This document shows, in pieces, positions 1 through 64,000 of a stretch of 64,000 bases of DNA. This stretch comes from Spirochaetia bacterium (GTDB taxonomy: Bacteria > Spirochaetota > Spirochaetia > SZUA-6 > Bin103). Position 1 is the stretch's first letter. Each line of letters begins with the position of its first letter. The DNA is taken from contig CBDBOV010000006.1 of the NCBI GenBank assembly GCA_965208575.1, forward strand, positions 1,440,001-1,504,000, read 5' to 3'. The position numbers were made by a program, and so were the translations under genes. Below the pieces are notes generated by a model. That model searched no databases, had not been told where the DNA came from, and saw only the letters and a program-made list of their open reading frames with translations.

Positions 1-854
1 TTTACCATGAGCTTTGCCCAGTCCTTGGCGTATATGTCGCGGCCGAGCGCTGCCAATACTGCTCGGAGAATGAATACACGGTCGAGATTACCGAAGCCCT
101 TCTTGTCGAGCTCGGCCTTAAACTCATCGATCTTCTGGGCAAGGTGGAACTGACCCTTCTGGTAAGTCAGGGCGGAGACCATTTCATCGGCCGCCATCTT
201 GCGACCGGTCCGATTCAATCGAGCGAACACGGTAACCGCACTGTCAAGGTCAGCCTCGCGGATGTGAATGAGCGGCAGCTGGTAGTCCCGAAAGGCATTT
301 GCGAGCCGGTCTGCCTCGTCGAGCCAACGTCGGCTCTGCGTCGGATCATCAGCTTCTGATTGGATCCGACGGCATGCGTTGAAGAACCCGACGGTGTTAA
401 GTAGACTGCGTACTGGAAAATGCCGCGGTCCCGGACCCTCTCTCGGTTCTCGCTGAAACTCGCCGGTGTCGAGATCACAGTAGACGCGCCAGTCGACTCC
501 GTGCACCGAGCGATCCATGTCATCGGTCAGCCTCAGCGTTCCTACAAGCGTAGAGACGCGCTGCTGACCGTCGAGCAGGTACCCAACCATCCCGCCCGGT
601 GATGGACCGATGTCTACCGGACCGATGCGCTGAGTGGACTCTACGTTGTCGTCGGTGTCCCAAACGAGAATAGAACCGATCGGAAAGCCACTTAGAATGC
701 TGTCAAGGAGCGCGAGCAGATCAGCTTGTTTCCAAACGAAGGTTCGTTGAAACCGTGGCACACGGATTTTACCCGCGGCGATACGTTCAACGAGCTTGCC
801 TAGAAACATAACTTCGGTAGCAACGTCAGTACGAACGCGACGCTCGTTGGACAT
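1..854 (-). CDS. DUF262 (GmrSD/ParB-like) domain protein, runs off the left edge
   Basis: Not in the ORF track; translated by hand from ATG at 854: MSNERRVRTDVATEVMFLGKLVERIAAGKIRVPRFQRTFVW...SILSGFPIGSILVW...LLDGQQRVSTL...FARLNRTG. QR-x-FVW, DGQQR and F-x-R-L-N are DUF262 motifs. The ATG abuts the upstream stop. Confidence 0.9.
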   Translation of the reverse strand, partial: MSNERRVRTDVATEVMFLGKLVERIAAGKIRVPRFQRTFVWKQADLLALLDSILSGFPIGSILVWDTDDNVESTQRIGPVDIGPSPGGMVGYLLDGQQRVSTLVGTLRLTDDMDRSVHGVDWRVYCDLDTGEFQREPREGPGPRHFPVRSLLNTVGFFNACRRIQSEADDPTQSRRWLDEADRLANAFRDYQLPLIHIREADLDSAVTVFARLNRTGRKMAADEMVSALTYQKGQFHLAQKIDEFKAELDKKGFGNLDRVFILRAVLAALGRDIYAKDWAKLMV

Positions 855-1808
855 CTATACTTCGCCCCTGATCAGGTCAAGGCCGTACTCGAGGTCACCC
901 CGCCCGCGGGCGGATAGCTCAGCCCTGACGGATCCTCTAACTGTCCAGCACACGTATACGGCCGATCCGAACCCATTCTGAAGGGTAGCGAGATCCGCGA
1001 CAGTTGTGCCAACGAAGAGCTGATTGGCCCCCGCGTGGTTACTCAACCCTTCTTTCATGTCGAAGAAATCCTTTTGGTCGTCACTGAGACGCTCCCATGC
1101 TGCAACGCGCTGGCGATGCTCAGCACCGCTATCTGGCCTCTCAATAAGGAGTGTGCGAGGCAGGTAATTGTCCGCCTCGCGTTTCGCTAAAATCCAGCAG
1201 GACAGACCGTGTTGCTGGCAAGCTCGGTGCAAACGCGACGCATCTCTGCTCGGAATATCGTCTGGGCTTCTACGATCGCTGTCGACTATAACCACCAAGC
1301 GGGGCCGATACGGTCTGCCGACCGAACGACGCTCGACTTCTCGTCGCATCTGGCCTTTACCACCAACGCTATCAAAGCGGATAGGGTCCCCTGGCTGATC
1401 CCAGATAGAGCGAAGGGGCGGATCAAGCTCGTCGACTATCCGCTTCACGAATGCGCCGTCGCTTTCTCGGTTCTCGACAAGGATCCACATCGGCTCTTCG
1501 GCGAGCCGGCAGGTATTTTCTGGATTGAGCTCATCTACGGCACCTGGCGCCAGCTTCACTCGCACCGATCTCCCGTGCGAAGCACTCGCCCAAGCGCTAC
1601 GTTGGATCGAAGCGACCAATAACTCACGTACCCATGTACCTTGACTGCCACGGTCGCAAACCCACGATGTGGATTCTATCTCGGTCGGGTCTAGTTGAAC
1701 TGGTATCTCCCATAGGTGCCAGCCGTCGTCGATCTTGTGCAGGATTCGGTCCAGCCAGCGGTGGGCGTCTGGATCATCAGCTACGCTAGGTGATATATCG
1801 ATGCGCAC
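855..1808 (-). CDS. TOPRIM-like putative nuclease, partner of the upstream ATPase
   Basis: ILVENRESD, VIVDSD (DxD) and KREADNYLP resemble OLD/DUF4435-type TOPRIM motifs; lies between the ATPase and DUF262 genes. Confidence 0.6.
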   Translation of the reverse strand: MRIDISPSVADDPDAHRWLDRILHKIDDGWHLWEIPVQLDPTEIESTSWVCDRGSQGTWVRELLVASIQRSAWASASHGRSVRVKLAPGAVDELNPENTCRLAEEPMWILVENRESDGAFVKRIVDELDPPLRSIWDQPGDPIRFDSVGGKGQMRREVERRSVGRPYRPRLVVIVDSDRRSPDDIPSRDASRLHRACQQHGLSCWILAKREADNYLPRTLLIERPDSGAEHRQRVAAWERLSDDQKDFFDMKEGLSNHAGANQLFVGTTVADLATLQNGFGSAVYVCWTVRGSVRAELSARGRGDLEYGLDLIRGEV

Positions 1809-1814
1809 CGTGGC

Positions 1815-3065
1815 TTATCCCCTGGTTCGACGTGCGCGGCGGATAGCAAGGATCTCTTCATAGTCCTCGACGAAAACTCCGCTTGGCCAGTTATCGACCT
1901 CGCCCTTCTCGTTGATTCCGATCTCTCGCAGGACGGATCCGCTTCCTTGCTCGACGTGAATCCAATATACGCGCACATGGTCGGCTGGGAGCCGTCCCTC
2001 CGCGATCCACCGTCGGGCGCGTAGCAGCAACATCTCCGAATGAGTTTCGACAACGAGCGGCCGCTGGTGACCCGCGAGATTCTCAAGCAATAGTTCTGCG
2101 ACATAGGCATGGGAAGCGGGGTGCAGCTCTGCTTCCGGGTGTTCGACGATGTCGACACCGGGGCCAGCAGAACGGGACGTAAGGGCCATGACTGCTACAG
2201 GGAGTACCTGGGCTAACCCACGGCCCGAGTGCGTAAGCGGTACATTCGTGGTATGGTGCGGTGCGCTAGCGAGTAATTCCGAGTAGGTTCCTTGTGCCCC
2301 GACATTAAGGGTTGTGCCAAATGCGCGACGGTACCATTTCCTCACCGATTCTTCCAGTTCGTCATTCGCGGCTACGAGCAGAGACGCATGCTCGCCGTGG
2401 GATCCTAGCGCCGCTGGGCCGGCGTCTGGAATTAGGAACAGTGACGGACCAAGTTTGCGTGGGCACTGCAGGTACCGAATACCGTGTGCCCAACTCTGAA
2501 GCGCTACCAAGCTCTGAAGCGCGTCGAGTCGAGGTCGCACCGAGGCAACCAGTTCGCGAGGAAGCTCCGGAATCAACCGTCGCCAACGCACGGGGGCGAC
2601 TTGTGTGGTCATCCCGGAAGCGTCGACGACATGTTCGAGTTCATCGTCGAATGCAGACCGTGTCAACTCGATCACGGTGCCATCGCGAGCGAGTCGCCAT
2701 TTGTAGACTTGGCGTCCCGGGCGGTACGGAGGGACCTGTACGGCCTGAACGCTCGCGGCTATCGAAAAGTCGGTTTGGCCGTCTGCAAGTGCCGCCGAAA
2801 GGTGCAATCGACCGTGGAGGCTGCGTCCTGTTACCAAGTCTGCGAATGTAGTGCCATGGCGAACTCCGCCGGATTCAAGCGGAAGCGGCTCTGACACATC
2901 CGCTCCTTCTGGCGATAGTCCGCCCGCTAGCAAGGGGATTGATTGAGCGAGAGCCGTCTTGCCTGCGTTGTTGGCGCCCACGAGAATAGTCAGCGGAGCG
3001 AACTCAAGCTCCTGTCGCTGTGCGTAGCCCTTGTAGCGCTCGACGCTAAGTTTCCGAAGTTCCAC
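1815..3065 (-). CDS. ABC-type AAA ATPase (AAA_15/AAA_21) with DUF3696-like C-terminus
   Basis: Walker A GANNAGKT, signature SGRGLAQVLP, Walker B IVEHPEAELHP, ETHSE H-loop, C-terminal DNWPSGVF. GTG at 3065 chosen as start. Confidence 0.85.
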   Translation of the reverse strand: MELRKLSVERYKGYAQRQELEFAPLTILVGANNAGKTALAQSIPLLAGGLSPEGADVSEPLPLESGGVRHGTTFADLVTGRSLHGRLHLSAALADGQTDFSIAASVQAVQVPPYRPGRQVYKWRLARDGTVIELTRSAFDDELEHVVDASGMTTQVAPVRWRRLIPELPRELVASVRPRLDALQSLVALQSWAHGIRYLQCPRKLGPSLFLIPDAGPAALGSHGEHASLLVAANDELEESVRKWYRRAFGTTLNVGAQGTYSELLASAPHHTTNVPLTHSGRGLAQVLPVAVMALTSRSAGPGVDIVEHPEAELHPASHAYVAELLLENLAGHQRPLVVETHSEMLLLRARRWIAEGRLPADHVRVYWIHVEQGSGSVLREIGINEKGEVDNWPSGVFVEDYEEILAIRRARRTRG

Positions 3066-3244
3066 GACGAAGCACCGTACCAAGTTTCGGCACCGCGGCC
3101 AACCAACCATGCATGCACCACCGGGCGGGTTGCACGGATTTCCAGGGTGGCAGTTCGATTACAGGACAACGACGGGAGAGATCGTGGACTCCGTCGTTCT
3201 CAGGTGTGAACAGAAGCCACGGGTTACTTGCTGCCGCTCTTGGG

Positions 3245-4576
3245 TCAGGCTTGCGCGAGGTAGGCGATGGTGAGCGGGCCGTCGGGGAGCACGCACAGGC
3301 GCTCGGGGGCCAGGTCGGCGAGGGTCGCCTCAATGTTGCGGGTGGGGCGGAACAGGGCGGCGCGGATCTGGGCGTCGCTGAGGCCGTCGCTGTACACGTA
3401 GACGTCGGCGTGCTGCTGGATCAGCGCCTGGATCTGCACCTGCCACTGGTCCTGCTGGGAGAACCCCGGCCGCCGCAGCAGTTCGAGTATCGCCTCCGGT
3501 GAGCCGGCCTCGGCGAGCAGCTCGGCGTAGCGGCCGTGGTCGGGCAGGCCGTCCTCGCAGCCGGCGGCCATGACGATTGCGCCGCCGCGCCGCACGATGC
3601 CCTTCGCGGCCTGCATCCCCTTCACCGTCTGGTACAGGTTCTGGTCGAGCGGGTAGCCGCTGTTGGTGGTGACCACGGCGTCGAACGGCTCCTCCACCGC
3701 CACCATCGCGCTGTCACGCACGAACGCGCAGCCGCGCCGGTGCGCCTCGATCACGTCGCCGGCGAACACGCCGCTGATCTCGCCGGCGCTGTTCAGGGTC
3801 ACGTTGAGCAGGAACAGCGGCTCGACCAGCAACGCCGCCTCGCGCATCTCCTCCCAGATCGGGTTGCCGTCGGTGATGCCCCAGGTGGCGCCCGGATCGC
3901 CGATCATGCCGTAACCGTGGTTGGTGAGCACGCTCTCGTGGCCGGCCAGCGCCGGCAGCGCCCCCTTCGGTCCGCCCGAGAAGCCGGCGAAGAAGTGCGG
4001 CTCGATGAAGCCGGTGAAGATCACCAGGTCCGCCTCCATCACCAGCCGGTTCAGGCGGATGGCGTTGCCGCGGCTGGTAGTGCCGGCGGCCACCAGGCCC
4101 GCGTCGTCCCAGGCGTCGTGCTGCAGGCAGCGGTAGCGGTCGACGATCGCCGCGCCGAGCATCCGGCGCAGTTCCTCGGGTGTCTGCCGGCGGTGGGTGC
4201 CGAGCGCGTTGATCAGGGTGATGTCGCGGCGCGCCACGCCGGCTTCCTCCAGGGCCGCGAGCAACACCGGCAGGATGCGGTCGTTGGGGGTGGCGCGGGT
4301 GATGTCGCTGTGGGTCACCACGACGCGCCGCTTGCCGGCGGCCAGCTCGGCCAACGGCGGCGCCCCCGTCGGCTCGGCCAGCGCCGCCCTGAGCGCGGCG
4401 GCCTCGTCGCCCACCCCGGCCACGTCGCGCGGGCGCACCACCGCGGCCTCTTCCGGCACCTTGATGGTCAGCCCGTCGCGCCCGTAAGCGAGCGCCACGC
4501 GCCTGGTGGCCGCGCCGTTGCCGTTGTGCGCAGTCGCGGGACCGTTGGCCGGCCCCCCGCCGTCCGCGCCGCTCAT
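3245..4576 (-). CDS. larA: Nickel-pincer-dependent lactate racemase family protein
   Basis: DITRATPN, ALGTHR, IEPHFFAGFSGGPK and GYPLDQNLYQTVKG motifs. Confidence 0.9.
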   Translation of the reverse strand: MSGADGGGPANGPATAHNGNGAATRRVALAYGRDGLTIKVPEEAAVVRPRDVAGVGDEAAALRAALAEPTGAPPLAELAAGKRRVVVTHSDITRATPNDRILPVLLAALEEAGVARRDITLINALGTHRRQTPEELRRMLGAAIVDRYRCLQHDAWDDAGLVAAGTTSRGNAIRLNRLVMEADLVIFTGFIEPHFFAGFSGGPKGALPALAGHESVLTNHGYGMIGDPGATWGITDGNPIWEEMREAALLVEPLFLLNVTLNSAGEISGVFAGDVIEAHRRGCAFVRDSAMVAVEEPFDAVVTTNSGYPLDQNLYQTVKGMQAAKGIVRRGGAIVMAAGCEDGLPDHGRYAELLAEAGSPEAILELLRRPGFSQQDQWQVQIQALIQQHADVYVYSDGLSDAQIRAALFRPTRNIEATLADLAPERLCVLPDGPLTIAYLAQA

Positions 4577-4694
4577 TGCCGCCGCCTGCCCGTCTCTCGG
4601 TACGCTTGCGGGACGTCGATACGACCCGGCCCGCCTTCGCTTGCGGCCGCTTGCCGCTGCCGGGCACGCCCCGCCGGCATCCCGCGGTCGCCGC

Positions 4695-6086
4695 TCACCG
4701 TCCCTCCCCCGCCTGCAGCCGCCGGGCGGCGCCCGGGTCGCCGATGTGCAGCGTGTCGTAGGCCTGCTGCGACGAGGTGAAGGCGCCCAACCCGGCGTGA
4801 CCGTGCCAATCGCCCTGGTTCAGGATCGGCGCCGGCAACCCGGTGGCCCGGCAGCGCTGCTCGATCCAGCGCTCCATGCGCCCGCGCAGGAACGCCGCCA
4901 CGTCGGGCAGTTCGTCCGCCAGGTTGTGCAGTTCGTCCGGGTCGTCGGTCAGGCGGTACAGCTCCACCGGCGGCTTGAAGTGGAAGTCGGGCTCCAGCGC
5001 CGCGATCAGCTTCCACTCCGGCGTGCGCCAGCCGTGCTTGCGCATCCAGGTGCACTCGGTCAGGTACAGCTCGCTCGCGTGGCTGTGGCGTTCGCCGCGC
5101 ACCATCGGCAACAGGCTGCGACCGTCGAACCGCGCTCCGTCGAACGGCAGGCCGGCCAGCTCCAGCAGCGTCGGCACCAGATCCTGGTGCTGGTTGTAGC
5201 CGGCCACGCGTACCCCGCTCGGCAATCCCGGCGGATAGCGCAGGATCAGCGGCACGTGCAGCACGTTGTCGTACAGGCCGTGGTGATCGAACCAGCACTC
5301 GTGGTCGTACAGCGTCTCGCCGTGGTCGCCGTTCACCACCACGATGGTGTCGTCCAGGATGCCGTGCGCCTCGAGCGCGTTGAACAGGACGGCGATGGCG
5401 GCGTCCATATAGGCGACGGCGCCGTCGTACTGGGCGATCACGTACTCCTTGTCGGTGATGCCGGGCGGCATCCAGGCGGCGAAGTAGTCCCGGAACGGCT
5501 TGAACGACAGCACCGGATCCATCGAGCGGTTGGCCGGGTCGCACTCGTTGCCGTGGTAGAACATGCGCTCGTAGGGGTGCGGCGGCAGGTAGGGCGAGTG
5601 CGGGTCCATGTGGCGCAGGAACAGCAGGAACGGGTCGCCGCCGGCCACCAGCCGGTCCAGCTCCGGCAACGCGGTCTCGTTCAGCAGGTGCGCCTTGGGG
5701 GCGCGGCCGCCGGCCGCGGGGCCCCATGCCTCGTAGTCGAGGTAGGTGTCGAAGCCGCGCGCGGAGGGATTGCCGGAGAACCCGATGCAGGTGCTGGCGT
5801 AGCCGTGGCCGCGCAGCAGCTCCGGCAGGGTGGTGACGGCCGCCCCGAGCGGACCCTTGTGGCGCAGCGCCACCACCTGCGTGCTGAAGCAGTCGAGGCC
5901 GGACAGCATCGAGCAGTACGCGGGGGTGGTCGGCACCGCCGGCGAGTAGGTGCGCTCGAACAGCACCGCGTCGGCGGCGAAGCGGTCCAGGTGCGGGGTG
6001 GTGTGACGGGGGTAGCCGTAGCTGCTCATGTGCCCCGCGGACAGCGAGTCGATGCCGAGCAGGACGATGTTGGGTGGTCGGGCCAT
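4695..6086 (-). CDS. Sulfatase-like hydrolase (alkaline phosphatase superfamily)
   Basis: PNIVLLGIDSL, TTPHLDRFA, DPHSPY, GDHGE, LHVPLI, QHQDLVPTLLEL. ATG at 6086. Confidence 0.85.
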   Translation of the reverse strand: MARPPNIVLLGIDSLSAGHMSSYGYPRHTTPHLDRFAADAVLFERTYSPAVPTTPAYCSMLSGLDCFSTQVVALRHKGPLGAAVTTLPELLRGHGYASTCIGFSGNPSARGFDTYLDYEAWGPAAGGRAPKAHLLNETALPELDRLVAGGDPFLLFLRHMDPHSPYLPPHPYERMFYHGNECDPANRSMDPVLSFKPFRDYFAAWMPPGITDKEYVIAQYDGAVAYMDAAIAVLFNALEAHGILDDTIVVVNGDHGETLYDHECWFDHHGLYDNVLHVPLILRYPPGLPSGVRVAGYNQHQDLVPTLLELAGLPFDGARFDGRSLLPMVRGERHSHASELYLTECTWMRKHGWRTPEWKLIAALEPDFHFKPPVELYRLTDDPDELHNLADELPDVAAFLRGRMERWIEQRCRATGLPAPILNQGDWHGHAGLGAFTSSQQAYDTLHIGDPGAARRLQAGEGR

Positions 6087-6117
6087 GTCCGGATCCTCCG
6101 CGTCGTTGGCGCCGGCG

Positions 6118-7599
6118 CTACCGTTCCAGGTAGTCGCGCGCCCAGCTCCCGCCGGCCGCACCGCTGCCGGGCGCCCGCCACAGCGCCTGCGCCGCCTCGT
6201 CGGCGCCGTATTCCTTGAGCGAGGCCAGCAGCAGCTCGTGCAGTTCGGCCACCGTGGCGCGATTCGCCTCGGCCACGTCGTGCTCGGCGCGCGGGTCGGC
6301 GGCCAGGTCGAACAACTGCGGCGCGCCGGCCGGGCCGACCGGCGCGTAGCCCCAGTCGGCGGCGCGCAGGAACGGCGTGCTCGCGCGCGCCGGGAGCCGG
6401 TCCGGGGTGGCGGCGGCCGGGCGCGCATGGGCGGCGGTAATCACGTGTTCGCGCAGCCCGCCGCCGCCGGCCAGCAGTTGCCCGGCGAAGGAGCGTCCCT
6501 GCATCGGTTGCGGGGGCGCGATGTCGACGCCGGCCAGCTCGCTCAAGGTGGGCAGCAGGTCGAACGGCTGCGCGCGCAGGTCGAGCTGCGCCCCGGCCGG
6601 TACCGGACCCGCCTGCGCATTGCCGGCGATCAGGCACAGCTCGTCGCTCAGCACCGGGTACAACGGCCAGAAACGCCCGTCGTCGTCGGTGATGTTGCTC
6701 TTGCCGCAGCAGTTGTGCTCGCCCACCGCCATGCCGTGGTCGGCCATCACCACCACCAGCGAGTTGCGCCACAGGTCCAGGTCGTCGATCTTCTCCAGTA
6801 CCCGTCCGATGTGGCGGTCCACCAGTTCCGATTCGGCCGCGTAGTGCGCCCACAGGTTGCGCAACTCGGCCTCGGTGTAGCGGTCGGCGGGGCCGTAGTT
6901 GGGGTGCAGCATCGGCGGTCCGTCGTAGTCGGGGTCGTAGCGCCGCACCAGGTACTCCGGCGCATCCCACGGCTCGTGCGGATCGAAGAAGTCGACCCAC
7001 AGGAAGAACGGGCCGGCCTGGTAGTTGCGCTCCAGCCAGGTGGCGGTGGTCTGAGCGGTTTGCGCGCAGAACGTATCGGCCTCCGCGCGGATGTCGTTCA
7101 GCCACACGTGCAGGTCGATCAGCGTCCCGCCGAGGGTCTGCGGCGCCAGGCGCGTCTTGGCGCGCGGCACCGCTTCGGCGATCGGGTCGTTCATGTGCAG
7201 CAGGGTGAGGTCGCCCTCCTGGCCGCGGTGCTGGTAGCTGCCGTGGAAGCCGACCTGGAAGCCCGACTTGAACAGGTGCGGGCAGTCGCAGATCAGTTGC
7301 GTGAAGTAGCCGTGCCCGGCGAGCAGCGATGCGATGTGGTTGGTGGTGCTGTGGCTGATCGGCTGCCACCCGTAGTGCGGCCACCCCACCCGGCCGCTGG
7401 CGAAGTCGGTGCGGTGCGGAATGGTGGGGAAGCTGCTCATGGTGAGCCCGGTCAGCTCGGTGGCGCGCTCGGCCGCGAACCGGTCGAGCGCGGGGGTGCG
7501 CACCGGGCGGACCGCGCGCGTGCCGAGGTTGTCGCGCCGGAAGGTGTCGGTGATCAGGACGATGATGTTGGGATGCTCGGAAGCTGCCATGACGGCCAT
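6118..7599 (-). CDS. Sulfatase-like hydrolase (alkaline phosphatase superfamily)
   Basis: PNIIVLITDTFRRD, TPALDRFA, FDPHEPW, ADHG, DLLPTL. Start at 7599 or 7590. Confidence 0.85.
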   Translation of the reverse strand: MAVMAASEHPNIIVLITDTFRRDNLGTRAVRPVRTPALDRFAAERATELTGLTMSSFPTIPHRTDFASGRVGWPHYGWQPISHSTTNHIASLLAGHGYFTQLICDCPHLFKSGFQVGFHGSYQHRGQEGDLTLLHMNDPIAEAVPRAKTRLAPQTLGGTLIDLHVWLNDIRAEADTFCAQTAQTTATWLERNYQAGPFFLWVDFFDPHEPWDAPEYLVRRYDPDYDGPPMLHPNYGPADRYTEAELRNLWAHYAAESELVDRHIGRVLEKIDDLDLWRNSLVVVMADHGMAVGEHNCCGKSNITDDDGRFWPLYPVLSDELCLIAGNAQAGPVPAGAQLDLRAQPFDLLPTLSELAGVDIAPPQPMQGRSFAGQLLAGGGGLREHVITAAHARPAAATPDRLPARASTPFLRAADWGYAPVGPAGAPQLFDLAADPRAEHDVAEANRATVAELHELLLASLKEYGADEAAQALWRAPGSGAAGGSWARDYLER

Positions 7600-7903
7600 T
7601 GTACGCCCCCGTCCGCGGCTCGGTAAACCTTCTGTGCCTGCCATCTCCTGGAGGCGGTCGAGGGCTGGACCGATCGCGGACCGCGCCGGGAGCCCGTGCG
7701 TGATGGATCGCCTGGCGGTCGCCGGCGCGCCGGGCATGGCCTCTCCACGGCGCATCGGATCATCGGCCGCGCCACCGGTCGCGCCGGCGTAAACGGTCTC
7801 GAATCGTCCGCGCGCCGCCCGGCCCGGCACGAGCGCCGGGCCGGTGCTGTCAATGTTGCGCGGAGCATGGAATTGGGCGATAATGAAGGTGATGTCGGCA
7901 CGC

Positions 7904-8395
7904 ATGCAATCCGCCCCGCGCCGGAGGTTCGATGCTGCGCCGGAAGCGGCAAGGGTGCCGCCGGGCGGAGCGCCGGAGTCTTCCGGCGAGAGCAGGCCGA
8001 TCTTGTTCGTCGATGGCTGTTGCGTGCTGTGCCAGCGGGCGGCCGGCTGGCTCGCCCGCCGCGACCGCCGCGGACGGGTCACGCTCGCCGCTCTGCAGGG
8101 GGACACCGCGCGCCGCCTGGTGCCGGCCGCCCTGCGCGCCGCGGCGGTGGACCGAGACCCCGGCTCGGTGGTGTGGCGCACGCCGGACGGGAGGCTGCTG
8201 CTGCGCTCGACGGCGGTGCTGGCCGCGGTCGCCGCGCTCGGCGGGCGCTATCGGGCGGCCGCCCTGTTGCGCCTGGTGCCGGCGCCGGTGCGCGACGCGC
8301 TGTACGCCGCGGTCGCGCGCCGCCGGCGCCGCTGGTTCGGCGTCACCCGGGAGTGCCTGCTGCCGGCCGCCGCGCGCGGCGCGGTACTCGACTGA
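7904..8395 (+). CDS. DCC1-like thiol-disulfide oxidoreductase (DUF393)
   Basis: FVDGCCVLC (DGxCxxC) and RDALYAAVARRRRRWFG. Start approximate. Confidence 0.85.
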   Translation: MQSAPRRRFDAAPEAARVPPGGAPESSGESRPILFVDGCCVLCQRAAGWLARRDRRGRVTLAALQGDTARRLVPAALRAAAVDRDPGSVVWRTPDGRLLLRSTAVLAAVAALGGRYRAAALLRLVPAPVRDALYAAVARRRRRWFGVTRECLLPAAARGAVLD

Positions 8396-8799
8396 TGGAG
8401 TCCGGCATGGACATGGACGTACTGTTTCTGGTCGGCCGGCTGCTGGCGGCGCTGATGTACCTGCTGATGGGCGTGAACCACTTCGTTCACCTGCCGGAGA
8501 TGATCGACTACGCCGAGGCGCGCCGTGCCCCGGTGCCGTTGCTCACGGTACCGGTCACCGGCCTCGCGCTGATCGCCGGCGCGCTGTCGATCGGCCTGGG
8601 CGTGTACGCGGCCGCCGGCGTGATCATCGTGGTGGTGTTCCTGCTGCTCGGCGCGCTGCTCGTGCACCGCCCGCTGCCGAGCGACGACGCCCGCACCGGC
8701 CAACAGGAAATGGTCAACATGCTGCGCAACCTCGCCCTGGCCGGCGCCACCCTGGCCCTGCTCGCCCGACCCAACTGGCCCTACTCCCTGACACCGTAA
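8395..8799 (+). CDS. DoxX family membrane protein
   Basis: Four hydrophobic segments, GRLL...GVNHF, NLALAG. TGATG overlap with the upstream stop. Confidence 0.85.
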   Translation: MESGMDMDVLFLVGRLLAALMYLLMGVNHFVHLPEMIDYAEARRAPVPLLTVPVTGLALIAGALSIGLGVYAAAGVIIVVVFLLLGALLVHRPLPSDDARTGQQEMVNMLRNLALAGATLALLARPNWPYSLTP

Positions 8800-8870
8800 C
8801 CGGTGCGCCGCCGGGCGCAGGGTGCCGCAGGTCGAGGAAGCCGGCGGTCGCCGTCCCGCCGGCAGCCGCG

Positions 8871-9200
8871 TCAGCGCGTGCCGGGGCGGCGGAGCAGGCC
8901 GCTGAGCGCGGAGATGCCGCCGGCCGCGATCAGGGCGGCGCCGGCGAAGCTGACCACGCCCTTCAGGAGCGAGCCGAACAGGAACATGCCGGCTCCGCTG
9001 GCGAGCGCGATCCATCCGGCGCGCCGGTTGTGCGGCTGCGTGACCAGCACCCACACGCCCCAGCCCGCAGCGGCCGCCGCGAGGACCGTGCGCGACACCG
9101 GGTTCAGCAGGATGCCGTTGGCCAGCAGGACCGCCACGCCGGTGCCGGCGAGGAACAGGCCGCCGGCCACCGGCGCCGAGAGCTGCTTGCGTTCATCCAT
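8871..9200 (-). CDS. Small hypothetical membrane protein
   Basis: 109 aa, about four hydrophobic helices, host-like codon usage. Confidence 0.6.
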   Translation of the reverse strand: MDERKQLSAPVAGGLFLAGTGVAVLLANGILLNPVSRTVLAAAAAGWGVWVLVTQPHNRRAGWIALASGAGMFLFGSLLKGVVSFAGAALIAAGGISALSGLLRRPGTR

Positions 9201-9233
9201 GGCTGGAAGGTACTCAGCCGTCCGCGCCGCGGG

Positions 9234-10010
9234 CTACCGTGCGGCGGACGCGCGCAGTTCGGCGCCGGTGATGCTCGGGCACCAGAACTGCTCGATGTAG
9301 TGCACGGTCATCTCGGTGGCCGCGGCGTGACTCACGTAGGGCGGCCGCGCCGGGTTGTACATGCAATCGGTGAGGTCGCGCAGCAGGTACACGGGAATGC
9401 CCCAGCGCACCATCTGTTTGATGGCGAAGGTGCGGTTCAGGACGCACATGTTGGTGTGCACGCCGGCGATCAGCACGGTGTCGATGCCGCGCTGCCGGTA
9501 CAGGCCGAGCAGCGCGCCGCCGTCGTCGCCGATGGCATCGCGCTCGGGATCGATCCACACCCCCGGGTGCTGGCGCGACCAGCGGCGGGTCGGCTTCGGG
9601 ACCGGATCCGGGTCGGTGTCCGAGGAATCGCTGCCGTCGACCGGCAGCGGCGGATCGTCATGCTCGCGCTCGGCGGGCGGTGCGACCGGCGGCGCCTCCA
9701 GCACCCGCGTTCGCGCCGGATGGCCGGCGTAGAACTCCATGGTGTCGGAGGGGGCGTGCACCACCAGCATGCCCTGGTCTCGCGCCGCGCGCGCGGTGCG
9801 GTCGATGTCCGGCACCAGCGGCTCCAGCCGCTCCTCGGCGCCGCGGCACCAATGGTGGTCCCACACGTCGCACAGCACCAGCGCCGTCGCCGCCGGCTGC
9901 AACGCCACCGGCCCTTCGCGCACGTGCCAGCCGCGGTAGCCGCGTTCATCGAGCGCCAACTCGCGCCGGCGCGCGGTCACGGCCAGCGGCCGTCTCCAAA
10001 CCGTGCTCAC
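9234..10010 (-). CDS. Isochorismatase/cysteine hydrolase family protein
   Basis: LVLCDVWDHHWC, GVHTNMCV (catalytic Cys), LRDLTD. Confidence 0.85.
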   Translation of the reverse strand: MSTVWRRPLAVTARRRELALDERGYRGWHVREGPVALQPAATALVLCDVWDHHWCRGAEERLEPLVPDIDRTARAARDQGMLVVHAPSDTMEFYAGHPARTRVLEAPPVAPPAEREHDDPPLPVDGSDSSDTDPDPVPKPTRRWSRQHPGVWIDPERDAIGDDGGALLGLYRQRGIDTVLIAGVHTNMCVLNRTFAIKQMVRWGIPVYLLRDLTDCMYNPARPPYVSHAAATEMTVHYIEQFWCPSITGAELRASAAR

Positions 10011-10012
10011 CG

Positions 10013-10906
10013 TCACATTCCCCACACCGTGACCGGTGTGCCGGCGCCGGGTGGCGCGCTACGGCGGAAGATCTTCTGCCCCCAACGGTCGCGGCCCGGC
10101 TTGTGGCGGAAGCAGGCGTCGTAGCACAGCGCGTTCACCAGCCACGGCTGGCCGGCGGTGCGCGTCCAGATCAGCTCCAGTGCGTCTTCCGTGAACTTCT
10201 GCCCGGTCTGCGCCGTGTGCTGCGCGGTCAGCGCGCGGACCTCCTGCTCGGAGAAGTCGCCCAGCCGCAATGACTCGGACTTGATGTTGAAGGCGCTGCC
10301 GCCGAGCACCATCCGATTCTCGGCGGTGGAGTGGATGCGGTAGTCGCGCACGTCGCGTAGCCCGCACAGGATGATGCTGTGCGGGAAGCCGTCCGGACGC
10401 TGGTCGTAGCCGGCGCGAAGCTGCCGCAGCACCGACAGCAGGGTGTCGCCGATCAGCGCGTCGATCTCGTCGATCAGCAGCACCAGCGGTGTGGCGTCGG
10501 CCTCCGCCCAGCGGACGAGCACCTCGATGAGCGCGCCGTCCGCCCCCTCCTGTTCGAGCGCGGCGTGCCGCACCAGGTTCGGCGTCGCGTCATTCAGGGT
10601 CCGCCGCGCCCGGCGCGCGAGCTCGCCCAGCATGGCGCGCATCGAGCGCGCCGTGTCCTCGCGTCCAGCCTGGCCGACCTCGAAGTTGGCGTATACGCAG
10701 CGCCAGTCGCCCGCCTCGCCGGAATTCAGGAGATCGCGCAGCGCCAGCAGCGCCGACGTCTTGCCGGTCTGGCGCGGTGCGTGCAGCACGAAGTACCGCT
10801 CGTCGCGAATCAGGCCGAGGACATCGTCCAGATCGATCCGTGACAGCGGTGCGATCTGATAGTGCCGTGCAGCTCGGACCGGACCGGCAGTGTTGAACGT
10901 GCGCAT
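10013..10906 (-). pseudogene. AAA-like ATP-binding protein (AAA_35-like), probably 3'-truncated
   Basis: MRTFNTAGP, HAPRQTGKT, LLIDEID, TAGQPWLVNAL. Family-like sequence stops near 10087, and the short remaining tail overlaps the next gene's start region. Confidence 0.6.
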
Positions 10907-11169
10907 GGCCGTGCTGCATTGTTTCACGCCACGGCGCGCCTGTCACCGCGGGCATTCCACCCGCACGACCCGACCACTCCACGGCTCCGTTGCGGCCCGA
11001 CCAACCGCCACTGGCCGGGGAGGCGAATTACGAAACGCGTGCGGACCAATACTGCGTATCGCACAAGCTCCCCGCGGGCGGCGGGCAGGGAGCGCAGGCG
11101 GCGTCCGGGACGTTGTCAGCGGCGCGGTGCCGTGGCAAGGTGCGCGGGAGATGGCGACGGCGGAGCGCG

Positions 11170-11988
11170 ATGCCTGAGCTGCCCGAGGTAGAGACTACCC
11201 GCCGCGGCATCCGCCCGCTGCTGGTCGGACGGCGCGTCGAGGCAGTAGTGGTGCGCCAGCGCAGGCTGCGCTGGCCGGTCCCGGAGGCGCTCGACGATGC
11301 GCTGCCGGGCCGTGCGATCCGCGACGTGCGCCGGCGCGCCAAGTACCTGCTTCTGGACACCGAGCCGGCCGCCGCCGTGCTGCTGCACCTGGGCATGTCC
11401 GGTCGCCTGCGCGTCATTCCGTCCGCCACCGCGGCCGCGAAGCACGATCACGTCGACTTGGTGCTGGACAGCGGCGACGCGCTGCGGCTCACCGACCCGC
11501 GCCGTTTCGGGGCGTGCCTGTGGATCCCGGCGGGCGGCCCGCCCCACCCGCTGCTGCGCCACCTCGGCGTCGAACCGTTGAGCGCGGGGCTTACCGCCGA
11601 CTACCTGTACCGGGTCTCGCGCCGGCGCCGGGTGGCGGTCAAGAACCTGCTGATGGACTCGCGCGTGGTGTGCGGGGTGGGCAACATCTACGCCAACGAG
11701 GCGCTGTTCCGGGCGGGCATCCACCCCCTGCGCGCCGCCGGCAACATCTCGCTACGCCGCTACGCGGCCCTGGTGGAGGCGGTGCGCGCCGTGCTCGGCG
11801 AGGCGATCGCGGCCGGCGGCACCACGCTGCGCGACTACCGCGACGCGGCCGGCAACCCCGGCTACTTCGTCACCAGCCTGGCCGTGTACAGTCGCGGCGG
11901 CCAGCCCTGCCTGCGCTGCGGCGCGAAACTCAAGCTGGTCCGCATCACCGCCCGCAGCACCTGCTACTGCCCCCGCTGCCAGCGCTAA
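11170..11988 (+). CDS. mutM: Formamidopyrimidine-DNA glycosylase
   Basis: MPELPEVE, HLGMSG, DPRRFG, GVGNIYANE, C-terminal C4 zinc finger. Confidence 0.97.
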   Translation: MPELPEVETTRRGIRPLLVGRRVEAVVVRQRRLRWPVPEALDDALPGRAIRDVRRRAKYLLLDTEPAAAVLLHLGMSGRLRVIPSATAAAKHDHVDLVLDSGDALRLTDPRRFGACLWIPAGGPPHPLLRHLGVEPLSAGLTADYLYRVSRRRRVAVKNLLMDSRVVCGVGNIYANEALFRAGIHPLRAAGNISLRRYAALVEAVRAVLGEAIAAGGTTLRDYRDAAGNPGYFVTSLAVYSRGGQPCLRCGAKLKLVRITARSTCYCPRCQR

Positions 11989-12021
11989 ACACCGATCGCG
12001 AGCAAGCCGGTGCGATTCGAT

Positions 12022-12609
12022 TTACGCCCGGCTACGCTTGCCTTCAACCAGTTGCATGAATCGCAACGTGTTGCGGGGTGGATTCTTGAACTTCCACATC
12101 GTATCAGGGCGATCATTCCTTGTTCTCGGAGATGGCCAAGAAGGCTTCTTGTTGGAGCCCACGTTCTTCACGCTCACGAAGTGCTCGTGGTAATTTTCCG
12201 CCGCCAGGAACCCGGCCTGTCGCCAGAACTGACGGCCTATGGCACGACAATAGGCAACGAGACAGTGCGCACCGCGCAACTGCGCCGCGATTTCTCCTGC
12301 CAGGCCGTCGCTGCCGCCCTTCATCTCTACGTACACGATCCAACTCCGGTCATCTTCGTTGGCGATGATCACATAGTCTGCGCGCTTGCGTTCACCCCGA
12401 TTACCTCTGAATACATGACATGGGGATGGAAACTCGTCTGCTCTGAACGCGATCGTGTCGTACGGAGCACCAATTATTCTTAGTTCGTATGATTGGCCGC
12501 GAGGTTCCGTCAGTACCAGCGCCTTCCGGTTTCTTGGCGTATCACTAGCCGGCGCCAGGATCTCATCCCGGAGCAGGGCGCGGAGTATGTCGAGATCACT
12601 CATCGTCAC
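12022..12609 (-). CDS. Hypothetical protein, PD-(D/E)XK-like nuclease
   Basis: RADYVII...VYVEMKGG...QL pattern; overlaps the ATPase stop. Confidence 0.55.
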   Translation of the reverse strand: MTMSDLDILRALLRDEILAPASDTPRNRKALVLTEPRGQSYELRIIGAPYDTIAFRADEFPSPCHVFRGNRGERKRADYVIIANEDDRSWIVYVEMKGGSDGLAGEIAAQLRGAHCLVAYCRAIGRQFWRQAGFLAAENYHEHFVSVKNVGSNKKPSWPSPRTRNDRPDTMWKFKNPPRNTLRFMQLVEGKRSRA

Positions 12610-13981
12610 CCGACAAGATAGCGTCCTGAATCTCGTTCATCTGGTTTATGGTGTCGTCGAAGCTCCGAGCTTCGATACCATAGTCTTCGTTTATGCGTGC
12701 TCTCGACAGAGTGTGGCTACGCCCAAGCTCGCCCTTGGATTCTGTTTCGACTGGCTCGGCAAGATATACGCTCACCTGCTCCGGCTTCAGTAATTCTTCG
12801 GGGCGGTACCGTTCCTTGCTCGATATCCGCCGCAAATGAGGCTTGTCTTGATTCAGCATTATCAGAGTGTTCAACTCCTTGACGATATAGTCGCTATGCG
12901 TGGTTGCGAACACCCGAATACCCAAGTTCACCAAACGCGCAAACAACCTCGCTATTCGACGTTGGTTCCTCGGATGCAAGTTTAATTCTGGCTCATCCAC
13001 TATGAGTAAGTCACCGCGTGTGGCGAGATGGCGCAAGTAGAATCCGAGAATTAGTAGAGACCGAACGGCACTGGAACTTTCGTCCATCGTGAGAGCGAGT
13101 CCGCCTTGAGCAGGTATGAAGTGTATCGTTCCGTTGTCAGTGACTACATAGTCGCCGCCTACAATGTCGGAGAACTCGGCGAGTAGATGCGCATGGTTCT
13201 TTGCGATATAGCTGACTTCCTTCGTAGTTCTTTCGAGCTTTCGGATGAAATCGATGTTTACGTTCACCGGCAGGGGATAGATCGGACGCTCATCAGAAAA
13301 CAAATCGAGTTGAGGATCGGTGTCTTGGGAGGGCCGAGTGTCTCCGCGTAAACGATTCCGAGCGTCATCCAATTCACTACGGAACATCGCAGCTCCGGTG
13401 CGTTCTGCACTCGCAATGAATGCGCGAGGGAATAGTTCATCGAACAGAAGCTCACTTATCCAGAATGAAATGACGTCTTGAATCAATTCAGCAGGCCACG
13501 ACTCACGCGTACTTACCAACAACGAAACGTTCAGATCACTATTACCCGGTTCCTTGCGTAGCGACAGGAGTGTTCTTTCTTCGGATCCTGTTCTCCGTCG
13601 GAATCTTCGTTCTTTCGCGCTGGCCAAAGCATGCGGGTCAAGTTCGACTCGGAATGTTGTGTCGTCGAATCGATTTGACTGTGATGCGAATACTCTCGAA
13701 AGACTGTGCACGTATCGGGCGCATCCACTCTGAAGTACTTCCTCTACTTGAGCCATATACGTGCTGAGGTCAATCCGTGTTGCGCCGTCCTTCAACAAAG
13801 AACTTATAGCAGAGCGCGGAATATCTACAGACATGAGAGTGCGCCAGCGCGAAAGGAACCCGAATAGCGCGTACGTAGCATACGTTTTGCCCGTATTATT
13901 GTCCCCACAAATTAGGGTTAGGTCACGCAGTTCGAATTCGGCACGTCTGAGGGCGCCAAGGTTCTCCGCGCTGATTTTCAC
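12596..13981 (-). CDS. ABC-type AAA ATPase (AAA_15/AAA_21)
   Basis: GDNNTGKT, SSAVRSL, IVDEPELNLHP, TTHSDY. GTG start at 13981; visibly lower GC than the flanks. Confidence 0.85.
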   Translation of the reverse strand: MKISAENLGALRRAEFELRDLTLICGDNNTGKTYATYALFGFLSRWRTLMSVDIPRSAISSLLKDGATRIDLSTYMAQVEEVLQSGCARYVHSLSRVFASQSNRFDDTTFRVELDPHALASAKERRFRRRTGSEERTLLSLRKEPGNSDLNVSLLVSTRESWPAELIQDVISFWISELLFDELFPRAFIASAERTGAAMFRSELDDARNRLRGDTRPSQDTDPQLDLFSDERPIYPLPVNVNIDFIRKLERTTKEVSYIAKNHAHLLAEFSDIVGGDYVVTDNGTIHFIPAQGGLALTMDESSSAVRSLLILGFYLRHLATRGDLLIVDEPELNLHPRNQRRIARLFARLVNLGIRVFATTHSDYIVKELNTLIMLNQDKPHLRRISSKERYRPEELLKPEQVSVYLAEPVETESKGELGRSHTLSRARINEDYGIEARSFDDTINQMNEIQDAILSGDDE

Positions 13982-14355
13982 GCTGGCATCTCGGTCCAAG
14001 GTCGGGCGTTCGTTACGATGATGGCGCCATACGAGTCCCGCATCGAGCCAATACGAGGATGGCGCTCGACACAGGGCAACCTGCCGTGCGCAATGTATAC
14101 GAGCTCGCTCCTTGGCGAGTGCCTGCGGAGGTCGGGCGTACAATGCATCGGGGAATAGTCGGTTGGTGGTAAGGGATACGTGCAACCGTTCGGTTGGTGC
14201 GCCCCGCGATGTGTGATAGCACGTCCTCGTTGCATGATGGGGTTGTACAGCACGGGCCGACGGCCGTCAAACGCATCGGTGGCTGAGCAGAGAACATCTT
14301 TTCTGGTCCACTTGGACATCTGTCGATGGTGGAGGCGTCAACGAACGATTGGCTG

Positions 14356-15798
14356 CTAGGCCGCGGATTCCTTGAACTCGGTGACTAGGCCTTCGACGGT
14401 GGACTTGGCGTCGCCGAAGATCATGTAGGAGTTGTCGCGGAAGAACAGCGGGTTGTCGATGCCGGCGAAGCCGCTGGCCATGGAGCGCTTCAGGATGAAG
14501 CAGGTGCGCGCCTTGTCGGCGTCGATGATCGGCATGCCGTAGATCGGGCTGCCTTCGTCCTCGCGCGCGGCCGGGTTCACCACGTCGTTGGCGCCGATCA
14601 CGATCGCCACGTCGACGGTGTCCATGCTCGGGTTGATCGAGTCCATCTCCACGAGCTGGTCGTAGCTGACGTTGGCCTCGGCGAGCAGCACGTTCATGTG
14701 GCCCGGCATGCGCCCCGCCACCGGGTGGATGGCGTACTTCACCTCGGTGCCGTTGTGCTCGAGCATCTCGGCCAGCTCGCGCACCGCGTGCTGCGCCTGC
14801 GCCACCGCCATGCCGTAGCCGGGAATGACCACCACCGAGCTGGCCGCCTCCAGGATGTAGTAGGCGTCGCTGGCCTGCATTGGCTTGGCCTCGCCCTCGA
14901 TGGCGCTGCCGCCGGACGAGCCGCCGGCCGCGCCGAAGCCGCTGAACAGCACGTTGCCGAGCGAGCGGTTCATCGCCTTGCACATGATGCTGGTAAGGAT
15001 GATGCCGCTGGCGCCGACCAGGGCGCCGGTAATGATCAGCAGGTTGTTGCGGATCACGAAGCCGGCCGCGCACGCCGCCAGTCCCGAGTAGCTGTTGAGC
15101 AGCGAGATCACCACCGGCATGTCGGCGCCGCCGATCGGGATCACCACCATGATGCCGAGCAGCAGCGCCACCCCGGTGGCCACCACCGCGATCCAGTACT
15201 GGTCGGGACTGACGGTAAACCACACCGCGCCCACCAGGATGGCGAGCAGGATCAGGAAGTTGACCACGTTCTGGCCGGTGAACAGCACCGGTTTCTGGGT
15301 CACCACCCCACTCAGCTTGCCCCACGCGATGATGCTGCCGGTGAACGTGATGCCGCCGATCAGGATCGCCAGGTAGATGGTGGCGGCGGAAAAGCCTCCG
15401 CCGATGTCCGACAGGAATTGGGCGGCCATGGCGGCATCCTGCGCCGGGGCGCCCCAGCCGATGCCCATCGAGTCGGCCACCACCTGGTAGGTGCCCCAGC
15501 CGACCAGCAGGCTGGCCAGGCCGCCGAAGCCGTTGAACAGCGCCACCATCTCCGGCATCGCGGTCATCTTGACCAGCTTGGAGGCGAGCACGCCGATGAT
15601 CGCGCCGACGAGCGCGCCGACGATGATCCACTGGAACTGGAAGCCGCGCCCCACCAGGGTGGCGACGATGGCGATCAGCATGCCGAGCGCGCTCGTTGCG
15701 TTGCCGCGCCGCGCGGTGGTGGCCTTGGAGAGCTGCTTGATGCCGAATACGAACAGGATCGCGGAGACGATGTACAGGAGCGGGGTGACGAAGTTCAC
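14356..15798 (-). CDS. pntB: NAD(P) transhydrogenase subunit beta
   Basis: GADMPVVISLLNSYSG, HPVAGRMPGHMNVLLAEA, GANDVVNP. Confidence 0.97.
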   Translation of the reverse strand: MNFVTPLLYIVSAILFVFGIKQLSKATTARRGNATSALGMLIAIVATLVGRGFQFQWIIVGALVGAIIGVLASKLVKMTAMPEMVALFNGFGGLASLLVGWGTYQVVADSMGIGWGAPAQDAAMAAQFLSDIGGGFSAATIYLAILIGGITFTGSIIAWGKLSGVVTQKPVLFTGQNVVNFLILLAILVGAVWFTVSPDQYWIAVVATGVALLLGIMVVIPIGGADMPVVISLLNSYSGLAACAAGFVIRNNLLIITGALVGASGIILTSIMCKAMNRSLGNVLFSGFGAAGGSSGGSAIEGEAKPMQASDAYYILEAASSVVVIPGYGMAVAQAQHAVRELAEMLEHNGTEVKYAIHPVAGRMPGHMNVLLAEANVSYDQLVEMDSINPSMDTVDVAIVIGANDVVNPAAREDEGSPIYGMPIIDADKARTCFILKRSMASGFAGIDNPLFFRDNSYMIFGDAKSTVEGLVTEFKESAA

Positions 15799-16118
15799 GC
15801 GCCGCCTCCCTTCTTGCCGGGCGCCGGCCGCGTCTTGAACATTTCAAGCATGCGGTCGGTCACCAGGTAGCCGCCCACCACGTTGATGGTGGCGAACCCG
15901 ACGGCGCACGCCCCCAGGATGGTGGTGAGGGTGCTCGGCGACTCGCGTACCTCGAGGGTGATCAACGCGCCCACCAGCGAGATGCCGGAAATGGCGTTGG
16001 AGCCGGACATCAGCGGCGTGTGCAGTTGGGACGGCACCTTGGTGATCAGCTCCAACCCCAGGAACATGGCGAGGATGAAGATGAAGAACAGAAATTCGAA
16101 CTGTTGCAGGGCTTCCAT
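15795..16118 (-). CDS. pntA: NAD(P) transhydrogenase subunit alpha part 2
   Basis: LHTPLMSGSNAISG, INVVGGYLVTDRML. Confidence 0.95.
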   Translation of the reverse strand: MEALQQFEFLFFIFILAMFLGLELITKVPSQLHTPLMSGSNAISGISLVGALITLEVRESPSTLTTILGACAVGFATINVVGGYLVTDRMLEMFKTRPAPGKKGGGA

Positions 16119-16162
16119 GACAAATCCTTTCAGTATGGTCTTCCGATGTGGCTGCGGCGCAA

Positions 16163-17299
16163 TCAGGCGCCGGTGATGCTCTTGACCATCTCGTTCACCA
16201 TGCCGCCGTCATGCGTGACCAGGCTGCCGGCGATGATCTCGTCGTCGCGGTTCAGGGTGAACGTCTTGCCCTCCGCGTCCCAGAACTCGTCGACGAAGTT
16301 GAACAGGTTGTTGGCGTACATCTGGCTGGCGGAGCTGGCGAGGCGGCCCGGAATGTTGCGGTAGCCGATGATGGTGACGTCGCTGATCACCACGTCCCGG
16401 CCGGGCTCGGAGCCCTCCACGTTGCCGCCCGATTCGACCGCGTAGTCGACCACGATGCTGCCCGGTTTCATGCGCTGCACCATGTCGGCGGTCACCACCA
16501 CCGGCGCCTTGCGCCCGAACAGTTGGGCGGTGGTGATCACGATGTCGGCCTGCGCGCAGCGGTCGGCCATCGCCTCGCGCTGCTTGGCGAGCTGCTCCTC
16601 GGTGAGCGCCTTGGCGTAGCCCTGGGAGGTCTGGCCGGTCTCGCCGAGGTCCACTTTGACGAAGCGTGCGCCGAGCGACTCCACCTGCTCGGCGGTATCG
16701 GGGCGGGTGTCGAACGCCTCCACGCGTGCGCCGAGCCGCTTGGCGGTGGCGATCGCCTGCAGGCCCGCCACGCCGGCGCCGATGATGAACACGCGCGCCG
16801 GCTGCAGGGTGCCGGACGGGGTGACCATCATCGGCAGGATGTGCTTGAGCTGGTCCGCCGCCATCAGCACCATGGCGTAGCCGGCGATGCTGTGCTGCGA
16901 GCTGAGCGCGTCCAGCTTCTGGGCGCGGGTGGAGCGTGGCACCAGCTCCATGCTGAGCGCGCTGACGCCGTGCCCGGCGAGGCTGTCGACCAGCTCGGAT
17001 TCGTTGAACGGGTCCAGGAAGCTGATGTGGATCGCCCCCTGCTTGAGCAGCGCCACCTCCGCGGCCGGCGGCTGGCGGACGCGCAGCACGATGTCCGCCT
17101 CGCCGAGTGCGGCCTCGCGGTCGGCGCGTACCGCGGCGCCCGCCTGCTCGTAGGTTGCATCGGGGTAGAACGCACCGCCGCCTAGGCCGCTCTCCACCGC
17201 GACGGTGGCGCCCAGCTTGACCAGCCGGGCCGCGGTGTCGGGCGTCACGGCGGCGCGCGGCTCGTTCGGATCGGTTTCCTTGGGGGCAAATATGAGCAT
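16163..17299 (-). CDS. pntA: NAD(P) transhydrogenase subunit alpha part 1
   Basis: PRSTRAQKLDALSSQ, GAGVAGLQAIATA, ESGGNVE. Confidence 0.95.
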   Translation of the reverse strand: MLIFAPKETDPNEPRAAVTPDTAARLVKLGATVAVESGLGGGAFYPDATYEQAGAAVRADREAALGEADIVLRVRQPPAAEVALLKQGAIHISFLDPFNESELVDSLAGHGVSALSMELVPRSTRAQKLDALSSQHSIAGYAMVLMAADQLKHILPMMVTPSGTLQPARVFIIGAGVAGLQAIATAKRLGARVEAFDTRPDTAEQVESLGARFVKVDLGETGQTSQGYAKALTEEQLAKQREAMADRCAQADIVITTAQLFGRKAPVVVTADMVQRMKPGSIVVDYAVESGGNVEGSEPGRDVVISDVTIIGYRNIPGRLASSASQMYANNLFNFVDEFWDAEGKTFTLNRDDEIIAGSLVTHDGGMVNEMVKSITGA

Positions 17300-17544
17300 G
17301 CAGGCTCCAGCTACCGCGGGCACATTGGCGCCATCCGGCTGGAGAGGGCACGCTGACGGCAAGCGGGTAGGATGTTCGAGATTAACGCCTAATAGCTGCT
17401 AATATTTCGCCCGAAAGTCAACCTCGGCAGCCCCCGGGCCACGCCGCCGGACCGTCTCGCAGCGCGTGTTTGCGCCGCTTGAGCGTCCGCGTTGCAGGGC
17501 GGCTTTGTTCTTCGGTACAGTCCTGCCAGGAGCACTCACGAACG

Positions 17545-17796
17545 ATGACGGAAGGCAAGGGAGTCAAGGGCAAGGTGGCCGAGTCGATGCCCGCGGTGCT
17601 GGAACTGGAGCCGGGCAGCTACTGGTGGTGCCGCTGCGGGGAGAGCCAAAACCAGCCGTATTGCGATGGATCTCACAAGGGTACGGAATTCGAGCCGCTG
17701 CGGTTCACCATCGAAGAGCAGCGCAACTATGCGCTCTGTCAGTGCAAGCAGACGGACAACGATCCATTCTGCGACGGCACCCACTCCCACCTGTAG
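17545..17796 (+). CDS. CDGSH iron-sulfur domain protein (two domains)
   Basis: WCRCGESQNQPYCDGSH and CQCKQTDNDPFCDGTH. Confidence 0.92.
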   Translation: MTEGKGVKGKVAESMPAVLELEPGSYWWCRCGESQNQPYCDGSHKGTEFEPLRFTIEEQRNYALCQCKQTDNDPFCDGTHSHL

Positions 17797-17889
17797 CAGC
17801 CGGTGGCGAAACGCCGGCAGCATGCGAGGTGCGACGCCGGGTTCCCACCACGGGCTGCTCGCACCTGACGGCTCCGCCGCCCGGCGCCG

Positions 17890-19494
17890 GTGCGCCGGCC
17901 TGACCGCGTGCAACTGATCGAATCGCACCGCGTGGCGATGGGTCAGGTGTACGGCGGCAGCCGTTTCTACCTGGACTATCTCGCCGGCCGGGCCGACCGC
18001 TACTTCACCCACCCGGCCGGCGATGCCGCCGCGGCGCTGCGCGCCCGGCCGCCGGCGGCCGGCCCGCGTACCGGACTGGCCGGCGTGCTGTGCGACTACC
18101 AGCAGGTCCTGGGGGCGCCGGATGCGGCGCTGGCGGCGGCGCGCGCGCTCGGCGAGGCCGGCACGCTGTGCGTGCACACCGGCCAGCAGGCCGGCTTCAT
18201 GGGCGGGCCCGCGTACACGCTGTACAAGATCGTTACCGCGATCCGGCTCGCCGCGCGCTACCAGGAGCAGTTCGGGCGGCGCTGCGTGCCGGTGTTCTGG
18301 CTCGCCTCCGAGGACCACGACCTCGGCGAGATCAACCACGCCCACTTCCTCGCCGGCGACGGCAACGTCGGCCGGGTGCGCTTCCCGTGGCGGGACGCGG
18401 GCCGGCCGATCAGCGACCTGCCGGTGACGGACGAGGTGCGCGAGGCCGCGCGGCAGTACTTCGACCGCGTCGGCGATGCTCCGTTCGCCGGCTACGCCGC
18501 CGGGCTGTTCGCGCCGCGCGGCGGCGGGTTCGCGCGCTCGATAGCGGCAGCGCTGTCGCGCCTGTTCGGCAGCCACGGACTGGTCGTGCTGGAGCCGCAC
18601 CTGCTGCGGCGCCTGGTGCCGGAGTTCTTCGCACGGGCAATCGCAACGTCCGGCGCGGTGCGGCGCACGCTGCGGGCCGCCGCAGCCGCCCTGACCGAGG
18701 ACGGCTACCCGGTTCCGCTCGATCCGGAGCGTGCCGGAACGCTGTTCCACACCGCCGCCGCCGGCGGGCGGCGCGAACGGCTCGCGGATGGCGCGCCGGC
18801 GCCGCCGGTGAGCCACCTGTCCACCGACGCGGCGCTGCGTCCGGTGCTCGCCGATCTGGCGCTGCCGTCGCTGGCTACCGTGCTCGGCCCCGGCGAGGTG
18901 GCCTACCAGGCGATGCTGCGCGGACTGTACGAGCTGTTCGACGTGCCGCAGCCGCTGGTTGCCGCGCGCAAGGGATACACCCTGGTCGATTCCGCCGCGG
19001 CGGCCGCGCTGGAGCACTATGACCTGGTCCCCACCCAGATCGTCGGACCCGATTTCTCGGTGCGCGCCGCGTTCGGCGCCGCGGTGCCGGCGAGCGAGCG
19101 GTCGCGGTTCGCCGCGGTGCGCGATCGCCTGGCCGAGCTGTGGGCGCCGCTGGAAGGCCACGTGACCGACGTCGATCCCAATCTTGCGCGCACCTGGGAG
19201 CGCAGTCTCGGTCACGCCCGGCTGGCCCTGAATCGCCTGGAGGACCGCACGGCGCGGGCGTTGATGAGCCGGCGCGGCGCCGCCCGCCAGGAGTTGCAGG
19301 CGTTGCGCGGCCTGGTGTGGCCGCGCGGGCGGCTGCAGGAGCGCGTGCTGCCGGTTGCACACTTCGTGAGCCGCTACGGGGCGGAGTTGCCGGCGGCGCT
19401 GCTGGCCGCCTGCGATCCGGACGAGCCGGACCACGAGATCCTGGTATTTCGTGCGCCGGACGGTGGCCGCGGACTGACGTGCGCGGCGGACTGA
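17890..19494 (+). CDS. bshC: Bacillithiol biosynthesis cysteine-adding enzyme
   Basis: TGQQAGFMGGPAYTLYK, VPVFWLASEDHD, GPGEVAY, GRLQER. Confidence 0.9.
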   Translation: MRRPDRVQLIESHRVAMGQVYGGSRFYLDYLAGRADRYFTHPAGDAAAALRARPPAAGPRTGLAGVLCDYQQVLGAPDAALAAARALGEAGTLCVHTGQQAGFMGGPAYTLYKIVTAIRLAARYQEQFGRRCVPVFWLASEDHDLGEINHAHFLAGDGNVGRVRFPWRDAGRPISDLPVTDEVREAARQYFDRVGDAPFAGYAAGLFAPRGGGFARSIAAALSRLFGSHGLVVLEPHLLRRLVPEFFARAIATSGAVRRTLRAAAAALTEDGYPVPLDPERAGTLFHTAAAGGRRERLADGAPAPPVSHLSTDAALRPVLADLALPSLATVLGPGEVAYQAMLRGLYELFDVPQPLVAARKGYTLVDSAAAAALEHYDLVPTQIVGPDFSVRAAFGAAVPASERSRFAAVRDRLAELWAPLEGHVTDVDPNLARTWERSLGHARLALNRLEDRTARALMSRRGAARQELQALRGLVWPRGRLQERVLPVAHFVSRYGAELPAALLAACDPDEPDHEILVFRAPDGGRGLTCAAD

Positions 19495-19519
19495 CGTGCG
19501 CGGCGGACTGACGTGCGCG
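19469..19519 (+). repeat. Three perfect tandem copies of 17 bp (GCGGACTGACGTGCGCG)
   Basis: Read directly; spans the bshC stop and the bshA start. Confidence 0.95.
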
Positions 19520-20664
19520 TAGGCATCACCTGCTACCCGACCCACGGCGGCAGCGGCGTGTTCGCAACCGAACTGGGCAAGCAGCTTGCCCTGCGCGGCC
19601 ACACCGTCTCGTTCATCAGCTACTCGGCGCCGCTGCGGCTGGTCGACCTGCCGCCGCGGGTCACGTTCCACGAGGTCGAGGCCGGCGAGTACCCGTTGCT
19701 GAAGCAGTATCCCTACACCCTCGCACTGGCCGCCAAGATGGTCGAGGTGGCGACCGCCAACCGCTTGCAGGTTCTGCACGTGCACTACGCCATCCCGTTC
19801 TCGCCGGCCGCGATCCTGGCGCGCCAGATGGCGCCGGAGCTGAGCCTCAGGGTGGTTACCACGCTGCACGGCACCGACACGTCGCTGGTAGGCGCCGCGC
19901 CCTACTTCCACCCGGTGACCCGCTTCTCGATCGCGCAGTCGGACGCGGTCACTACTGTTTCGGAGTATCTGCGCAAGGAGACCGTGGACACGTTTCAGGT
20001 CACCCGTCCGATCGAGGTCATCCCCAACTGCGTGGATCTCGATCACTACCACCACGCCGGCCGCGACGGCGCCAAGAAGCTGCTGCTGCACATCTCCAAT
20101 TTCCGCGAGGTGAAGCGCGCCACCGACGTGATCAGGGTATTCGCCCGCGCCCGCGCCCACGTCGAAGCGCGCCTGGTGCTGGTCGGCGACGGTCCCGACC
20201 TGAGCCGCGCGCTGGCGCTCGCTCGCGAGTTCGCGGTGGCGGACGACGTGGCCACCGTCGGCGTGGTGGACGACGTGGCACCGTTTCTGCAGGCGGCGGA
20301 CCTGTTGCTGTTGCCGAGCGCGTCGGAGAGTTTCGGGCTGGTCGCCCTGGAGGCGATGGCCAGCGGCGTACCGGTGGTGGCGAGCCACGCCGGCGGTCTG
20401 CCGGAGGTGGTGCCGGACGGCGAAGCCGGTTACCTACTGCCGCCGGGGGATGTCGAAGCGATGTCGGCGCGTGTCGTGCAACTGCTCTCGGACGAGGGCC
20501 GGCATGCTCGTTTCGCCGCCGCCGGCCGCCGTCGGGCGGTGCAGTTCGGGTGCGACGAGGTGGTGCCGCGCTTCGAGGCGCTCTACGAGCGCGTGTTGCG
20601 CCAGCCGCCGGCGCCGCCGGTGATGGAGCCGCACGCCGGGGCGCGCGCCGGGCCGCCGGGATGA
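19513..20664 (+). CDS. bshA: N-acetyl-alpha-D-glucosaminyl L-malate synthase
   Basis: GITCYPTHGGSGVFATELG, HVHYAIP, TTLHGTD, ESFGLVALEAMA; adjacent to bshC. Confidence 0.92.
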   Translation: MRVGITCYPTHGGSGVFATELGKQLALRGHTVSFISYSAPLRLVDLPPRVTFHEVEAGEYPLLKQYPYTLALAAKMVEVATANRLQVLHVHYAIPFSPAAILARQMAPELSLRVVTTLHGTDTSLVGAAPYFHPVTRFSIAQSDAVTTVSEYLRKETVDTFQVTRPIEVIPNCVDLDHYHHAGRDGAKKLLLHISNFREVKRATDVIRVFARARAHVEARLVLVGDGPDLSRALALAREFAVADDVATVGVVDDVAPFLQAADLLLLPSASESFGLVALEAMASGVPVVASHAGGLPEVVPDGEAGYLLPPGDVEAMSARVVQLLSDEGRHARFAAAGRRRAVQFGCDEVVPRFEALYERVLRQPPAPPVMEPHAGARAGPPG

Positions 20665-21986
20665 GCAGCCCCCGCCGCCGTTCGTCCGGCGGACGGCCCG
20701 GATCCGAACTGGCAGGCACCCGCGGCGCGGCGGAGGCGGCCACTCCGCGGCAGCGCGCCGAACTGGTGCTGGCGAGCCGCGGCAGCGACCTGGCGCTGGC
20801 GCAGACGCGGCTGGTGGGCGAGGCGCTGGCCGCAGCCCATCCCGGCATCGGCTGGCGAATCCTCACGATCACCACTCGCGGCGACCGGAGCGCCGGCGCC
20901 GGATCCGGCGCCCCGCCACCGTCCGGCGCGGACACGATGCCGGGCAGTTTCCGGAAGGTGCCGGCCACGGCAAGGGAAGAGCGGCTGCCGCGAGCGCCCG
21001 GCGGTTCGGCGGGGACCACCGACGCCGCCGGGAGCGTGCCGTCCCGCGCCGGCCGGGATGCCCGTTCGGGACCGGCCGTTTCGGGACCGGCCGTGCGCCG
21101 AGGTGCGGCGCCGGGTCCGGGTCTGCCGTCGGCCGGCGAGCGGGCGGTCACCGGAAGCGGGCTGGCGGCAATGGCGCGCGTCAGCCCCGGGGTATTCACT
21201 GCCGAGGTGGCGGCGGCGGTGGCGCGTGGGGATGCGGTCGCGGCCGTGCACTCTCTCAAGGATCTGCCGCTGGACGGCCGGGACCGCCTGTACCTGGCCG
21301 CCATCCCGCCGCGCGCGGCGCCCGGTGACGTTCTGGTTGCGGCGGACCGGTGGGTAGATGCCGCCGCGCCCCTGGGGCTGCGCGGCGGAGCCACGGTCGG
21401 CACCAGTTCGCCGCGGCGGGCGGCCCTGCTGCGCACCTTTGCCCCGCAGGCGCGCGTGGTAGAGGCGCGCGGCAACGTGCCGACCCGCCTGCGGCGCTGC
21501 CGCGACGGCAAGCTGGCCGCGGTGGTGCTGGCGCGGGCGGGCCTGGAGCGGCTGGACGCGTCGCTCGCCGGTCTGCGCCTGCTGCCGTTGCCGCCGGAAC
21601 ACTGGCACCCGGCCCCGGGCCAGGGGGCGCTTGCGGTGCAGGCACGCCGCGATGACGCCGCCGCGGACCTGCTGGCCGCGCTCGACCATGCCTCCACGCG
21701 CACCGCGGTGGAGCTGGAGCGCGCCGTGCTGCGCGCCCTCGGAGGCGGCTGCGCGGCGCCATGCGGGGCCTGGGCCCGGAGCGGCGGCGACGGCGACTGG
21801 GAGCTGCACTACGGCATCGCCGCCGCCGACGGCCGCGGCTGGCGGTCGTACCGCCTGCGCGGCACCGCCGCCGGCTGCCGGCGCGCACTCGAGGCGTGGG
21901 CTGCCGGCGGACCGCCGCCAGGCGACGAGGTGCCGGCGGAGGCGGCGCGCGCCGGACTCGGAGCAGTACTATTCGGTACGACATGA
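20661..21986 (+). CDS. hemC: Hydroxymethylbilane synthase with a large loop insertion
   Basis: SRGSDLALAQ, TRGD, AVHSLKDLP, VGTSSPRR, RGNVPTRL, PAPGQGAL, GGGCAAP. Confidence 0.9.
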   Translation: MSSPRRRSSGGRPGSELAGTRGAAEAATPRQRAELVLASRGSDLALAQTRLVGEALAAAHPGIGWRILTITTRGDRSAGAGSGAPPPSGADTMPGSFRKVPATAREERLPRAPGGSAGTTDAAGSVPSRAGRDARSGPAVSGPAVRRGAAPGPGLPSAGERAVTGSGLAAMARVSPGVFTAEVAAAVARGDAVAAVHSLKDLPLDGRDRLYLAAIPPRAAPGDVLVAADRWVDAAAPLGLRGGATVGTSSPRRAALLRTFAPQARVVEARGNVPTRLRRCRDGKLAAVVLARAGLERLDASLAGLRLLPLPPEHWHPAPGQGALAVQARRDDAAADLLAALDHASTRTAVELERAVLRALGGGCAAPCGAWARSGGDGDWELHYGIAAADGRGWRSYRLRGTAAGCRRALEAWAAGGPPPGDEVPAEAARAGLGAVLFGTT

Positions 21987-23269
21987 ATACAGAATCTGAT
22001 CGAACGCTGACGCGTTCGGAGCGGCTCTACGCGCGCGCACGGGGGCTGATGCCGGGCGGCGTCAACAGCCCGGTGCGGGCGTTCGGTGCGGTCGGCGGCA
22101 CGCCGGTGTTCTTCGCCTCCGCGCGCGGCAGCAAGGTGCGCGACGCGGACGGCCGCGAGTACGTCGACTTCTGCCAGTCGTGGGGGCCGCTGATCCTCGG
22201 CCACGCCGAGCCGGCGGTGGTCGGCGCCGTGCAGCGCGCGGCGGAGCGGGGCCTGTCGTTCGGCGCCTGCCACGCGGCGGAGGCCGACCTCGCGGCGATG
22301 ATCGTGGACGGCTACGAGGGCGCCGAACGGGTGCGGCTGGTGAGCTCCGGCACCGAGGCGGTAATGACCGCCATGCGCATCGCCCGCGGCGCCACCGGGC
22401 GGCCGCTCATCGTCAAGTTCGAAGGCGGCTACCACGGCCATCACGACAGCTTGCTGGTGAAGGCGGGATCGGGCCTCGCCACCACCGGGCTGGCCAGTTC
22501 CGCCGGCGTGCCGGAGCGCATCGCCGGCGCCACGGTGGTGGCCCGCCTGGACGACGAGGAGTCGGTGAGCGCGGTGTTTGCCGCCCACGGCGAGGCGATC
22601 GCCGCGGTCATCGTGGAGCCGGTGCCGGCCAACAACGGGCTCCTGTTGCAGCGCGGCGCATTCCTGGATCACCTGGCCGCGGAGACCCGCCGCGCGGGCG
22701 CGTTGCTGATCGCGGACGAGGTGATCGCCGGGTTCCGCCTGCGCTACGGCGCATCGCCCGCCGCCGCGCGCCTGCAGCCCGACCTGGTGACGCTCGGCAA
22801 GATCATCGGCGGGGGCATGCCGATCGGCGCGGTCGCCGGGCGTGCCGGGCTGCTGGAGCAACTCGCCCCGGTCGGCGCGGTGTACCAGGCGGGCACCCTG
22901 AGCGGCAACCCGCTGTCGGTCGCGGCCGGCGTCGCCACGCTGGATGCCCTGACCGACCGCGCCCGCTACGCCGAGCTGGAACGGCTGGGCGCCGCCGTCG
23001 AGCAGGCGCTGCGCGCCGCCGCCCCGCCCGGCCTGCAACTGGTGCGCAGCGGATCGATGCTGTGGCCCTACTACGGATCCGGCCGCCCGCGCGCCGCGCA
23101 CCAGGTCGCCGACGCCGCGATCGAGCGTTTCAACCGCGCCTACGACGGCTTCCTGGAGCGCGGCCTGTACCTGCCGCCGTCCGGCTACGAGGTGGGCTTC
23201 CTGTCCACCGCCCACACGGCGGACGAGTGCCGGATGCTGGCCGACGCGCTGCTCGCAGCCACAGCGTAG
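21983..23269 (+). CDS. hemL: Glutamate-1-semialdehyde 2,1-aminomutase
   Basis: MPGGVNSPVRAF, SGTEA, LGKIIGGG, YQAGTLSGNP. Confidence 0.95.
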   Translation: MNTESDRTLTRSERLYARARGLMPGGVNSPVRAFGAVGGTPVFFASARGSKVRDADGREYVDFCQSWGPLILGHAEPAVVGAVQRAAERGLSFGACHAAEADLAAMIVDGYEGAERVRLVSSGTEAVMTAMRIARGATGRPLIVKFEGGYHGHHDSLLVKAGSGLATTGLASSAGVPERIAGATVVARLDDEESVSAVFAAHGEAIAAVIVEPVPANNGLLLQRGAFLDHLAAETRRAGALLIADEVIAGFRLRYGASPAAARLQPDLVTLGKIIGGGMPIGAVAGRAGLLEQLAPVGAVYQAGTLSGNPLSVAAGVATLDALTDRARYAELERLGAAVEQALRAAAPPGLQLVRSGSMLWPYYGSGRPRAAHQVADAAIERFNRAYDGFLERGLYLPPSGYEVGFLSTAHTADECRMLADALLAATA

Positions 23270-23422
23270 GACCCTCCACCCGCGGCGGCGTGTGGCGCCG
23301 GCGCCACCCGAACCCGGCGGGTGGCAAGGCAACGCGCCCCGCGACAGCCGGGGCGCGGCCATTCGCCATGTCCCGGCCGCAGGCGCGAGTTGCGTTCGCC
23401 GGCGGAGGGTGCGCCGACCGGG

Positions 23423-24253
23423 TTACCGGGCGGCGCCCGCCGCTTGCGGCGCGGCCGCCGGCGCGGCCTCGGGGGCGGGTGTATGCGCCGTGAACACCGT
23501 GCGCCGGTCCGGGTCGTGGATCAGCGTGGACAGCGGCAGGCGGCCGTTGCCGACGATTACCTCGATGCCGCGCGCGGTCATGCGTTCGGCGGCCACCACC
23601 TTGGAGTACATGCCGCCGAGCCCGACCGGCGACGGGCCGCCCCAGGCCAACGCCTTCACCTCGTCGGTGACCGCCGCCACGAGCGGTACCAGGGTGTCCG
23701 AGTGGCCGCCGTTGCCGTCGCCGCGGCGGCGCATCAATCCGTCCACGTTGGTCAGCAGCAGCGCCTGGTCGACGTGCAGCCGCTCGGCGACCAGGGCGGC
23801 GAGAATGTCGTTGTCGGTAAAGTGGCCGCGGTGTTCCAGCTCTTCCTTGTTGACCACGTCGTTCTCGTTGATGATCGGTACGATGCCGCGCTCCAGGTAC
23901 GCCTCCAGCAGCCGGCTTACCGTGCGCTCCTCGCCCGGCGAGGCGAAGTTGTGGTGGGTCAGCAGCAGTTGCGCGGTCTGCCGGCCGTAGTAGCCCAGGT
24001 AGTCGCGGTAGTACTTCATCAGCCGGGTCTGGCCGATGCCGGCGAGCAGTTGCAGTTCCAGCGTCTCGCTCGGGCGCTCGCGGTGCTCGGTGACCTCCAT
24101 GCCGGCGGCCACCGCGCCGGAGCTGACCAGCACGATGCGGTCGCCGGCGTCCATCAGCGCGGCGATCTCCGTGCACTTGGACACCAGGAACACGTGATCG
24201 AGCCGCCCGGACGGGCTGATCAGGGCGCTGCCGATCTTGATCAGCCGGGTCAC
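23423..24253 (-). CDS. proB: Glutamate 5-kinase (no PUA domain)
   Basis: IKIGSAL, VSSGAV, IINENDV, DND, GGMYSKV. GTG start at 24253. Confidence 0.92.
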   Translation of the reverse strand: MTRLIKIGSALISPSGRLDHVFLVSKCTEIAALMDAGDRIVLVSSGAVAAGMEVTEHRERPSETLELQLLAGIGQTRLMKYYRDYLGYYGRQTAQLLLTHHNFASPGEERTVSRLLEAYLERGIVPIINENDVVNKEELEHRGHFTDNDILAALVAERLHVDQALLLTNVDGLMRRRGDGNGGHSDTLVPLVAAVTDEVKALAWGGPSPVGLGGMYSKVVAAERMTARGIEVIVGNGRLPLSTLIHDPDRRTVFTAHTPAPEAAPAAAPQAAGAAR

Positions 24254-25530
24254 GTGACCAGCTCCTCGAACTGGTAGGAGCGGGCGCCGCTCTCGTAGTC
24301 GGCCACCACCTGGCCCGACCCGCGCACCTGGTACTTGTAGGTGACCAGCCCGTCCAGCCCCACCGGGCCGCGGGCGTGCACGCGGTTGGTGGAGATGCCC
24401 ACCTCGGCGCCCATGCCGAACCGAAAGCCGTCCGCAAAGCGGGTGGAGGCGTTCCACAGCACGGTGGCCGAATCGACCCGGGCCAGGAAGCTCTCGGCCG
24501 CCGCCGCGTCGGCGGTGACGATGGTGTCGGTGTGGTGGCTGCCGTGCGCGTTGATGAACTCGACCGCTTCGTCCAGGCCGCCGACCACCTTGATGGCCAG
24601 CACCAGGTCCAGGTACTCGGTATCCCAGTCGGCGTCGCTGCACGGCGCCGCTTCGATGAGCGCGCGCGCGGCCGCGTCGCCGCGCAGCTCGACGCCGGCA
24701 TCCCGCAACGCGGCCGCCGCCGCCGGCAGGAAGCGCGGCGCGATCGCCTCGTGCACGAGCAGCGTCTCGGCCGCGTTGCACACCGCCGGATACTGGGTCT
24801 TGGCGTCGCGGATGATGCGCGCGGCCATCGCGGCGTCGGCGCCGGCGTCGACGTACACGTGGCAGATGCCGTCGGCGTGACCCATCACCGGGATACGCGT
24901 GGCGTCCTTGATGGCGCGCACCAGTTCGTTGCTGCCGCGCGGGATGATCAGGTCGACCAGGTCGTCGAGGGCGAGCAGCGACTGGATCTCGGCGCGCGTC
25001 TCGGCCAGGTGCAGGGCGCCGGCGAGCGCCGCATCCTCGCGCAGCGCCGCGTCGATGGCGTCGAACAGCGCGGCATTGGTGCGGCTCGCCTCCGAGCCAC
25101 CCTTGAGGATGGCGGCGTTGCCCGACTTCAGGCACAGCGTGGCGATCTGTACCAGCGCGTCGGGGCGCGATTCAAACACAATGCCCAGAACGCCGATCGG
25201 CACCGCGATCCGGGTCAGCACGAAGTCGTGGTCCAGGCGCCGCCGCCACTGGATCTCGCCGGCCGGGTCGGGCAGCGCGATCAGTTGCCGCACCCCCTCC
25301 ACCACGCCGGTGAACTTCTTCTCCAGGCCGAGCCGCTGGATCAGCGGCGCCGCCACGCCGGCGCCGGCCGCGTGCTCCAGGTCCTCCCGGTTGGCGGCCA
25401 GGATCGTCTCGCGCCGCGCCTCCAGGCTGGCGGCGATGCGCTCCAGGGCGGCGTTCTTGGCCGCCGTCGAGGCGGTGGCCAGCCGCCGGCTGGCGATGCG
25501 GGCCGCCTCGGCCATCTCGCGTACCGTCAT
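24250..25530 (-). CDS. proA: Gamma-glutamyl phosphate reductase
   Basis: FESRPD, CNAAETLL, NASTRFADG, HARGPVGL. Confidence 0.96.
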   Translation of the reverse strand: MTVREMAEAARIASRRLATASTAAKNAALERIAASLEARRETILAANREDLEHAAGAGVAAPLIQRLGLEKKFTGVVEGVRQLIALPDPAGEIQWRRRLDHDFVLTRIAVPIGVLGIVFESRPDALVQIATLCLKSGNAAILKGGSEASRTNAALFDAIDAALREDAALAGALHLAETRAEIQSLLALDDLVDLIIPRGSNELVRAIKDATRIPVMGHADGICHVYVDAGADAAMAARIIRDAKTQYPAVCNAAETLLVHEAIAPRFLPAAAAALRDAGVELRGDAAARALIEAAPCSDADWDTEYLDLVLAIKVVGGLDEAVEFINAHGSHHTDTIVTADAAAAESFLARVDSATVLWNASTRFADGFRFGMGAEVGISTNRVHARGPVGLDGLVTYKYQVRGSGQVVADYESGARSYQFEELVT

Positions 25531-25541
25531 GCTCCTCGTTT

Positions 25542-26330
25542 TCACTCCCCCAGCTCGCGGCTGCGCGCGGTCGCCGCGGCAACGGTGCGCTCCAGCGCCG
25601 TGCGTACCGCGCCCGCCTCCAGTTCGCGGCGTCCGGCGACGGTGGTACCGCCCGGCGAACTGACCATGTCGACCAGCGCGGCGGGCGCCATCCCCTGCCG
25701 CTGCATGAGCAGCGCGGTGCCGAGCGCGGTCTGCACCGACAGTGCCGCCGCCACTTCCGGAGCGAGTCCCTGCTGCACCCCGGCGGCGCTCAGCCACTCG
25801 ACGAAGCGCGCGAAGTAGGCGGGCCCCGATCCGCTCAGGCCGGTCACCGCGTCGAGCTGCTCCTCCGGAACCTCGATCGCCACGCCGGCGGCCGCCAGCA
25901 GGCGGGTCACCAGGGCCCGGTCGTCGTTGCCGACGCCGGCGCCGAGCGCGAATCCCGCCGCCATGGCGCCGACCAGGCAGGGCGTGTTCGGCATCACCCG
26001 CACCAGCCGCGCGCGCGGCAGCCGGGCGCCAAGCGCGGCCAGCGAGACGCCGGCCAGGATCGAGATGATCAGCGCGCCTGAGTCCTCCAGGCCGGCGGTG
26101 GCGGCGCGCACGTCCTGCGGCTTGACCGCCAGGAAGGTAGCGTCCGCCGCACCGCTCACGGCGCCTGCTTCGCCGGCGACGGTGACCCCGTCGAACTCGC
26201 TTCGGAACAGCTCGCAGCGCTCGGCCAGCTTGTCGTACACGACAATCCGCGTCGCGAGGCCGGCGCGCTGCAGGCTCCCGGCCAGTGCGAACCCCATGTT
26301 GCCGGCCCCTATGAATCCGATGGTGCTCAC
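25542..26330 (-). CDS. proC: Pyrroline-5-carboxylate reductase
   Basis: GFIGAGNMG, RVMPNTP, SGSGPAY, SPGGTT. Confidence 0.96.
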   Translation of the reverse strand: MSTIGFIGAGNMGFALAGSLQRAGLATRIVVYDKLAERCELFRSEFDGVTVAGEAGAVSGAADATFLAVKPQDVRAATAGLEDSGALIISILAGVSLAALGARLPRARLVRVMPNTPCLVGAMAAGFALGAGVGNDDRALVTRLLAAAGVAIEVPEEQLDAVTGLSGSGPAYFARFVEWLSAAGVQQGLAPEVAAALSVQTALGTALLMQRQGMAPAALVDMVSSPGGTTVAGRRELEAGAVRTALERTVAAATARSRELGE

Positions 26331-26625
26331 CGTCGGGAGAACTTATAGCAGGCCGATGCCGCAAGGCAACGCACCCACAAGGCGACAGGGCGACGCCGCG
26401 CGGGCGCAGGTGGCGGCGCTCCCTGGAGCCCGCCCCGGAAGCGGGACCTCTTCCGAGAGCGGCCGGAGCGCGCCGCCTGCCAGGAATACGTCGCCACGGG
26501 GAGGCGGACGAAAGATTCTCGCAGGGCTCGATCTGGCGGGGCACGGACGCCCGAGAGGTCCGTCTGCGACTGGACGCGCACGGAGCTGGCATCCTGCCTG
26601 AGGATGACGATTCGGCCCCGTTCGG

Positions 26626-29600
26626 TCACCAGCTCGCGGTCAGGGTCAGCCCGAGGCCGTGCTCGGGATGGTGGCCGCCGGACTCCCTGCGCGTCGCCTC
26701 GATGCCGAACTCGAACGCCGCCGGGGCGGGCTGCGCCAGGCCCAGCCGCACGCCGAGCGTATAGTCGCGGCTCGTCTCCGACAGGCCGAACCCGAACTCC
26801 GGCGTCAGGGTGAAGCGGTCGCCGGCCGCCGCGAAGCCGTAGCCGGCGCGCAGGTCCAGGCGGGCGCGGGCCAGGCCGTGTTCGGCGGCGGCGAGGCCGG
26901 CCAGGGTCGACCGCCCGAGCAGCGCCTGGCTGCCGCCGGTGGCCGCGGCGCCCATGGTCTGGGTGACGCTCAGCGACGGTCCCCGGTCGGAGGCCGGGTC
27001 CGAGTCCCAGGCGAGCGACCCGGACAGGCCGAGGTCGCGGAAGCCGTCGAACTCGGCGGTCAGCAACCCGCGCGCCGCCACCTGCGCCGACAGCCCGAGC
27101 GCCGGGGCCGACCAGGCCAGCCCGCCGCCCACGTCCATCCCGTAGCCGGTCTCCGCGTCACCGCCGTCGTGGCGCACCCCGACCGCGACCGTCGGCTCCA
27201 CCGTGCCGCCGCGCCCGAGCCCGATCCGGTAGCCGCCGTCGAGCCCCAGCCTGATCCGGGTGGCGTCCGCCTGCGTCTCCGCCAGCCCGGGCGCCGCCGC
27301 GGAGCTGGTGCGCACCCAGTAGGCGTCGGTCTCGATGGCCAGCGAGAAGCCGCTCCCGGCGGTCGGCTCCACCAGCCGCCCGCGCGCGCCGAGCGCCGCC
27401 AGCACCAGCGACAGGTCGGTCTCCAGCGCCGCCGCCCCCGCGGGCGTGAGCGTGAGCCCGCCCAGCCCCAGGCCGCCGGCCGCCCACACGGTCAGCCGCT
27501 CGCTCAGGTCCACCCCCAGGTAGGGGTGCGCGGCGGTCAGCGTGCTCGCCACCGTCCCGGCGCCGGCGGCGGCCCGGTAGCTGCCGTCACCGCGTGCATG
27601 CGACAGCATCACCCCGCCGAGCCACGCTCCGGAGGCCACCTCCGCGCCGAGCAGCGCCGTGGTCACCTCGCCCTCCACGCTCAGGCTCCCCTCGCGCCCC
27701 TCGAACCGCGACCACCCGCCGCGGCCCCACAGCGCCGCCGCCGGCCGCTCCTGCGCCGCCGCAGAGGTCACCGAGAACGCGCTGCCGGCCAGCAGCTCGC
27801 CGCCGCTCATCGTACGCGGCTGCTCCGGCCTGCCCGCCAGCCAGCGCGCCAGCTCCTGGTCGGCAAGCCGCGCCGATTCGTCGGCGTCGAGGCCGCCGCC
27901 GCCGGCGAGCTCCTGCCCGGCGATCCGCGCCTGTCCACCGCCGCCGCGCGGCGCCGCCAGCCGCTCCCCGACCGCGTCCACCACCTGCTCGGCCAGCGTG
28001 CGCCCGAAGCGCGCCAGCCACGCCCGCGGCATCGGGTCGGTGTTGACGATCGTGCCGGTCGCCTCGCCGTCGCCGATGCGCGCGCCGGTGGCGCTCGACA
28101 GCCTCAGCGTGAAGGTCTCCTCGCCTTCGTCATGGCTGTCGTCGAGGATGGCGACGCTCACCGTCTTGACCCGCTCGCCCGCGGTGAAGGTCAGCGTGCC
28201 GCTCGCCGCCGTGTAGTCCTCGCCCGCCGTCGCCGACCCGTCGGCGGTCGCGTAGTCCACCGTCACCCGGTGCCCGGCGCCGGCGAACGCGCGGCTCAAG
28301 GAGACCTCGAACGCCGCCGCCGCGTCCGCACCCTCGTTCGCCCGCGCGTCCGCCACCGAGATGTCCGGGCGCCAGTCCACCTTGTGGCCGGCGTCGTGGC
28401 CGAGACCGGTGTGGCCGAGCGCCGCGTTCGCGCCCGTCGCAGCGGAGCGGATCGTGCCGCCGTCGAGCCCGAGGGAGTTGGCGAGCACCGCGATCCCCTG
28501 CGACGAGTAGTTCGGCTCCACCACCGTGTGGGCGAAGGTGAGGCTGCTCGTGCCGTCGCCGCTCTCGTAGGCCGCCTGCTTCTCGCCCCACTCCGCCGGG
28601 TCCATGTCGATCGAGAGTTTCGGACTGCCGGTCACGGTCACCGCCTCGCTGAAGGTCAGCGCCACCCGGATGGTCTCGCCGAAGCCGTAGGTGGCGTCCT
28701 CGCCCGGCTCCGACGTTACCGCAACTCCGGTCACCGACGGAGGTCCGCCGCTCCCGCTCGCGCCCTTCGCGCCGCCGCTGCCCCCCGCGCCGCCCGGCGC
28801 CGCCTGCCCGTCGACCATGTGGGCCGGGTCGTGCCCCAGACCCGCATGGGCGAGCGCCGCGTTCTCCCCGGCCGTCAACGCGGACTCGATCGCGCCGCCA
28901 TTGAGCTCCAGCGTGTTCGCGAGCACTGCCACGCCCGCGCTTGAGGCGTCGCCCCGCGCCACCGTGTAGGCGAACTCCAGCGTCTTGGTGCCGCTGCCTT
29001 CCTCGTAGTCCGCCCACCGCTCGTCCCCGGTCGCGGAACTGAAGTCGATCCGCACCCGCGGTGTCCCGGTCACCGCAACCGCCTTGCTGAAGGTCAGCCG
29101 GACCCGGATCTTCTCGCCCAGCCCGTAGGTGGCGTCGCCGCCCGCGGCCGACGACACCGCAACCGCCGTCACCGCCGGCGCCACCCCGGTGAGGTTACTC
29201 AAGCTGATGTACCGTGTCTGCTTCCCCCCGTTCGCGTGACGTGGAGTCCTCACCGGGTTGCCGGCAACGTCGCGAAGCGCCTTGGCGGCGGGGGCGACGG
29301 GTTTCCAGTAGTACACATCGGCACGCAGGCCTGCTCTTGCCCGTCTAACGTCCAATCCGACCGTCACCGTGTTGCCGCTGATCTCCACCTTCCCTCTCGC
29401 ACGAGCTGTGTGCCAGGAGTTCCTCACGATCTCCAGACTCACCACGAAGCTGCCCCCTATCGAGTCCGGGTCGAGCGTCTCGCTGAAGTAGAGGGTCATC
29501 GTCCCGCCGTCGACCTCGCCCCGTACCAGCGTCGGCGGCGTAGTATCCCCGGCGTTAGCCACCAACTCGCCGGCGAAACTCGCCGCCTCGTTGCCGACGG

Positions 29601-32600
29601 CGTCCCGCAGCCGGTTGCCGGTTCCCGAGGTGGGCCTGGCGTAGCTCACCTTCACGTTCGTGTCGGTTTCCAGCACCGCGCTCGCCAGGGTGAGGGTCAC
29701 CATGGCGCCGTCGATGGCGGGCTTCCCGGTCAGGGTCACGGTCTGCTCGCCGCCCCCCTGCGGCGTCTTCTTCACCGTGAACGGGCCGTTCGTCAGCGAT
29801 GCAGCCGCGCCGAGGGGTTCGTTGAACGCGAGCGTCAGCTTCGTCCCGGCCACGACCTTACCGTACAGTGCGGGAGGTGTGGCGTCCGCCAAGGTACCGG
29901 CCACCTTGTGGGACAGGTTGTGGGCCAGGCCGCCGTGCGCCAGGTTCGCGTCCCTGCCCTTCAACACGCCGCGGATCGCGCCGCCATTGAGTTCCAGCGT
30001 GTTCGCGAGCACCGCCACGCCCGCGTTCGAGGTATCGGCCTGCGCCACCGTCCAGGCGAACACCAGCGTCGCGACGCCGCTGCTACGCTCGTAGTCCGCC
30101 CACTTCTCGGCTCCGGCCCCGGAGCCGAGATCGAGCTTCAGCCGCGGCGTACCCGTCACGGTCACCGGCGCGTGGAACGTCACCGTCACCCGGACGATCT
30201 CGCCCCGCGCGTAGGTCCGGTCGTCGCCCGCGTCCGAAGAGACGGCCACGCCGGTGACCGACGGATCCCCGGTCACGTTGTCCAATCCCAAGCTTCCTGT
30301 GCTCAAACGGCACCCGCTAGCCTCGCACACTTGGGCCGGAGTCCTCAGCAGGTTGCCGGCACGGTCCCGGAGCCGACTTGCGCTGCCCCTCGGCGGTATG
30401 TCCCATTGCTCGGGCGGTATGTACTCAACGTAGTTACTTGGCAGGCCTGTCTTCGTCCGCGGCTTGCCTTCGCCCAAGCCGACCGTCACCACATTGCCGC
30501 TGATCGCCACATCCCCCGTGGCATCAACGGTCTGAACACGCCGAGGCGAGGTCTGCACAATCACCCGAAACGTGCCCCCCACATAGCGCGGGTCCATCGG
30601 CTCGCTGAAATAGAGGGTCACCGTTCCGCCGTCGATCTCGCCCCGCACCAGCCGCGGTGGCGTGGTGTCCGCGCCGAAGTTGGTTACCGGCTCGTCGGCG
30701 AACCCCGCCACCTCGTTGCCGGCGGTGTCCCGCAGCCGGCCGCCCGTCCCCGAGTCTGACCGGCGGTAGCTCACCTTGACGTCCCGGTCGGTGCCGCGCA
30801 CCGCCTCTGCCAGGGTCAGGGTTACCGTCGCGCCCTCGATGGCGGGCGTCCCGCTCAGCCCCACCGTCTCCCCGGCGCCCGCAGGCGGCGTCCTCTTCAC
30901 CGTGAACGCGCCGCTCGACGGCGGTGCCTCTGCGTCTATGGTCTCGTCGAAGGAAAGCGTCAGCTTCGTGCCGGCCACCGCCGTCGCGGACAGCCGCGGC
31001 GGCCTCATGTCCGGCGTCCCGTCCACCTTGTGGACCGGGTCGGGTGCGAGGCCGACGTGCGCCAAGTCCGCGTCCTTGCTCCTCGCCGCGGCGCGGATGC
31101 TGCCGCCGTTGAGTGCCAGCGTGTTCGCCAGCACCGCCACCCCCGCCCCCGATGCGTCACCCAGCGCCACCGTCCAGGCGAACGACAGCGCCGCCGTGCC
31201 GCCGCCGCTCTCGTAGACCGCCCACCGCTCGGCCCCGGCGCCGAGGTCGAGCTTCAGGCGCGGCGTGCCCGTCACGTTCACCGCCTCGCTGAAGGTCAGC
31301 CGCACCCGGACGGTCTCGCCGAGCGCATAGGTGGCGTCCCCGTCCGCGACCGACGTCACCGCAACCCCCGTCACCGCGGGCGTCGCCACCGTGACATTGT
31401 CAAGGTTCAAGATGCGCGTGCGGCTGCGCCCGCCGGGGTGCGCCGACGGCGTCTCCACCGGGTTGCCGCTCAGGTCCCGCAACCCCCCGGACGCGGGGAC
31501 GAGCGGCGCGAGGTAGTACGCATAGTTCATCTCCGTCAGGCCCGCCCGCGCCCGCGGCCTGCCCGCGCCCACCCCCACCTTTACCACCGCGCCATCGATC
31601 GCCACCGCGCCGGTGGCGAAGAACGACGTCACGTCGTTGGCCGAGGTCTGCACCTGGACATGGAACGCGCCGCCGGCCGCGTCCGGGTCCAGCGCCTCGC
31701 TGAAGAACAGAGTCACCGTGCCGCCGTCGATCTCGCCCCGCAGCAGCCGCGGCGGCGTGCTGTCGGGTGCCGGCGCGGTGACGTTGGCAAGCGCCATGCG
31801 CACGTAGCGCCACTCCACCCCGTCGCCGACCGGCAGCACATCGGGCGCCGTGACCAGGTTGCCGGCCAGGTCGCGCAGCGCCCCGCCGCCGCCGTCGGCG
31901 CGCCGGATGTAGAGCACGCGGTTGTGGTCGAGCCGGCCCGCCTCCGCCCGCGGGTTGCCCGCGCCGAGCCCGACCGTCACCACGTTGCCGTCGACCGACA
32001 CCGGGCCGGCGGCGTCGAAGTTGGACGTGAGCCTGGCCGTGGACAGGTCCACCATGAACCGGCCCCCGGTCGAGTCCGGGTCCAGCGCCTCGCTGAAGAA
32101 CAGCCGCATCGTGCCCCCGTCGACCTCTCCCCGCAGCAGGCGCGGCGGCGTGGTGTCGCGCGCCGTGCCGCCGTCCGTCGAGATCCGCCAGTCCACCTTG
32201 TGCGCCGCATCGTGCGCCAAGCCCCCGTGGCCCAGCGCCGCGTCCGCACCGGACGCCGAGCGGATCGTCCCGCCGCCGGGCGCCAGGGTGTTGGCGAGCA
32301 CCGCGACGCCCTCGGTCGACAGGTTCGGCTCCACCACCGTGTGCGCGAAGACCAGCACCGCCGTCCCGCTGCCGCCGGCGTAGAGCGCGCGCTTCTCACC
32401 CCAAGCCGCCGGGTCCATGTCGATCGAGAGCCGCGGCGTCCCACCGGTCGTGTCCACCGCCACCGCCTCGGTGAAGGTCACCGTCACCCGGATCGTCTCG
32501 CCACCCGCGTAGGTGGTGTCCGCGCCGGCGTCCGACGTCACCGCCACGCCGCTCACCCTCGGTGCGCCCGCGGACGCGGCCGGCACCGCCCCGAGCGGCG

Positions 32601-32670
32601 CCGGCGCGAATGCAAATGCGAGGGCGGCGAGCAACAGAACATGGCGGACGGTCATGGTGGCGTTCTCCAT
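26626..32670 (-). CDS. Large repetitive autotransporter-like surface protein (Ig-like/SwmB-like repeats, Calx-beta, C-terminal beta-barrel)
   Basis: Signal peptide; three repeat classes; Calx-beta motif VDYATADGSATAGEDY...DEGEETFTLRL; AWLARFGRT linker; barrel-like C-terminus ending in W. Confidence 0.85.
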   Translation of the reverse strand: MENATMTVRHVLLLAALAFAFAPAPLGAVPAASAGAPRVSGVAVTSDAGADTTYAGGETIRVTVTFTEAVAVDTTGGTPRLSIDMDPAAWGEKRALYAGGSGTAVLVFAHTVVEPNLSTEGVAVLANTLAPGGGTIRSASGADAALGHGGLAHDAAHKVDWRISTDGGTARDTTPPRLLRGEVDGGTMRLFFSEALDPDSTGGRFMVDLSTARLTSNFDAAGPVSVDGNVVTVGLGAGNPRAEAGRLDHNRVLYIRRADGGGGALRDLAGNLVTAPDVLPVGDGVEWRYVRMALANVTAPAPDSTPPRLLRGEIDGGTVTLFFSEALDPDAAGGAFHVQVQTSANDVTSFFATGAVAIDGAVVKVGVGAGRPRARAGLTEMNYAYYLAPLVPASGGLRDLSGNPVETPSAHPGGRSRTRILNLDNVTVATPAVTGVAVTSVADGDATYALGETVRVRLTFSEAVNVTGTPRLKLDLGAGAERWAVYESGGGTAALSFAWTVALGDASGAGVAVLANTLALNGGSIRAAARSKDADLAHVGLAPDPVHKVDGTPDMRPPRLSATAVAGTKLTLSFDETIDAEAPPSSGAFTVKRTPPAGAGETVGLSGTPAIEGATVTLTLAEAVRGTDRDVKVSYRRSDSGTGGRLRDTAGNEVAGFADEPVTNFGADTTPPRLVRGEIDGGTVTLYFSEPMDPRYVGGTFRVIVQTSPRRVQTVDATGDVAISGNVVTVGLGEGKPRTKTGLPSNYVEYIPPEQWDIPPRGSASRLRDRAGNLLRTPAQVCEASGCRLSTGSLGLDNVTGDPSVTGVAVSSDAGDDRTYARGEIVRVTVTFHAPVTVTGTPRLKLDLGSGAGAEKWADYERSSGVATLVFAWTVAQADTSNAGVAVLANTLELNGGAIRGVLKGRDANLAHGGLAHNLSHKVAGTLADATPPALYGKVVAGTKLTLAFNEPLGAAASLTNGPFTVKKTPQGGGEQTVTLTGKPAIDGAMVTLTLASAVLETDTNVKVSYARPTSGTGNRLRDAVGNEAASFAGELVANAGDTTPPTLVRGEVDGGTMTLYFSETLDPDSIGGSFVVSLEIVRNSWHTARARGKVEISGNTVTVGLDVRRARAGLRADVYYWKPVAPAAKALRDVAGNPVRTPRHANGGKQTRYISLSNLTGVAPAVTAVAVSSAAGGDATYGLGEKIRVRLTFSKAVAVTGTPRVRIDFSSATGDERWADYEEGSGTKTLEFAYTVARGDASSAGVAVLANTLELNGGAIESALTAGENAALAHAGLGHDPAHMVDGQAAPGGAGGSGGAKGASGSGGPPSVTGVAVTSEPGEDATYGFGETIRVALTFSEAVTVTGSPKLSIDMDPAEWGEKQAAYESGDGTSSLTFAHTVVEPNYSSQGIAVLANSLGLDGGTIRSAATGANAALGHTGLGHDAGHKVDWRPDISVADARANEGADAAAAFEVSLSRAFAGAGHRVTVDYATADGSATAGEDYTAASGTLTFTAGERVKTVSVAILDDSHDEGEETFTLRLSSATGARIGDGEATGTIVNTDPMPRAWLARFGRTLAEQVVDAVGERLAAPRGGGGQARIAGQELAGGGGLDADESARLADQELARWLAGRPEQPRTMSGGELLAGSAFSVTSAAAQERPAAALWGRGGWSRFEGREGSLSVEGEVTTALLGAEVASGAWLGGVMLSHARGDGSYRAAAGAGTVASTLTAAHPYLGVDLSERLTVWAAGGLGLGGLTLTPAGAAALETDLSLVLAALGARGRLVEPTAGSGFSLAIETDAYWVRTSSAAAPGLAETQADATRIRLGLDGGYRIGLGRGGTVEPTVAVGVRHDGGDAETGYGMDVGGGLAWSAPALGLSAQVAARGLLTAEFDGFRDLGLSGSLAWDSDPASDRGPSLSVTQTMGAAATGGSQALLGRSTLAGLAAAEHGLARARLDLRAGYGFAAAGDRFTLTPEFGFGLSETSRDYTLGVRLGLAQPAPAAFEFGIEATRRESGGHHPEHGLGLTLTASW

Positions 32671-32914
32671 TACAGACGGGTCGTTCCAACCTTAGCCGAT
32701 TCAGCATATGAGTTGTGTGTCGAAACGGGGTCTATATGGTGTTTGTTTCATAAATCATTCGCGCCAAGCGCAAGCGCCGCTCGTTTCGCTGCGGCGGCAT
32801 CGGATCCCGGCGCCCTGGATCGCGTCCGGTCAGCGCTCGCCACCGGTCAACAGCGGCCAACAACTGGTCAGCTTGACAGGCCGGCGAGCATGCAATCATC
32901 TTACGCGGGGTCCG

Positions 32915-33229
32915 ATGGAGTACCGGCACACCCTCAGCGAAGCGGAACTTGAGGTCACCGCGCAGATGGCGCGGCTGCGCCTGAACAGCGCGGAACGCGA
33001 CCGGCTGCGCGTCGGAGTGCAGCAGATCCTGGCGTACTTCGATGTGATGGCGGCGGCCGACGTCGGCGACGTGGAACCGACCACGCATGCCCTCGTGCCG
33101 CGCAACCGGCTGCGCCCCGATGCGGTGGTGGCGTCCGCGCAGCGCTGGGCCGGGGCGTCGCCGGAGCGGCTCCTGGAGACGGCAACGGAGAGCGAGGACG
33201 ATCACTTCACGGTACCCAACGTGTTATAG
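32915..33229 (+). CDS. gatC: Asp/Glu-tRNA amidotransferase subunit C
   Basis: AQMARL...VEPTTH...LRPD...FTVPNVL; first gene of gatCAB. Confidence 0.88.
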   Translation: MEYRHTLSEAELEVTAQMARLRLNSAERDRLRVGVQQILAYFDVMAAADVGDVEPTTHALVPRNRLRPDAVVASAQRWAGASPERLLETATESEDDHFTVPNVL

Positions 33230-33258
33230 GTGCCCGAGAGTCCGGGATTCAGACGTAC

Positions 33259-34767
33259 ATGGTGACTGGTACGATCGATAATGGGCGGCCGGCGGCCGCC
33301 GCGGCATGGTCTGCCGTGATGAGCACCGCCGCCGGCGCGCGGCGCTGGCAGCAGGCGGCGCTGGCGGCCGACAAGGCGATCAACGGGTTCGTCGAGGTGG
33401 ACCCGACCCGCGACGCATCCGCCGTCGACGGTTCGGCCGGCAGCAACGGCGCCGCCGGCGCCAGCGCCGCGCAGGTGCTGGCCGGGGTGCCGTTCGCGGT
33501 CAAGGACAACATCGCCGTGGAGGGATTCTCGCTGTCATGCGGCTCGGCGCTGCTGCGCGGCCTCGCGGCACCCTATACCGCCACCGCGGTGGCCAGGCTG
33601 CAGCGCGCCGGGGCGCGGGTGGTGGGCAAGACCAATCTCGACGAGTTCGGCATGGGTTCGTCGAGCGAGCACTCCTGCTTCGGTCCGGTACGCAACCCCT
33701 GGACCCCCGAGGTAGTGGCGGGCGGTTCGAGCGGCGGCTCGGCGGCCGTGGTAGCCGCCGGCCTGGTGCCGTTCGCGCTCGGCTCCGACACCGGCGGCTC
33801 GGTGCGGCAGCCGGCGTCGTTCTGCGGCGTGTACGGCCTCAAGCCCACCTACGGCGCGGTGTCGCGGTTCGGGCTGGTGGCGTATGCTTCGTCCCTGGAC
33901 GTGATCGGCGTGACCGCGTCCGACCCGGACACCGCGCGGGCGGTGTTCGAGGCCATGCGCGGCGTCGATCAGCTCGACCAGTCGTCCGCGGACTACCCGC
34001 CGCCGCCGCCGCCGGAGCCGGCGCCCGGCGGCCTCGTGGTGGGCGTCCCGAACGGCATCCTGGAGGGGGTGGATCCGGCCGTGCGCCGCGCGCTCGAAGC
34101 GTGCCGCGAGCGGCTGCGCGACGCGGGCGTCCGCTGCGTGCCGGTAGAGCTCGGCTCGCTGGAGTACGTGGTCCCCGCGTACTATGTCATCGCCACCGCC
34201 GAGGCGAGCGCCAACCTGGCCCGCTACGACGGCGTGCGCTACGGGACGCGCGACGGGTACGGCGCGGCGGACGCCGAGCAGATGACCATCGCGGCGCGCA
34301 GCGCCGGGTTCGGCGCCGAGGTGAAGCTGCGCATCCTGGTCGGCACCTACGTGCTGCGCTCCGGCTTCCAGGAGCAGTACTACCAGCGCGCCCAGCGCAT
34401 CCGCACCCTCATCCGCCGCTCGTTCGAGCGCGCCTTCGGCGAGGTGGACCTCCTGCTCATGCCCACCTTTCCGGTGCCGCCGTTTGCCCGCGGCGCCGCC
34501 GGCCTCGACGCCTTCCAGCAGAAGCAGGGCGACCTGTTCACCTGCGCCGCCAACCTGACCGGCCACCCGGCGCTGACGGTACCCGGCATCATCGACGGCG
34601 GGCTGCCGATCGGCGTGCAGTTCATGGCGCCCTATTTCCGTGAGGACCTGCTGTTCCAGGTGGCCGGCCCGCTGGCGGCGCAGTTCGACACGCCGCGCCC
34701 GCCCCGCTACCTCGGCCCCCGCTCCCTGCTCGACGCCGGCGGCACGCCCGCCGGCGAGGAACGCTGA
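33259..34767 (+). CDS. gatA: Asp/Glu-tRNA amidotransferase subunit A
   Basis: VKDNI, GGSSGGSAA, GSDTGGSVRQPA, NLARYDGVRYG. Confidence 0.95.
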   Translation: MVTGTIDNGRPAAAAAWSAVMSTAAGARRWQQAALAADKAINGFVEVDPTRDASAVDGSAGSNGAAGASAAQVLAGVPFAVKDNIAVEGFSLSCGSALLRGLAAPYTATAVARLQRAGARVVGKTNLDEFGMGSSSEHSCFGPVRNPWTPEVVAGGSSGGSAAVVAAGLVPFALGSDTGGSVRQPASFCGVYGLKPTYGAVSRFGLVAYASSLDVIGVTASDPDTARAVFEAMRGVDQLDQSSADYPPPPPPEPAPGGLVVGVPNGILEGVDPAVRRALEACRERLRDAGVRCVPVELGSLEYVVPAYYVIATAEASANLARYDGVRYGTRDGYGAADAEQMTIAARSAGFGAEVKLRILVGTYVLRSGFQEQYYQRAQRIRTLIRRSFERAFGEVDLLLMPTFPVPPFARGAAGLDAFQQKQGDLFTCAANLTGHPALTVPGIIDGGLPIGVQFMAPYFREDLLFQVAGPLAAQFDTPRPPRYLGPRSLLDAGGTPAGEER

Positions 34768-34768
34768 C

Positions 34769-36262
34769 GTGGCCGCTGCTGCCCCCGCCGCTGCCGCTGC
34801 TGCCGCCGCCGCCGACTACCAGCCACACATCGGGCTGGAGATCCACGTGCAACTGCTCACCGACTCGAAGGCGTTCTGCCAGTGCCGCAACGCGTTCGGC
34901 GACCGCCCGAACGAGAACGTGTGCCCGGTCTGCCTCGGCTACCCCGGCATCCTGCCTGCGCTGAACCGCGAGGCGGTGCTGGGCGCGTACGTGCTCGCGC
35001 GCACGCTCGGCTGCACCCTGAGCACGCGCACGGTGTTCGAGCGCAAGAACTACTTCTATCCCGACCTGCCCAAGAACTACCAGATTTCGCAATTCGGGGC
35101 GCCGGTCGGGCGGGACGGAGCGTTCACGGCCGAGGTCGACGGCAGCACGACCACGGTCGGCATTCGCGAGGTACACCTGGAAGAGGACGCCGGCAAGATG
35201 ATTCACGCCGGCGACATCTCGCTTCTCGACTACAACCGCACCGGAACGCCCCTGGTGGAGGTGGTCACGCAGCCGGAGCTGACCGGCGCCACCGCGGCCG
35301 AGCAGTTCCTGGAGGAGTTCCGCCGCATGGTGCGGTTCCTGGGCGTGTGCGACGGCAACATGGAGCAGGGCTCGCTGCGCTGCGACGCCAACGTGTCGGT
35401 GAACCGCGCCGGCGCCGGCCTCGGCAGCAAGGTGGAGATCAAGAATCTCAACTCGTTCAAGTTCGTACGCAACGCGCTCGCGTTCGAGATCGAGCGCCAG
35501 ACCGCGGTGCTCGCCGACGGCGGCGCGGTGCGCGTGGAGACGCGGCTGTGGAACGAAAACCGCGACTGCACCGAGCCGATGCGGGTCAAGGAGAGCGAAG
35601 ACGATTACCGCTACTTCCCGGAGCCGGACCTGCCGCCGTTCTGTCCCGACGAAGCGTTCCTTGCCTCCGTGGAGGAGCGCTTGGTGGAGTTGCCGCTCGC
35701 GCGCCGCGACCGGCTGCGGGAGCAGTTCGCGGTGACGGCGCAGCAAGCCGCGTTCCTGACCGCCGAGCCCGACACCGCCGACTTCTTCGAGCGCACGGTG
35801 GCGGCCGGCGCAGACGCGTCACTGGCCGCCCGCTGGCTCGGCGCCGACATCCGGGGCCACCTCAACCAGCGCCGCGAGACGCTGGCCGCCAGCCACCTGA
35901 CGCCGGAGCGCCTGGCCGCACTCCTGGCCATGCTCGCGAGGGGCGAAGTGAATGGCAAGATCGCCAAGCAGGTGCTCGCCACGGTCATAGCCGAGGACCG
36001 CGACCCGCACGCCGTGGTAGAACAGGATGGACTGCGCCAGATCACCGATGCCGGTGAGTTGCGCCCCATCCTGGAGCGCATCGTGGCCGACAACCCGCGC
36101 GTGGCGGCGCAGATCGCCGCCGGCGAACGCAAGCCGGCCGGGTTTCTGGTGGGCCAGGTGATGCGCCGCACGGCGGGCCGCGCACACCCGGACCAGGTGC
36201 ATGCGCTGATCGAGGCGCTGTACCAACCGGCGCCGGGTGGGGAACCGCGAGACGATGGCTAG
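34769..36262 (+). CDS. gatB: Asp/Glu-tRNA amidotransferase subunit B
   Basis: IGLEIHVQL, RKNYFYPDLPK, HLEEDAGK, YRYFPEPDL. Confidence 0.96.
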   Translation: MAAAAPAAAAAAAAADYQPHIGLEIHVQLLTDSKAFCQCRNAFGDRPNENVCPVCLGYPGILPALNREAVLGAYVLARTLGCTLSTRTVFERKNYFYPDLPKNYQISQFGAPVGRDGAFTAEVDGSTTTVGIREVHLEEDAGKMIHAGDISLLDYNRTGTPLVEVVTQPELTGATAAEQFLEEFRRMVRFLGVCDGNMEQGSLRCDANVSVNRAGAGLGSKVEIKNLNSFKFVRNALAFEIERQTAVLADGGAVRVETRLWNENRDCTEPMRVKESEDDYRYFPEPDLPPFCPDEAFLASVEERLVELPLARRDRLREQFAVTAQQAAFLTAEPDTADFFERTVAAGADASLAARWLGADIRGHLNQRRETLAASHLTPERLAALLAMLARGEVNGKIAKQVLATVIAEDRDPHAVVEQDGLRQITDAGELRPILERIVADNPRVAAQIAAGERKPAGFLVGQVMRRTAGRAHPDQVHALIEALYQPAPGGEPRDDG

Positions 36263-37571
36263 CGCAGCGCCGGGAAAGGAACGGGTTCTGGCGCGCGCAC
36301 TGGCCGGGCACACCGGCGCCGCGGTGCTGCTGCGCGGCTGGGTGCACCGCCAGCGCGACCTGGGCGGCGTCTGCTTCGTGCTGCTGCGCGACCGCTCCGG
36401 CATCTGCCAGGTGGTGTTCGACAGCGCGCCCACCGACGGCGCCGGCGCACCGGTCACCCTGGAGTCGGTGGTGGAGATCGCCGGCGTGGTGGCCGCCAAC
36501 GGCAAGGCGCCGGGCGGCTACGAGGTGAAGGCGCAGCGGCTGCAGATCATCTCCGCGGCGGCCGGGGAGTTGCCGCTGGCGGTGAACCGGGACCCGTCGC
36601 AACTCAGCCTCGACGCCATGCTCGAGCACCGCATGGTGAGCCTGCGCAACCCCAAGACGCTGGCGATCTTCCGGCTGCAGGCCGCCATCGTGCAGCACTT
36701 CGCCGAGCATCTGCGCAGCGAAGGGTTCACGGAGATCAAGTCGTCCAAGCTGATCGGCAGCGGCACCGAGGGCGGCACCGGGCTGTTTCCGGTGGAGTAC
36801 TTCGACCGCACCGTGTACCTGGCGCAGTCGCCGCAGCTCTACAAGCAGGCGATGGTGGCGGCCGGGCTGGAGCGGGTGTTCGAGATCGGCATGGCCTACC
36901 GGGCGGAGAAGCACGACACGCCGCGGCACATCAATGAGTACGTGTCGCTGGACGTGGAGATGGCGTTCATCGACTCCGAGCACGACCTGATGGACCTGGA
37001 GCAACGCCTGCTCGCGGGCATGTTCGCCGGTCTGGCGCGCGACTGCGCCGCGGTGCTCGAGACGTGGCAGGCCACGCTGCCGACCGCCGCCGAGGTGGCC
37101 GCGATCCCCCGGCTGAGCCACGACGAGGCGCGCGCTGCCGTCGCGGAGGCGACCGGACGGCGGGTGTACGACATCAATCCGGAGGGCGAGCGCGTGCTGT
37201 GCGACCGGGCCGCCGCCGAGCACGGCATCGCCGCCGTGTTCGTGTACGGGTACCCGCGCCGCAAGCGGCCCTTCTACACCTATCCCTCCGACGGCAACCG
37301 GACCATGTCGTTCGACCTGCTGTTCCGCGGCCAGGAAATCACCTCGGGCGGGCGGCGCATCAGCGATTACGCCACGCTGGTGGACAGCATGCGGCGTTTC
37401 GGGCTCGACCCGGAGGCGATGAGCGACTACCTGTCGGTGTTCCGCTACGGCTGCCCGCCGCACGGCGGCTTCGCGATCGGCCTCGAGCGGCTCACGCAGA
37501 CCATCCTCGGCTTGGCCAGCGTCAAGCAGGCCTCCCTGTTTCCCCGCGACCGCAAGCGCGTGCGCCCGTAG
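36255..37571 (+). CDS. aspS: Non-discriminating (archaeal-type) aspartyl-tRNA synthetase
   Basis: LAQSPQLYKQ, YRAE, EITSGG, PPHGGFAIGLERL, FPRD; short form following gatCAB. Confidence 0.92.
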   Translation: MASAAPGKERVLARALAGHTGAAVLLRGWVHRQRDLGGVCFVLLRDRSGICQVVFDSAPTDGAGAPVTLESVVEIAGVVAANGKAPGGYEVKAQRLQIISAAAGELPLAVNRDPSQLSLDAMLEHRMVSLRNPKTLAIFRLQAAIVQHFAEHLRSEGFTEIKSSKLIGSGTEGGTGLFPVEYFDRTVYLAQSPQLYKQAMVAAGLERVFEIGMAYRAEKHDTPRHINEYVSLDVEMAFIDSEHDLMDLEQRLLAGMFAGLARDCAAVLETWQATLPTAAEVAAIPRLSHDEARAAVAEATGRRVYDINPEGERVLCDRAAAEHGIAAVFVYGYPRRKRPFYTYPSDGNRTMSFDLLFRGQEITSGGRRISDYATLVDSMRRFGLDPEAMSDYLSVFRYGCPPHGGFAIGLERLTQTILGLASVKQASLFPRDRKRVRP

Positions 37572-37827
37572 CACACCGCGTGCCGCGGCGGCCGGCTGCC
37601 CGCCGGGCCGCCCGCCGGCGGTGCCCAAGCCCGCGAAACGGGTATGCTACCCGTGCTCGGTGCGCTGTCAGTCCCGGCGGCGTCGTGCGCCGAACCGCGG
37701 GCGCCATCGCCGGACGCCTGCAGCCGAGCGGCCGCGGGCCGGCGCCCGAGACCAGACCGACCGGGCGCGGGACGGGTGGTGCATTACCGATGCCCCGCCG
37801 TGCCGCGCGCCCGGTGCGATGGCATGG

Positions 37828-38514
37828 TCAGGCGGCGAGGTACGTGCGCACCGCGCGTGGATGGGCTGCCAGGCGGGCGGCGCCGGCCGCGATCAGCGCG
37901 CGCGGACTGCGATAGCCCCAGGTGGCGCCCGCCGGCCAGGCGCCGGCGCGTCGGGCGGCGAGCATGTCGGTATCGCCGTCACCCACCACGAGCACGCGCC
38001 GGGGGGCGACGCGCAACGCCCGGCACAGCTCCAGGATGCCGGCCGGGTCCGGCTTGGCGGGGCGCGGCGGCTGCAGCCCCAGGATCGCCCGGAACGGCAC
38101 ACCTGGAAACGCGCCCCGCACCACGTGCACGGTCTCCGGGTGCAGCTTGTTGGACAGCACCGCCATCGGGACGCGCCGGCGGGCCAGGTCGGCGAGGAGC
38201 GCGGGCACGCCGGGGTAGGGCCGGGTGGTGCGCAGCGCGTTGCGGCGGTAGTGGGCGCGCATCATGGCGCCCGCGGTCGCCACCAGGTGCTCGCTGCGGC
38301 GGTCGGGATCGATGGCGCCGGCCACCATCACCTCCACGCCGCCGCCGATCAGCGGCAGGTAGAACGGCAGCGGGTGGACCGGCTCGCCGAGCGCGCGCAG
38401 GGTGGCGTTCATGGCGGCGGCCAGATCGGGCAGCGAGTCGACCAGCGTGCCGTCCAGGTCGAAGATGACGGCGGCGAAGCGGGAAGCGCGGCTGCGGTGC
38501 AAGACAGTGCGCAT
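37828..38514 (-). CDS. HAD family hydrolase (phosphoglycolate phosphatase-like)
   Basis: FDLDGTLVDS, LSNK, KPDP, VGDGDTD. Confidence 0.9.
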   Translation of the reverse strand: MRTVLHRSRASRFAAVIFDLDGTLVDSLPDLAAAMNATLRALGEPVHPLPFYLPLIGGGVEVMVAGAIDPDRRSEHLVATAGAMMRAHYRRNALRTTRPYPGVPALLADLARRRVPMAVLSNKLHPETVHVVRGAFPGVPFRAILGLQPPRPAKPDPAGILELCRALRVAPRRVLVVGDGDTDMLAARRAGAWPAGATWGYRSPRALIAAGAARLAAHPRAVRTYLAA

Positions 38515-38643
38515 CTTACGCGGCGAGGATGCGCCTGTGCCAGAGCCGCGCCGCCGGGGTGCGGGGCCGGCGCGGCTGGTCAGGATCGGGTACGCGCCGC
38601 GAGCGGCCGGACGGCGTCGCCGCCGGCACGCGCGGCGCTCGGG

Positions 38644-39468
38644 TCAGGGTACGAAGGCGTCCGCCGCGGGCGTGGTCAGAACGGTGCCGTCGTCGCCGAC
38701 CTGAACGGCCTGCGCGGCGCCGCTGTCGTGAATCAGCAGGTGATAGCCGGCCGGCAACTGCATCGTGAAGGCGGTTTGGCCATCGCTGTGCAGCGGGGCA
38801 GCCCAGGGATCCCACCACGCCCAGCGCCCGACCGGCAGCGACAGGCTGATCGTGTGCTTCGGGCGCGGGCGAATTGCCGAGGCGCTCATCTCCCCGGCCT
38901 GCAGCGCGGCCAGGATGGCGCTGCGGTCGAGCGCCCACGGGTCGGCGCCGGCGCGCACGCCCAGTTCCCGATCCAGGCGTTCGATGTTGAGCAGCCAGGG
39001 GTTCGCACCGCCGCGCCACAGGTCCATGATCAGCGTGGCCAGCACGCCGCCCTCCCAGGTGACCTGCAGCACGCCGGCGGCGTCGACGTCGTGGGGTACG
39101 ACGGCGCCGGCGGGCCGCAGCCGCAGTGCGGAGGGATCGCCGTTTGCACTGCGGCTGCCGGCGCCCGCCGGCCCTACTACCACCGGTTCGGCAACAACCA
39201 CCGACGCAGAGTGGCGGCCGACCGGGAGCACGGCGACGGATCCCGGAAGCGCGTCGGGCAGCCGCTGCTCGGCGCCGTCGCGGGCGTCCACGGCGGTGAG
39301 CCGCAGGACGATCGCGAAGTGCCGCCACGCCGCGGGCAGGTCGGGAAGGTGAACCTGCCGCGGTCCGGGGAACAGACTGCAGCCGCACAGCGACATCAGG
39401 GCCGCCGCCGTCGCGACGGCAGCGGCGCGTCGCCCCACGCAGGATCCGGGAGTCCGCCATCGTGTCAC
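38644..39468 (-). CDS. Hypothetical lipoprotein
   Basis: Basic N-terminus, hydrophobic stretch and LCGC lipobox-like motif; start uncertain. Confidence 0.55.
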   Translation of the reverse strand: MTRWRTPGSCVGRRAAAVATAAALMSLCGCSLFPGPRQVHLPDLPAAWRHFAIVLRLTAVDARDGAEQRLPDALPGSVAVLPVGRHSASVVVAEPVVVGPAGAGSRSANGDPSALRLRPAGAVVPHDVDAAGVLQVTWEGGVLATLIMDLWRGGANPWLLNIERLDRELGVRAGADPWALDRSAILAALQAGEMSASAIRPRPKHTISLSLPVGRWAWWDPWAAPLHSDGQTAFTMQLPAGYHLLIHDSGAAQAVQVGDDGTVLTTPAADAFVP

Positions 39469-39568
39469 GCCAGGTACAATGGCATGCGCTCCGTGGCGCT
39501 TCAGGCAGCGTCCGCACCGCCGGCCGAAACGCGGGGCGCGGTGCCGGCGGGACGGCTTGCGACTTGGC

Positions 39569-41470
39569 TCAGCGGCCCCGGTTGGAGTGATACATGCCGA
39601 GGAGCCGGTAGCTGGCGGCGGCCGCCTGGACCTGCTGCATGGCACGGTCGAACGACGCGCGTTCGGCCGGCACGTCCAGGTCGACGTAGAACATGTACTC
39701 CCACGGGCTGCCGGGAATGGGCCGCGACTCCAGCTTCTTCATGTTGAGGTTGTTGTCCGCGAGCACCTGCAGGACGTGGAACAGGCTGCCGGGCTCGTCG
39801 CGTGCCGAGAACACGATCGACGCGCGCGTGGGATCGGGAACCTCCGCCTGGCCGGCGCGCGCCAGGGCCACGAACCGGGTGTAGTTCTGGACGTTGGTCT
39901 CCACGCCTTCGGCCAGGATCTCCATGCCGTGCTCGCGCGCCGCGGCGGCGCCGGCGAGCGCCGCCTGCGTAACGTCGCCGCCGCGCGCCACCTCCGCCAC
40001 CGCGCCCGCGGTATCGTAGAACGGCACCTCCTCCCACTCCGGGAAGCCGGCCAGGAACCGGGCGCACTGCGCCAGTCCCTGCGGATGGGACAGCACGCGC
40101 CGGATGCGCGTGGTGGAGGCCCCGGGCGGCGCGATCAGGCACCAGCGGATGCGGATGGTGATCTCGCCGACGATGTGTACGTCGGGGTACTGCATCAGCA
40201 GGTCATAGTTCTGGTGGATCGAGCCGGTCAGGGAGTTTTCCACCGGCAGCACGCCGTAGTCGACCGAACCGTCGAGCACCATCCGGAACACGTCCGGGAA
40301 CTCGCGGCCCGGCACCGGGCGCGGGTCGGAGAAGTACTGGTAGATTGCGTTCTCGCTGTGCGCGCCGCGCTCGCCCTGGAATGCCACGCTGACCGCGTCC
40401 GTCTCCGTATCCGGCGCGGATACCGTGCGCTGCCGCGGCCGGTCGGTGCGCGGCAGCCGCAGGACCTCCTTGCCGAGTACCGGCGCCAGCCGCTCGATGT
40501 CGCGCATCAGCTTTTCGAACTGGCCGGGGTAGAGCGACTGTGGACCGTCGGAGCGCGCCGTGTCGGGATCGGGGTGCACCTCCACCAGGATGCCGTCGGC
40601 GCCGGCCGCCACGCCGGCGAGCGCCATCGGCTGCACCTGGTCGCGGCGCCCGGTGCCGTGGCTCGGATCGACCAGCATCGGCAGGTGGCTGAGCTTCTTG
40701 ACCACCGGGATGGCGGACAGGTCGAGGGTGTTGCGGGTGTAGGTCTCGAAGGTACGGATGCCGCGTTCGCACAGGATCACCGCATCGGTGCCGTGCGCCA
40801 TCAGGTACTCCGCCGACATCAGCAGGTCCTCGATGGTGGCCGCGAGACCGCGCTTCAGCAGCACCGGCTTGCCAAGTGCGCCCACCCGCTTGAGCAACTC
40901 GAAGTTCTGCATGTTGCGCGCGCCGACCTGCAGCACGTCCACGCAATCGGCAAGCAGGGGCAGGTACTCCGCCGCCACCACCTCGGAAAAGATCGGCATT
41001 CCGTAGCGCTCACCCGCTTCCTTGAGCAGCTCGATGCCGGGCTTGCCGAGGCCCTGAAACGAGTATGGCGAGGTGCGCGGCTTGAAGGCGCCGCCGCGCA
41101 GCGCAACCGCGCCCGACTCCCTGAGTTGCGCCGCGACTTCGAAAATCTGCTCGCGCGACTCCACCGCGCACGGGCCGGCGATCACGGCCAGGCGCCCGCC
41201 GCCGATCTTGATCGGACCGACGGCAATTTCGGTTTCGGTGCCCTTGAATTCGCGCGACGCGAGCTTGTAGGGCTGATTGAGGGGAACTACCTGCGCCACG
41301 CCCGGTAACCCTTCAATCTGGCGCTGGTCGAGTGGGTCGCCGCCCACCGCCCCGAGGATCGGTTCCCCGTCCTGAAGCAACTCGCGGATCTGGTACCGAT
41401 GCCCGGTGAGGAATTCGCGTACCGCACGCTTGTGCTGCGCGCTGATGCCGCGATCGAGAACGACGACCAT
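39569..41470 (-). CDS. aroF: Bifunctional DAHP synthase (type I-beta) / prephenate dehydratase with ACT domain
   Basis: [27 protein letters not shown], then [24 protein letters not shown]. Confidence 0.92.
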
Positions 41471-41625
41471 GGCAGACACTATGGAGACCGCTTTTCCCGT
41501 GTCAAGATGCCCGCCCGAACCGATCCGAACCGATCGTGGGCGAGCGGCCGCGCCGTGCAGGCGGGTGGTGCACGACGGCGGCGGCGCCGGTGCGCTCACG
41601 TGCGGATCGCGGTACACTTGGTGGC

Positions 41626-42174
41626 GTGCGCAAGCTGATTGTTCAATATGTCAAGGATCTGACCGCGGGGCGGCTGGCGTCCGGTTTCGAGCACTCCTAC
41701 CGGGTGTACCACCTGGCGCGCGAGATCGGCGAGGGAGAGCGGTACGACGACGACGTGCTGCACGCGGCCTGTTTTCTGCACAACGTCGAAATCCCGGCCC
41801 GGCGCCTGGCCGAAGCGGCCGAAAAGGCGGAGCTGATCTTGTCCGAGACCGGGTTCCCGCCCGACCGCACCCAGTTGGTGATTCAGGCGATTCGCCAGCA
41901 CCGTCCGGGCAGCCGGCCCACTACCGTCGAGGGCAAGCTTCTGTACGATGCCAACCTGCTCGACACGACCGGCGCCATCGGGTTCGCCCGGCTCGCCATC
42001 GGCGCCTTCTTCTGGCACCACTACAAGACCATGCAGGAGGTGCTCGACCTGCTGCGCGAGCGGCTCGGCCACGCCGACAGCTTCCATTTCGAGCGCGCGC
42101 GCCGGATGGCGGCGCCCAAGGTGGCGTTCATGCGCGAGGCGATCGCCCAACTGGAAGCGGAGTTGGACCTGTAG
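41626..42174 (+). CDS. HD-domain-like protein
   Basis: HSYRV...AACFLHNV...YDANLLDTTGAIG follows the HD-domain pattern. Confidence 0.7.
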   Translation: MRKLIVQYVKDLTAGRLASGFEHSYRVYHLAREIGEGERYDDDVLHAACFLHNVEIPARRLAEAAEKAELILSETGFPPDRTQLVIQAIRQHRPGSRPTTVEGKLLYDANLLDTTGAIGFARLAIGAFFWHHYKTMQEVLDLLRERLGHADSFHFERARRMAAPKVAFMREAIAQLEAELDL

Positions 42175-42197
42175 CGCGCGTGGCCGCCGGGTGCCGG

Positions 42198-43052
42198 TCA
42201 ATTCGGCAGGTCCGGGTCGAAGCCGAGGCCGCGGCGTTTCATGCTCACGAAGCCGGCGGCGGCGATCACCACGTGGTCGTGCAGGCAGATGTCCATCGTT
42301 TCGGCGCTGCGCGCGAGGCGGCGGGTGACGCGGATGTCGTCGGCACTGGGACACGGATCGCCGGAGGGATGGTTGTGCGCCACGATAATGTTGGGGCAGT
42401 TGTCCTTGATCGCCGGCCTGAGCACTTCGGCGATCCGTACCGACGCCGAGTTGACCGTGCCCTGATACACCTCGTGCACGCGCAGCAGCTCCTGCTTGGT
42501 GTTGAGCAGCAGCACGCACAGTTTCTCCTGCGCCAACGGCGCGAGATCGGCGCGCAGCAGCAGGTCGACATCTTCGGGCGTGCTCATCAGGGGCCGGTCC
42601 GCGGGTCCGAGCGAGGCTGAGCGCCGTCCCAACTCCAGCGCGGCCAGAATCTGGCATGCCTTGGTCTCGCTGATCCCGCGCAGCGAGCACAGCTCCGCCA
42701 CCGAAGCGTGCGCCAGCCCGCGCAGGCCGGCGAAATCGGCGAGCAGCCGTGCCGACAGTTGCAGCACGCTCGCGCCGGCCGACCCGGTCCGCAGCAGGAT
42801 CGCGATCAACTCGGCGTTGGACAGAATGCGCGCACCGGCTGCCAGCAGCCGTTCGCGCGGGCGTTCGGCAGGCGGCAGGTCGCGCACGTCGGCGTGGTAG
42901 TTGAACGCCGGATAGCGGATCGGCTCGTCGCGGTCTCTCGCGCGGTGCACCGGTACCGCGCCGGGCAGGGATGGCGGCGCCTGCGGTGCGATGACTGGTG
43001 CGGGGTGCGGCACGCGTATGCGTGGCAGGCCATTGCTGGTTGTGGTGTCCAT
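42198..43052 (-). CDS. radC: RadC/JAB domain protein
   Basis: ERPRERL, LSNAELIAILL, HNHPSGD..PS..D, DHVVI. Confidence 0.93.
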   Translation of the reverse strand: MDTTTSNGLPRIRVPHPAPVIAPQAPPSLPGAVPVHRARDRDEPIRYPAFNYHADVRDLPPAERPRERLLAAGARILSNAELIAILLRTGSAGASVLQLSARLLADFAGLRGLAHASVAELCSLRGISETKACQILAALELGRRSASLGPADRPLMSTPEDVDLLLRADLAPLAQEKLCVLLLNTKQELLRVHEVYQGTVNSASVRIAEVLRPAIKDNCPNIIVAHNHPSGDPCPSADDIRVTRRLARSAETMDICLHDHVVIAAAGFVSMKRRGLGFDPDLPN

Positions 43053-43265
43053 GTCACTGACAATGGCGCGCCATGGCCTGGCGCTTTGGCGCGCCGCGTC
43101 CGGACGGCGCCGGCAGGGCTTGGCGGACGCTTGCGGGCGCTCTTGCGGCGCTTGACATCGACCGGCACCCTCTTGCCACTATCGGGCCACCCCGCCCGGC
43201 TGCACCGGGGCGGCCGTGCCGCCTCCCGGTTGCCGGCAAGCCGGCAAGGAGACCAAAGCGCCGCA

Positions 43266-44321
43266 ATGGAAGCATGGCTGACCGGACTGGCTCAGCAACT
43301 ACCGCTCGCCGCCCTGTTTGCGATCATCGCGGGATCGATCCTGGTGCTGGTCAAGGGTGCGGACCTGCTGGTCGACCAGGCAGTGGCGCTGTCGCTGCGC
43401 TGGGGAGTGCCCACCATGCTGATCGGCGCCACCATCGTCAGCATCGGCACCACCCTGCCGGAGGCCTCGGTCAGCGTGTTCGCGGCGCTGCAGGGTGCCC
43501 CCGGCCTGGCGCTCGGCAACGCGGTCGGCTCGATTATCGCCGATACCGGGCTGATCCTCGGTCTGGCGATCCTGATCGGGCGGGTGCCGGTCGACCGGCG
43601 GCTGGTGAGCCGGCAGAGCTGGATCCAGGTGGCGAGCGCGCTGCTGCTGGTGGCGGCGTGCGTACCCTACCTTGCGCTGCGCGGCACCTTCAGCGCCGGC
43701 GGACGGCTGCCGCAACTGGCCGGGGTCGCCTTCCTGGTGCTGCTTGTGCTCTACCTGTGGCGCTCCATCGCCTGGTCCAAGGACGCACCGGCGCCCGGCG
43801 CGGAGGAGGCCGAGGCGCACGCCGGCGCCGCCGACCAGGGCACGCTGCCGGCGCTGCTGAAGCTGGCGGCGGGCCTGGCGATGGTAGTGGTCGGGTCACG
43901 CCTGCTGATTCCGGCCGTGGAGGAGACCGCGCTGCGGCTGCACATACCGGACGCCATCATCGCCGCCACGCTGGTCGCATTCGGCACCTCGCTGCCGGAG
44001 CTGGTCACCTCGGTCACGGCGGTGCGCAAGGGGCACGGCGCCCTGGCGATCGGCAACGTGCTCGGCGCCGACGTGCTGAACGTACTGTTCGTGAGCGGCG
44101 CCGCCGCCGCCGCGACGCGCGGCGGGCTGGCGGTGCCGCCGCAGTTCTTCTTCCTGTTCTTCCCGTCGATGCTGTTCGTGGTGCTGGTGCTGCGCGTCGG
44201 CGTGAGCCGCGCCGAGGGCGAGTTCAGCAAGGGCTTCGGCTTCGTGCTGCTGGCCGCCTACCTGGTCACCGTGGTGCTCGGCTACGTGGTCCCCGGCTCC
44301 CCCGGCGACCCGCACGGCTGA
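43266..44321 (+). CDS. Calcium/sodium antiporter (CaCA family)
   Basis: Two alpha repeats, GTTLPE and GTSLPE; GNAVGS and GNVLGA. Confidence 0.92.
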   Translation: MEAWLTGLAQQLPLAALFAIIAGSILVLVKGADLLVDQAVALSLRWGVPTMLIGATIVSIGTTLPEASVSVFAALQGAPGLALGNAVGSIIADTGLILGLAILIGRVPVDRRLVSRQSWIQVASALLLVAACVPYLALRGTFSAGGRLPQLAGVAFLVLLVLYLWRSIAWSKDAPAPGAEEAEAHAGAADQGTLPALLKLAAGLAMVVVGSRLLIPAVEETALRLHIPDAIIAATLVAFGTSLPELVTSVTAVRKGHGALAIGNVLGADVLNVLFVSGAAAAATRGGLAVPPQFFFLFFPSMLFVVLVLRVGVSRAEGEFSKGFGFVLLAAYLVTVVLGYVVPGSPGDPHG

Positions 44322-44430
44322 TCAGCGCGCCGGAGCATGACCGGTGCCGCGCCGGGACGAGGCGGCACGATGCACGCACGTGCACGGCGCGGCCGGGAGG
44401 GATAACGTCCGGCTTCCCCGAACGAGGCAA

Positions 44431-44537
44431 TTGCAGGTGTGACGGTCTTGTATTAAGTTTCCCGGAAGTTACCCGCCGGCAGCGTGCTGTCGGCTCAGGG
44501 GCTGCTCTTCGGAGCGGCCCTTGCTATTTCCGGGAAC
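44431..44537 (+). promoter_or_regulatory. Putative sigma70 promoter and structured leader upstream of pheS
   Basis: TTGCAG-N17-TAAGTT (44431-44459). Hairpins at 44475-44494 and 44498-44521 (cUUCGg loop), enclosed by 44459-44468 pairing with 44527-44536. Confidence 0.5.
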
Positions 44538-44556
44538 ATCGTTGCGAACCGCTGTC

Positions 44557-46098
44557 ATGAACGCCGTAGAACAGTTACATCCGCTGGAAATCCGTACCCT
44601 GCGCGCGGTCGCCGGGGATGCGCCGTTCACGGCCGCCGACGTGATGGCGGCGGCCGGGATGAACCTGGGACAGTGCAACCAGGCGTTCAGTTGGCTGGTG
44701 GACAAGGGGCTGATCGAAGAGCGGGAGCGGGTTCGTGAGGTGCGTTACGAGCTGACCGACCTGGGCGAGCAGTACCGCCGCGACGGGCTGCCGGAGGAGC
44801 GCATGGTGGCCCTGCTGCGCGACGCGGGACCGTTGCCAATGCCGGAAATTGCCGCCCGGCTGGGGCTGGAGCAGCGCGACGTGGGTTCCGCTTACGGCGC
44901 CCTGGCGCGGGAAGGCGTGCTGGCGATGGACGGCGGCCGGCAGGTGAGCGCGGCCGGCGGCGACAGCGCGCGCGTGGCCACGGTGCGCGGCCTGCTGGAC
45001 CGGCTGGCCGGCGCCGGCCCGGAGGCGGCGGAGGCGCTGACCGGCGCGGAGCGCGAGCAGGCGGCGGCGCTGAGCCGCAAGCGGGGTGCGGCGCGCGGCG
45101 TGTTTCGCGCCACCGAGAACGAGACGGTGAGCTACGCGCTTACCCCGGCTGGAGAAGAGATGCGGCGCGCGGCGGCGGAAGCCGGCCTCAGCGGCGTGGA
45201 GGCGGGGGCGCTGACGCAGGAGATGCTGGCCGACGGCTCCTGGCGCCGGGTGCAGTTCCGCCGCTACAATGTCAACTCGCCGCCGGGACGGGTGCTGCTC
45301 GGGCGCCGCAACCCGTACACCGCCTACCTGGACCGGGTGCGCGACCAGCTCACCGCGCTCGGCTTCGAGGAGTTCGACGGGCCGCTGGTGGAGACCAACT
45401 TCTGGTGCTGCGACGCGTTGTTCATGCCGCAGTTCCACGCCGCCCGCGACGAGCACGACGTGTACTTCATCAAGGAGCCGCGCCACGCCAGTCACCTGCC
45501 GGAACCCTACCTGCAGCGGGTCGCGGCCACCCACGCCGACGGCTGGCAGACCGGCAGCCGCGGCTGGGGCTACCGCTTCGACCCCGACTTCGCGCGCCGC
45601 ACCATCCTGCGCAGCCACGGTACCGTGGTGTCCGCCAAGACCCTTACCCGCGCCAAGGTGCCGGGCAAGTACTTCGGCATCATGCGCTGCTTCCGGCCCG
45701 ACGACGTGGACGCCTCGCACCTGGCCGACTTCTACCAGACCGAGGGCATCGTGCTCGGCGAGCACGTCAACCTGAAGACCCTGCTCGGGCTGCTCAAGCT
45801 GTTCGCCGAGGAGGTGGCCGGCGCGGCCAGTGCCGACGTGCGCTACGAGCCCGCCTACTTCCCGTTCACGGAACCGTCGGTGGAGGTGTTCATCCGCCAT
45901 CCCACGGTGGGCTGGATCGAGCTCGGCGGGTCGGGGATCTTCCGGCCCGAGGTGACCCGCCCGCTCGGCGTCGACGTGCCGGTGCTGGCGTGGGGCCTGG
46001 GCATCGACCGCATGGCGATGATGTCGCTCGGCATCGACGACATCCGCGACCTGTTCTCGCCCGACCTGGACCAGGTGCGGCGCCGCGTGGCGCATTGA
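44557..46098 (+). CDS. pheS: Phenylalanyl-tRNA synthetase alpha subunit, archaeal/eukaryotic type
   Basis: Long N-terminal extension; DALFMPQFHAARD, YFPFTEPS, GSGIFRPE, WGLGIDR. Confidence 0.95.
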   Translation: MNAVEQLHPLEIRTLRAVAGDAPFTAADVMAAAGMNLGQCNQAFSWLVDKGLIEERERVREVRYELTDLGEQYRRDGLPEERMVALLRDAGPLPMPEIAARLGLEQRDVGSAYGALAREGVLAMDGGRQVSAAGGDSARVATVRGLLDRLAGAGPEAAEALTGAEREQAAALSRKRGAARGVFRATENETVSYALTPAGEEMRRAAAEAGLSGVEAGALTQEMLADGSWRRVQFRRYNVNSPPGRVLLGRRNPYTAYLDRVRDQLTALGFEEFDGPLVETNFWCCDALFMPQFHAARDEHDVYFIKEPRHASHLPEPYLQRVAATHADGWQTGSRGWGYRFDPDFARRTILRSHGTVVSAKTLTRAKVPGKYFGIMRCFRPDDVDASHLADFYQTEGIVLGEHVNLKTLLGLLKLFAEEVAGAASADVRYEPAYFPFTEPSVEVFIRHPTVGWIELGGSGIFRPEVTRPLGVDVPVLAWGLGIDRMAMMSLGIDDIRDLFSPDLDQVRRRVAH

Positions 46099-46119
46099 GC
46101 GGGGGCGAGCGAGAGACCC

Positions 46120-46350
46120 ATGCCGACCGTTGACGTCCGTGAGGAATTGCTCGCCGAGTTGTTGAGCGCCGCGGTGCCGGGTGGCGCACCGAGCGGGGGG
46201 ATCCATGCCGACCATTGACGTACGCGACGAACTGCTCGCCGAGCTGTTGGGCACCGCGGTGCCGGGTGGCGCACGGAGCGAGGGGATCGATGCCGACCAT
46301 TGACGTTCGCGACGAGTTGCTCGCCGAGTTGTTGGGCGCCGCGGTGCCGG
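46120..46350 (+). repeat. Three imperfect tandem copies (85-bp period) of the pheT start region
   Basis: ATGCCGACC(G/A)TTGACGT... at 46120, 46205 and 46290. Confidence 0.95.
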
Positions 46351-48044
46351 CGGACGACGAGTTGGAGCGCCTGCTGTCTACGGCAAAGGCGGAGGTGGAG
46401 GGCTACGATCCGGCTACCGGCGTGCGCCGGGTCGAACTCAAGGACACCAGCCGCCCCGACCTGTGGACCACCCCCGGGCTGGCCCGCCACCTGCGCTGCT
46501 ACCGCGGCGGCGCGCTGCCCGACTACCCGTTCGTATCCACCGGCGCGGCGCCGCCCGCCACCGGCGAACGGGTGGTGGAAGTGGACCCGGCGCTGGCGAA
46601 GATCCGGCCCTGCATCGCCGCGTTCACGGCCGCCGGGCCGCCGGTCAGCGAGGCGCTGCTGCTGGAGTTGATCCAGTCGCAGGAGAAGCTGTCCGACAGC
46701 TACGGCCAGCGCCGCCGCGCCATCGCCATGGGCCTGTACCGCGCCGGCGCCATCGAGTGGCCGGTGCGCTACCGCGCCGCGCCGCCGGACACCACCCGCT
46801 TCGTGCCGCTCGGCTTGGAGCGCGAGTTGTCGCTGACCGAGATACTCGACCAGCACCCCAAGGGCAAGGAATACGGCCACATCGTGCGCGGGCAGCCGGC
46901 GTTCCCTTACCTGGAGGACGCCGCCGGCGCCACGCTGTCGTTCCCGCCGGTAATCAACAGCGCCGGCCTCGGCAGCGTGGTGGTGGGCGACGACCACTTT
47001 TTCGTCGAACTCACCGGCCCGCACCTGGACACCCTGCTCCTGGTGGCCTCGATCGCCGCCTGCGACCTGGCCGACGCCGGCTACACCATCGAGCCGGTGC
47101 TGGTCCGCTACCCCTACGACACCGCCCACGGCCGCGACGTGGTGACGCCGCGCTACTTCCAGGCCGAAACCCGCATCGAGCTGGCGGCCGCCGAACGCCT
47201 GCTCGGCGAGACGATCGCCCCCGAGGAGGGACGCCGCCTGGTGCAGCGCATGGGCAGCCGCGCGCGCGTTGAAGGATCCTCCGTGGTGGTGACCCCGCCG
47301 CCGTACCGCAACGACTTCATGCACCCCGTCGACGTGGTGGAGGAGATCGCGATCGGGCGCGGGCTCGGCACCTTCGAGCCGGAGTTGCCGGACGAGTTCA
47401 CGCCCGGCCACCTGACCGAGCAGACCCGCTTCGGGCGTGCCGCACGCGACGTGCTGGTGGGGCTTGGCTACCAGGAGATGATCTTCAACTACCTGGGCGC
47501 GCGCCGCGACTACACCGAGCGCATGAACGCGCCGGACCGGGTGCTGGTGGAGGTGGCCAACCCGATGACCGAGAACTACGCCGTGGTGCGCGACTCGATC
47601 ATCCCCTGCCTGCTGGCGGCCGAGATGAGCTCCCAGAACGCCGCCTACCCGCACCACATGTTCGAGGTCGGCAAGGTGGCGCTGCCCGACGCCGCCGACC
47701 CCACCGGCTCGCGCACCGTCGACGCCTGCACGCTGCTGGTGGCCGACCGCGCCGCCGGCTTCAACGACGTCAGCGCCCACCTCGCCGCGCTGCTGTTCTA
47801 CCTCGGCGCCGAGCACCGCCTCATCGAGTTGGACGACCCCCGCTTCATCCCGGGCCGCGCCGCCCGCGTCGAGGCCGCCGCCCCTGCCGCCCCCGCCGCG
47901 GAACGCGGCCAGCGCACCTGGACCCCCATCGGCGTGCTCGGCGAACTGCACCCCGCCGTGCTGGAGCACTGGTCGATCGGCATGCCCTGCGCCGCCGTCG
48001 AACTCCACCTCGACCCCCTCCGCACCACCCTGCACCGCGTCTGA
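46290..48044 (+). CDS. pheT: Phenylalanyl-tRNA synthetase beta subunit, archaeal/eukaryotic type
   Basis: RPDLW, LSFPPVINS, PPYRNDFMHPVDVVEEIAIG, GELHP. The third repeat ATG is in frame. Confidence 0.93.
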   Translation: MPTIDVRDELLAELLGAAVPADDELERLLSTAKAEVEGYDPATGVRRVELKDTSRPDLWTTPGLARHLRCYRGGALPDYPFVSTGAAPPATGERVVEVDPALAKIRPCIAAFTAAGPPVSEALLLELIQSQEKLSDSYGQRRRAIAMGLYRAGAIEWPVRYRAAPPDTTRFVPLGLERELSLTEILDQHPKGKEYGHIVRGQPAFPYLEDAAGATLSFPPVINSAGLGSVVVGDDHFFVELTGPHLDTLLLVASIAACDLADAGYTIEPVLVRYPYDTAHGRDVVTPRYFQAETRIELAAAERLLGETIAPEEGRRLVQRMGSRARVEGSSVVVTPPPYRNDFMHPVDVVEEIAIGRGLGTFEPELPDEFTPGHLTEQTRFGRAARDVLVGLGYQEMIFNYLGARRDYTERMNAPDRVLVEVANPMTENYAVVRDSIIPCLLAAEMSSQNAAYPHHMFEVGKVALPDAADPTGSRTVDACTLLVADRAAGFNDVSAHLAALLFYLGAEHRLIELDDPRFIPGRAARVEAAAPAAPAAERGQRTWTPIGVLGELHPAVLEHWSIGMPCAAVELHLDPLRTTLHRV

Positions 48045-48094
48045 GCCTGGACAGGCGCCGGAGGGCTCGCTGGGGCTCGCTACCGCGGGTCCCC

Positions 48095-48122
48095 TTGAAC
48101 GAGATATATCTCATGATATACT
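48095..48122 (+). promoter_or_regulatory. vapBC promoter with palindromic operator
   Basis: TTGAAC-N16-TATACT with extended -10 TG; perfect palindrome GAGATATATCTC (48101-48112) in the spacer. Confidence 0.75.
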
Positions 48123-48140
48123 ACTCTGAGAGAGGACTCC

Positions 48141-48383
48141 ATGGGGAAGACGGCCAGCTATCGAGGTGTCGCCAAAGTGTTCTGGAGCGGGAGAAGTCAG
48201 GCGGTCCGGCTGCCGGCGGCGTGCCGGTTCGAGACCTCCGAGGTCGAGGTGATCAAGGAGGGGGACCAGGTGACTCTGCGTCCGCGCGGGAAAAACTGGC
48301 GCGCCTACTTCGACCGGGACACGCGGGGATCACTGCCGGCGAGGCAGCAGCCGGCGCTTGAAGAGCGGGACCAGATTCGTTGA
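48141..48383 (+). CDS. vapB: VapB antitoxin (AbrB/SpoVT fold)
   Basis: AKVFWSGRSQAVRLP. Confidence 0.92.
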   Translation: MGKTASYRGVAKVFWSGRSQAVRLPAACRFETSEVEVIKEGDQVTLRPRGKNWRAYFDRDTRGSLPARQQPALEERDQIR

Positions 48384-48775
48384 GGTACATGCTCGATACG
48401 AACATCTGCATCTACGTCATCAACGAGCGTGATCACGGTGTCCTGGAAAGGTTCGAAGAACACTCCGCCCGGATATGCATCTCGTCAATCACGTACGCGG
48501 AGTTGTGCTACGGGGTCGTGAATTCGGCTCACATCGAGCGCAACACGCGGGAACTGGACGCGTTTCGGCTCGACCTCGAGATCCTGCCGTTCGGGGAGGA
48601 GGCGGGGATGCACTACGCGGAAATCCGGCGTGCCTTACGGCAGCGCGGCACCCCGATCGGCGCCAATGACCTCCTCCTGGCAGCCCATGCACGCAGCCTG
48701 GGTGCTACCCTGGTCACCAACAACCGCAACGAGTTCGACCGGGTGCCGGAACTGAACGTGGCGAACTGGGTATGA
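48380..48775 (+). CDS. vapC: VapC PIN-domain toxin
   Basis: YMLDTNICIY, IGANDLLLAAHA, VTNNRNEF. Confidence 0.95.
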   Translation: MRYMLDTNICIYVINERDHGVLERFEEHSARICISSITYAELCYGVVNSAHIERNTRELDAFRLDLEILPFGEEAGMHYAEIRRALRQRGTPIGANDLLLAAHARSLGATLVTNNRNEFDRVPELNVANWV

Positions 48776-48827
48776 AGATCATGCCTGGACGGCGCGCTCG
48801 CCCGTTGCCGAATGCTTTGGAGACGTC

Positions 48828-50309
48828 ATGCTGACCCGCATCGAAGTAGATGGCTTCAAGAACCTGGTCGATTTCGCGCTGGACTTTGGCCCCTACACCT
48901 GCGTCGCGGGGGTAAACGGCGTGGGCAAGTCGAACATCTTCGACGCGATTCGGTTTCTATCGCTCTTGACCGACCATACGATCAATCAAGCCGCCCTCCA
49001 GATTCGTAGTCCCGAGCAGGGCACCGGCGAGATCGGAGATCTGTTCTTCTTCGCAAATGGCGAGAGCCGGCGGAGAATCGCCATGGCGGCAGAGATGATC
49101 GTCGACAGGCCTGTCGTTGATGACTTCGGACGGCCGGGAGACGCGTCATCGACCTTCCTGCGCTACGAGGTTGCCTTTCGTCACGAGCCACCTTCTCGCT
49201 CGGCCGGACCACTTGGCGGTCTCGTCTTGGAACGCGAGGAGTTGCGGCATATACCATCGGGAGAGGCTGCGGAGAGGCTGCGATTCTCACACAACAAGCG
49301 ACAGTTTCGAAACAGCGTGATCTACAACAAACGGCGCGGGTCCGGGTTTATCTCTACCCGGCCGGACAGGACCATCGTGATTCACCAGGATGGCGGCTCG
49401 TCTGGACAGGCACGTCCGGCTGCACCCGCCGAGCGCGCTCCGCGCACCATAGTGGGGACCGAGAACACCGCGGCGACGCCCACGATCCTGGCCGCGCGAC
49501 GAGAGATGCAGCGCTGGCGTATCCTGGCGCTGGAGCCGTCGGCGATGCGACGGCCGGACAGATTCACGGACGAACCGGGCATCACGGCAGACGGTGGTCA
49601 CATACCGGTTACGCTGCATCATCTGGATACGCAGGCATCCGCCTCGGATGGTGCCGATGAGGGCGACGAGGACATCATGAGCAGGATTGCGAGCCGGCTG
49701 TCGAGCCTTGTACCGGTGCAGGCGGTTCGCGCGGTAAGCGACGATGTGCGGCAGCTCTACGCGCTGGAGCTGGAAGAGCGTACCGGTGTGCGGTTACGGG
49801 CCAATTCGATTTCCGACGGCACGCTGAGGTTCCTGGCGCTGACGGCGATTGCCGAGGCGACCGACGCTACCGGCGTTTACTGCATGGAAGAGCCGGAGAA
49901 CGGTATCCACCCCGAAAAGCTCGCGGCCATGAACCAGTTGCTGCACGACATCGCCGTCGATCTCGATGAGCGTGTCGATTCCGACAACCCGCTTCGCCAA
50001 GTGATCGTCGCTACCCACTCGCCGTACTTCGTGCAACTCCAGAGCCCGGAGGAGTTGGTGATCGCCAAGAACCCCGCCGTGAGAGCGTCGGCAGGGAAAG
50101 CGATATGGCCACTGAGGTGCTATCCGCTTGCCGGAACGTGGCGAGTTCCGAAGCAGCAAGAGGATACGCCTGTCGAGTTGGGGTTGGGCAAGTTGGAGCT
50201 GCAGTCCTATCTGCTACCGCCGGAGGATGCCCAACTCAGATTCCCGGACGAATTCTGGCCGGAACAGCGTCAGGAAAACGGTGACAGTTCGGTTCTTGCT
50301 GATCTGTGA
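48828..50309 (+). CDS. ABC-type AAA ATPase (AAA_21)
   Basis: GVNGVGKSN, ISDGTLR, MEEPENGIHP, ATHSP. Confidence 0.88.
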   Translation: MLTRIEVDGFKNLVDFALDFGPYTCVAGVNGVGKSNIFDAIRFLSLLTDHTINQAALQIRSPEQGTGEIGDLFFFANGESRRRIAMAAEMIVDRPVVDDFGRPGDASSTFLRYEVAFRHEPPSRSAGPLGGLVLEREELRHIPSGEAAERLRFSHNKRQFRNSVIYNKRRGSGFISTRPDRTIVIHQDGGSSGQARPAAPAERAPRTIVGTENTAATPTILAARREMQRWRILALEPSAMRRPDRFTDEPGITADGGHIPVTLHHLDTQASASDGADEGDEDIMSRIASRLSSLVPVQAVRAVSDDVRQLYALELEERTGVRLRANSISDGTLRFLALTAIAEATDATGVYCMEEPENGIHPEKLAAMNQLLHDIAVDLDERVDSDNPLRQVIVATHSPYFVQLQSPEELVIAKNPAVRASAGKAIWPLRCYPLAGTWRVPKQQEDTPVELGLGKLELQSYLLPPEDAQLRFPDEFWPEQRQENGDSSVLADL

Positions 50310-50901
50310 GGGTTCGTCAGACGCAGCGCTCATCTTTCACATCCAGAGGCTGCTCATTCATTGCGGTGCCTCGGAGGCGGATGGGACCGCGTCATTTCGT
50401 GGTCGTTCCATCGGTGAGAAGATTCGGCTGGGGCTCCGGCAGTATGGCGCGGCGGATCTGCTGTTCATCCACCGTGACGCCGACAACGCGGGCGCGGATG
50501 CACGGTATACCGAGATCGAGAGAGGCGTATCCGACGCCGGCTATTTCGGAGACTGGGTCGGGATCGTTCCAGTGCGAATGATGGAGGCATGGCTCCTGGT
50601 TGACGAACCGGCTATCCGAAGAGTGGCCGGGCGCCCACGCGGCAGCGAACCGCTTGACCTGCCATCACCTGCCGATCTGGAGGGTCTTGCAGATCCGAAG
50701 CAGAGGTTGCGGGAGGTGCTGCTGAGCGCGGGAGGGCCGCGGGGCGTTCGGCGCAGAAAGAGATTTGTCGCAGGGTTCGGCGGGCTCCGCCGGCAGCTCA
50801 CGGAGAATCTGCCGCTGGGCGGGCCCTTGGAGCAGGTGCCCGCATGGGTGCGATTCCGCGACGATGTTTTCGGGGTGGTGAGAACCCGACTGGGCGGTTG
50901 A
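50281..50901 (+). CDS. DUF4276-like/TOPRIM-like partner protein
   Basis: LICEGSSD, FIHRDAD, VPVRMMEAWLL; overlaps the ATPase 3' end. Confidence 0.7.
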   Translation: MTVRFLLICEGSSDAALIFHIQRLLIHCGASEADGTASFRGRSIGEKIRLGLRQYGAADLLFIHRDADNAGADARYTEIERGVSDAGYFGDWVGIVPVRMMEAWLLVDEPAIRRVAGRPRGSEPLDLPSPADLEGLADPKQRLREVLLSAGGPRGVRRRKRFVAGFGGLRRQLTENLPLGGPLEQVPAWVRFRDDVFGVVRTRLGG

Positions 50902-50976
50902 TGCTGCCGGCGTCGGAGCGGGGGTGCGGAGCGTCGTCTCCGTTGGCGGCGGTGGGCGGAGCGCGTATGATGGGCC

Positions 50977-51426
50977 ATGGCAGAGAGAAGCGGCGACTGG
51001 TTCCGGCAGGCGCGGCGCGATCTCGACAGTGCCCGAGCACAGCGGGCGGCGGAGTTCTTCGAATGGGCGTGTTTCATTTCCCAGCAGGCGAGCGAGAAGG
51101 CGCTGAAGGCGGCGTTGCAGAAGCTCGGCGGCGAGGCCTGGGGCCACTCGATTGCCGACCTGCTCAGAACGCTGAAGGAACGGGTGGAAGTGCCCGCCCA
51201 CCTGCACGGATCGGGCATCAACCTGGACCGTTTCTATATCCCCTCCCGCTATCCCAACGGCTGGGCGGCCGGCAGTCCAGCCGACTACTTCACCGATGAG
51301 GACGCGGGTGCCGCGATCGGTCATTCAGAGGCAATCCTTCGGTTCTGTGAAGGTGTTCTGGCTGGACCGCGACCTGCTGAAGAGCCGGATCAGGAGGGCG
51401 GCGAGGAACCTGACCCGCGACCATGA
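50977..51426 (+). CDS. HEPN domain protein
   Basis: WFRQARRDL, ACFISQQASEKALKA, WGHS, YIPSRYP. Confidence 0.9.
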   Translation: MAERSGDWFRQARRDLDSARAQRAAEFFEWACFISQQASEKALKAALQKLGGEAWGHSIADLLRTLKERVEVPAHLHGSGINLDRFYIPSRYPNGWAAGSPADYFTDEDAGAAIGHSEAILRFCEGVLAGPRPAEEPDQEGGEEPDPRP

Positions 51427-51733
51427 GGAGGTAGTCCGGGTGATCCTGTTCGGTTCGGTGGCTTCCGATCGTGCGCTTCCCTCCAGCGATGCGGACATCC
51501 TGGTCGTGGTGCGGGACACCGACCTGCCGTTCATCGACCGCGCCGGCCGGTACCGCGACTGCTTTTCCCGAATCGGTGTCGGGGTCGACCTGTTTGTGTA
51601 TACCGAGCAGGAGTTAGCCGCTGGAACGATTCCCTTGGCCGCCACGGCGCTGAGAACAGGGATCGAACTCCATCCGGCTGACAAATCAAGACCGACTGAC
51701 GCAGCGTGCCGGCGCGAATGGAAGCGACGCTAA
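51296..51733 (+). CDS. Minimal nucleotidyltransferase (MNT)
   Basis: LFGSVA...SDADILVV, VDLFVYT; start uncertain. Confidence 0.88.
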   Translation: MRTRVPRSVIQRQSFGSVKVFWLDRDLLKSRIRRAARNLTRDHEEVVRVILFGSVASDRALPSSDADILVVVRDTDLPFIDRAGRYRDCFSRIGVGVDLFVYTEQELAAGTIPLAATALRTGIELHPADKSRPTDAACRREWKRR

Positions 51734-52932
51734 CTTGGCTCGACCTCACCGCGAGCGACCGCGACAAGATGCGGCGCGTGCTCGACCTGTTCAAGGAACG
51801 GGGAACGCTTGATGAGATGGGGCTCGGGAGCTTGCGTGACGCGCTCTCGGACGCCTTGTTTCCCGGAACCTCGTACCTGCAGACACGGTTGCGCTACATA
51901 TTGTTCATCCCGTGGATCTACCGGCGACTCGAAGGTCGGCTACGCGATCGCTCCAACGTTGCCGAGGCGGCGCGGCAGAGGGAGATTGGGCTGGTCGGCG
52001 CTCTGGAGCGTTCTCCCGAGACAGACGGCATCATCGGCGTGGTCGCCCGCGCGGCACTGGTACGGTTGCCCAGTTCGGTGTATTGGAATGCCCTTACTAC
52101 CTGGGGCATCTTTCAGCATCAGCAGAGTCAAGGTTGGTACCATTCGAACTTCGCGACGCTCGCTGGCGCTGAAAGCGTCGCCCGCGCCGACGACCCTGGA
52201 GTGGTGTGGAGTCATCAGCCGAATTGGCATCCGCGTCTGCCGGATGCGCCGGATTCGTTTCCCGGCGAGGCGTCGTTTGCATTAACTCGCGGGGAGGCGG
52301 ATTTCCTGCGCGGCCGTTTCGAGGAAAGGTGCTCCGGGACCCTGCTTGCATGGCTGGCGCGCAACGGTTCGGATACGCCCGCGGACAGTGTCTGGGACGA
52401 TCCCGACGCATTGCGCGCACCGAACGGTATTCGATGGACGGTCGAGCTGGCACGGAGGTTCTCACTGCACGTCGAAGGAATGCCGCTGCTCTACAACCTC
52501 CTCGTGGCCGAGCGCCGGAGTGACAAGCTTGGGTCGCAAGAAACCGAAACGATCGACAGATTCCGCGCGGAACTGGCCGAGTGGAGGGTGCGAGAATGCA
52601 ACGAGCCCCCGTACGAACCGGACAACTTGTGGCAGCTCCTGCACCGCACAGGTGTACGGCTGCGTTCTCCGCAACGCCTGTTCGTGGAGCGCTGGGGCCA
52701 GCGGCTCGCCGAGTTGGGTTCCGGTGCCGTTGCCGCCGACGGCTTGTTGCGGTCGCTGATCTATAACCGGGAGCTGCAACTCAAGGGGGCGCGGGCACGA
52801 CTGGCGAACGTCAACCGGTTGCTGGATTGGAAGCCGGGAGTCGGCGTGGGGCGCATGGACTTCCGCTGGGTGCGCGTCCGGCGGCTGCTGATCGACCTGC
52901 ACCGGGGCATCGGGTCCGATGCTGTCGCCTGA
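51718..52932 (+). CDS. DUF6361-like protein
   Basis: WLDL...GTLDEMGLGSLRDALSDALFPGTSYLQTRLRY and PSSVYW match my recollection of this family. Confidence 0.75.
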   Translation: MEATLTWLDLTASDRDKMRRVLDLFKERGTLDEMGLGSLRDALSDALFPGTSYLQTRLRYILFIPWIYRRLEGRLRDRSNVAEAARQREIGLVGALERSPETDGIIGVVARAALVRLPSSVYWNALTTWGIFQHQQSQGWYHSNFATLAGAESVARADDPGVVWSHQPNWHPRLPDAPDSFPGEASFALTRGEADFLRGRFEERCSGTLLAWLARNGSDTPADSVWDDPDALRAPNGIRWTVELARRFSLHVEGMPLLYNLLVAERRSDKLGSQETETIDRFRAELAEWRVRECNEPPYEPDNLWQLLHRTGVRLRSPQRLFVERWGQRLAELGSGAVAADGLLRSLIYNRELQLKGARARLANVNRLLDWKPGVGVGRMDFRWVRVRRLLIDLHRGIGSDAVA

Positions 52933-54544
52933 CGCGCGCGCGGTGGCCTTCGAGCTGATCCGTGCACCGGACGGGTACCGGCTCGACTTCGCCGTACTGA
53001 CTACCTACACACTGGACCTGGAGGCGCTGCTGGTGCTTCCGCTATCGATCCTTGCCCACCAGGACGCAAGCATGGAGGAGTTGCTCGCCGATCCGGTCCA
53101 GCTTCATCAGGCTCTGCGCGATGCAGGCGACCGGGTACACGTCTTTGTCGACCACGCCGGCATCGGAGTTCCTCGTGCCGCCCGCGCGCTGTACGCGATG
53201 CTTGAACCGAGCGTGCATGGTGTGCGGGCACCAGGCCGCGGTTCATTCCACGCCAAAGTGTGGGTCGCCCGGTTCACGGTTTCCGGCGCTGCGCAGCAGG
53301 AGCGGCCGCCCCTGCTGCGGGTCGCGGTGTTGTCTCGCAACCTGACATTCGACCGATCCTGGGACATCGCGCTCGCCAGCGAGGCATCTCCCCGTGGGAA
53401 GAGGCGCTGTGCCGCAACCCGGCCGCTCGGTTCCTTTCTCGCCGCCTTGCCAGGGCTGACCGGCACACCGTTGGAGGAGCACATAGCGGCGCGGGTACGG
53501 GCGTTGGCCGAGGACACCGGGCGGACACGGTTCCCGGCGCCAGCCGGATTTGTGGATCCGGTCGAGTTCCACGTGCTGGGCCTGTCGTCGCGTCGCCGGT
53601 CGTGGCGGCCCAGAACACAGGGATATCGCACACTGGCCATCGCGCCGTTCGTGAACCGTAGCGGGATCGAGGCTGTCGTCTCGCTCGGCGGTTCTGAGCG
53701 GGTGCTCCTGAGCCGCGGTGAGGAACTCGACAAGCTGTCCGAGGACGCGCTCGACCGTTGGAGCGAGGTGCTGGTGCTGACAGACGCGGCACAAGACGAA
53801 CCGGAGGACGGCCACGTGGGCGACCGTGAGCCGACCGGCGGCGGCGGCGCGGTCGCCGGCGGACTGCACGCCAAGATCGTCGCGGTAGAGCACGGTTGGG
53901 ATGTCACCTGGTACGTCGGATCGGCGAATCTGACCGCGGCGGCGTTCGGCGGCAGCAACGTCGAGATGATGGCCTCCGTCACCGGACGGAAGGGACGGCG
54001 GAATGGTGTGACCGGTCATGGCATCGAGCGCTTCCTCGACGGCGACAGCGGGTTCCGCAAGCTATGCGAGCCCTATTGCCGCGGCGAGCAGGAGACAGAA
54101 CCCGCCGAGGTTACCGCGGCACGCCGGCGCCTGGAGGACGCGCGCGACCATCTCGAGCAGTCCGAACTCCACGTCGTGTGCGAGAATGCCGGCGAGACTT
54201 GGTCGTTGACCCTTGACGGCCGCTTGGCGGTGCCGGAGGAGGTCGCCGTCGTGGCGTGGCCGATCTCCATCCCCGAAAGTGAAGCGCGCGCGCTCGCCCT
54301 GCCGTTGAACTGGACGTTGCCGGTCGCACGGCTGACCGCGTTCACGGCGTTCCGCCTTGCGATCCGGGTGCCCGGAGTGGACGACATCCGTATGGCGCTG
54401 CGGCTACCCGCCACGGGTATGCCGGCAGATCGGATGCATCACGTGCTCAAGAGCTATCCCACCGGCCCCTGGGCCGGCGCAGTCATGAAAGAAACAAGGG
54501 TGAGCTATAGTGTGGGCAGAGTTCTGGGTGGAGCGCGAAAGTAG

Positions 54545-54712
54545 GCCGGCGCGTCACTGGCGTTACGTTCTGCGAACCCGTTCAAGAGCTTGGCCCCGGG
54601 GCGGGTGGCGTAGTCATTGGTGAGGTTGTCAGCCGGCGCGGCCGGGTGGCGATCATCCCGTTCAGGAGAATACCTGCTACACACGCCTTGGCCGCACCAC
54701 TCAGTCGTAGCG
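54545..54712 (+). ncRNA. Predicted IS110 bridge RNA (target- and donor-binding loops); ends approximate
   Basis: CCGT-TCAAGAGCT-TGG (54582-54590 equals left target plus core); CCGT-TCAGGAG (54662-54668 equals the element's right end); G-U-rich stems. Confidence 0.75.
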
Positions 54713-54720
54713 GAGGTTTC

Positions 54721-56109
54721 ATGGCACGACGCAGACACAGACGCAAGGGCAAGGGCAGTCGCACAGCGCAACCAAAGGTGATGCACCCGGACGCTGCCGG
54801 CTTGGACATAGGCGCTACCGAGGTGTACGCGGCTGTGCGCCCGGAGCGCGACCCGGACCCGATCCGGAACTTTGCTACGTTCACCGCGGACCTGCACGCC
54901 TTGGCCGACTGGCTCAAGGAATGCGAGGTCACCACGGTGGCGATGGAGTCCACCGGTGTGTACTGGATTCCGGTGTATCAGATCCTGGAGGCACACGGCT
55001 TCGACGTGGTGCTGGTGAATGCGCGTCACGTGCACTCGGTACCCGGTCGGAAGTCCGACGTGGCCGACTGCGAGTGGTTGCGCTACCTGCACTCGGTGGG
55101 ATTGCTGCGCGGCTCATTCCGCCCTGCCGACGAGGTGTGTGCACTGCGCTCGGTGCTGCGCCATCGCGACACCTTGATCAAGATGGCGTCGCGCAGCGTG
55201 TTGCACATGCAGAAGGCGTACAGCCAGATGAACGTGCATCTGCACCATGCCATCTCTGACCTGACGGGGACGACCGGTCTGGCCATTACGGACGCTATCC
55301 TGGCGGGTGAGCGGGATCCGGCGCGGTTGGCCGCTCTGGCCGACCGGCGGATCAAAGCCAGCCGCGAGACCTTGATCAAGGCGCTGCAGGGCGACTGGCG
55401 CGCCGAGCACCTGTTGGCGTTGCGGCACGCGCGAGCGACCTATGCCCACTACCAACAACTCATCACGGAGTGCGATCAGGAAATCGAAGCCGGCATCCGC
55501 GCGTTCGAAGCCAGCAGCGAGCCACCCGGCGCGGTGGGCGACGACCCACCGGATGAGGGAATCGATGCGGAGCCCGAGGCGCCAACCGAGTCACCGGCCA
55601 AGCGGTTCGACCTGCGCGGCCACCTTACGCACCTGTTCGGCACTGACCTGACGCTGATTCCCGGCATCGGCGAAAGTACGGCGCTGGTTCTGTTCACCGA
55701 ACTCGGCCCGGAACTGTCCCGCTTTCCGACCGCACCGCAATTCGCCTCCTGGCTGCACCTGTGCCCCCACAACCAGATCACCGGCGGCAAGATCATCAGC
55801 TCGCACACCGGTCGGGGCACCAATCGGGCCGCCCAGGCGCTGCACTGGGCGACCCAGTCGTTGTACCGCAGCCCATCGGCCCTGGGCCAGCACTTCCGCC
55901 GCATGCGGGCGCGTCTGGGTACTCCCGAAGCGACCACTGCAGTCGCGCATAAACTGGCTCGGATCATCTACCATCTGATCACGCATCGCGTGGCCTACGA
56001 TGACAGCATCCTCGCCGCCGAGGAGCGCCAGGACCGGCGCCGCTTTGAACGCCGGCTCCGAAGGCAGGCACACGCACTCGGTTATGAGCTTGTCCCGGAG
56101 GCCGCCTGA
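54721..56109 (+). CDS. IS110 family DEDD recombinase/transposase
   Basis: GLDIG, AMESTGVYW, RKSDVAD, IPGIG, LCP..QITGG, AVAHKLARIIY; GGAGG RBS upstream. Confidence 0.95.
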   Translation: MARRRHRRKGKGSRTAQPKVMHPDAAGLDIGATEVYAAVRPERDPDPIRNFATFTADLHALADWLKECEVTTVAMESTGVYWIPVYQILEAHGFDVVLVNARHVHSVPGRKSDVADCEWLRYLHSVGLLRGSFRPADEVCALRSVLRHRDTLIKMASRSVLHMQKAYSQMNVHLHHAISDLTGTTGLAITDAILAGERDPARLAALADRRIKASRETLIKALQGDWRAEHLLALRHARATYAHYQQLITECDQEIEAGIRAFEASSEPPGAVGDDPPDEGIDAEPEAPTESPAKRFDLRGHLTHLFGTDLTLIPGIGESTALVLFTELGPELSRFPTAPQFASWLHLCPHNQITGGKIISSHTGRGTNRAAQALHWATQSLYRSPSALGQHFRRMRARLGTPEATTAVAHKLARIIYHLITHRVAYDDSILAAEERQDRRRFERRLRRQAHALGYELVPEAA

Positions 56110-56426
56110 TTGTTGTTTCTCAGGAGCTTGCTGGACAGCCCAGATAAGTTCCTCCGCTTCTTGCGGGCGCTGCTTGGCGGCCTGGATGGCATGGTCGAGT
56201 GGACGCGCGCCGGCGGCGAGAGCGGTGCGTGGGGTGCGGGCGTAAGCGCCGATACGTTGCTGGACGACTTGCTGCGCGCCGCATCGCGCGATCCCAGCCG
56301 CTTGCAACCGGTGCGCCGATTGATCGATGACCTCCGCAAGACGGAGGGCGGGCGCAGGATCATTCCCGACGACCTGCTGGCCGTCTGGAACGCCGTAAAC
56401 GAAGCACTGGGGAAGGCGGGCGCTGC

Positions 56427-59400
56427 ATGAACCCGCCCGATGTCGAGACGATCCTGAAACCGCTGAAGCCGTTTCAGCGCCGTACCGTCGAACACGCGTT
56501 TCACCGCTTATTCGTTGCGAAAGACAGTACTGCCCGATTTCTGGTGGCCGACGAGGTTGGCCTCGGCAAGACACTGGTGGCGCGCGGCGTAATCGCCCGA
56601 GCCGTTAAACACCTTTGGGATGACGTCGAACGCATCGACGTCGTTTACGTCTGCAGCAACAACAGTATCGCACGGGCCAATCTGCCGAAGCTTCAAGTAG
56701 GCGATGCCGGCCAACGATCGTTTGCCCTTGCCACCCGCCTCACGATGCTGGCGACACTGTTCGCTTCGCCCGATGGGCAGTCCGGTCTCGCCGGTAACAA
56801 GCTGAACTTCGTCAGTTTCACGCCGGGCACGTCGTTCAACATGGGGCGCTCCGCCGGTCAGGCGCAAGAACGACAAGTGCTGTTTCACCTTCTGCTGCCA
56901 TGCTACCCCACCCGACGGACAGCACTCATGAATCTGCTGCAGGGACGGAAGGCCAGCAAGGATGACTGGCGTCAGCAATTGCAGAACGAGCCGTGTCCTA
57001 TCGAGCCGACCATACGGGAGCGCTTTGAGGCGACGTTCCGAGAACAAGCGGATCTACATGGCGAACTGCGTTCGCTTTTCGAGATTTGGTTCTTTCGGCA
57101 TCGGCAGTCGTGGCCGAATGAAGCCCAATGCCGCAGAGATCGGATCATATCACAACTGAGACGGATGCTGGCTGACGAGTGCGTCCGCGCCCTTGAGCCC
57201 GATCTGGTAATCGTCGATGAGTTCCAGCGCTTCAAGTCGTTGCTCGAATCCCGGGTAGAACGCCAGGATCCCGCCGCGGAACTCGCTCAGAAGCTGTTCG
57301 GTGCTCGGACGTCCGACGGACAAATGGTGCGGACGCTCCTCCTCTCCGCGACGCCGTACAAGCCCTACACCGCCGACGCCGAGATCGAGCAGGACGATCA
57401 CTACGAGGACTTCCTGGACACCACCCGTTTCCTCCTGGCGGACAATGACGCCCGCGTCGCGCAGATCAAACGTCGGCTGTCCCGATTTGGCACGGCGCTG
57501 AAGCGAGCCACCATCGGCGGACAGGATCACGAAAATGGGGTTCAATGCGCCAAGCTTGGTGTGGAGGACTCGCTCCGGGCGATCATGGTCCGGACCGAGC
57601 GCGTTAGGGCCAGCACCGAGAGGGATGCCATGTTGGTCGAGCGCTGTCGCCCCGTCGTTCCCACGCCAGCAGACGTGCGCCAATACTTGGTTGCTGATCG
57701 CCTGTATCGCGCTGTGGGCGACCAGGATCCCATGCCTCTCTGGAAGTCGGCCTCGTATCTCGCTCACTTCACGCAGGGCTACCGTTTCAACGAACGGCTC
57801 GAAATGGCGCTCGATCAGTCGCCGGATCGAGTGGCCCAGGTACTGCGCCGATATGAAAGTGCCTTCCTCGACGCCGAGAAAGTCCGCGAGTGGGCGAAAC
57901 TCGATCCGGGCGCCGCGAAGTTGCGTGACTTGGTGCGCGATCTGCTCGATTCGGGGCTGTGGCGCATGCTGTGGATGCCTCCCACGGTCCCGTACTGGCC
58001 GTTGGAGGGGCCGTTCAACGGGAAGCATGCTGCCACCAAACCCTGCTGTTCTCGGCGTGGAACGTGGTGCCCGATGTCGTGAGCGCCATTCTCAGCTACG
58101 AGGCGGAACGGCGGATGGTCGGCGGGAGGATCGCCTCGTACGAGAATCCTGCGGACCAGCAGAGGCCCTTGCTGCGGCTCACGCAGTCGACCTCCGGTGC
58201 GAGATCCCGACATCGTTTGCTTTTGCTGCTCATACCATGCCTACCGCTGGCTGATCGCGCACATCCCCTTGCAGGGCCAGACGGACTGGACCGGAGAGTT
58301 TGGGTGCGTGCCAGAGTAGAAGAGTTGTTGACAGACCCGACAATACCGGATCCCCAGGATGGAACCGTGGACGATCGGTGGGAATGGGCAGCGCCCCTAC
58401 TGCTGGATGAGGAATTGCGCGAGTTTCTGCGCATCTGGAGGAATGACGACACTCTGCATCCGCATCGCGAGGTGTTCACGGCATACATCGACGATTTACT
58501 TGCCATCGAACCGAATGATCTAGGCCGTCGGCCGCCACACCTTGCAGACTTGCTGACGGAGGTCGCTCTCGGCTCTCCGGCAATCCTTGCGTCGCGCTGC
58601 CTGGCCGCGTCCGTTGGTGTCAGCGCCGGCTTGCGCCGCCGACTCGCAGTGAAAGTCTCCCTTGCGTTTTGGACCCTGTTCAATCAACCCGCTGTTGTCT
58701 GTCTGCTCCGTCAACTCGCCGTCGGCGCCGCAGGGGATAGCGATGAGTCCGTATACTGGCGGCTGGTGCTCCGTTATTGCCGGCATGGCAACCTGCAGGC
58801 CGTGCTGGACGAGCACTGGCACCTGCTGTGGGAGCAGTGCGCGTGGTCCGAGCGCGAGACGCCCGGCGAGATCGCGGAGTTGTGCGCGTGTGAACTGGTC
58901 AACGCTGTCCGTCCCATCCGGTCACGGGTTCACGCGCGCTTTTTCCGACTTCGCAATTGCTCACATCCCGTGCCAGAAGAAATTCGGTTTCGCACGATTT
59001 TCGCCCTGCGATTTGGCCACGGTCGCAATGAGGAAGCCGGCTATGTAAGCCAGGATGCAGTGCGGAGAGCTTTCAACAGCCCGTTCCGGCCGTTTGTTCT
59101 CGCCAGCACTTCCATTGGGCAAGAGGGACTCGACTTTCATCCTTGGTGTCACCGCGTGGTGCACTGGAATCTGCCCGGCAATCCCGTCGACCTGGAACAG
59201 CGGGAGGGCCGCGTACACCGCTACAAGGGGCACGCGGTGCGGCGCAACATCGCAGCCGTCTACGCCAGCGACGCGATGCGAACCTGGTGTCTTGGCGACG
59301 CTCTCTGGGAGTTGATTTTCGAGCGCGCCGAAGAAGAGGCCCGGACCAACGGCGAGAACGACCTCGTTCCTCTGTGGATCGCACCAGGCCCGCACCGTGT

Positions 59401-59602
59401 TGAGCGTCACGTGCCGATGCTTCCCTACACCAGCGATCACGACACGCTTGCGCGGCTGAAACGCCAGCTTGCGGCCTATCGGGTGGTATTCGGCCAGCCG
59501 CGCCAAGAGGAGCTGCTGACGCTGCTCGGCCACTCCAACTTCGACGCAGCGCAACTCCGCAGTTGGACGATCGACCTGTCGCCTCTGGCGAACCGCAGTT
59601 GA
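56427..59602 (+). pseudogene. SF2 helicase-like gene, frameshifted near 58040
   Basis: LVADEVGLGKT, VDEFQRF, LLSATPY in the first frame; STSIGQEGLDFH, LEQREGRVHRY in the second. One extra A restores a single 3177-nt frame. Confidence 0.85.
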
Positions 59603-59716
59603 CGACTCCGTCATGCGAGCCAGTGCGCGACCTGCGTGGCAGTCGGCGCGGCGACTGGGACCGCGCCGGGCAGCCGGCTGAACCACACTCAGCACGTAGA
59701 ATAGCTAATCTGAGTT

Positions 59717-59767
59717 ATTGATCTATCTTATGATAGGTAATTGACAGGCACTGTTGAATAGGTCAAT
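59717..59767 (+). promoter_or_regulatory. AT-rich promoter/operator region of the HTH-helicase gene
   Basis: ATTGATCTAT (59717) and ATAGGTCAAT (59758) are inverted with 1 mismatch; CTATC-N4-GATAG; TTGACA at 59741. Confidence 0.55.
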
Positions 59768-59781
59768 GTCACGCAACGACA

Positions 59782-62700
59782 TTGGGGCCATCTTCCGACA
59801 TACGGCGCATTCGGCTGGGCATGGGACTTACGCAGGACCAATTCGCAGAGCGGCTTGGAGTAACCGTGCTCACGGTGCACCGCTGGGAAGCGGGCAAGTC
59901 ACGGCCGCAGCGAATCGCGCGGGAGCGCCTGCGCGAGTTGGAGCAGGTGATGGCGAGGCAGGTTGCCAGCGAGCCGTCGGAGACGGGGGCGCCGCTTCCG
60001 CGCACAGCGGAGCAGCTCGACTTTGCCGGCAACCCCGATTCGGTGGCCGCGGTCGCGGAAGCGTGGCGGTTGGCCTACGGCCACCAGTTCAACCCGGCCT
60101 TCGCCAGCGAGACGGCGCGGATCGATGCCCTGCCGCATCAGCGCACAGCGGTGTATGAGCGGATGTTGCGGCAGGAGCCGTTGCGCTTCCTGCTGGCCGA
60201 CGACGCCGGTGCCGGGAAGACGATAATGACCGGCCTCTACGTCCGCGAGATGCTGTCCCGTGGCCGTCTGCGGCGCGTGCTCATCGTCCCGCCGGCCGGC
60301 TTGGTTGGCAACTGGGAACGCGAATTGCGCACCCTGTTTCGCCTGCACTTCCGCATCGCCGTCGGTACCGAAAACCCGTTTCGAGGGCCACAGGCCGACT
60401 TGGTAATCGTGTCGCTGGACACCCTGACCGGCGAGCGGACGTTCGCCGCGCTGCGCGACGCCAGCGTCGCTCCCTACGACCTCGTGGTGTTCGACGAGGC
60501 GCACAAGCTGAGCGCCACCACCGAGAATCACCGCGTCCGCAAGCGTCGCCGCTACGAGTTGGCGGAAGCCCTCGCCTGCGGCCTTGCCGACGGCCGGTTC
60601 TCTGGCCTCGGCTGGGCGGCGCGCCACTTGCTGCTGCTGACCGCCACCCCGCACATGGGTAAGGACTCGCCCTATTACCATCTTTGGCGACTGCTCGACC
60701 CGCGGGTGTTTTCGACCGGCGAAGCGGTGCGCCGCTTTCCCCTCCAACGTCGGCATCGCCACTTCATCCGGCGCACGAAGGAAGAGATGGTCGACCTGAA
60801 CGGTGGTCCGCTGTACCGGAAACGCACCTGCGCTACGTTCAGCTACGACTTGAGTAGCGGGCCGGAGGGGGAGCAGGCGCTCTACGACCTTACTACCGAA
60901 TATCTGCGCCGCACATACGGGCGCGCTCTGAGCAACCGCCCCGCGGTCCAGCTCGCGATGAGCGTGTTCCAACGGCGGCTCGCCAGTTCGACCTGGGCGC
61001 TGCTGCGGTCGTTCGAACGCCGGATCGACAAACTCGAGCAGAGCGTTGCCGACCTTGAGTCAGGGAAGATCAGCGTGCGCGAGTTGCAGCGCCGCCAGCG
61101 CGGCCTCGATCGCGAGACTCGAGACGACTTCTTCGATACTCATAGTGCCGACGAAGATGCCCGCAGCGACGGACTCGGTGAGCGGAACGAGGACTATGAG
61201 GACGCCGTACTCGGAGCGATGACCGCGGTGTCCGTAGAGGAAATCCGGGAGGAGATCGACCAACTCCGCGCCCTGAGCGACCGCGCGCGGCGGCTACTCG
61301 ACCGGGGCGACGAGTCCAAGTTCGAGAAACTGCGCGAGGTGCTGGAAGGCCCGCACTACGGCAGCGAGAAGTGGCTGATCTTCAGTGAGCACCGCGACAC
61401 GGTCGACTACCTCATCCGACGTCTGGAGGGTCTTGGCTTTTCGGGCCGGATCGCTCAGATCCACGGCGCGATGACTTGGCCCGAACGCGAGCGGCAGGTG
61501 GCGCGCTTTCGCCGCCCGGACGGCGCGCGCTACCTGGTGGCCACTGACGCCGCCGGCGAGGGCATTAACCTGCAGTTCTGCCGGCTGATGGCGAACTACG
61601 ACATACCGTGGAATCCGGCTCGACTGGAACAGCGCATGGGACGCATTCACCGCTACGGACAGCAACATGACGTGCGGATTGTCAACCTCCTCGCAGGCGA
61701 CACTCGCGAGGGCCGGGTCCTGCGAATCCTGCTGGACAAGCTCGACGCGATCCGGCGGGAACTGGAATCTGACAAGGTGTTCGACGTCATCGGGCGGTTG
61801 TTCGACAACGTGCCGCTCCGGAAATACATGATTGAAGCGCTGACCGACGCGCGCGGGGTAGCCGGCAGGATCGAGAGAACACTCACCAGCGAGCGGGTGC
61901 GCGATATCGGCAACCAGGAGCGGTGCGTCTATGGTGCACCGGATGCGGCTGTCGGCGGCGCGAGCGCGCTCCGCGAGGAGTTGGATCGCGAGCGCTATCT
62001 CCGACTGTTGCCCGGCTACGTAAGGCGCTTTGTTGCACAGGCTGCCGGACTGCTCGACCTTGCGATCGACGGCGACCTCGACGGGTTCTTTTCTCTCGTT
62101 CCCCGCCGGCTGGGCGCGCTCGATTCCCTGCTGCCCGCTCTCGAGGGTTATTCGCCTGCGGCGCGCCGGCGACTGTGCGTGCGCCGCCCCGAAGCCGACG
62201 CTCCGTGCGTCTGGCTGCACCCGGGCGAGCCTATGTTCGACGCGCTGTCCGATCTGATCCGCAAGACTTTCGGCCGCGACGCCGATCGCGGTGCGATCTT
62301 CATCGACCCGAGGGCTGATGCACCTTACTTCTTCCACCTCGTCCTGGTGTCGGTGGAGCAAGAGTTCCAGGAGGAGGGCGGGCGTCAGATCCTCGAACGC
62401 CGCCTCTTGGGACTGCGCCACGGCGCGGATGGGTCGCTCGTCGAGTTTCCCGTTGAGCCGCTGCTCCTGCTGCGTGGCGCCCCCACCTTGCCACCCGGGG
62501 CGGTCCCTTTGGCTGCTCGCGGCGTGGTTATGAGGGCGGAAGCAGCGCGTTTCGCCGAGCGGGAGGTTCTTGAGCGCTTCGTAGAGGACCGTCGGTCGGC
62601 GGCGGTCTCCGAGCTACCCGAACGCCGCCGCAGTACAAGCGTCGGCTTCTCGCTTCGCGCCGCGGACTTGGCCGCACGCAGAGTGCAACTTGCTAACCGC

Positions 62701-63294
62701 CGCGCCGGAGTCGTGGACGATGACGGACTTGCCGAGATCAAGCGGGAACAGCGAGCCCTCTCCACCGAAAAGGAACGTGCCCTCGCGCGGCTTGATACCG
62801 CCGCCGAGCGGATTGTAGCCGGCGGCGTCCGTTTCCTGGCCCACGCCCTCGCGGTACCAGCCGGCGACTCGGAAGAGATCGAGCGCTACGATGAGAGGGT
62901 GGAGGAGATCGCCGTGCGCATCGCGATAGCGTGGGAGCGGGAGCGCGGCGGTCAGACAACGGACGTTTCGAAGCCAGAGCGCGCTCGGCTGGCGGGTCTG
63001 TCCGACTGGCCGGGCTTCGACGTAATCTCGCTGTACCCTGGAGGGGGAGTGCGAAACATAGAGGTCAAGGGACGCGCCGGAACGAGCGCGATTCAGATGG
63101 AGGCGAACGAATGGAAGCAAGCGTGCCACCTCGGCGAACGATACTGGCTCTACGTGGTCTTCGACTGCGCCACGCCGAGCCCGCGCCTGGTGCGGGTACG
63201 CGACCCGTTCGCCAAACTGCTCGCCGGAAGCCGAGAGTCGACCGCCTACACCATCAGCGCCAAGTCGTTGTTCGAAGCTGCGGAGCAAGCATGA
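59782..63294 (+). CDS. XRE-HTH / SNF2-type helicase / DUF3883 fusion protein
   Basis: GLTQDQFAERLGVTVLTVHRWEAG; LLADDAGAGKT, DEAHK, TATPH, GEGINLQ, EQRMGRIHRYG; C-terminal GFDV...IEVKGR. Confidence 0.9.
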   Translation: MGPSSDIRRIRLGMGLTQDQFAERLGVTVLTVHRWEAGKSRPQRIARERLRELEQVMARQVASEPSETGAPLPRTAEQLDFAGNPDSVAAVAEAWRLAYGHQFNPAFASETARIDALPHQRTAVYERMLRQEPLRFLLADDAGAGKTIMTGLYVREMLSRGRLRRVLIVPPAGLVGNWERELRTLFRLHFRIAVGTENPFRGPQADLVIVSLDTLTGERTFAALRDASVAPYDLVVFDEAHKLSATTENHRVRKRRRYELAEALACGLADGRFSGLGWAARHLLLLTATPHMGKDSPYYHLWRLLDPRVFSTGEAVRRFPLQRRHRHFIRRTKEEMVDLNGGPLYRKRTCATFSYDLSSGPEGEQALYDLTTEYLRRTYGRALSNRPAVQLAMSVFQRRLASSTWALLRSFERRIDKLEQSVADLESGKISVRELQRRQRGLDRETRDDFFDTHSADEDARSDGLGERNEDYEDAVLGAMTAVSVEEIREEIDQLRALSDRARRLLDRGDESKFEKLREVLEGPHYGSEKWLIFSEHRDTVDYLIRRLEGLGFSGRIAQIHGAMTWPERERQVARFRRPDGARYLVATDAAGEGINLQFCRLMANYDIPWNPARLEQRMGRIHRYGQQHDVRIVNLLAGDTREGRVLRILLDKLDAIRRELESDKVFDVIGRLFDNVPLRKYMIEALTDARGVAGRIERTLTSERVRDIGNQERCVYGAPDAAVGGASALREELDRERYLRLLPGYVRRFVAQAAGLLDLAIDGDLDGFFSLVPRRLGALDSLLPALEGYSPAARRRLCVRRPEADAPCVWLHPGEPMFDALSDLIRKTFGRDADRGAIFIDPRADAPYFFHLVLVSVEQEFQEEGGRQILERRLLGLRHGADGSLVEFPVEPLLLLRGAPTLPPGAVPLAARGVVMRAEAARFAEREVLERFVEDRRSAAVSELPERRRSTSVGFSLRAADLAARRVQLANRRAGVVDDDGLAEIKREQRALSTEKERALARLDTAAERIVAGGVRFLAHALAVPAGDSEEIERYDERVEEIAVRIAIAWERERGGQTTDVSKPERARLAGLSDWPGFDVISLYPGGGVRNIEVKGRAGTSAIQMEANEWKQACHLGERYWLYVVFDCATPSPRLVRVRDPFAKLLAGSRESTAYTISAKSLFEAAEQA

Positions 63295-63405
63295 GGTAGA
63301 GGCAATGGGAGTAACCCACGTCGATGCAACCATCGACAATCTCGCTGCGCTAGGGAGCGCACCGAAAGTACTGATGCCAATGACTCATGGCAGCAGAGGA
63401 GGCAT

Positions 63406-64000
63406 GTGTTGCCGATAATTGATCTGTTCTCCAAACGCCAGAACAGAGCTCGCGGAAGAGTGCCCGATGTATACACATACGATGAGCTGCCTGATTCGCT
63501 CAGGGTACAGGTTGTCCATATCTGGCGTGATGTGCTCGGAGATGAGCGGGATTACGCGATTGATCCTGAAGTAACGGAGTGGTACAATTACATTGCTGGG
63601 AGCCTTTGCCGAGAGTACGGCGTCTTTCAGTTACCAAGCAAATCATACTCTCGTACTCGTTTCGAAGAGCTTGTCAATTTTCTGCTCCAAGAGTCAGGTG
63701 TGGAACGCGTCATTGATGTCATTGAGTTGTCTTTTCGGGTTATTTCGCATCGTCACCACGGAAATCAGGCGGCTCAAGGAGCTGTCAATGAGTTGAACGA
63801 GAGATTCAGGGAGCATGGTGTAGGGTATCAATTTGCAAACGACAAGGTCATTCGTGTAGACTCGGAATTTGTTCACTCCGCCGTAGTTAAGCCTGCACTC
63901 CAGCTACTTCGTCAGAAGCGCTATGCTGGCGCACAGGAAGAGTTCATGAGTGCGCACCGGCACTACCGGAAGGGAGACACTAAGGAGGCGCTGAATGAGT
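63406..64000 (+). CDS. STM4504/CBY_0614-like (AbiJ-type N-terminus) protein, runs off the right edge
   Basis: Translated by hand: IIDLFSKRQ...PDVYTYDELPDSLRVQVVHIW...LCREYG...ELNERFREHGVGYQF...GAQEEFMSAHRHYR. Confidence 0.75.
   Translation, partial: MLPIIDLFSKRQNRARGRVPDVYTYDELPDSLRVQVVHIWRDVLGDERDYAIDPEVTEWYNYIAGSLCREYGVFQLPSKSYSRTRFEELVNFLLQESGVERVIDVIELSFRVISHRHHGNQAAQGAVNELNERFREHGVGYQFANDKVIRVDSEFVHSAVVKPALQLLRQKRYAGAQEEFMSAHRHYRKGDTKEALNE

Follow-up and report, generated by a model that had tools for sequence, protein, structure and literature searches.

A transposon of the IS110 family, present in 15 copies in this genome, very probably carries in its non-coding left end the plus-strand template of a bridge RNA of about 180 nucleotides, which would place the crossover at an AG dinucleotide and select the left half of the target site. 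One copy lies in the window, the stretch of 64,000 nucleotides that was analyzed. Copy number, junctions, empty sites, the agreement between guides and flanks, and the covariation of the fold were obtained here. The layout of this RNA differs from that of IS621, and from the one assumed in the first-pass annotation, because the fold, the core, and the right-hand guides are different.

Bridge recombinases are under development as programmable tools for DNA insertion. To our knowledge, their mechanism has been worked out almost entirely with IS621 and its close relatives. The natural insertion record, which comprises 14 sites for the element described here and 19 for a relative, is an unbiased specificity profile: a left guide of 7 nucleotides, no requirement for the “core” dinucleotide of IS621, and almost no constraint on the right arm. 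This is a natural case of half-site targeting and bears on off-target risk. If IS621 is taken as the model for reading the guides, the core and the right-hand guides can be put in the wrong place.

The element and its insertion sites

The inserted element (positions 54454 to 56126, plus strand, 1673 bp) starts with CTATCCC, ends with TCAGGAG, and did not duplicate its target; its bounds were set by empty sites. The left target TCAAGAG (54447 to 54453, plus strand) is identical to the guide at 54582 to 54588, and the left flank with the first letters of the element reads GTGCTCAAGAG-CT (54447 to 54455). The right end and the following flank read TTTCTCAGGAG-CT-TGCTGG (56120 to 56134). On the same strand, the right donor CTATCCCACC (54454 to 54463) begins with the CT that recurs after the left-target guide in the RNA, the left donor TCAGGAG is the right terminus of the element (56120 to 56126), and the right target of this copy is CTTGCTGG (56127 to 56134). 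From the terminus to the gene, the non-coding left end comprises 267 bp, and 17 bp separate the stop codon from the right terminus. No terminal inverted repeat was present among the 25 longest inverted pairs. A subterminal inverted repeat of 8 bp, identified by eye, connects AGAAACAA (54490 to 54497, plus strand), which stands 36 bp inside the left terminus, with TTGTTTCT (56113 to 56120), and the arms, again by eye, change in step in relatives (GTTCCTT/AAGGAAC; GTGTTTCTT/AAGAAACAC).

The transposase gene (54721 to 56109, plus strand, with GGAGG upstream at 54712 to 54716) encodes a protein of 462 amino acids with an N-terminal DEDD (RuvC-like) domain (Pfam PF01548, E = 6.4e-20, residues 26 to 166) and a C-terminal Tnp domain (PF02371, E = 1.5e-11, residues 310 to 385). 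It reaches 251 bits in the NCBIfam family NF033542, “IS110 family RNA-guided transposase,” for which the cut-off is 140. These matches agree with the IS110-family assignment of the first-pass annotation, and so do the insertion at specific sites, the absence of target duplications and of terminal inverted repeats, and a structured left-end RNA whose guides covary with target and donor. The IS621 structure 8wt6 matches the protein at E = 1.3e-7, a distant relation. Of 8000 scored candidates, at least 7993 were protein relatives at E ≤ 1e-20, and since none of these scored relatives carried an informative name, the element was not tied to a named IS.

The genome contains 21 matches to the element, and 15 of them are full-length copies at 100% identity, which indicates an evidently recent and, as far as sequence identity can tell, probably active element. 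The 15th copy is the second member of a head-to-tail tandem (L003/L011), which leaves 14 independent copies. This tandem contains TCAGGAG-CT-ATCCC as a natural junction, the very sequence that had been predicted for the circle junction. According to the first-pass annotation, other copies at unrelated sites would have spoken against a guide function of TCAAGAG; instead, all 14 independent copies are located behind TCAAGAG, identical to 54582 to 54588. L017, a decayed paralogue from this genome, contains the guide UGUCAAG and is flanked by TGTCAAG. All strings on which that annotation relied are in place: TCAAGAGCT (54582 to 54590) and TCAGGAG (54662 to 54668), each following CCGT, as well as GGCCCCGGGGC (54592 to 54602), GCGTAG (54609 to 54614), and CGTAG (54706 to 54710). 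In the 64-kb window, TCAAGAGCT occurs twice, with 0.14 occurrences expected, and CCCGTTCARGAG occurs twice, with 0.03 expected; two occurrences were reached in none of 100 shuffles in either case.

The reconstructed empty site regains one reading frame (HVLKS|LLDSPDK). This continuity test cannot discriminate between a removal of the CT on the left and a removal of the dinucleotide on the right because both remove an equal length, and real empty sites of relatives were therefore used instead. No duplicated bases were present in these empty sites.

Fold of the left end and position of the guides

No Rfam family matched the RNA at E values up to 10, and the single-sequence fold of the 265-nucleotide left end was no better than that of shuffled sequences (z = −0.17), with neither strand surpassing the shuffles. 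A comparative structure was therefore used. Across 30 related left ends, 83.2% of the cells were paired compared to 75.5% after shuffling (reached in 0 of 500), and controls with slid alignments yielded at most 47%. Twelve closer relatives reached 90.0% compared to 86.3% after shuffling (0 of 500), and their slid controls did not exceed 52%. The predicted fold, which extends on the plus strand from 54524 to 54704 (about 181 nucleotides), is a three-way junction of the stems P0, P1, and P2 backed by this covariation.

The closing stem P0 (54524 to 54535 with 54693 to 54704) pairs at 11 of its 12 positions in the window copy, as judged by hand, and at 82% in the 12-row alignment, with four pairs changed on both sides. 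P0 would hold two stem-loops, each with a hairpin in the middle of its internal loop. P1 closes the target loop by pairing GGCCGG (54544 to 54549) with UUGGCC (54590 to 54595); 96% of its cells were paired in the 30 left ends, with four of six pairs changed on both sides, and 97% in the 12 rows. Hairpin H1 within this loop (54558 to 54580) has a UGG...CCG base, the three base pairs of which are invariant in all 12 rows, so that it is backed by conservation and not by covariation. P2 closes the donor loop by pairing CCGGGGCG (54596 to 54603) with CGCCUUGG (54684 to 54691); here, the values were 79% with six of eight pairs changed on both sides (30 left ends) and 91% (12 rows). Its hairpin H2 (54618 to 54660) was paired in 95% of the cells, with four of seven pairs changed on both sides (30 left ends), and in 96%, with three of nine (12 rows). 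The GCCCC/GGGGC repeat, previously read as a local hairpin, is divided between two different long-range stems, P1 and P2. A single stem of CAyUGGUG (54555 to 54562) and CAUUGGUGA (54615 to 54623) was considered and rejected, since each of them pairs locally with its own CCCG. Four column pairs, (37,86), (47,75), (113,158), and (117,154), are G·U in all 12 rows. Such invariant G·U pairs exist only in an RNA of the plus strand, which assigns the strand and upholds the earlier argument from G-U-rich stems.

The agreement between guides and flanks was evaluated with 5000 permutations over 27 related loci, which are kin, so that all figures from this test overstate the independence of the loci. The left-target guide (LTG), UCAAGAG followed by CU (54582 to 54590, plus strand), is located on the 3′ side of the target loop, and the CU corresponds to the first two letters of the element. 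LTG agreed with the left target at 3.85 of 5 positions compared to 2.24 when permuted, and its two additional letters agreed with the first two of the right donor at 1.96 of 2 compared to 1.51, neither value being reached in 5000 permutations. Together with the flank match in 14 of 14 independent copies, this tracking sustains the proposal of a left-target guide in the non-coding left end. The left-donor guide (LDG) UCAGGAG (54662 to 54668, plus strand), identical to the last seven letters of the element, matched its own right end in all seven letters in 29 of 30 related loci and agreed with the left donor at 5.00 of 5 positions compared to 3.97 (0 of 5000), so that this guide, too, had been read correctly. 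A strict match of the two letters following LDG to the first two of the right target was likewise reached in 0 of 5000 permutations. The cross-pairings of LTG with the left donor, LDG with the left target, the right-target guide with the right donor, the right-donor guide with the right target, and of the letters after LTG with the right target or those after LDG with the right donor were at chance in the 27 loci.

A structured 5′ leader that only controls expression of the transposase, with 7-mers recognized by the protein or left as relics of recombination, would be another reading of the left end, and a stem in the minimum-energy fold (54674 to 54680 with 54707 to 54713) indeed overlaps the ribosome-binding site. 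Both 7-mers, however, change with their own flanks over the 27 loci while the scaffold is conserved, relics would not go on tracking new targets, and the protein belongs to an NCBIfam family named for an RNA-guided transposase. This makes a mere leader highly improbable, compared to a bridge RNA. Concerning expression of this RNA, a candidate −10 box TATAGT (54506 to 54511, plus strand) and a similar A/T hexamer at the same place in relatives were found by eye; a strict scan yielded zero sigma-70 consensus promoters and zero intrinsic terminators. A contig from an RNA library starts at 54500, but such contigs may be DNA and do not define a transcript start. Two of the five substitutions of this contig variant inside the fold are located within LTG (TCAAGAG to TTAGGAG).

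The right-hand guides differ from those proposed earlier. GCGTAG, previously assigned to the right target, belongs to the 5′ side of the donor loop, where it would pair with the left end of the element itself, and CGTAG (54706 to 54710), assigned to the right donor, is 3′ of the closing stem P0 and outside the fold. GGUGAGG (54620 to 54626), which would pair with CT-TCAC, was dropped as a right-target guide because these bases belong to the conserved CAUUGGUGA motif, which lies at the base of H2. The right-target guide (RTG), CGCGUC (54550 to 54555, plus strand), occupies the target loop's 5′ side. In the 27 loci, 3.85 of 5 homologous positions pair with the right flank, compared to 2.66 when permuted (0 of 5000), a signal that comes mainly from a distant subgroup; the nine loci nearest to the window gave 2.22 compared to 1.93 (p = 0.18). 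In this genome, the right flank displays only a weak preference for a pyrimidine followed by G (8 of 14, p = 0.007). The best-fitting register pairs the first right-target position with G54553 (p = 0.004, without correction for 18 tests) and differs from the homologous one, so that the RTG register in this genome is uncertain. A related element from another genus of the same family (G020) has an identical RTG, yet a different right-flank bias. The right target of the window copy (56127 to 56134) can be paired by hand at seven of eight positions with 54546 to 54553, and the same nine right-target letters stand behind a related element of another genome, where the flanks are non-homologous.

A right arm that pairs well is possible at no more than 2 of the 14 used sites. 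Targeting in this genome rests almost entirely on the left half-site, approximately A..TT.C-TCAAGAG, and the preference on the right is weak. The left-side preferences extend past the 7-mer, which fits an added protein contact and is no substitute for the guide.

No other place in the left end complements CTATCCCACC as well as the candidate right-donor guide (RDG) GGUGGCGUAG (54604 to 54613, plus strand), into the region of which GCGTAG falls: 9 of 10 positions pair, one of them as a wobble, and one is mismatched. The probability of such a match is 4e-4 at a fixed place and 0.12 for any place. No covariation of RDG with the right donor was visible across the family, neither in the homologous register (1.04 compared to 1.22) nor as the best local 7-mer match (5.74 compared to 5.74).

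The dinucleotide at the crossover

CT, previously taken as a core shared by donor and target, follows the element at the right junction of 3 of the 15 copies and is missing there in the other 12. At the sites that correspond to the copies L014, L013, and L005, relatives of the same genus have TCAAGAG immediately followed by TG, TG, and CG, respectively. The site of L007 is uninterrupted in relatives, with TCAGGAG or TCAACAG as the 7-mer and no CT before CAGCC or CAACC. The relative's empty site for L008 has CT, whereas the right junction in this genome reads CC; the empty site of L015 had no usable match in five relatives. Thus, CT was absent at four of five readable uninterrupted sites of relatives. 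An enrichment of CT among used sites was not found (2 of 14 compared to 8.5% available, p = 0.33), and 26 TCAAGAGCT sites are unoccupied. As an independent replicate, the G020 element (guide UGUCAAG) is preceded by TGTCAAG at 16 of 19 left junctions, with one mismatch in the other 3, and has CT at only 3 of 14 readable right junctions. In the distant subgroup, most of the 18 loci read AAG-CG at the left and GAG-TC at the right junction, and the right-junction dinucleotide starts with T in all 18. A shared CT core does not hold against these data. AG, with which both 7-mers end, is unchanged in either guide across 30 of 30 rows. Judged from these comparisons, CT is brought by the element, and AG is the only dinucleotide common to donor and target; because it is the sole one, a fixed crossover would be at or just after AG.

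Alternatively, the register of IS621 may apply. The guide would then comprise seven letters of the left target plus two of a CT core, sites with other dinucleotides would be core-mismatched “off-targets,” top-strand cleavage would follow CT, with bottom-strand cleavage four bases farther left, and the fixed products would trace back to the bottom strand or to repair in its favor. In its 7 + 2 length, the 9-mer UCAAGAGCU equals the LTG in the available part of the IS621 description (PMC11208160), and the two letters after AG in LTG track the first two of the donor across relatives, as a core would. The bottom strand of IS621 is cut left of positions 6 to 7, according to the available part of PMC11208158; if our mapping to top-strand numbering is right, a cut at this position would yield exactly the junctions observed here. 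Half-site insertion is also reported for IS621 in the accessible part of 10.64898/2026.08.31.748434. Nevertheless, CT is not enriched at the used sites despite the many unoccupied sites that contain it, and donor and target never have the dinucleotide in common in the distant subgroup. Moreover, all 12 copies without CT on the right have it on the left, which needs a complete strand bias; for CazIS110-1, the reverse, a bias to the top strand, is reported in the accessible part of 10.1101/2025.10.25.684509. The IS621 register is therefore rather improbable for this element.

In the preferred reading, with the crossover at AG, the recombinase would bind the bridge RNA read from the plus strand of the left end (54524 to 54704). 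The 5′ side of each internal loop, RTG in the target loop and the candidate RDG in the donor loop, would pair with the top strand right of the crossover, and the 3′ side would provide a 7-nucleotide guide in the sense of the DNA left of it. LTG and LDG may pair with the bottom strand, by analogy with IS621. The element would then insert as CT...GAG directly behind TCAAGAG, with no duplication; the positions of the strand cuts and the part of RDG in this process are putative.

A more specific version combines the left-end bridge RNA and the AG core with loops circularly permuted relative to IS621, RTG preceding LTG as in IS1111-type elements, and with 9-mers that read the product junctions. LTG would represent the left-target 7-mer plus the first two nucleotides of the element, and LDG the left-donor 7-mer plus the first two of the right flank, which would be a “handshake” on the side of the bottom strand and a mirror image of the handshake guides of IS621. 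This combination is tentative, and we regard it as somewhat less probable than its being wrong in at least one part. If true, the junction-reading 9-mers would explain why natural insertion needs the left half-site only, and if they and the permuted loop hold, the design space would be wider.

Comparison with known bridge RNA and seekRNA systems

The following comparison refers to the accessible parts of the cited papers. As in IS621 of the IS110 group (Durrant et al. 2024, PMC11208160; Hiraizumi et al. 2024, PMC11208158), a long left end upstream of a gene for a recombinase with DEDD and Tnp domains encodes the RNA, which comprises about 180 nucleotides with two internal loops for target and donor. 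In each loop of either RNA, a longer guide has the same sense as the left arm, and a shorter one is complementary to the right arm. Both insert without target duplication, and the junction of left and right end is the donor. Unlike in IS621, where LTG precedes RTG, the order is RTG before LTG. The bottom-strand-binding guide is not at each loop's 5′ side: columns pairing with the right flank are 5′ of LTG, P1 encloses RTG-H1-LTG, and P2 encloses RDG-H2-LDG. An IS621-like loop layout, as assumed at first, does not apply to this clade, in which the top-strand-binding guide comes before the bottom-strand-binding one. The closing stem ties both stem-loops into a three-way junction. The common dinucleotide is AG instead of CT, CT is not regularly found at both junctions, and only the donor contributes the dinucleotide after AG. 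Natural insertions place hardly any constraint on the right target, the protein has 462 amino acids compared to 326 to 328 and is distant (E = 1.3e-7), and the RNA is not recognized by Rfam or by a single-sequence fold.

The seekRNA of IS1111-type elements (ISEc11, ISPa11, and ISKpn4; Siddiquee et al. 2024, PMC11187229) shares with the RNA described here the location of the top-strand complement 5′ of the bottom-strand complement, and the elements share a subterminal inverted repeat that involves the right end. In contrast to the IS1111 type, the RNA is encoded upstream and not downstream of the transposase gene, the repeat comprises 8 bp and has a left arm 36 bp from the left terminus, compared to 11 to 13 bp located 7 bp and 3 bp from the ends, and the transposase has 462 instead of 330 to 350 amino acids. 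This size is near the range of 395 to 455 amino acids given in the same paper for the subgroup that contains IS110 itself, to which this clade with its long transposases possibly belongs. The architecture found in the window may already be included in a 2026 catalogue of bridge RNA variants with 86 covariance models (10.64898/2026.10.21.760802) or among the structures in figure 6 of Durrant et al., and it is not claimed as new.

Half-match insertion, as far as the reports on IS621 (10.64898/2026.08.31.748434) and CazIS110-1 (10.1101/2025.10.25.684509) describe it for in vitro and off-target insertions, resembles the events in this genome in that one arm is enough, here the left target. In those reports, the half-match keeps the CT core and is a minority route, whereas half-site targeting is the rule for this element.

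The element, its copies and its empty sites

The insertion at 54454-56126 is, as judged from its sequence, an IS110-family element bearing a predicted bridge RNA. Its left boundary reads ...GTGCTCAAGAG and its right terminus ends ...GTTTCTCAGGAG. A transposase ORF preceded by GGAGG (54721-56109, 462 aa) matched PF01548 (DEDD_Tnp_IS110, 6.4e-20), PF02371 (Transposase_20, 1.5e-11) and the NCBIfam model NF033542, "IS110 family RNA-guided transposase" (251 bits, cut-off 140), and IS621 (8wt6, E=1.3e-7) was the sole solved relative by sequence. All strings listed in a first-pass annotation of this DNA were found where it had placed them; TCAAGAGCT and CCCGTTCARGAG each occurred twice in the window versus 0.14 and 0.03 expected. 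The left junction AGCTATCCCACCG (54452-54464) is complementary at 12 of 13 positions to CGGTGGGATTGCT within the transposase ORF (55094-55106), probably by chance.

The genome of the element (6.5 Mb, 67% G+C) contained 21 matches to it, 15 of full length at 100% identity and six partial or diverged. Copies at unrelated sites, the outcome against which the first-pass annotation had set its reading, were looked for and did not turn up: TCAAGAG was present at 14/14 independent left flanks of the full-length copies, each time as TCAAGAG-CT before ATCCC. The 15th copy follows another one head to tail (L003/L011, contig C4, about 1265899-1269242), with the tandem junction TCAGGAG-CT-ATCCC. As donor arm and target 7-mer are one base apart, this fits an insertion next to a resident right end. 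Tandem or nested copies were also seen in relatives (L085, L131). After TCAGGAG, the right junctions of the 15 copies continued with CT in three cases (including the tandem junction), CG in five, TG in three, and CA, CC, AC and GA once each.

The target sequence was read from uninterrupted homologous sites in same-genus genomes (slash, insertion point): ...GTGACTCAAGAG/TGTCCTGC for copy L014, ...TTCCTCAAGAG/TGAGGATC for L013, and, for L005, ...CTCAAGAG/CGTCTACA and .../CGTGTACA in two different relatives. At the site of L007, two relatives had neither an insertion nor CT, their 7-mer being TCAGGAG or TCAACAG, and the fifth readable site, that of L008, had CT in a relative (G005, locus L138) and CC at the right junction in the own genome. 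For a sixth site, L015, no usable match was found in the relatives examined. These uninterrupted sites show that a segment of 1673 bp, CTATCCC...TCAGGAG, was inserted immediately after TCAAGAG without duplication; the empty site of the window copy and the junction had been read correctly in the first pass. The flanks of L008 and L138 are 98% identical on the left and 84% on the right, and the empty site TCAAGAG-CT-TCGTCGG differs from the right junction TCAGGAG-CC-TCGTCGG by a single T-to-C exactly at the junction, possibly a polymorphism, possibly a footprint of recombination.

Among the diverged matches, the decayed paralogue L017 (C4:146529-147225, 74% identical) has its own guide, UGUCAAG, and a matching flank; the further loci L016/L018 (C2:51409-51817), L020 and L021 (C1) comprise element fragments adjoining copy L010 and two solo stretches that resemble the opening 45 nt of the left end. 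Around the window copy (52919-54453 and 56127-58082), a long ORF is split in frame by the insertion (HVLKS/LLDSPDK). This ORF has weak phospholipase-D-type anti-phage matches (DrmC, 0.0015), and the next ORF is helicase-like (DpdE, 2e-9; phospholipD_antiphage, 6e-5; DEAD, 4e-4), all of these matches being below curated cut-offs. By these similarities, the insertion may have knocked out a defence-type gene.

Comparative fold and left-arm guides

Since single-sequence folding of the left end was uninformative (z=-0.17) and Rfam contained no match for it, relatives were collected for a comparative structure. Scanning a single genome for each species with a protein pattern yielded 52 loci with 42-69% amino acid identity, mostly in Acidobacteriota assemblies. 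Thirty of these were aligned; the rows omitted were partial matches (L069-L083), L049 and L050, which lack upstream sequence, L054, whose left end is disrupted, and near-duplicates (L035, L036, L062, L063, L068). The left ends shared one common scaffold. It begins with the 5' strand of the closing stem P0 and that of P1, which closes the target loop, followed by a variable stretch, CAyUGGyG, a hairpin, CCCG, a variable 7-8-mer with terminal AG, one base and the 3' strand of P1. The 5' strand of P2, which closes the donor loop, leads to a second variable stretch, CAUUGGUGA, a hairpin (H2), yCCG, a second 7-mer with terminal AG, about 15 nt, and the 3' strands of P2 and then P0.

In P0, P1, P2 and H2, standard pairs occupied 83.2% of the cells versus 75.5% after shuffling (0/500), the covariation score was 0.287 versus 0.187 (0/500), and sliding the partners by 1-3 columns left at most 47% paired. 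P1 was 96% paired with both sides changed in 4/6 pairs, P2 79% (6/8) and H2 95% (4/7). The rows nearest the window were one column off register in P0, so 12 closer relatives from same-family genomes, found by DNA search, were aligned; here, 90.0% of the cells were paired versus 86.3% shuffled (0/500; slid controls at most 52%), and P0 was 82% paired with four compensatory pairs. Several stem pairs were G.U in every row of both alignments, which is possible only in a + strand RNA and confirms the strand that the first-pass annotation had derived from its G-U pairs. The GCCCC/GGGGC inverted repeat listed there is not a hairpin, its halves being divided between the 3' strand of P1 (54590-54595) and the 5' strand of P2 (54596-54603).

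Guides and flanks were compared by permutation in 27 of the 30 loci, with the left boundaries of L032 and L040 set by hand; the three loci dropped were L064, whose left flank runs off the contig, L038, whose right flank is truncated, and L051, for which no right end was found. The guide for the left target flank (LTG) was identical to it at 3.85 of 5 variable positions versus 2.24 permuted (0/5000), and the guide for the left donor arm (LDG), the right terminus of the element, scored 5.00 versus 3.97 (0/5000), figures that overstate independence because the 27 loci are kin. The cross-pairings of LTG with the donor arm and LDG with the target flank were at chance level in these loci. Both left-arm guides had been recognized correctly from the sequence.

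A 540-nt contig from a sponge metatranscriptome library begins at 54500 and extends into the gene. This variant differs by 18 substitutions, of which five lie within the fold and two of those in LTG (TCAAGAG to TTAGGAG), with LDG, P1 and P2 unchanged, a pattern that would fit natural retargeting. It also fits a transcript start near 54500, with the proviso that contigs reveal neither start nor RNA template; one raw-read run yielded 0 reads.

Core dinucleotide and choice of target

The shared CT core of the first-pass annotation had been taken over from IS621 and does not fit the element; CT is present at only 3/15 right junctions. AG ends both 7-mers in 30/30 aligned rows and is, in every lineage, the sole dinucleotide that the left flank shares with the right end (TCAAG-AG with TCAGG-AG; TGTCA-AG with TAAGG-AG). 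After its AG, LTG continues with two letters that equal the first two of the element and co-vary with them as CT, TC, TT and CG (1.96/2 versus 1.51 permuted, 0/5000, in the 27 kin loci; 1.89 versus 0.90, p=2e-4, in the nine nearer ones). Those after the AG of LDG tend to match the opening dinucleotide of the right flank (1.07 versus 0.64, 0/5000), a match that fails in the window's own element, with AA versus mostly pyrimidine-G. In IS621, according to part of the account in PMC11208158, top-strand cleavage takes place behind the CT core. In this register, top-strand products would carry the dinucleotide of the target on the left, and the reverse was observed in 12/12 non-CT copies. The IS621 cut positions may nevertheless be kept if the products derive from the bottom strand; the simplest reading is AG as the core, with the crossover fixed immediately behind it.

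Once the copies were deleted in silico, 331 TCAAGAG sites were counted in the genome, 14 used and 317 free. CT followed 8.5% of all sites versus 2/14 used sites (p=0.33), and 26 TCAAGAGCT sites were unoccupied. Compared with the free sites, and counted from the T of TCAAGAG, the used sites were enriched in C at -1 (11/14, p=2e-4), T at -4 (8/14, p=3e-4), A at -6 (11/14, p=3e-4), T at -8 (7/14, p=8e-4), G at +2 (8/14) and pyrimidine-then-G at +1,+2 (8/14 versus 24%, p=0.007), all p-values being nominal among 112 tests; T at -3 was also favoured (14 left flanks, -9 to -1). No RNA segment explaining the left-side preference from -9 to -1 was found. The donor's GTTTC before TCAGGAG resembles this pattern, and a GTTyC motif before the right end is retained in nearly all relatives; this likeness suggests a protein contact common to the target and donor loops.

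A relative with 19 copies in another genome (G020) replicates the main points on insertion sites: the left junctions carried TGTCAAG in 16 cases and a variant of it with one mismatch in three, CT followed all 19 of these 7-mers, and CT was found at 3/14 readable right junctions. At L116 in G020 and L129 in G014, the right flank CTTGGTCCCGAGGC is the RNA gene's own sequence after LTG, which identifies the site, by sequence, as the guide of another copy, a sense copy of the target; this was seen in 0/15 copies of the window's genome. Eleven sites there (e.g., C4:499963, C6:1381513) carry TCAAGAG-CT-TCACGG in a conserved N-terminal coding motif of a paralogous gene family (about 1.6 kb, 80-86% identity), presumably Opp/Dpp-type ABC permeases by their N-terminal sequence, of which only L002 is occupied. 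The distant subgroup in Acidobacteriota assemblies (L034-L067) targets an imperfect palindrome, e.g., GGATCGGTACCGACAAG/TCGG-CTTATCAGGACCGATCC, with insertion at the 5' edge of its loop and, for L037, an unoccupied copy upstream. This recalls the REP sequences targeted by some IS110-family elements.

Right-arm guides and relation to known bridge RNAs

The guide for the right target flank (RTG) agreed with that flank in 18 distant-subgroup loci, which are kin (4.67 versus 3.94 permuted, p=4e-4), for instance GCCGAC with G/TCGGC, GGGGAC with G/TCCCC and GGCGAC with G/TCGCT; the nine loci nearest the window gave 2.22 versus 1.93 (p=0.18). At 3/5 sites of an element in genome G003 with the RTG CGAUG-C, the right flank contains CATC among its first 7 bases, which supports this placement. 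In the window copy, RTG is CGCGUC (54550-54555). The same RTG occurs in L091 (G020), a different element from another genus whose flanks are non-homologous, so that the element alone aligns (74.6%), and both right ends are followed by the identical nine bases CTTGCTGGA (window 56127-56135), which may reflect a preference for this right arm or be coincidental.

Within the left end, GGUGGCGUAG (54604-54613) is the best complement to the first ten bases of the element (9/10; chance 4e-4 at a fixed place, 0.12 anywhere in a shuffled left end). A family-level signal for a guide to the right donor arm (RDG) was absent in the 27 loci; the segment is a candidate RDG, the donor-side counterpart of RTG. 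GCGTAG, previously proposed as right-target guide, falls inside it, and a second CGTAG (54706-54710), also proposed as a guide, is located 3' of P0; these right-arm guides and the loop layout had been adopted from IS621 and do not fit the element.

The agreement of RTG with the flank places the guide binding the top strand 5' of that binding the bottom strand. IS621 has the opposite order, as described in part of Durrant et al. (PMC11208160). A section of Siddiquee et al. (PMC11187229) puts the top-strand complement first in IS1111-type RNAs and second in ISEc21, which is of IS110 type, and mentions that the non-coding region is, in exceptional cases, placed differently. The window element resembles the IS110 type in having its RNA upstream of the gene and the IS1111 type in its guide order. 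Bridge RNAs have already been predicted for most IS110 elements, as stated in parts of PMC11208160 and PMC11208158, and structures deviating from IS621 have been catalogued at scale, according to a portion of 10.64898/2026.10.21.760802; the permuted guide order, a core of AG and 9-mers that read the junctions would represent a testable variant.
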